DNA from: Aliiglaciecola sp. 3_MG-2023
GTDB taxonomy: Bacteria > Pseudomonadota > Gammaproteobacteria > Enterobacterales > Alteromonadaceae
Direction of reading: 5' to 3'
Assembly (NCBI RefSeq): GCF_030548205.1
Contig: NZ_JAUORV010000008.1
Coordinates: forward strand, 149,792-173,791
DNA length: 24,000 nt
In this document: piece by piece, positions 1-24,000 of the stretch
How positions within the stretch are numbered: the stretch's first letter is position 1
How the letters are laid out: each line of letters starts with the position of its first letter
Position numbers and translations under genes: made by a program
Notes under the pieces: generated by a model
The model's input: only the letters and a program-made list of their open reading frames with translations
The model's database searches: none
Told to the model about the DNA's origin: nothing

Positions 1-2
1 AT

Positions 3-1904
3 CAAATTGTTACAGAAGCGTTTAATCGACAAGGAATACACGTTGATATTGTCTATTATCCCGCGGCCAGAGCACAAAAATTAGCGACTGAGGGCAAAGT
101 TGACGGGATCCTGCCAGTTTATAAAAATAATGTTGCATCTGATAAATTTCTCTATTCAAATCCATTCCCAGGAGATGTAATCGGTTTATTGAAGCGCAAA
201 GATACCAATGTATCCGATGACCTTGAGCAAAAAAATGTAAATGAAGTTTTTGCTGCATTGCGTGATTACCATTTTGGTTTAGTGAGAGGGAGCGCATCAG
301 AACAATTAATTAAAAAGTCGAGCACTTTAAGCAAACAATATGTGTCAAACAACCTAGTCAACATTGATAAGCTTTACGCCAAACGTATTGATTTTGCACT
401 TATCGATAAATTCAGTGCGGGCCACTTAATTGTTTCCCAACGTCCGCATATGATTGGTATGTTAGAGTTTATTTACCCCCCTTTAGTTGATAAAGAGTTT
501 CATGTTGCCTTTGCTAAAGATAATGCAAATGCTCAACGATATTTAGCGCTCTTTAATCAGGGGTTAGCGTCAATGGTGGCAGATGGTCGTTTGGCAGAGC
601 TGTTGGCAATACATGGCTTTTCTCCATCTCCAAAGCTAAATAGCAGCAATAATACTAACAAAATCCCGCTGGTGATCGGCACTGTGAACAATGCTGATAT
701 GCTAATTTTAAAAGAACTTTCCACTCACTTTGAAGCAAAAAATCCAGGTATTGAGCTTTCTTGGAAAGTGTTAGATGAGGGAATGTTGCGAAAGCGGTTA
801 TTAACGGATTTAGCGATTAACGCAGGGCAATTCGATATTATGACCATAGGTTCATATGAAGTCTCCATTTGGGCTAAAAATGGCTGGATAATACCAATCG
901 ACAGGCTATCTGAAAAATACGATTTAGATGATATTGTTGAAAGTGTTAAAAGTGATGTTTCCTTTAACGAAAAATTTTATGCATTACCTTTTTATGCAGA
1001 GTCTTCAGTAACCTATTACCGCACAGATTTATTTGAACAAGCCGGTATTATTATGCCGCAGCAGCCAACTTTTGCTCAATTATATGAGTTTGCTAAAAAG
1101 CTGAATGCACCTGAAAAAGGGGTTTATGGCATTTGTCTGCGCGGAAAAGCTGGCTGGGGATCCAATTTAGCTCTGATTACGACTATGGTGAATAGCTATG
1201 GAGGCAGTTGGTTTGACTTAAATTGGCGCCCTCAGATTGCAACGCGGGAGTGGCACAATGCCGTTTCTATGTATATAGATTTGATTACTAATTTCGGCCC
1301 ACCTAATGCTGTAGAAAACAATTATGTGGAAAATCTCAACCTGTTCCAAAAAGGAAAATGTGGAATTTGGGTCGATGCCTCTATTGCTGCTAGTTCACTG
1401 GCAGATCCCGCTCAATCCGAGTTTAGTCAGCATATTAAAATGGCAAATGCTCCCGTAGCTTTATACAAAAACGGTTCCAATTGGTTATGGACTTGGTCTT
1501 TTGCCATTCCCAGTTCATCTTCTCAGCAAGATGCTGCTTTGAAATTTGCGCAATGGGCTACATCAACTGAATATATCGACTTAGTTGCTGAACAATACGG
1601 ATGGCATTTAATTCCACAGGGAACGCGTAAGTCCTTATATCAAAATGAAGCCTATATTAAAGCTGCGCCTTTTGCGCCAATTGTCATTGATACTATTAAC
1701 AATATCGACTTGTATCATTCTACGTTGAAACCTAGTCCGTATTTAGGGGTTCAATATGTGCCTATTCCGGAATTTACCTCAATGGGAGACCAAGTGGGTA
1801 TTTTAATTGAAAAGGCCCTAAAAAAAGAGATTACCGTAGAATTTGCTTTGAAACAAAGTCAGGAATTAGTTGAAAGACAAATGCAAATATCGGGGTATTT
1901 TTAA
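3..1904 (+). CDS. Periplasmic solute-binding protein, 5'-truncated by the window edge. It fuses a family-3 (amino-acid-type, SBP_bac_3-like) domain to a family-1 polyol/sugar-type (SmoE-like) domain.
   Basis: The frame of the 189..1904 ORF stays open back to nt 3 (QIVTEAFNRQGIHVDIVYYPAARAQKLATEGKVDGILPVYKN...), so the TTG at 189 is an artefact of the ORF caller. The N-terminal ~200 aa look like orphan SBP_bac_3 proteins (DFALIDKFSAGHL...FHVAFAK). An S/N-rich linker (SPSPKLNSSNNTNK) follows. The remaining ~410 aa resemble sorbitol/mannitol-type ABC binding proteins (IGTVNNADMLILKELSTHFEAKNPGIELSWKVLDEGMLRKRLLTDL...GQFDIMTIGSYE). Confidence 0.75.
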   Translation, partial: QIVTEAFNRQGIHVDIVYYPAARAQKLATEGKVDGILPVYKNNVASDKFLYSNPFPGDVIGLLKRKDTNVSDDLEQKNVNEVFAALRDYHFGLVRGSASEQLIKKSSTLSKQYVSNNLVNIDKLYAKRIDFALIDKFSAGHLIVSQRPHMIGMLEFIYPPLVDKEFHVAFAKDNANAQRYLALFNQGLASMVADGRLAELLAIHGFSPSPKLNSSNNTNKIPLVIGTVNNADMLILKELSTHFEAKNPGIELSWKVLDEGMLRKRLLTDLAINAGQFDIMTIGSYEVSIWAKNGWIIPIDRLSEKYDLDDIVESVKSDVSFNEKFYALPFYAESSVTYYRTDLFEQAGIIMPQQPTFAQLYEFAKKLNAPEKGVYGICLRGKAGWGSNLALITTMVNSYGGSWFDLNWRPQIATREWHNAVSMYIDLITNFGPPNAVENNYVENLNLFQKGKCGIWVDASIAASSLADPAQSEFSQHIKMANAPVALYKNGSNWLWTWSFAIPSSSSQQDAALKFAQWATSTEYIDLVAEQYGWHLIPQGTRKSLYQNEAYIKAAPFAPIVIDTINNIDLYHSTLKPSPYLGVQYVPIPEFTSMGDQVGILIEKALKKEITVEFALKQSQELVERQMQISGYF

Positions 1905-2042
1905 TCTTATCTTGTTTTCGTAAAATGCCGATTAAAAATACGCGCTATAAAAGCGCTATTCTACACTGAAAATCCAATCAACTACTGTTGCCATCTATCT
2001 GGAAGGTGTACAATCAGAATCTTGTATTAAGAACAAGATGTT

Positions 2043-2873
2043 ATGAAAAAAATTGCAACTTTAGGGCCTCCAGGTACGTTCTCTGACATGGCCACTGGTA
2101 TTTATACCTCCAATCAATCAGATACCTATCAAGTGGAATATTTTCCAACGATTGTTGGTACCCTCTCTGAAATAGGTAAAAGCTGTGATATCGGTATTAT
2201 TCCCATCGAAAACTTCTCTGAGGGCTTTATAGCACTTGTCTTAGATGAGCTTATTGCCGCAGATTTGTATGTTGCAAGTGAAATTATACTGCCCATCAAG
2301 TTTTCAATGATCAGTAATGCCAATTCGTTATCTGAGATTCAACAATTGTATGTGCAATTTGTCGCGCGGGGCCAGTGTTTTGAATTCTTAGACGAAATTA
2401 GTCAGGCGAAAATTGTGACTACAGATAGCAATATTGAATCCCTCAATCGGTTTAAAGATGCCGACATACCTAGTGCGGCAATTGTTCCCTCTACATCTTA
2501 TCGAAAAGATGATTTTCCGCTGGTAGTTGAAGAGGTGAATGATTATAAAAACAATCAAACTCGATTTTTAGTGATGTCTAAAACTGCTTTGCCAACATCA
2601 CCAGAGGCGGATAAAACCAGTTTAATTGTGCTCGATGACCATGATCATCCAGGTTATCTAGGAGAAGTACTGCTCTCTTTTTCAAAGCGAAATATCAACC
2701 TTACTTCGATAATCTCACGTCCAACGCGAAAAACCTTTGGGAAATATCACTTTTTCATCGATTTTGATGGAAATATGGATGATCCTATTGTTGCCGAAGC
2801 GTTGAGTGAGATAGGTAAAACAAATAATCTAAAGCTGCTCGGCTCTTACAAAAAAGCGAAAAGTCTTAGTTAA
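2043..2873 (+). CDS. pheA: Prephenate dehydratase, monofunctional (PDT catalytic domain plus C-terminal ACT domain, no chorismate mutase domain)
   Basis: The N-terminus is IATLGPPGTFSD. The TRF motif (NQTRFLVMS) is present, and the ACT region has SRP...GKYHFFIDFDG. At 276 aa it matches stand-alone PDTs. Confidence 0.85.
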   Translation: MKKIATLGPPGTFSDMATGIYTSNQSDTYQVEYFPTIVGTLSEIGKSCDIGIIPIENFSEGFIALVLDELIAADLYVASEIILPIKFSMISNANSLSEIQQLYVQFVARGQCFEFLDEISQAKIVTTDSNIESLNRFKDADIPSAAIVPSTSYRKDDFPLVVEEVNDYKNNQTRFLVMSKTALPTSPEADKTSLIVLDDHDHPGYLGEVLLSFSKRNINLTSIISRPTRKTFGKYHFFIDFDGNMDDPIVAEALSEIGKTNNLKLLGSYKKAKSLS

Positions 2874-3055
2874 CGCTTTTTGTAACAGTGGCTGTCAATT
2901 TCTTGAGTTCCAGCTTTTTGTGGGTAAGTTTTCAAATTAGTTGCTATTTAGTTTTCGGATTCAACTTAGCGAGCCAAATGCTGGGATTTTCTTAATTTTT
3001 ACAATTTTCATCAACTGATAATTGCATTAATAAACATGATTAACATAGGTAGTTT

Positions 3056-3691
3056 ATGTCTAGTATAACCTTATTTGCGATGCCAGGAAGTTGCTCAAGA
3101 GTGTCTTTGATTTTGTTAGAAGAAGCGAAAGCTGAATATGATGTTCATTGGGTAAACTTAATGAAAGGCGAACACAAAACCGCTAATTTTAAGCAAATCA
3201 ACCCTAAATCGAAAGTACCTGCGCTGTCTATTGATGGCGAGGTGCTGACTGAAAACCCAATGATAATCAAATATATTAGCGAACACTTTCCAGACGCTAA
3301 TTTATTACCAAACGTTGATTCAGGTTTAGCTGAGTATCAACAAATCTCCGATCTATGTTTTTGTTCATCTACAATTCATCCGTTAGTGACCCGATTTTGC
3401 ATTCCAGGTTTTTTTGCTGATGAGAGTTGCACAACAAGCGTAAAACAAAAAGCCCTCGCAGCTTTACTTGAGAACTTAGCTTGGGTAGAACAAAAATTGG
3501 CGAACAGTGCTTGGTGGTATGGTGACCAATGGAGTGCTATGGATGCTTATATTTTCTGGATCATCTCTAGATTGCAGCGCTGTGATTTTAGCTTGTCAAC
3601 ATTACCAAATTTGGCTAGGCATACGGAAGCTATGCTGAAACGTGATGCTGTCGTCAGTGCGTTGGAAAAAGAGAAGCTAGCCAATCAATAA
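3056..3691 (+). CDS. Glutathione S-transferase family protein
   Basis: The 211-aa protein has an N-terminal thioredoxin-like half with the KVPAL (cis-Pro) motif and ENPMIIKYI. The C-terminal half is helical (WYGDQWSAMDAYIFW). Confidence 0.75.
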   Translation: MSSITLFAMPGSCSRVSLILLEEAKAEYDVHWVNLMKGEHKTANFKQINPKSKVPALSIDGEVLTENPMIIKYISEHFPDANLLPNVDSGLAEYQQISDLCFCSSTIHPLVTRFCIPGFFADESCTTSVKQKALAALLENLAWVEQKLANSAWWYGDQWSAMDAYIFWIISRLQRCDFSLSTLPNLARHTEAMLKRDAVVSALEKEKLANQ

Positions 3692-3864
3692 GGATTAAAA
3701 GCAAAGGGTTATTCGGTTTTATAAAGTTAATTCGCAAAATAACATTTTGTGGCTAAGTGTTTAAAGGTGATGGGGTCCTTCAGCTAATTTAAGTTAATTT
3801 TTGCTCGTTAGTTGTGCAAGGTAGAACACCCAGTTTGAATATAATGTGGAGTTAAAATAATCAT

Positions 3865-4851
3865 ATGAAACAACGAAGTATTGCAGGAAATTGGGTGTCT
3901 GAGATTGGTTTAGGGTGCATGAATCTGAGTCATGCATATGGTACTCCTCCCCAAGAATCTGATGGTATTGCGTTACTTGAAAAAGCATTGGATTTCGGTG
4001 TTACCCATTTTGATACTGCGGCACTGTATGGTTTTGGAGCCAATGAAAAGTTAGTGGGAAAAGTACTTAAACCCCATCGTCAGCGTATTTTCTTAGCCAG
4101 TAAATGTGGTATGCGCGCCGTGGACGGCAAACGAGTCATTGATGGCTCTCCAAAGGCCATTAGGGAAACCATAGAACAGTCTTTGTCTAGTCTGCAAACA
4201 GATGTATTAGATTTGTACTATTTGCACCGTTGGGATAAAAGTATCCCCATAGAGGAAAGTGTCGGTGAACTTTCTCGTTTGGTTGATGAAGGTAAAATCA
4301 AATCCATCGGCTTGTCAGAAGTGTCTGCTGTGACGTTACGAAAAGCCCATTCTGAGCATCCTATTTCAGCCCTCCAAAGTGAATATTCATTGTGGACACG
4401 AAATCCGGAAATTGCCTGCTTAGAAACTTGTTTGGAGTTAGATATTGCTTTTGTCGCATTTTCTCCTTTGGGAAGGGGCTTTTTAAGTGGTGATATTAAT
4501 GATTCAAGTGGCTTTTTAGACCAAGATATTCGTAAAAACATGCCTCGATTCCAGGCTAATAATTTGCAAGAAAATTTATCCTTGCTTGAACAAATCCACA
4601 GTATTGCGAATGCATATAATTGCACACTCAGCCAATTAAGCCTTGCTTGGTTATTACATCAAGGTCCTCATGTCTTGCCCATTCCTGGGACCACCCAGAT
4701 TGACCATTTAGCAGAAAACATGCAGGCATCAAAAATTGTGTTAAAACCGGCTGATCTTAAGCAACTTGAAGAGGTTTTTATTCATAGTGCTGTTGTAGGA
4801 GCTCGCTACCCAACCGCCACACAATTAGAAATTGATACGGAAAAATTCTAA
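3865..4851 (+). CDS. Aldo/keto reductase (NAD(P)H-dependent oxidoreductase)
   Basis: AKR signatures are GLGCMNLS, HFDTAALYG (Asp/Tyr), LASKCG (Lys), LDLYYLHRWD (His) and IPGTTQIDHLAEN near the C-terminus. Confidence 0.85.
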   Translation: MKQRSIAGNWVSEIGLGCMNLSHAYGTPPQESDGIALLEKALDFGVTHFDTAALYGFGANEKLVGKVLKPHRQRIFLASKCGMRAVDGKRVIDGSPKAIRETIEQSLSSLQTDVLDLYYLHRWDKSIPIEESVGELSRLVDEGKIKSIGLSEVSAVTLRKAHSEHPISALQSEYSLWTRNPEIACLETCLELDIAFVAFSPLGRGFLSGDINDSSGFLDQDIRKNMPRFQANNLQENLSLLEQIHSIANAYNCTLSQLSLAWLLHQGPHVLPIPGTTQIDHLAENMQASKIVLKPADLKQLEEVFIHSAVVGARYPTATQLEIDTEKF

Positions 4852-4939
4852 TTTAAATACAATGTTTATTGCACATATTTGTTGCTACCAAACAAATGTA
4901 TATTGAGGGTCAAAGTTGTGAAAGCTGTGGTGTAAAAGC

Positions 4940-5707
4940 ATGGACATTATTGTTAACGATTTTTTAAGCCCGACACTTATTATTTTGTTAGTCATAGTTG
5001 CTGGTTTTAGTTCCTTTGTTACTGCTGGCTTTGGTGCCGGAGGTGGCGTTTTTTTGCTACTTGTTATGGCTGCAGTTATGCCAATCTCTGCTGTCATACC
5101 TATACATGGCTTGGTGCAATTAGGTTCAAATGCGAATAGGGCAATCTTAACTTTCCGACATCTTGATAAAAATATGCTGCTGTATTTTGGTATGGGGGCG
5201 ATTTTAGGGGCTTTATCAGCTTCCTTAGTCGTTACTCAATTACCACTGGCTATAATGAAATTATTGCTTGGTGTGTTTGTTATCTATTTATTATGGGCGA
5301 AGTTACCCACGATTAATGAAAGGTCGCGATTCTCAAAAATTATCGTTGGCGTTGTTACCACATTTTTGTCTATGTTTGTTGGAGCTAGTGGCCCTTTGGT
5401 GGGGAGTTATATGTACATTAACAATTATGACAAACTCGCTTTCACCGCGACTTTTTCTGCATCCATGACGTTTCAACATTGTTTGAAAGCACTGGTATTT
5501 GGCGCCATAGGATTTGCTTTTTGGGATTGGTTGCCTTTAATCATTGCTATGGTGTTAAGCGGAACAGTAGGAACCTGGTTTGGAATCAAGTTGCTTAAAA
5601 AACTTCCTGCGGAAAAATTCAAGGGGGTTTTTAAACTGATCCTAACCCTCATGTCTATTCATTTAGTGTGGCAAGCTGGGGTGGCCATATATGAAGGTAA
5701 GCTCTGA
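4940..5707 (+). CDS. TauE/SafE (DUF81/TSUP) family anion-exporter-like membrane protein
   Basis: The 255-aa protein is very hydrophobic with about 8 predicted TM segments. It has the glycine-rich GFGAGGG motif in the first helix and a repeated half-structure typical of TSUP permeases. Confidence 0.75.
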   Translation: MDIIVNDFLSPTLIILLVIVAGFSSFVTAGFGAGGGVFLLLVMAAVMPISAVIPIHGLVQLGSNANRAILTFRHLDKNMLLYFGMGAILGALSASLVVTQLPLAIMKLLLGVFVIYLLWAKLPTINERSRFSKIIVGVVTTFLSMFVGASGPLVGSYMYINNYDKLAFTATFSASMTFQHCLKALVFGAIGFAFWDWLPLIIAMVLSGTVGTWFGIKLLKKLPAEKFKGVFKLILTLMSIHLVWQAGVAIYEGKL

Positions 5708-5744
5708 GGTAAAGGTTAAGTCCCTTGCTGTAATAAGAACATAA

Positions 5745-5768
5745 AAAAGCCCCGAAAACGGGGCTTTT
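5745..5768. terminator. Bidirectional Rho-independent terminator shared by the convergent TauE-like and S8 protease genes
   Basis: AAAAGCCCCG-aaaa-CGGGGCTTTT forms a perfect GC-rich stem flanked by an A-run and a T-run. It lies between the stop codons at 5707 (+) and 5786 (-). Confidence 0.85.
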
Positions 5769-5785
5769 ATGCTCTTAATTAATAC

Positions 5786-8284
5786 TTAAAAAGACACAGT
5801 GACCTCGTCTGAACATGCTGTGGTTTCATCACAAATCATGTAAACGAAGGTTGTGTCTGTGGCTCTACGCTCTCTATCACGATAGGTACCAGTATTTTCT
5901 ACGGTCTCGAGAAGTTCGCCATTGCGATAGATATCAACCATATCTGCACTTGACCCTGAGTATGACAAATCGACCCGTAAGTTGCCAAAGCGTGACATAT
6001 AGGCTCTATCTACTTCTACCTCAATGTCAACACTGGATACGGCAACAGATTGAACAGAAGTATCAGATTGTCCCTCTGCATCAGTGGTGGTCAAGGAAAC
6101 GTCATAGCTACCCGTGGCAGGGAATATGTGAACGGGATTGACATCTACTGATGTGCTGCCGTCACCAAAGTCCCAAAGATAGCTAACTATGTCATTATTA
6201 ACATCGGTACTTTCATTGGTAAAGGTTACCTGCAAGGCCTCAGATTCATAACTAAATGCCGAAACCGGTGGTGTATCGGCAACGTCACCAACACCTGTAA
6301 TGGTTAATTCCCAATTATTGAGGGTGCCATTGTCACCGTTGTAGATATCAAGAACATTTAATGTCCAGTCACCGGTAGCCACTTCACCATCAAATGCACT
6401 GGATTCAAAGCTCTCGATAATGTTGTCTTCGGCGCCTCCAGTATTGGCCGTTAACACGGTTGAAGTGCCAGCTGGAGAGGTTAATGTTAAGATTAAGTCT
6501 CCACGATAGGTGTGGGTAATGTTAACAAAGGTACTGGTGCCAAAAACAGTTAGTGGATCAGCAATGGTAATCACTGAATCAATACCAATATCATCGGGAT
6601 CGTCTTCGTTAGGAAGTGTAGGTATTGACGTGTTATTACTGTAAACAAAGTCGTTTAGGCCTTGAGGGAATACATATAAACCTAGGGTTTTTTCCTTAAC
6701 AATGTCGCCACTTGTGCCAGTTACTATAAATTCGTAGTCGCCATAAGGGGTATCATCAAGGGTATCTACTGTGAGGGTAAAAGTGTCCCCTGGTTCAACG
6801 GTTGTTGCTGATAGCATGCCCAAACCTGACGCATCTGTTAAGGATAAAGTCACTTCGCCATCCCAATCCGAAATACTACCTACTTCAAAGGTATAAACGG
6901 CACTTTCGCCTGCTGTTATGTCTAAATTAACGGGGCTAACACTAAATTTGAAGCCCGGAGTTGGATCTGCGTCTAACAGTGCCTGGTGTACATTAAGACG
7001 TTTACCTGTCACCGTGCGACCTTGCATTACCGCGTTATCGTCTCCGGTTGCCATTAACAAGCTTTTCATCTCAAGGGCAGTTAAATCTGGATTTAATGAC
7101 CACACTAAAGCCGCAGCACCAGCCACATGAGGGGTAGCCATTGACGTGCCCGAGTAACTAGAATATCCGTTTCCTGGCGTGGTAGACAAAATTGCGGTAC
7201 CGGGGGCAGCCATATCTACCGTTGTTAAACCCCAAGAATAACCAGAGTCGCCATCGGTTCGATTAACACTGGCTACGGCTAGGATACTGTCGTTGTCATA
7301 ATTAGATGGGTAGTGGGGTAGGACATCATTATCAGTGCCATCGTTGCCTGCTGCAGCTACAAATAAAATATCTGCATCGCCAGCAGCAGTAATAGAATCT
7401 TTCAAGGCGTCGCTAAATGCACCGCCACCCCAGCTGTTGTTAAGTGCGCGTACATTAACGCCACTGTCTTTTAACGCTACAAAATAATCAATACATTCGA
7501 TGGCTCCAGCGGTATCCCCGTAACCGTCTGCAGCAAGGAATTTACAGCCAGCAATTGACACTTGGTGACTAACTCCAACCACCCCAATACCGTTATTACC
7601 GGTTGCCCCAATAGTTCCGGAAACGTGCGAGCCATGTCCTTGATCATCCATAGGATCGGTATCACCATTAACAGTATCAATACCATATACATCATCTACA
7701 TAGCCGTTACCGTCATTATCTATACCATCCCCCGCTATTTCACCTGGGTTCATCCACATATTATCGTTAAGATCTTCGTGTAAATAGTCTACACCAGTAT
7801 CAATAACACCGATGACGATACTGCTGTCTCCAGTGGTAATATCCCAGGCTTCAGGCGCGTCGATATCAGCATCTTCAATGCCGCCACTTTGGCCTGTATT
7901 ATTTAACCCCCATAATGAACCGAATTCAGTATCGTCTGGAATAAGTGCAGTTTTAACGATGTAATTTGGCTCAGCGTACAAAACGGCAGGGTCGGCCCTG
8001 AGGGTTTCAAGTGCAGTTTTTACAGATTTTCCATTGAGTTTTAGTTTTGCTATCCGACCATTCATCAAATGGGAAAAGCGATCATCAACTTCATCTCGGT
8101 TTAAATCGGTTATACGAGCAGCAACTTTGGCTCTGGCTGATTTCTTTTGGCTCGCAGAAACGCCGTCTTTATATACGACTATGACGGAATCTGATTTATA
8201 CCCATGCGAACTAGCAGCAGAGGCATGGCTAATGGCTAGCGCTGGCAACAACGCTAGTGTGATTGCAGAAAGTTTGGCTTTCAT
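5786..8284 (-). CDS. Secreted multidomain subtilisin-like serine protease: signal peptide, I9 propeptide, peptidase S8, proprotein-convertase P-domain, PKD domain, C-terminal domain
   Basis: The signal peptide is MKAKLSAITLALLPALAISHASA. The catalytic triad motifs are VIDTGVDY (Asp), HGSHVSGT (His) and GTSMATPHVAG (Ser). The P-domain-like segment is YRGDLILTLTSPAGTS...GDWTLNVLD...LNNWELTITG. The PKD motif is YLWDFGDGS...GSYDVSLTTTD. Confidence 0.9.
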   Translation of the reverse strand: MKAKLSAITLALLPALAISHASAASSHGYKSDSVIVVYKDGVSASQKKSARAKVAARITDLNRDEVDDRFSHLMNGRIAKLKLNGKSVKTALETLRADPAVLYAEPNYIVKTALIPDDTEFGSLWGLNNTGQSGGIEDADIDAPEAWDITTGDSSIVIGVIDTGVDYLHEDLNDNMWMNPGEIAGDGIDNDGNGYVDDVYGIDTVNGDTDPMDDQGHGSHVSGTIGATGNNGIGVVGVSHQVSIAGCKFLAADGYGDTAGAIECIDYFVALKDSGVNVRALNNSWGGGAFSDALKDSITAAGDADILFVAAAGNDGTDNDVLPHYPSNYDNDSILAVASVNRTDGDSGYSWGLTTVDMAAPGTAILSTTPGNGYSSYSGTSMATPHVAGAAALVWSLNPDLTALEMKSLLMATGDDNAVMQGRTVTGKRLNVHQALLDADPTPGFKFSVSPVNLDITAGESAVYTFEVGSISDWDGEVTLSLTDASGLGMLSATTVEPGDTFTLTVDTLDDTPYGDYEFIVTGTSGDIVKEKTLGLYVFPQGLNDFVYSNNTSIPTLPNEDDPDDIGIDSVITIADPLTVFGTSTFVNITHTYRGDLILTLTSPAGTSTVLTANTGGAEDNIIESFESSAFDGEVATGDWTLNVLDIYNGDNGTLNNWELTITGVGDVADTPPVSAFSYESEALQVTFTNESTDVNNDIVSYLWDFGDGSTSVDVNPVHIFPATGSYDVSLTTTDAEGQSDTSVQSVAVSSVDIEVEVDRAYMSRFGNLRVDLSYSGSSADMVDIYRNGELLETVENTGTYRDRERRATDTTFVYMICDETTACSDEVTVSF

Positions 8285-8435
8285 AATTAAAGAATCCTAA
8301 ATAAACACAAACAAACTTAGCTTTTGGCTAAGTGACGGTTATAGATTCTCCAAACAACATAACAATGAGTCTTGCATTTACACAACTTGGTTAGCGTAGA
8401 CCTAGTTTGTGTAATTTTTCCACCTAAAATAGATA

Positions 8436-8631
8436 AAATACAACTTTTTTGGTAAGAATATTGCGCTATTTCTTGATTCTAGTACTAAAGGCTTAGTGAC
8501 AACGGAAACGCTCCCCCATGCTAATTTCTCACTTAGGTAATTCCTAGTACTAAAGTGCTAACAGCGGAATTTGGTCAACTTTGTAATTTACTTAACTATC
8601 TGATTTTTATGGTAATAATAAATACAACTTT
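8436..8631. repeat. Exact 12-bp direct repeat AAATACAACTTT (copies at 8436-8447 and 8620-8631), each next to a GGTAA(G/T)AATA motif
   Basis: Read directly from the sequence. The copies are 184 bp apart in the protease/csgB divergent intergenic region. Confidence 0.7.
8479..8570. repeat. Direct repeat with an exact 12-bp core CTAGTACTAAAG (8479-8490 and 8544-8555) that contains the palindrome TAGTACTA. Each copy extends imperfectly for ~25-30 bp (...GCT.A..ACA.CGGAA).
   Basis: Read directly from the sequence. Centre-to-centre spacing is 65 bp, and the repeats lie 165-240 bp upstream of the csgB-like start. Confidence 0.7.
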
Positions 8632-8718
8632 AGGGCTATAGCGCTTAATAGCGGGTTAGGTTTAAAGTCATTCGCAGGTTTCAGAGCCGAATTTGTAGTG
8701 TTTAAGGAGTAGTAAAAG

Positions 8719-9210
8719 ATGATAGGAAGTCCTCGCAACAAGAATAACAGACTTTGGAGTATGCACTCTCTCAATAATGTGGGGTCAGTTGTTTTTTCAG
8801 GCGCGTTACTTTTTTCATCCTCTGCTTGCTTTTCACAACAAGACTCTTTAGACCTTATAGACTCTCCTTTGACATTAAGTCTCGCTCGTACAGTCAATTC
8901 CGATGCATCGCAAAGCGTGTTAATTATTGACCAATACGGCATACACAACACAACACTTATAATTCAAACAGCCAATTCTTCAAATCATATAAATGTGACA
9001 CAAAATGGTAGTAGCAATTTTGCTGACATCACACAAATTGGTGTAGGAAACTATGTTGATTTGGTGCAAAGCGGTGATGAAAATTTGCTCGAGGTTGTGC
9101 AACAAGGTGATTTTAATTTGGCAAATATAAACCAACAAGGTGAGCAGAGTTTTATTGTTCATCAAATTGGAAACGATATGGTTGTAAACATCACCCAATA
9201 TAAGAAGTAA
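8719..9210 (+). CDS. csgB: Curlin subunit of canonical size, CsgB-like by position (putative nucleator / minor curlin)
   Basis: A strong SD (AAGGAG at 8703-8708) precedes the start and the N-terminus looks like a signal peptide. Nine consecutive ~11-residue strand motifs of the form h-x-h-x-Q-x-G-x-x-N are present (IIDQYGIHN, IIQTANSSN, VTQNGSSN, ITQIGVGN, LVQSGDEN, VVQQGDFN, INQQGEQS, VHQIGNDM, ITQYKK), which is about 4.5 curlin repeats. The gene lies immediately 5' of the large curlin gene. An alternative start at ATG 8761 is possible. Confidence 0.8.
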   Translation: MIGSPRNKNNRLWSMHSLNNVGSVVFSGALLFSSSACFSQQDSLDLIDSPLTLSLARTVNSDASQSVLIIDQYGIHNTTLIIQTANSSNHINVTQNGSSNFADITQIGVGNYVDLVQSGDENLLEVVQQGDFNLANINQQGEQSFIVHQIGNDMVVNITQYKK

Positions 9211-9240
9211 AGCTGTTTACAATGACTCATGGAGAAGAAA

Positions 9241-10704
9241 ATGAAGTTTACAAAAACGACAGTAGCCAGTTCTATTTTGATGGCCTTATTAGCAGGGCAA
9301 GCTAGTATCGCGAATGCACAAACTGCAGTGAAAGATGACAATCCATCCATCCAATCCGATTTCATGATTGATGCTGTAGGTAACGTTATCAATTTAACTC
9401 AATCAGCTCCCACAGGAAATGCGCTGGGTAACGAAGCTATATTGATGCAAGAGGGCGATTATAACGGCCTTGATATCACCATTGTTGGTGATGCAAATAT
9501 GGTTGATGCTGAACAATTAGGTGAGGGTAACCTCATTTATGGGGTCGTCACTGGTGATGAAAATGAAGTAACTTTATATCAAAATGGTATCGAAAATGAT
9601 GCTGAAGTGATAGTTCAGGGTAGTTTTAATGAAGTGGAAATCTCCCAAATGGGAGACGGTGGTCCCTTTGGTTTTATCTTTAATCGTTCCATAAATGATA
9701 TTACTGGTGATGATAATATTTTAATCGTGGATCAGGGGGATGGCGGTAACTGGGCGAATAACTCCATTGATGGTTACGGTAATGAAGTCGAAATTACGCA
9801 AACCGAAGATTGGCATGAATCCTATATTAGCTATCTTGTCGGTGACGGAAATGAAGTTGAAGTGGATCAAGGCGGTTACTACAACATTGCAAGTTTCTCA
9901 GAAATTACAGGCAACGATAACGAAGTAAAACTTGAATCTGACGGTGAATATAACCGAATTTACGGTTATGTATACGGTGATGACAATAGCGTAGACTTTG
10001 AACAGACTGGAGATGATAACTACGCTGAATTAGGCTTATTCGAAGGAAACGACTCAAGCGCGGAAATTACCCAATTTGGTAATTTCAACGAAGCTACTAT
10101 TGATAATCTTAGTGATAATAGTGATTATGAAATAACCCAAATCGGTGATGCTAATTCTGGCTACACAGGATCTATTGGCGGTAACAATGATTTTTCAATT
10201 TTCCAAAATGGTGATCTCAACCTCGCTAGTACAGTGAACTTTGATGGGTTTTATAATCTTGTAACAATTTCCCAAGAAGGAGATGAAAATACACTATTGG
10301 CTGAAGCTGGAGTTGGAGAAGATGGTCCTAGCGGCTACTATGCCGATGATAATATTATCGATGCTGAACAAATAGGTAGTCAAAATGATGCTGTTATCCG
10401 TTTAGGTGGCAATATCGACAGTAATTATAATACCTTGGAAGTTGCACAAGTGGGTGACTTAAACGTGTTGGACTTACTCATCGATGGCTCTGAAAATTCA
10501 GTGGACATCCTACAAGAAGGTAATGATAACTGGATTGTGGGTGACGACGCATATGCAATGACTATTACTGGAGACGGAATGAGCCTATCGATCTCACAAG
10601 TGGGTAACGATAATCTCGTTACCGGCAGTATGAGTGGTGTCGGTGGTAGCATTACCGTTAATCAAGTGGGGGATTATAACGTCGCCACTATTACTCAATT
10701 GTAA
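9241..10704 (+). CDS. csgA: Giant curlin-repeat protein (CsgA-like major amyloid subunit candidate), ~487 aa
   Basis: GGAG at 9231-9234 sits 6 nt before ATG 9241. The ORF-track start at 9229 has no SD. The signal peptide is MKFTKTTVASSILMALLAGQASIANA. About 435 aa of curlin-like strands follow (G-D/N-x-N-x-h-x-h-x-Q-x-G). I count 20 h-x-Q strand motifs alternating with Q-less strands ending in G-D-x-N. Confidence 0.85.
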   Translation: MKFTKTTVASSILMALLAGQASIANAQTAVKDDNPSIQSDFMIDAVGNVINLTQSAPTGNALGNEAILMQEGDYNGLDITIVGDANMVDAEQLGEGNLIYGVVTGDENEVTLYQNGIENDAEVIVQGSFNEVEISQMGDGGPFGFIFNRSINDITGDDNILIVDQGDGGNWANNSIDGYGNEVEITQTEDWHESYISYLVGDGNEVEVDQGGYYNIASFSEITGNDNEVKLESDGEYNRIYGYVYGDDNSVDFEQTGDDNYAELGLFEGNDSSAEITQFGNFNEATIDNLSDNSDYEITQIGDANSGYTGSIGGNNDFSIFQNGDLNLASTVNFDGFYNLVTISQEGDENTLLAEAGVGEDGPSGYYADDNIIDAEQIGSQNDAVIRLGGNIDSNYNTLEVAQVGDLNVLDLLIDGSENSVDILQEGNDNWIVGDDAYAMTITGDGMSLSISQVGNDNLVTGSMSGVGGSITVNQVGDYNVATITQL

Positions 10705-10720
10705 AATTTAGACAAAAAAT

Positions 10721-10748
10721 AGGGGGATTTTTCCCCCTTTTATTTTTT
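10721..10748 (+). terminator. Strong Rho-independent terminator between csgA-like and csgE
   Basis: AGGGGGA-ttt-TCCCCCT is followed by TTTATTTTTT, 17 nt after the csgA-like stop codon. Confidence 0.85.
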
Positions 10749-10769
10749 GCCTGAGTTATGTGTTTACAA

Positions 10770-11207
10770 ATGAAGTTAATAAATAAAAAACAGTTCACAC
10801 CATTGTCTGAGTTAAGTTTTAGGCTAAGTCGTTGGCTGTTAATTATCGGCTTAACTTTGCTCAAACCTAACTTTGCGTTAGCTGATGAGCTGGCGTTAAG
10901 TGGCTTATTACTAGACAACACAATCAGTCGTCAAGGACATGAATTCGCTAGCGAATTTGGTAAATATTGGCGAGACATACCCGATACATTTGGCCAAAAT
11001 GTGCAGATAAAGGAAATTATTGTGCCCCAAGCTGGCACAAAACTAACAGTGCACTTTGCTAACCAAACAATCTACCAAACCTACATGGGGCGCAGACAAA
11101 CCCCAATCAAACAACGAGTTGAAACCGCAGTGGTTCTTTTAATCGATGCTTTGTCACGTTCAGGCATAAGTCAAAATAACCCTGATCTTGCGGATGATGA
11201 ATGGTGA
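10770..11207 (+). CDS. csgE: Curli production assembly/transport component CsgE
   Basis: The protein aligns by eye to E. coli CsgE: GLLLDNTISRQGHEFASEF versus GLLTDHTVSSIGHDFYRAF, and C-terminal DLADDEW versus DLAHDEF. The signal peptide ends in FALA. The start could be ATG 10770 or ATG 10758. Confidence 0.85.
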   Translation: MKLINKKQFTPLSELSFRLSRWLLIIGLTLLKPNFALADELALSGLLLDNTISRQGHEFASEFGKYWRDIPDTFGQNVQIKEIIVPQAGTKLTVHFANQTIYQTYMGRRQTPIKQRVETAVVLLIDALSRSGISQNNPDLADDEW

Positions 11208-11211
11208 AAAT

Positions 11212-11658
11212 ATGCAAAAAAATAAAATAATTAGGTTAACTTTTCTCGTGGGGCTATTTTCCTCACCTATATTAGCAACTGAACTAGTTTACGAACCCAT
11301 TAACCCAAGTTTTGGTGGAAATCCATTGAACGGTAGTTATCTGCTAAGTAAGGCTAATGCACAAAATACCCATAGTGCGTCAAGTAGCGAGCGTACATAC
11401 GCAGAAAGCTTACAAGAATCTTTGGAAAGGGCTTATATTAATAGAATTGTCAGAGAAGTCACTGATTTGGCATTTGGAGAAGTCAGTTATGATGAAAATG
11501 GTGATCCCATTGAAAGTATATTTTCTGAAGATTCCATTTTTGTTAGTGGCGAGTTCCAAGTGGAGTTAGTTACTAGCAATCCAGATAGCATCATAGTTGA
11601 AATTACCAATATAATCACCGATGAGATAACCATCGTTGAAATACCAAGGTTTGGTTAA
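11212..11658 (+). CDS. csgF: Curli production assembly/transport component CsgF
   Basis: The mature N-terminus TELVYEPINPSFGGNPLNGSYLLSKANAQN matches E. coli CsgF [30 protein letters not shown]. The signal peptide is MQKNKIIRLTFLVGLFSSPILA. ATG 11212 lies 4 nt after the csgE stop. The ORF-track TTG at 11188 overlaps csgE and is unlikely. Confidence 0.88.
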   Translation: MQKNKIIRLTFLVGLFSSPILATELVYEPINPSFGGNPLNGSYLLSKANAQNTHSASSSERTYAESLQESLERAYINRIVREVTDLAFGEVSYDENGDPIESIFSEDSIFVSGEFQVELVTSNPDSIIVEITNIITDEITIVEIPRFG

Positions 11659-11659
11659 T

Positions 11660-12436
11660 ATGAAGCACTATGTTGTATTACTAAGCCTATTAATTTCAGG
11701 GTGCAGTTCACTGGGTAATGTTATTCCCCCTGGTACTGAAGAAGCAATAGTCATTGAAGATTCGGCCACGTTAAAAGAACTTAAGAGCTTACCTAAACCT
11801 TTTGGTTCTATCCCTGTTTCGGTTTATGCATTCAGAGATCAGACGGGTCAATACAAACCAAGTAGTGGTGCCAGTTCTTTTAGCACCGCTGTGACGCAAG
11901 GAGCAACATCTATTTTGATGCAAGCTTTAAGTGAAACAGATTGGTTTTTGCCAGTTGAGCGGGAAGGGTTGCAGAATATTCTAACTGAACGAAAGATCGT
12001 TAGAGCGGCACTGCAAGGCGAGAACAATGGGAATGAAAAAACCGAATTACCGCCTTTGACCACAGCAAAGATCATTATCGAAGGAGGCATCATTAGCTAT
12101 GACTCTAATATTAAAACGGGAGGTTTTGGCGCAGAGTATTTTGGTATTAATGCATCGGAGTTATTTAGAGAAGATCAGATCTCTGTGTACATGAGAGCGA
12201 TAGACGTGCGTACAGGACAAGTGTTGGTTTCTGTCTCAACCAGTAAAAAGGTGTTGAGCAAAGAAATTCGGGCAGGTTTATTCCGCTACATAAGCTACAA
12301 ACGACTGGCAGAGATAGAAGCCGGTTATACAACTAACGAGCCTATGTTTACTTGTGTTCAGCAAAGTATCGAAAAAGCGATTTCTGAATTAGTCTTAAAA
12401 GGCATCAATAAAGGGGTATGGAAAGCACGGGCCTAA
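11660..12436 (+). CDS. csgG: Curli secretion channel lipoprotein CsgG
   Basis: A lipobox is present (LLISGC). Similarity to E. coli CsgG is extensive (VSVYAFRDQTGQYKP...FSTAVTQGATS...ERKIVRAA...GGIISYDSNIKTGG...GYTTNEP). ATG 11660 lies 1 nt after the csgF stop. Confidence 0.92.
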   Translation: MKHYVVLLSLLISGCSSLGNVIPPGTEEAIVIEDSATLKELKSLPKPFGSIPVSVYAFRDQTGQYKPSSGASSFSTAVTQGATSILMQALSETDWFLPVEREGLQNILTERKIVRAALQGENNGNEKTELPPLTTAKIIIEGGIISYDSNIKTGGFGAEYFGINASELFREDQISVYMRAIDVRTGQVLVSVSTSKKVLSKEIRAGLFRYISYKRLAEIEAGYTTNEPMFTCVQQSIEKAISELVLKGINKGVWKARA

Positions 12437-12500
12437 ACACTCAGGTTTTTCATGAAAAGTGCCCCACTTGCGCGAAGCTGACAATGGAAACAGCCAAGTA

Positions 12501-13178
12501 TCAGGCTGTTTCTGCTGTCTGTCGTGACCACGTAATAAGCTCCACTCGGTTTCTGCAATCAGTTTTTCTGAAGATACTGTAGATATGGGTTTTCACCGTA
12601 TTAACACTGATGTGCAGTTGGTCCGCTATTTCTTGATTTTGCGCCCCTTGGCTAATGTATTTCACTATGGTTTGTTCGCGTTTGGTTAACGATTGCTGCC
12701 AAAAGCCTGTTTGACTTCGATCGACTATTTCATTGGAAAAGTTGGCATCATTTAACAATTCATTGATGAGTAATTCCAAAGCATTTCTGCGAAACCATTT
12801 TCTGTCCTGCTTTATGGTATTAATGCCTTTTATAACAATCTCTAATTTATCGTTGGCATAAAATATTCCTGCAACGCCTTGTTTAATGGCGGCAATTTCA
12901 AAGTCCAGATTACTAGAAGCATTAAAGAAAATAATTTTGATTAAGTTTTTGTATTTTAAAACCGGTACTTGATGAATTGCATTTTTATTAATTGATTTAC
13001 AATCAACAAATATAACGTCGAAAGATGCAATATAATCAGATTTGGGACAAAAATTTCCAACTTGCAAATCAAAACCACAGGCGTCTACAAGATCGAGAAA
13101 GTGATTTAATTTACAGTGCCGCTTTTTGTGAATATCTTCTTTTTGTGGCGAAATAACAAACGCTCTATTTCCTTGCAT
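12501..13178 (-). CDS. csgD: CsgD-like LuxR/FixJ-family transcriptional regulator (receiver-like N-domain plus C-terminal HTH)
   Basis: The C-terminal LuxR HTH reads LTKREQTIVKYISQGAQNQEIADQLHISVNTVKTHIYSIFRKTDCRNRVELITW, compared with E. coli CsgD LTHREKEILNKLRIGASNNEIARSLFISENTVKTHLYNLFKKIAVKNRTQAVSW. The N-domain has an acidic residue in VIFVDCK, at a position like CsgD D59. The gene is adjacent to csgEFG. Confidence 0.8.
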   Translation of the reverse strand: MQGNRAFVISPQKEDIHKKRHCKLNHFLDLVDACGFDLQVGNFCPKSDYIASFDVIFVDCKSINKNAIHQVPVLKYKNLIKIIFFNASSNLDFEIAAIKQGVAGIFYANDKLEIVIKGINTIKQDRKWFRRNALELLINELLNDANFSNEIVDRSQTGFWQQSLTKREQTIVKYISQGAQNQEIADQLHISVNTVKTHIYSIFRKTDCRNRVELITWSRQTAETA

Positions 13179-13193
13179 AGCTTAGAGTCCTTT

Positions 13194-13207
13194 GAGGGTT
13201 TACCCTC
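13194..13207 (-). promoter_or_regulatory. Small hairpin in the csgD-like 5' leader, immediately 5' of its Shine-Dalgarno
   Basis: The minus-strand RNA would read AAAAA-GAGGG-UAAA-CCCUC-AAAGGA-N9-AUG. On the plus strand the same element is GAGGG-tтта-like stem plus T5, read as GAGGGTTTACCCTCTTTTT, which looks like a terminator. Confidence 0.4.
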
Positions 13208-13914
13208 TTTTTATTATCACACTTTAAGGTAGTGTAACGATTAGAATACATACATGAAGTTATAAGTTCAATCAATTTAAGGTAAAAATTTTATGCTTTA
13301 ATTTGTTTGTTTTTTGTTCGTTTTGATAAGGTGGAATAAACTAAATTAAATTAGTCACTTATACAAAAGTATCAATAATCGGGTGGTTGAATTAGCGGTT
13401 TAAATCATTCTAAAAAAAGATTGTTAGCAATTGAAATCGATAATGTTGACGCGATTCAAACGGCTCGCTCACAATTTACGAAGCTGTTTTCATATTTATT
13501 TAACCGTTTTTATTCAGATTGAGGGCCTTACAAACCTTCAAGTGCAAGGGGCAACTTTCATTTCGTTAACTACAAGGGTAGGTTATAATGTTTATACATG
13601 ATAGCTGACCTAGATATTCCTGCTGGTTATTGCTTGTATGGCAGTTTAGCGTTGGCAATAAACCTCTAAGGTGGTTTAGGTCTTGTACATCTTGTACTGC
13701 ATTTGTGGGTTACCACATATATGCCACCTTAACCCTCGATACAAGACGCTTTATCAAGCTATATCAATAGTTTATAGTGCGGCTGACGGTTTATCGTCAG
13801 GGGGTTGTTTTCAGTTTTAGATCAGGATTATAAATAATAAAATAACTGCACAATTGGCAGTGAATTTATCTCAATACTTAGCTATAAAGCTTACTACATA
13901 AAAAGGCCAGTTTG

Positions 13915-15384
13915 ATGTCAGGATTAGCTCGACAAATATTACCCTCATTACCCAAAGAAGTTCGTTTACCTGAATATAATCTGGAAACAACCACTCGTGG
14001 CATTGTGCATTTAGGACCTGGTGCTTTTCATCGTGCTCATCAAGCTGTCTATACAGATTTAGCGATGTCTGCTTATGGCGGTAATTGGAAAATTGACGGT
14101 GTATCCTTACGCAGTAAAGAGCTAAGAGACCAGTTAGAAACGCAAGATAATCTTTATTCGTTAATGGTGTTGGATGATGCTCCTTATGTTCAAATTGTTG
14201 GTGCATTTAATCAGATATTTGTTTTAGGTGAGCAGCGTCAGCAAGTGATGGAAGCAATGACAGATCCTAATACCCATATTATTTCGTTAACAGTGACAGA
14301 AAAAGGATATTGCCTGAATACGAAAGGGGAGCTTGATTGGCAAAATACTGATATTAAACATGATTTGGCCGCGCCCGATGAGCCGGTTTCAGCAATTGGT
14401 TTGTTAGTGGCGGCTTTAAACATCCGTTTTAAACATGAAAATGCGCAAGTCACTATTATTAGTTGTGACAATGTATCTGGTAATGGGGATAAACTGGCGA
14501 AAGCTGTGTTGACGTTCGCAGCAGAGCTCTCACCTCGTTTAGCCCAATGGATAGAAGAACATATTTGTTTCCCCAATACTATGGTCGACAGTATTACCCC
14601 TGCCACAAATGATGAACTTAGACTAAAAACCCAGCAGGAAATAGGGGTTGAGGACGCCTGGCCTATTCAACGAGAGTCCTTTAGCCAATGGGTCATTGAA
14701 AATAAATTCAGCGGCCCAAGACCTGCTTGGGATAAAGTAGGCGTGACATTTACCGATGATGTGCACAAATACGAAAAAGCAAAACTTCGGGTATTAAATG
14801 GTACTCATTCTACCTTGGCTTATTTGGGGAGCTTATGTGCATTGGAGACAGTTTACTCTGCGATTAGTCTAGAACCAATTGAGCAGTTTATTAAAAAACT
14901 ACTGGGCCAGGAAATCGTCCCGTCAATCGGACAGTCAGATAGCATGGATTTGGAACAGTACGCGGAAGATATTATACATCGCTATCACAATGAACACATA
15001 CGTCATCTGTTGGCTCAAATAGCATGGGATGGTTCTCAAAAGCTACCATTTCGTATACTCAATCCGATTCGGGATAATATGCAAAACCAACGCAGCTTCG
15101 AACTGCTTTGCGTGCCGGTGGCTGCTTGGTGTTTGTTTGTTGGTAAACGCTATTTGGCACAACAGGAGTTAGTTGACCCTTTAGCTAACACCTTATTGGA
15201 ACTAGCTGAAAAACACGCTGAGGATCCATTGCAACTAGCCGATGCAATACTCGATTTAACCATTATTTTTGATGATTTAGCGACCAACGAGGAATTTAGA
15301 CGCATAGTTAAACGTCATGTCTCGACTTTGTCCACAATCAATCAGCAAAACTTGACTGAGACTCTAAGTCGCTTAGAAGGGTAA
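13915..15384 (+). CDS. Mannitol dehydrogenase family oxidoreductase (fructuronate reductase / mannitol 2-dehydrogenase-like, long-chain)
   Basis: The protein aligns by eye to E. coli UxuB: IVHLGPGAFHRAHQAVYT, SLTVTEKGYC, SCDNVSGNG, FPNTMVDSITPAT, KLRVLNGTHSTLAYLG, WDGSQKLPFRIL. ATG 13915 has an AAAGG SD 8 nt upstream. The ORF-track start is the TTG one codon earlier. Confidence 0.85.
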   Translation: MSGLARQILPSLPKEVRLPEYNLETTTRGIVHLGPGAFHRAHQAVYTDLAMSAYGGNWKIDGVSLRSKELRDQLETQDNLYSLMVLDDAPYVQIVGAFNQIFVLGEQRQQVMEAMTDPNTHIISLTVTEKGYCLNTKGELDWQNTDIKHDLAAPDEPVSAIGLLVAALNIRFKHENAQVTIISCDNVSGNGDKLAKAVLTFAAELSPRLAQWIEEHICFPNTMVDSITPATNDELRLKTQQEIGVEDAWPIQRESFSQWVIENKFSGPRPAWDKVGVTFTDDVHKYEKAKLRVLNGTHSTLAYLGSLCALETVYSAISLEPIEQFIKKLLGQEIVPSIGQSDSMDLEQYAEDIIHRYHNEHIRHLLAQIAWDGSQKLPFRILNPIRDNMQNQRSFELLCVPVAAWCLFVGKRYLAQQELVDPLANTLLELAEKHAEDPLQLADAILDLTIIFDDLATNEEFRRIVKRHVSTLSTINQQNLTETLSRLEG

Positions 15385-15571
15385 CTAGTATCTGTTGTTA
15401 CCTGCTCAGTTAGGTGAATAAGGATTGTGATTTGAGCGCTTAAGCATATGACGAGGGCTAACTCACAGTATAAATTATGAAAAGGTAGACGGATACATTG
15501 ATTTTCCCCAAACTCAGGGAATTTAAAGGCGTTGAACATTGTTATCTGTGCAATGCTTTGTATTCTTTACC

Positions 15572-15600
15572 TTGCAACTCAGTGCTGACGTACGTATACT
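15572..15600 (+). promoter_or_regulatory. Candidate sigma70 promoter driving the rimP-nusA-infB leader
   Basis: TTGCAA (15572-15577), an exact 17-nt spacer, then TATACT (15595-15600). No convincing promoter is visible between the downstream terminator and rimP. Confidence 0.55.
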
Positions 15601-15833
15601 ATGCGCATCTTTTGAGACGGGCTCCCTCTGAATTGGATAGTAACGTCTCGATTAGTTGGTTTAACTGACTAAGAAACTGCAAGAAAAGACACTGATTTTT
15701 CCAGAATTACCTTATTAGGTGAGTCGATTCTTGCGACCACTTATTCGACGGTCCGCACAACTTCTGTTTCGCGTTTCGCACTCAGTTTGTTAGGCAGCCA
15801 TAAGAGTTGAATTGTGGGTTAGGGTCCAGAAAC

Positions 15834-15868
15834 AAAAAGCCCCGCTTGTACGGGGCTTTTTGTTGTTA
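15834..15868 (+). terminator. Strong intrinsic terminator inside the rimP leader (possible attenuator)
   Basis: AAAAAGCCCCG-cttgta-CGGGGCTTTTT is followed by GTTGTT. It lies 58 nt upstream of the rimP start. It is symmetric, so it could act in both directions. Confidence 0.85.
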
Positions 15869-15887
15869 TTATTGGTTTACTATATCT

Positions 15888-15907
15888 GGGCTTTTCGCCC
15901 TTTTTTT
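15888..15907 (+). terminator. Second, weaker terminator-like hairpin directly before the rimP SD
   Basis: GGGC-ttttc-GCCC is followed by T7, and the rimP GGAG SD starts 7 nt later. The stem is only 4 bp. Confidence 0.35.
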
Positions 15908-15925
15908 GTATTTGGAGCTTTATTT

Positions 15926-16381
15926 TTGTCACAACTTGAACAAAAACTCACGGATATGCTAGTTGCACCAGTTGAAGCTACAGGCTTTGAGTTGGTGGGA
16001 GTAGAATTTGTTCGTGCTGGAAAACACTCGACGATGCGCGTCTATATAGATCATCCTGATGGAATTACTGTTGAGAATTGTGCTGACGTGAGTTTACAGG
16101 TTAGCGCAGTATTGGATGTTGAAGATCCCATTAGTACTGAATATAACCTAGAAGTATCGTCTCCCGGCATGGATAGACCGCTGTTTAAAGAAGCGCATTA
16201 TCAACAGTGTGTTGGAGAGGTTGTGGCAGTGCGGTTGCGTATGCCAATGAATGATAGAAGAAACTTTAAAGGTACATTGTTAAGTGTCGACAATGGAAAT
16301 CTAACGGTAGAAGTTGATGGTCAAGAATTCGTTTTAGCCGTGGCAAATATCGAAAAAGGTAATTTGGTTCCAACGTTTTAA
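15926..16381 (+). CDS. rimP: Ribosome maturation factor RimP (TTG start)
   Basis: From TTG 15926 the protein begins (M)[27 protein letters not shown], compared with E. coli [28 protein letters not shown]. GGAG at 15914-15917 lies 8 nt upstream. The longer ORF-track start at 15812 would translate through the terminator hairpin and is rejected. Confidence 0.9.
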
Positions 16382-16430
16382 GAAAGATTCATATTAGCGC
16401 TTTCTTAGGGAAGCAATCAGTGAGGCAACG

Positions 16431-17924
16431 ATGAATAAAGAAATTTTGTTAGTGGCAGAAGCCGTTTCAAATGAAAAGCAGGTTCCCAAAGAGAAAATCT
16501 TTGAGGCATTAGAGTATGCCATTGCCAGCGCTACTAAAAAGAAAAATGAAGGCGAAATTGAAGTACGAGTAAATATTGACCGTGAAACCGGTGATTTTGA
16601 TACTTTTCGTCGCTGGGTCGTCATTCCTGATGACCAGGTACAAGAAAATCCATATGCAGAAATAACCTTCTCTGCAGCGCAAGTTGACGATCCAGAGATT
16701 CAGCTGGGTGATTTCATTGAAGATCAAATAGAGTCAATTAAATTTGATCGAATCACAACACAAACTGCGAAACAGGTTATTGTGCAAAAAGTTCGTGAAG
16801 CTGAACGCGCACAAATGATTGCTGAATACGAAGATCGTGTGGGTGATTTGGTGACAGGTACGGTGAAAAAAGTGAATCGCGACAACGTTATTATCGATTT
16901 AGGTAATAATGCCGAAGGCGTGATTTACCGTGACGATATGCTACCTCGTGAAACCTTCCGTCCAGGTGACCGAGTACGTGGTTTACTTTACGTCATTCGT
17001 CCGGAAGCTCGCGGTGCACAGTTATTTATTAGTCGAACTCATCCAGATATGTTGGTTGAATTATTCCGTATCGAAGTACCGGAAATAGCTGAAGAAACGT
17101 TAGAAATTAAAGCCGCTGCTCGTGATCCAGGTTCGCGCGCTAAAATTGCTGTGAAAACTAATGACAAGCGTTTAGACCCTGTTGGGGCTTGCGTGGGAAT
17201 GCGCGGTTCTCGTGTACAAGCGGTTTCGGGTGAACTTGGCGGTGAGCGTGTCGATATCGTGTTGTGGGATGAGAATCCTGCTCAATTCGTTATCAATGCT
17301 ATGGCTCCAGCGGAAGTCGCATCAATCGTTGTAGACGAAGATGCAGGTTCGATGGATGTGGCTGTTGAAGCAGACAACCTAGCCCAGGCAATTGGTCGTA
17401 GTGGTCAAAACGTGCGTTTAGCGAGTCAGTTAACTGGCTGGACATTGAACGTCATGACCGTTGATGACTTAAACTCGAAACACGAAGAAGAAAACTCAAA
17501 AGTGTTAGGTGTATTTATCGAAAGCCTTGATATCGATGAAGATTTCGCCGCAGTTTTGGTTGACGAAGGATTCTCAACAGTTGAAGAAATAGCCTATGTT
17601 CCTGCTAACGAATTGTTAGCCATCGAAGGTTTCGATGAAGATATGGTTGAAGAGCTTCGTGGTAGAGCACGAGCGGCATTAACGACACAAGCTTTGGCAA
17701 ATGAAGAGTCTCTAGAAGCTTCTGAGCCTAAAGAAGAATTACTAAACCTCGAAGGTATGGAGCGCCATGTGGCCTACGTACTAGCAAGCAGAGGAATAAC
17801 AGACCTTGAAGGCTTAGCCGAACAAGGTACTGATGAAATAAGTGATATAGAAGAATTAGACGAAGAGAAAGCCGGACAGCTAATAATGGCTGCACGTAAC
17901 ATCGTCTGGTTTAGTGAAGAATAA
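16431..17924 (+). CDS. nusA: Transcription termination/antitermination factor NusA (with C-terminal acidic repeats)
   Basis: The N-terminus [16 protein letters not shown] is typical. An S1 domain is present, with KH domains ([25 protein letters not shown]; [18 protein letters not shown]) and two C-terminal HhH/acidic repeats. Confidence 0.97.
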
Positions 17925-17952
17925 GTAAGATCAACAAGAGGAATACAGCTAT

Positions 17953-20562
17953 ATGGCAGAAGTCTCCATCGAAAAACTAGCCACCGACATAGGCACTCAA
18001 GTTGATCGCTTAGTTCAGCAGTTTGCAGACGCAGGTTTAACGAAAAAAGTGGGTGATATGATCACCGAAGATGAAAAGCGTCAGTTGCTTGATCATTTGA
18101 GTAAATCTCACGGTGGCAATGGTTCTGAAGGACCAAAGCGCATGACCTTGCAACGCAAGACAACCAGTACCTTGAGTGTTGGTAAGTCAAAAGCTGTTAA
18201 AGTCGAAGTACGTAAAAAACGTACTTACGTTAAACGCACTGATATTGAAGAAGCGCGTTTAGCAGAAGAAGAAGCTAAGCGTAAAGCGCAAGAAGCGCAG
18301 GAAAAACTTGAAGCAGAGCGTAAAGCTGCCGAAGAAGCGAAAAAAGCCGCTGAAGAAAAAGCGGTAAAAGCGGCAGAAGCAAAAGCGAAAGCAGAAGCTG
18401 AAAAAGCGGCAAGAATTGAGCAGGCTAAGAAAGAAGCAGCGGCACGTCAAAAAGAAGAAGTGCAGTTGTCTCCAGAAGAAAAAGCAGCGCAAGAAGAAGC
18501 AAGATTAGAAGCGGAGCGTATTCGCAAACTTCAGGAAGATGAAGCGCAGCGTAAACTTGAAGAAGACGCGAAGAAAGCGGCGGAAGAAGCTAAACGTTTA
18601 GCTGAAGAAAATGAGCGTCGTTGGAAAGAAGAAGAAGAACGTCGCAAAAAGCAAGAAGCTGAAGAAGTGCATTTGCACTCTAACCGTTATGCTCAAGAAG
18701 CTGAAGATGAAGAAGATGCGCAAGTAGAGCGTGGATCTCGTCGTCGTAAAAAATCGAAAAAGAATGCCGGTGCTGATCTTAAGCATGGCTTCAATAAACC
18801 TGCTCAACCCGTAGAGCGAATTGTGCGTATTGGTGAAACTATCAGTGTTGGCGAACTAGCTAGCAAAATGGCAATTAAAGCCACTGAAGTGATCAAAGCG
18901 ATGATGAAAATGGGTGAGATGGTTACCATTAACCAAGTCTTAGACCAAGATACGGCGGTTTTAGTCGTTGAAGAAATGGGTCACAAATATGAATTGGTAA
19001 ATGACAATGCATTAGAAGATGAATTGTTAGCTGGAAATGCCTCAGGTGATAAAGAAAATAGAGCGCCAGTGGTGACTATTATGGGTCACGTTGACCATGG
19101 TAAAACCTCATTGCTCGATTATATTCGTAGAGCGAAAGTTGCTGATGGTGAAGCGGGTGGTATAACCCAGCACATCGGTGCTTACAGTGTTGAAACGGAT
19201 AACGGTCGAATTGCTTTCTTAGATACCCCTGGACACGCCGCGTTTACTGCAATGCGTGCTCGTGGTGCTACCGCAACCGACATCGTAATATTGGTTGTTG
19301 CTGCTGACGATGGTGTAATGCCACAAACAAAAGAAGCGATTCAGCATTCTAAAGCTGCGGGTGTGCCTCTGATTGTTGCCGTTAACAAAATGGATAAAGA
19401 AGCGGCCGACCCAGATCGGGTTAAGACTGAATTATCTCAACTTGAAGTTATTTCAGAAGAGTGGGGCGGCGAGCACCAATTCGTAAACGTATCTGCTAAA
19501 ACAGGTATGGGCATCGACGAATTACTCGAAGCCATATCATTGCAAGCTGAACTACTTGACTTACAAGCTGTACCTACAGGTCCAGCAAAAGGTATCGTCA
19601 TTGAATCTCGCCTTGATAAAGGTCGCGGTCCTGTGGCTTCAGTACTTGTTCAAGAAGGTGAGTTAAAAGCCGGTGATATTCTATTATGTGGCATTGAATA
19701 CGGTCGTGTTCGTGCTATGCGTGATGAAAATGGTCATGAAGTAACTGTTGCCGGTCCATCAACTCCGGTTGAAGTACTGGGTTTATCTGGTGTACCTATT
19801 GCGGGTGAAGATGCATTAGTTGTGCAGGATGAACGTAAAGCTCGTGAAGTAGCGAGTAAGCGTAATATTAAACAGCGTGATTTGAAACTAGCTAAACAAC
19901 AAAAAGCCAAGCTTGAAAACATGTTTGCAAACATGGAAGCCGGTGATGTTAGTGAATTGAATGTGGTATTAAAAGCTGATGTTCAGGGCTCTGTGGAAGC
20001 AATTTCAGAATCATTGACTAAACTTTCAACTGATGAAGTGAAAGTCATTATTGTTGGTAGTGGAGTGGGTGGTATTACTGAAACTGATGCTAGCTTAGCT
20101 GCAGCTTCAAGTGCCATTGTCGTAGGCTTTAACGTACGTGCTGATGCTTCAGCAAGACGTATTATTGAAGCTGAAGAAATTGATTTGCGCTACTACAGTG
20201 TGATTTATGACCTGATTGATGAAGTTAAACAAGCCATGAGCGGGATGCTTGCGCCTGAGTTCAAACAACAAATTATTGGTTTGGCTGAAGTACGTGATGT
20301 ATTTAAATCACCGAAAATTGGGGCTATCGCAGGTTGTATGGTAACGGAAGGTAACATTAAACGCAGTGCTCCTATTCGTGTACTTCGTGAAAATGTGGTT
20401 ATCTATGAAGGTGAATTAGAATCACTGCGCCGCTTTAAAGACGATGTTCAAGAAGTCCGTAATGGAATGGAATGTGGTATCGGCGTGAAGAATTACAACG
20501 ATGTTAAGGTCGGTGACCAAATCGAAGTATTCGAAACCGTAGAAGTAAAACGCGAAATATAA
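17953..20562 (+). CDS. infB: Translation initiation factor IF-2
   Basis: The G-domain motifs are [18 protein letters not shown] and SAK. The N-terminal region is K/E/A-rich and low-complexity. The gene sits in the conserved position after nusA. Confidence 0.97.
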
Positions 20563-20585
20563 CCCTCGCGTTTCAATTAGAATTA

Positions 20586-20612
20586 AAACGGGGGCTTAGG
20601 CCTCCGTTTTTG
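20586..20612 (+). terminator. Hairpin plus T-run between infB and rbfA (probable partial terminator or processing site)
   Basis: AACGGGGGC-ttag-GCCTCCGTT (one G-U pair) is followed by TTTT. It lies 22 nt before the rbfA start. Confidence 0.5.
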
Positions 20613-20634
20613 ACTGTAATTTAGGAGTGTCAGT

Positions 20635-21063
20635 ATGGCTAGAGAATTTTCCCGCACTGAACGAGTTGGACAGCAAATCCACAAAGAAGTGGCCAGCATT
20701 TTCCAAAATGAATTTAAAAACCGTGATCCACGTTTAGGTATGGTCACCGTCTCGGGAGTTGATGTCTCTCGCGATTTAGCCCATGCCAAGGTTTATGTGA
20801 CGTTTTTTGAAACCGATGAAGAAAAACTGAAATTGTTTAATCAAATTTTAGAAGATAACAAAGGCTTTATTCGTACTTTGTTAGCTAAGCGCATGCGCAT
20901 GCGTGCAGTGCCCGCTTTGAAGTTTTATCAAGATACTTCCATTACGGAAGGTATCCGTATATCCACTTTGGTGTCTCAAACACTAAATGAAGATAAAGAA
21001 CGTGCCTTAAGAGCGGGTCGAGATTTAGACAAAGAAGAACAGGAAACGGACGACAACAACTAA
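20635..21063 (+). CDS. rbfA: 30S ribosome-binding factor RbfA
   Basis: The sequence [23 protein letters not shown]...[19 protein letters not shown] is typical of RbfA. The C-terminal tail is acidic. Confidence 0.95.
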
Positions 21064-22013
21064 TGGCGAGAAAGCGTAAAGGACGCGCCATAGATGGCAT
21101 GTTACTCCTCGATAAGCCGTTAGGGTTATCTTCAAACGATGCACTGCAAAAGGTAAAACGTTGCTTCAATGCCGCTAAAGCGGGACATACCGGTGCCCTT
21201 GATCCTTTGGCAACCGGTATGCTACCCATATGCTTAGGAGAGGCCACAAAATTCTCGCAGTTTTTACTGGATGCAGATAAAACCTATTCAGTTACGGCTA
21301 CCCTGGGAGTGCGCACTACTACTTCTGATGCTGACGGCGAGGTGGTTGAAAGTAAACCTGTAGAGGTTACTGTCGGGCAAATTGAAAAAGCATGTTTGAG
21401 TTTTTTGGGTACTTCTGATCAAGTGCCTTCAATGTTTTCGGCTTTAAAGTATCAAGGTAAACCCCTGTACTCATATGCAAGGCAAGGTATAGAAGTGCCG
21501 CGCGAAGCCAGAAAAATCACTATTTATTCGTTGCAAATCGAGAAGATTGAAGACAATAAAGTCCATATGATTGTGCATTGTAGCAAAGGTACTTATATTC
21601 GCTCGTTGGTAGATGATATTGGACAACTGTTAGGTTGTGGGGCTTTTGTTAGCCGTTTGCATCGCTCGAATGTAGCTGACTATCCTGCCGATAAGGTGAT
21701 TACCCTGGATGCATTACAGGCAATGCGTCAGGAGATCAATGATAATGAATTAGATATCATGGATGACGCCAGTTTCGCAGCTATGGATGCACTTTTATTG
21801 GCAATGGATTCGCCGGTTAAAACCTTACCTGAAGTTGAATTGGAAGCTGAGCGAGCGAGTTATTTTTGTAATGGCAATCCAGTCAATAGCAAACAAATTA
21901 TATCCATGCCGTTAGATTCTCAAGTTAGAGTATATTCGGACAATTTGTTTTTAGGGGTAGGCTTTATTGATGATAATTTGCAGGTGGCCCCTAAGCGTTT
22001 AGTTGTCAGATAA
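21063..22013 (+). CDS. truB: tRNA pseudouridine(55) synthase TruB
   Basis: [22 protein letters not shown] and the catalytic motif [23 protein letters not shown] are present. The start overlaps the rbfA stop (TAATG). Confidence 0.95.
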
Positions 22014-22051
22014 ATTCATTTCCCAAAGATTATAGTACGAACAAATACACT

Positions 22052-22097
22052 TCTCAGGCTAAGCTACTTAAATAATCCCGTTTAGCCTGAGATTTTT
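22052..22097. terminator. Terminator hairpin between the convergent truB and M28 peptidase genes
   Basis: TCTCAGGCTAA (22052-22062) pairs with TTAGCCTGAGA (22082-22092), followed by TTTTT. The loop is long at 19 nt. Confidence 0.6.
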
Positions 22098-22111
22098 ATC
22101 ATCAGCACAAA

Positions 22112-24000
22112 TCACTTTTGTGATATTGGCTGGCTAATCATAACTGTGTCCGTAATTTTAAATACTGATGGCATGATATGCTCTTCTCTAGGGGACCATT
22201 GAGCAAAATATTGTGGTAAATCTCGACTTGTTTCCACCAACCTGAACTTGGCCGAAGGCGTTTCGGTGCGATATTGAATTTTCACTTCAATAGGTAGCAT
22301 ATCAGTTACCACATAATGCAACACTAAGTTGTCTCGCTTTTTACTGCCTGCAAAGTCGAAGGCTTGATGATTAATTGATAATGCAAACACTTCAATGGGC
22401 GCATCACTGAGCATTCGAATTGAACTAAGAGGACGATTTGGCTTGATTGTTAATTCAAGTTGAATAACGTCACTTTTATCTACTGAGCTCGTTACCGCCA
22501 CACTCGCGGGTTGGATATTAAGTGATGATGTACTACTAAGGTAATTTACGGAGCGACTCGTCCTATGGGACACTAAGCCCTTTAATCGGCTGGTATTGGT
22601 ATCATCCTCAGTAAAAAAAGGCTGAGTAAAACTGTCTAATTGTGTGTTGTAAGAGAATAACATGGCTTGCTTTGTCTCAGTGTCATATAAATAGTTGATA
22701 CTGCTAGGCTTTTTCCTATCTACCGAGTAATCTGCATTAATATATATACCTACAAAACTAATAAAAGCACCCGCTAAACAGAATAGTTGAATACTTCTGA
22801 TCCCTTTGATTACGAAAAATACTGGTAATAAGGTCATCACTAACAAGGATGTCATTACGGTGGCAACAGATAAGTTGGCTACGCCTAAACCCACAACAAG
22901 TACCGGTATCAAGGGCGATACTATGACAATCGAAGGCAAACTAAATAGTGTATAGGTAATGGCTTTACGGTTTGCGGTGGTTCTGTACCTCAGTAAGTTG
23001 CCGAAAATGGCCAGTGGGGCAACGGCTAAAATAATGAAGAATCCTGCGCCTTTAAGAAAAATACCAATGCTAATATTACTGATCACCCAAAAGGCAATAA
23101 TAGGTAAGTACCACTCAATGATTTTTATATTTCGAAATTTTTGGGACCACAATTGGTATATCCAAATACTCAACCCCAGCGTGAGTAATATGGCTGTCGC
23201 TAATATATAGTGCCCGCTGTATGGGAAACCTTGTTCAATGTCATTGAGCTGTGGGTAAAGCCAAAGCAAGCCGTGCCAAAGAATTAGTCCAAGTAATATG
23301 GCGAAGACGATATTTATGCACAGCGGGAGAGTCGCGATGAAAAGAGACTTAATGTTGATGTGCTTTTTGTTAATGGCGTTTACGCTCATCATCACAAACA
23401 CAAATGCCACTAGAATACTCATTGGCAGTACCCATAGAAAGGGATATTCATATAAGGCAATGTTGGCGAAATTAAAATACACCATATCTTTGTTAGAGGT
23501 GAGTTGGTCTAAATTCGCCTTGGCAAAATAGGGCAGTAAAACGGACAAATAACTGATTTGATGATTTAAACTGGCTGCATCCAATCTATCCGGTGTATCT
23601 TGAGCAGAGTGATAATCAAAATGATCATCTATAAACGCAAAATTAATACCGTTGATATCCCTTTGTTCTCTAAATACCGTAAGATCAGTATCATTTGGTA
23701 ACATTTTATAGATGCTATACATTAACGAATTCGCTGCTGGATAAACTACATTTGCATCTACCAAACTATCAATTAATTTTTTATTTCCTTGATTGGTTTC
23801 CAAAAGTACAAAGCTCGCCCCGCCGGAACCGCGAGCTTCAAAATTTAAAATCAAGCCAACCTTATCTGCTAACGGATGTCCTTTAACAATCGCTTCTGCG
23901 CCAAGTAATCCTTGCTCCTCTGCGTCAGTAAAAATAATGTAAATATCATTACTGTGCGCGATTCCGCTTGCCAGAAATGCACGTACTGATTCCAATATTA
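22112..24000 (-). CDS. M28-family zinc metallopeptidase fused to a polytopic membrane domain and a C-terminal extracytoplasmic domain. It is 5'-truncated by the window edge.
   Basis: The frame is open to nt 24000, so the TTG at 23995 is not the real start. The M28 metal-ligand region reads IIFTDAEEQGLLGA...LNFEARGSGG. About 9 hydrophobic TM segments follow, then a ~220-aa soluble C-terminal domain. Confidence 0.8.
   Translation of the reverse strand, partial: ILESVRAFLASGIAHSNDIYIIFTDAEEQGLLGAEAIVKGHPLADKVGLILNFEARGSGGASFVLLETNQGNKKLIDSLVDANVVYPAANSLMYSIYKMLPNDTDLTVFREQRDINGINFAFIDDHFDYHSAQDTPDRLDAASLNHQISYLSVLLPYFAKANLDQLTSNKDMVYFNFANIALYEYPFLWVLPMSILVAFVFVMMSVNAINKKHINIKSLFIATLPLCINIVFAILLGLILWHGLLWLYPQLNDIEQGFPYSGHYILATAILLTLGLSIWIYQLWSQKFRNIKIIEWYLPIIAFWVISNISIGIFLKGAGFFIILAVAPLAIFGNLLRYRTTANRKAITYTLFSLPSIVIVSPLIPVLVVGLGVANLSVATVMTSLLVMTLLPVFFVIKGIRSIQLFCLAGAFISFVGIYINADYSVDRKKPSSINYLYDTETKQAMLFSYNTQLDSFTQPFFTEDDTNTSRLKGLVSHRTSRSVNYLSSTSSLNIQPASVAVTSSVDKSDVIQLELTIKPNRPLSSIRMLSDAPIEVFALSINHQAFDFAGSKKRDNLVLHYVVTDMLPIEVKIQYRTETPSAKFRLVETSRDLPQYFAQWSPREEHIMPSVFKITDTVMISQPISQK

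Follow-up and report, generated by a model that had tools for sequence, protein, structure and literature searches.

We analysed a window of 24,000 nucleotides from Aliiglaciecola sp. 3_MG-2023, i.e., the whole stretch of DNA presented here, to which all coordinates refer. It contains a curli (csg) locus with the gene order csgB-csgA-csgE-csgF-csgG as well as a convergent csgD-like regulator downstream. The respective features are as follows.

8719..9210, + strand: csgB-like minor curlin, 163-aa ORF; likely start Met15 at 8761
9241..10704, + strand: csgA-like major curlin gene, 487 aa plus stop codon (ORF list and Curlin_rpt match)
10721..10748, + strand: GC-rich hairpin AGGGGGA-TTTT-TCCCCCT, then a T-run, between csgA and csgE
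10758..11207, + strand: csgE (Pfam CsgE, 9e-28); start codon uncertain, relatives called at 109-123 aa
11188..11658, + strand: csgF (Pfam CsgF, 2e-20); likely start ATG 11212, relatives 148 aa
11636..12436, + strand: csgG, outer-membrane channel lipoprotein (Pfam CsgG, 1.9e-78); likely start ATG 11660
12501..13178, - strand: csgD/VpsT-like LuxR-family regulator, convergent with csgG (Pfam GerE, 5.9e-19; VpsT-like_REC, 8.3e-7)

This order, i.e., csgBAEFG with csgD downstream, is the layout described for Alteromonas (PMC3521004), while the curli genes of E. coli form divergent csgBAC and csgDEFG operons. Synteny of the csg genes is kept in three Aliiglaciecola genomes. The mature N-terminus of CsgF, as read from the sequence, is TELVYEPINPSFGGNPLNG, and CsgG shows the lipobox LISGC (CsgG of relatives has 258 aa). 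For the regulator, CsgD is the best NCBIfam match (3.7e-28, below cut-off). The hairpin between csgA and csgE looks like a terminator or attenuator; a stem-loop is located at the equivalent place in 15/15 orthologous loci, with differing sequences.

The curlin encoded upstream of csgA is small. Its layout, as read from the sequence, comprises nine strands of about 11 aa, each with a terminal Gln (residues 72, 83, 95, 106, 117, 128, 139, 149 and 160), which is in accordance with a preliminary description of this DNA that reported Gln in every such strand. The protein matches Pfam Curlin_rpt (8e-11), and its NCBIfam match to CsgB (8.6e-14) is slightly better than that to CsgA (7.7e-12), both being below cut-off. 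Position and size of the small curlin are alike in Aliiglaciecola genomes. Its AlphaFold2 (AF2) model, computed from the single sequence, has a mean pLDDT of 35.8 and is thus uninformative.

The csgA gene lies within an ORF of 491 aa (9229..10704, + strand). Here, ATG 9241 is a better start than the ORF's 9229: GGAG is found 6 nt before it and orthologues are called at 487 aa, such that the previously assumed start at 9241 and length of about 487 aa hold. The following parts of the product are used throughout the text.

9241..9318, + strand: Sec-type signal peptide, residues 1-26, MKFTKTTVASSILMALLAGQASIANA, followed by Q (read from the sequence; AF2 pLDDT below 50 for residues 1-31)
9319..9381, + strand: non-repeat N-terminal segment, residues 27-47, QTAVKDDNPSIQSDFMIDAVG (sequence, AF2)
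9382..10701, + strand: solenoid core, residues 48-487 (strand layout; AF2 DSSP strands 49-486; positions 1 and 7 conserved in 22 orthologues)
9382..9402, + strand: first strand b0, NVINLTQ (Q54 in 22/22 orthologues)
9919..9939, + strand: strand a8, NEVKLES, with Ser at the Gln-ladder position (orthologue alignment)
10678..10698, + strand: last strand b18, NVATITQ (Q486 in 22/22 orthologues)

By inspection, the signal peptide shows a basic n-region and a hydrophobic core, then A-N-A followed by Q. The mature protein has 461 aa, including K2, R3, H1, C0, D52, E34, N52, G61 and Q23, which reproduces the earlier count of five Lys/Arg and no Cys. With 86 Asp/Glu (18.7%), its net charge is about -81. 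Residues 27-47 are not Gly-rich, unlike N22 of E. coli, i.e., no N22-like Gly-rich targeting segment was found in this stretch before the repeats. According to Sleutel et al. (PMC10192328), N22-like segments are the exception. Within the segment, K31, D40 and A45 are invariant among 10 aligned homologues, and AF2 predicts a short helix at residues 38-42 (pLDDT 62-82). It is possibly a targeting segment.

Pfam Curlin_rpt (PF07012) matches the protein in 8 stretches (E 8.5e-38) with 128.4 bits, which, given the cut-off of 20.7, is not a chance match. Using phmmer, we also find matches to solved curli subunits (8c50_A, E 3.2e-23; 8enq_A, E 1.9e-5). The NCBIfam equivalog for enterobacterial CsgA (NF007470) scores 102 bits, i.e., below its cut-off of 160, and we thus group the protein with CsgA-type curlins in the wider sense and not with the enterobacterial equivalog. 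The AF2 model (mean pLDDT 85.4, pTM 0.82) predicts one continuous strand-arc-strand solenoid, whose 37 strands cover residues 49-486. The profile search supports the CsgA-like identity, and the long beta-solenoid that had been proposed is also predicted by AF2. A Foldseek search against the PDB gave no match at E <= 1e-3 and did not return the solved curli chains, such that the fold identity rests on the sequence matches together with the AF2 strand pattern. An RTX-like calcium-binding repeat, considered on the basis of the G-D-x-N turns, was rejected since only Curlin_rpt matches and the period is 11/22 and not 9.

The core consists of 37 strands (b0, a1..a18, b1..b18), i.e., 18.5 curlin repeats of about 22 aa each, in agreement with the 18-20 or so modified repeats estimated before. 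The unit spans 11 residues (N-x-h-x-h-x-[Q or h]-x-G-x-x). Position 1 is Asn in 32/37 strands, and 26/36 arcs have 4 residues. The Gln register holds 20 strands, namely the 18 a strands as well as the first and the last strand. Gln itself is present in 19 of these, a8 being the exception (position 7 is Gln in 17/18 a strands and in both end strands), and a strict Q-x-G pattern fits only 15. The preliminary description had counted 20 h-x-Q-x-G strands. Ladder positions are spaced by 22-23 aa, except across insertions and at both end strands, and one additional Gln (VIVQG) is off register by one residue. The recurring N-E-V-x-h-x-Q signature was recovered four times, plus the NEVKLES of a8.

At position 7 of the intervening b strands, we find V/I/L/M/A/N/S/Y/E/D and never Gln (0/17 internal b strands). 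This matches the alternation of strands with and without Gln described earlier, with the end strands excepted: b0 and b18 are assigned to the b sheet by strand alternation, yet both carry Gln. The odd strand number, observed in the layout as well as by AF2 DSSP, places by alternation both terminal strands on one sheet. Since both keep Gln, the putative docking rungs are canonical. The respective double-Gln end rungs (Q54/Q70 and Q475/Q486) are invariant among the 22 orthologues. Core positions of a strands are free of acidic residues (two are found on b strands), and Asp/Glu fill 24/54 of the outward a-strand positions.

The 22 orthologues stem from at least seven Alteromonadaceae genera and Shewanella marina. 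They are 481-491 aa long, down to 44% identity, and share register and Gln pattern as well as insertions and acidity. The nearest Aliiglaciecola proteins are 83-87% identical to the csgA protein, and Alteromonas proteins 44-48%. Of the 18 a strands, 14 have an invariant motif-a Gln, and three more have it in 20 or more of the 22 sequences; the ladder position of a8 is occupied by Q (14 orthologues), S (7) or T (1). Annotations of relatives read 'curlin [Aliiglaciecola]' and 'putative secreted major subunit of curlin [Alteromonas macleodii]', the latter (AFT79647.1) belonging to the same orthologous family. The exact protein sequence is absent from a collection of 15 billion proteins. Family members were found in Tara Oceans and other marine metagenomes, with one exact sequence on 146 contigs, so that the Alteromonadaceae CsgA family seems widespread in marine samples.

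The csgA gene is under strong purifying selection (dN/dS 0.035-0.059 against Aliiglaciecola orthologues). A pseudogene or decaying repeat array is ruled out by the dN/dS of about 0.05 and the intact orthologues. Tandem Repeats Finder reports for csgA only a 22-nt match with 1.9 copies, i.e., no DNA-level tandem repeat; dispersed matches of 15-33 nt within the gene are 62-93% identical. Given this and the constant orthologue length, slippage-driven repeat expansion was rejected, and the expansion or contraction that had been suggested is not seen.

In our layout, lengthened arcs have 9, 11, 14, 8 and 10 residues. The three larger extensions and a block of conserved atypical rungs are listed below.

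9649..9681, + strand: arc insertion 1, MGDGGPFGFIF, residues 137-147, +7 residues (arc length 11)
9682..9834, + strand: conserved atypical rungs 4-6, residues 148-198 (alignment, conservation scores)
10309..10350, + strand: arc insertion 2, GVGEDGPSGYYADD, residues 357-370, +10 residues (arc length 14)
10549..10578, + strand: arc insertion 3, AYAMTITGDG, residues 437-446, +6 residues (strand layout, conservation)

Insertion 1 has a mean conservation of 0.82, which among 11-residue blocks is exceeded only by 456-466, and AF2 pLDDT falls to 74 there. Insertion 2 (GVGEDGPSGYYADD) is the least conserved block (0.38; pLDDT 68). Insertion 3 comes after strand b16 (NWIVGDD), which holds the invariant W431, and the AF2 strand is broken at this site (431-433 and 440-443). 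Two smaller arc extensions follow the first strand (+5) and b14 (+4). From the four aromatic-rich insertions reported before, three are thus true arc extensions; the remaining one, TEDWHESYISYLVG, is in register (arc TEDW, degenerate strand HESYISY, arc LVGDG), and the two smaller extensions had been overlooked. The b strands of rungs 4-6 are NRSINDI, NWANNSI and HESYISY, with Asn at a core position, and W171, W191 and Y195 provide a conserved aromatic surface. Outward conservation of these rungs is 0.65-0.81 compared to about 0.4-0.5 for a strands, and the most conserved stretch in the genome scan, Q..DW[HN]E[SA]Y, is part of them.

We also compared the protein with known curlins. E. coli CsgA (P28307; PDB 8ENQ) shares the curlin repeat, the strand-arc-strand solenoid, the Asn/Gln ladders and the partnership with CsgB, CsgE, CsgF and CsgG. 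It differs by its 5 repeats within 151 aa, an N22 targeting segment, Ser for Asn in motif a, mild acidity and Gln on both strands, i.e., 9/11 Gln have a partner at +10-12 in E. coli CsgA vs. 4/24 here. R15.5, the CsgA homologue of Pontibacter korlensis (A0A0E3UX01, PDB 8C50), contains 20% Asp + Glu, has a pI of 2.98 and polymerises robustly (PMC10192328). Shared features are the long solenoid, the odd strand count (31 in R15.5, 37 here), the very acidic composition and outward acidic ladders on the motif-a sheet. In the centrosymmetric R15.5, both sheets carry Gln and the near-identical repeats lack insertions. The protein studied here, in contrast, combines one-sheet Gln with degenerate b strands and with three arc insertions of considerable size.

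These latter features correspond to the 'degenerate' CsgA class of Sleutel et al. (2023), which is characterised by incomplete motifs (e.g., no motif-b Gln), arc insertions, or both (PMC10192328). Both are found in the csgA protein, i.e., Gln-free internal b strands and arc insertions, which places it in this non-centrosymmetric class. An example of the class is the protein of Sediminicola sp. YIK13 (A0A0S1S4K2). Here, motif-b Gln loss is systematic and not sporadic: it concerns 17/17 internal b strands and is conserved across genera, in an otherwise very regular register. The repeat-extraction rules of the same study include repeats without a second Gln (PMC10192328), and two minimal motifs per repeat were reported to be common in CsgB and not in CsgA (Dueholm 2012, PMC3521004). 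Published CsgAs reach 62 repeats. Among 131 long curlin representatives, a sample biased to matches of the Alteromonadaceae CsgA family profile and evaluated with a crude strand-calling heuristic, alternating Gln is the commonest pattern; an alignment-free Gln lag count agrees in direction. Within this sampled set, the csgA protein has the highest Asp + Glu fraction.

The Alteromonadaceae orthologues share the 37-strand register with Gln on a strands and both ends, the length of 481-491 aa, insertions, acidity, the lack of Cys and the csgBAEFG plus csgD layout; a point of difference is the Ser of a8 in place of Gln. For Am18-CsgA of A. macleodii, a probable member of this family with 18 repeats, export through E. 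coli CsgEFG has been shown, as has the formation of cross-beta fibres that bind Congo red (PMC13579223). Nanofibres with WAXS spacings of 0.46/0.98 nm were obtained, fibres and hydrogels formed without CsgB, and the Sec and N22 parts of the construct were those of E. coli (PMC13579223). Given species, repeat number and cluster membership, Am18-CsgA is probably orthologous to the csgA protein.

Taken together, layout, composition and orthologues confirm the one-sheet Gln, the strong acidity and the arc insertions of the preliminary description. Its conclusion, i.e., an unusual curlin with different stacking and nucleation rules, is not supported: the end rungs are canonical double-Gln rungs, Gln-free motif b as well as insertions have already been described, alternating Gln is the commonest pattern among the 131 representatives, and the 18-repeat Am18-CsgA forms fibres (PMC13579223).

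Based on the sequence evidence, the csgA protein is very probably a CsgA-type curlin that serves as major subunit in a curli (type VIII secretion) system. Following the E. coli paradigm and the A. macleodii orthologue, the unfolded subunit would cross the inner membrane via Sec and would be passed by CsgE to the CsgG channel, capped by CsgF. Folding would take place outside the cell, on CsgB or the fibre end, and subunits would stack end to end into a cross-beta fibre with about 8.9 nm per subunit (18.5 rungs x 0.48 nm). Within a subunit, the Asn/Gln ladder would run along one sheet and V/I/L/M would fill the Gln position of the other, such that the core would be more hydrophobic and non-centrosymmetric. 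Most of the 86 acidic residues are predicted to lie on the arcs and on the outside of the Gln-bearing sheet. By analogy with R15.5, this acidic surface should keep the fibres hydrated and mutually repelling, or Ca2+/Mg2+-cross-linked in sea water. Given the odd strand count, subunits would most likely meet head to tail and turned by 180 degrees, as in R15.5.

A more specific assembly is conceivable, which we put forward tentatively and consider rather doubtful. Here, the Gln residues of the end strands would act as docking caps for 180-degree head-to-tail joins: Q486 would extend the Gln ladder of the next subunit and Q54 that of the previous one. Gln ladder, hydrophobic ladder, acidic face and aromatic patch would then alternate sides along the fibre, swapping every ~9 nm and resulting in a periodically patterned amyloid. 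Matrix polysaccharide or cations might bind to its conserved bulges, namely GDGGPFGFIF and the W/Y patch in rungs 4-6.

It is improbable that the protein is exported via CsgG and does not polymerise, i.e., that it is a monomeric surface beta-solenoid such as a cation- or carbohydrate-binding adhesin, with the small curlin building any fibre. With a net charge of about -81, self-association would be disfavoured, but the equally acidic R15.5 polymerises robustly (PMC10192328). The conserved aromatic surface patch, the stronger conservation of the outward face in sheet b than in sheet a, and the canonical Gln on every small-curlin strand would fit such a division of labour as well. However, the solenoid ends are open and their canonical double-Gln rungs do not vary within the family, the AF2 model is without capping element, and the A. 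macleodii orthologue gave fibres and hydrogels without CsgB (PMC13579223). A mixture of roles, with co-polymerisation of the two curlins or with the large one as a specialised cap or spacer on fibres consisting mostly of another curlin from elsewhere in the genome, has in our view very little probability. Some genomes contain more than two CsgA-like genes (PMC10192328) and our view is limited to 24 kb of the genome; against this, a csgB-csgA pair with small and large curlin is the standard arrangement, the pair is syntenic in 3/3 Aliiglaciecola loci inspected, and the hairpin after csgA fits csgBA being expressed highly relative to csgEFG.

A beta-helix outside the curlins (pectate-lyase-like, autotransporter passenger, RTX or ice-binding) with N/Q/G-rich repeats is effectively refuted. 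Three-sided beta-helices (PL6 alginate lyases, EspP, phage tailspikes) are the top Foldseek matches, but weak ones (E >= 0.028, TM-score <= 0.23). Curlin_rpt is the only family found by Pfam (8.5e-38), the solved curli subunits 8C50 and 8ENQ are matched by sequence, the 11-residue strand-plus-arc period suits a two-sheet solenoid and not a three-sided helix, and the gene is located within a csg operon.

As a CsgA-type major curlin, the protein belongs to what is known already: its family is annotated and surveyed, an Alteromonas relative has been produced experimentally, and no trait is peculiar to this genome. It adds one more Aliiglaciecola lineage to the annotated Alteromonadaceae curlin family and is thus of little discovery value. 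The family architecture is confirmed to be rigid, i.e., 18.5 repeats, one-sheet Gln, an acidic surface and fixed insertions. A small, putative lead is the combination of double-Gln end strands with an odd strand count. For R15.5, near-perfect repeat symmetry limited the cryo-EM reconstruction to 7.6 Å (PMC10192328). Since the conserved bulges break the repeat symmetry, a member of the Alteromonadaceae family could be better suited to solving a curli fibre at atomic resolution, and if the end-strand Gln are indeed docking caps, the bulges could act as natural fiducials in high-resolution cryo-EM of curli. The systematic swap from Gln to hydrophobic residues, with Gln only at the ends, represents a natural experiment on the role of the ladder in folding versus docking.

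The csgA-like gene lies in a single long plus-strand ORF of the ORF list (9229..10704, 491 aa). Its second ATG, at 9241, is the start chosen in the preliminary description. This start is borne out by a GGAG correctly spaced ahead of it and by the resulting length of 487 aa, which is that of the gene calls in the closest relatives. The protein carries a Sec leader of typical form (MKFTKTTVASSILMALLAGQASIANA, with Q following the cleavage point), leaving a mature part of 461 residues. The latter contains 52 Asp, 34 Glu, 52 Asn, 61 Gly, 23 Gln, 2 Lys, 3 Arg, 1 His and no Cys, i.e., 18.7% of its residues are acidic. The exact sequence is absent from a collection of 15 billion proteins.

The gene is embedded in the following csg cluster.

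8719..9210, + strand: small curlin, CsgB-like (NCBIfam slightly in favour of CsgB)
9241..10704, + strand: csgA-like gene (Curlin_rpt, E 8.5e-38)
10758..11207, + strand: csgE (Pfam, 9e-28)
11188..11658, + strand: csgF (Pfam, 2e-20)
11636..12436, + strand: csgG (Pfam, 1.9e-78)
12501..13178, - strand: CsgD/VpsT-like LuxR regulator, convergent with csgG

CsgG has the lipobox LISGC, and the mature N-terminus of CsgF, TELVYEPINPSFGGNPLNG, resembles the CsgG-binding segment of E. coli CsgF. No CsgC or CsgH gene is present within the cluster. The layout is that reported for Alteromonas and Pseudoalteromonas, where csgBAEFG form one block and csgD is found downstream on the opposite strand (Dueholm et al., PMC3521004). 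The neighbourhood is syntenic in three Aliiglaciecola assemblies and is flanked by ordinary chromosomal genes (S8 protease, aldo-keto reductase, mannitol dehydrogenase, rimP-nusA-infB-rbfA-truB).

Several further elements were observed within and around the cluster. A strong, terminator-like hairpin (AGGGGGA-TTTT-TCCCCCT, then TTTATTTTTT; 10721-10748, + strand) is located 17 nt past the csgA stop. In each of the 15 orthologous loci that were folded, a stem-loop is found at this place, with differing sequences and a T-run in some only; it may act as an attenuator or 3' stabiliser that sets the csgBA:csgEFG expression ratio. The small curlin (8719-9210, + strand) has nine strands, also an odd number, and ends in ...NITQYKK, the two terminal Lys being 2 of the 3 basic residues of its mature part. 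In this, the small curlin resembles E. coli CsgB, whose charged last repeat has been implicated in attachment to the cell surface. Divergent from csgB, a secreted S8 subtilase (5786-8284, - strand; fervidolysin-like prodomain, P-domain and PKD domain) is syntenic in Aliiglaciecola and highly acidic (125 Asp+Glu vs. 39 Lys+Arg). Where the window has a gap of 733 bp (13179-13911), three other Aliiglaciecola loci (L001-L003) hold a TonB-dependent receptor and a 2OG-Fe(II) oxygenase gene, flanked by the csgD-like and mannitol dehydrogenase genes. The first codons of the mechanical ORF 15812..16381 lie within a rimP leader (Rfam RF01770, 78 bits; 15803-15907, + strand), and its RimP_N domain starts only at residue 52, so that the true rimP start must be downstream of 15812. 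No tRNA genes were found in the window.

With regard to family, the preliminary reading of the sequence was accurate and its assignment to the curlins correct. Pfam reports Curlin_rpt alone (E 8.5e-38; 128 bits vs. a cut-off of 20.7; eight stretches). A phmmer search against PDB sequences retrieves two curli subunits of known structure, namely the 363-aa 8C50 (E 3.2e-23; 'Curlin associated repeat-containing protein') and, at E 1.9e-5, the major curlin subunit of E. coli, 8ENQ. Based on length, name and repeat pattern, although not on a statement in the search output, 8C50 is taken as R15.5, the CsgA homologue of Pontibacter korlensis. AlphaFold2, run with a ten-sequence alignment, predicts a continuous solenoid of 37 strands (residues 49 to 486) and no other domains, with mean pLDDT 85.4 and pTM 0.82; confidence is low in the leader only and dips at the three insertions. 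For the small curlin, the single-sequence prediction (pLDDT 35.8) is uninformative. Since the Foldseek matches of the model in the PDB are weak (best E 0.028, TM 0.23) and comprise only three-sided beta-helices, with curli structures not retrieved, structure comparison does not establish the curli fold. Membership in another beta-helix family is effectively excluded given the Curlin_rpt match, the phmmer curli matches and the weak Foldseek TM.

To lay out the strands, the sequence was cut ahead of each turn-associated Asn. This results in a highly regular succession of units 11 residues long (N-x-h-x-h-x-[Q or h]-x-G-x-x), in which strand b0 is followed by a1 to a18 alternating with b1 to b18 (a, Gln-register sheet; b, other sheet). 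The Gln register comprises 20 strands, 19 of which carry Gln (exception a8, NEVKLES), while the strict Q-x-G pattern is matched by only 15. The intervening strands have V, I, L, M, A, N, S, Y, E or D at this position and Gln in none. The previously drawn contrast with the small upstream curlin thus stands, i.e., the neighbour has Gln in every strand (72, 83, 95, 106, 117, 128, 139, 149 and 160) whereas the window protein alternates. Strand a8 (9919-9939, + strand) is the a-strand Gln position with the greatest variability among 22 orthologues, with Ser in the window protein and 7/22 and Gln in 14/22.

Of the four insertions previously described as register breaks, the strand layout confirms three as arc extensions:

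Arc extension 1: MGDGGPFGFIF, +7 residues
Arc extension 2: GVGEDGPSGYYADD, +10 residues
Arc extension 3: AYAMTITGDG, +6 residues

The fourth, TEDWHESYISYLVG, is in register and resolves as an arc, the degenerate strand HESYISY and a second arc. Two lesser extensions, following the first strand and b14, had been overlooked.

New stacking and nucleation rules, as suggested in the preliminary description, are unsupported, since the rungs for docking are of canonical type and precedents for every feature have been published. CsgA repeat numbers have been reported with a maximum of 22 (Dueholm et al., PMC3521004) and with a range of 4-62 and secondary maxima near 15 and 22 (Sleutel et al., PMC10192328). 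The minimal repeat of Dueholm et al. has one Gln, two minimal motifs per repeat being frequent in CsgB, unlike in CsgA (PMC3521004). The extraction rules of Sleutel et al. take in repeats without the second Gln, and the criteria of their 'degenerate' class include a motif b without Gln as well as arc insertions (PMC10192328). Only 4/24 Gln have a partner at +10-12 in the window protein, compared to 9/11 in E. coli CsgA. By this measure just 8/131 long representatives are of the double-Gln type, and a crude strand caller finds alternating Gln to be the majority pattern among long representatives, where both samples are biased to matches of the family's own profile. The Asp+Glu fraction of the window protein is the highest of 131 sampled proteins (0.14-0.17 for its family vs. 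a mean of 0.11). R15.5 is still more acidic than the window protein (20% vs. 18.7% Asp+Glu; pI 2.98), yet it polymerises, with bundling and mineral encrustation modulated by Ca2+ (PMC10192328). The acidity is partly organismal, since the neighbouring secreted protease is highly acidic, too.

The closest proteins are from Aliiglaciecola (83-87% identity), one of them named 'curlin' by NCBI. Scanning one genome per species, we find orthologues of 41-87% identity in Aliiglaciecola, Fluctibacter, Alteromonas (many species), Agaribacter, Paraglaciecola, Glaciecola and Ningiella; the Shewanella marina orthologue has 29%. Among these, 22 orthologues that were compared are 460-513 aa long (mostly 481-491), lack Cys, contain 59-86 Asp+Glu vs. 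1-13 Lys+Arg and share one strand register. The a-strand Gln is invariant in 14/18 strands and present in at least 20/22 sequences in three further ones. Internal b strands have residues other than Gln at position 7, except for one sequence at b7, while Gln is found in 22/22 in the two end strands (NVINLTQ, first; NVATITQ, last), which alternation assigns to the b sheet. Purifying selection is evident from dN/dS values of 0.035-0.059 against four Aliiglaciecola orthologues, with synonymous sites close to saturation. No DNA-level tandem repeat was found in csgA, and the repeat number of the family is fixed, without drift, with one exception. This sole sign of altered repeat number is a metagenomic homologue (P0006; 455 aa, source contig 6.8 kb) with a clean 28-column gap (27 residues; columns 204-231 of the homologue alignment A1), i.e., about one repeat lost. 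Searching 1.84 billion representatives with a profile yields 2,635 curlin-like sequences at E <= 1e-3 and just 22 at E <= 1e-30; the specific family is therefore small, whereas the superfamily of long curlins that contains it is very large.

In one sheet, Asn stands at position 1 and Gln at position 7, with hydrophobic residues at 3 and 5; the other sheet likewise has Asn at 1 but is hydrophobic at 7 as well as at 3 and 5. The protein thus has a single Gln ladder and a wider hydrophobic core. Asp/Glu are absent from the core positions of the a strands and occur twice in those of the b strands; they fill 24/54 outward positions of the a strands, 12/57 of the b strands and 44 in the arcs. Outward residues are better conserved in the b than in the a sheet, most strongly in rungs 4-6 (NRSINDI, NWANNSI and HESYISY, plus the bulge GDGGPFGFIF) and towards the C-terminus, which suggests a constrained lateral surface. 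Residues 148-198 (9682-9834, + strand) and the bulge (9649-9681) are among the family's most conserved parts. Here, N152 and N174 place Asn at a normally hydrophobic core position, and W171, W191, E193 and Y195 are invariant or nearly so on the surface. Rungs 4-6 and the bulge could form a lateral binding surface.

Experimental data are available for Am18-CsgA, the 18-repeat CsgA of Alteromonas macleodii. Fused to E. coli Sec and N22 sequences and produced in a csgB-lacking strain co-expressing csgC, csgE, csgF and csgG, it bound Congo red, gave spacings of 0.46 and 0.98 nm and formed nanofibres and hydrogels (PMC13579223). Am18-CsgA is very probably an orthologue of the window protein, as judged from the 90% cluster of P0004 (a homologue with 47% identity to the window protein), which includes a 483-aa protein of A. 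macleodii annotated 'putative secreted major subunit of curlin'.

By analogy to the E. coli system and Am18-CsgA, the protein would be exported by Sec and pass through CsgG assisted by CsgE and CsgF. Its folding would be templated by CsgB or a fibre end, and subunits would stack end-to-end, each adding 18.5 x 0.48 = ~8.9 nm. Subunits of R15.5 were shown to meet head-to-tail, related by a two-fold screw (PMC10192328). The odd strand number and the Gln on both end strands favour, by inference only, such an arrangement, in which the terminal Gln of each subunit would extend the Gln ladder of its neighbour.

A surface solenoid that does not polymerise is disfavoured, given the open canonical ends and the precedents of R15.5 and Am18-CsgA. 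With 24 kb in view, a mixed or accessory role beside other curlins can also be considered; against it stand the standard two-gene arrangement and the synteny.

The window protein adds a member to a family that is already known, annotated and partly characterised. Its conserved double-Gln caps, odd strand number and conserved bulges provide a modest structural lead.
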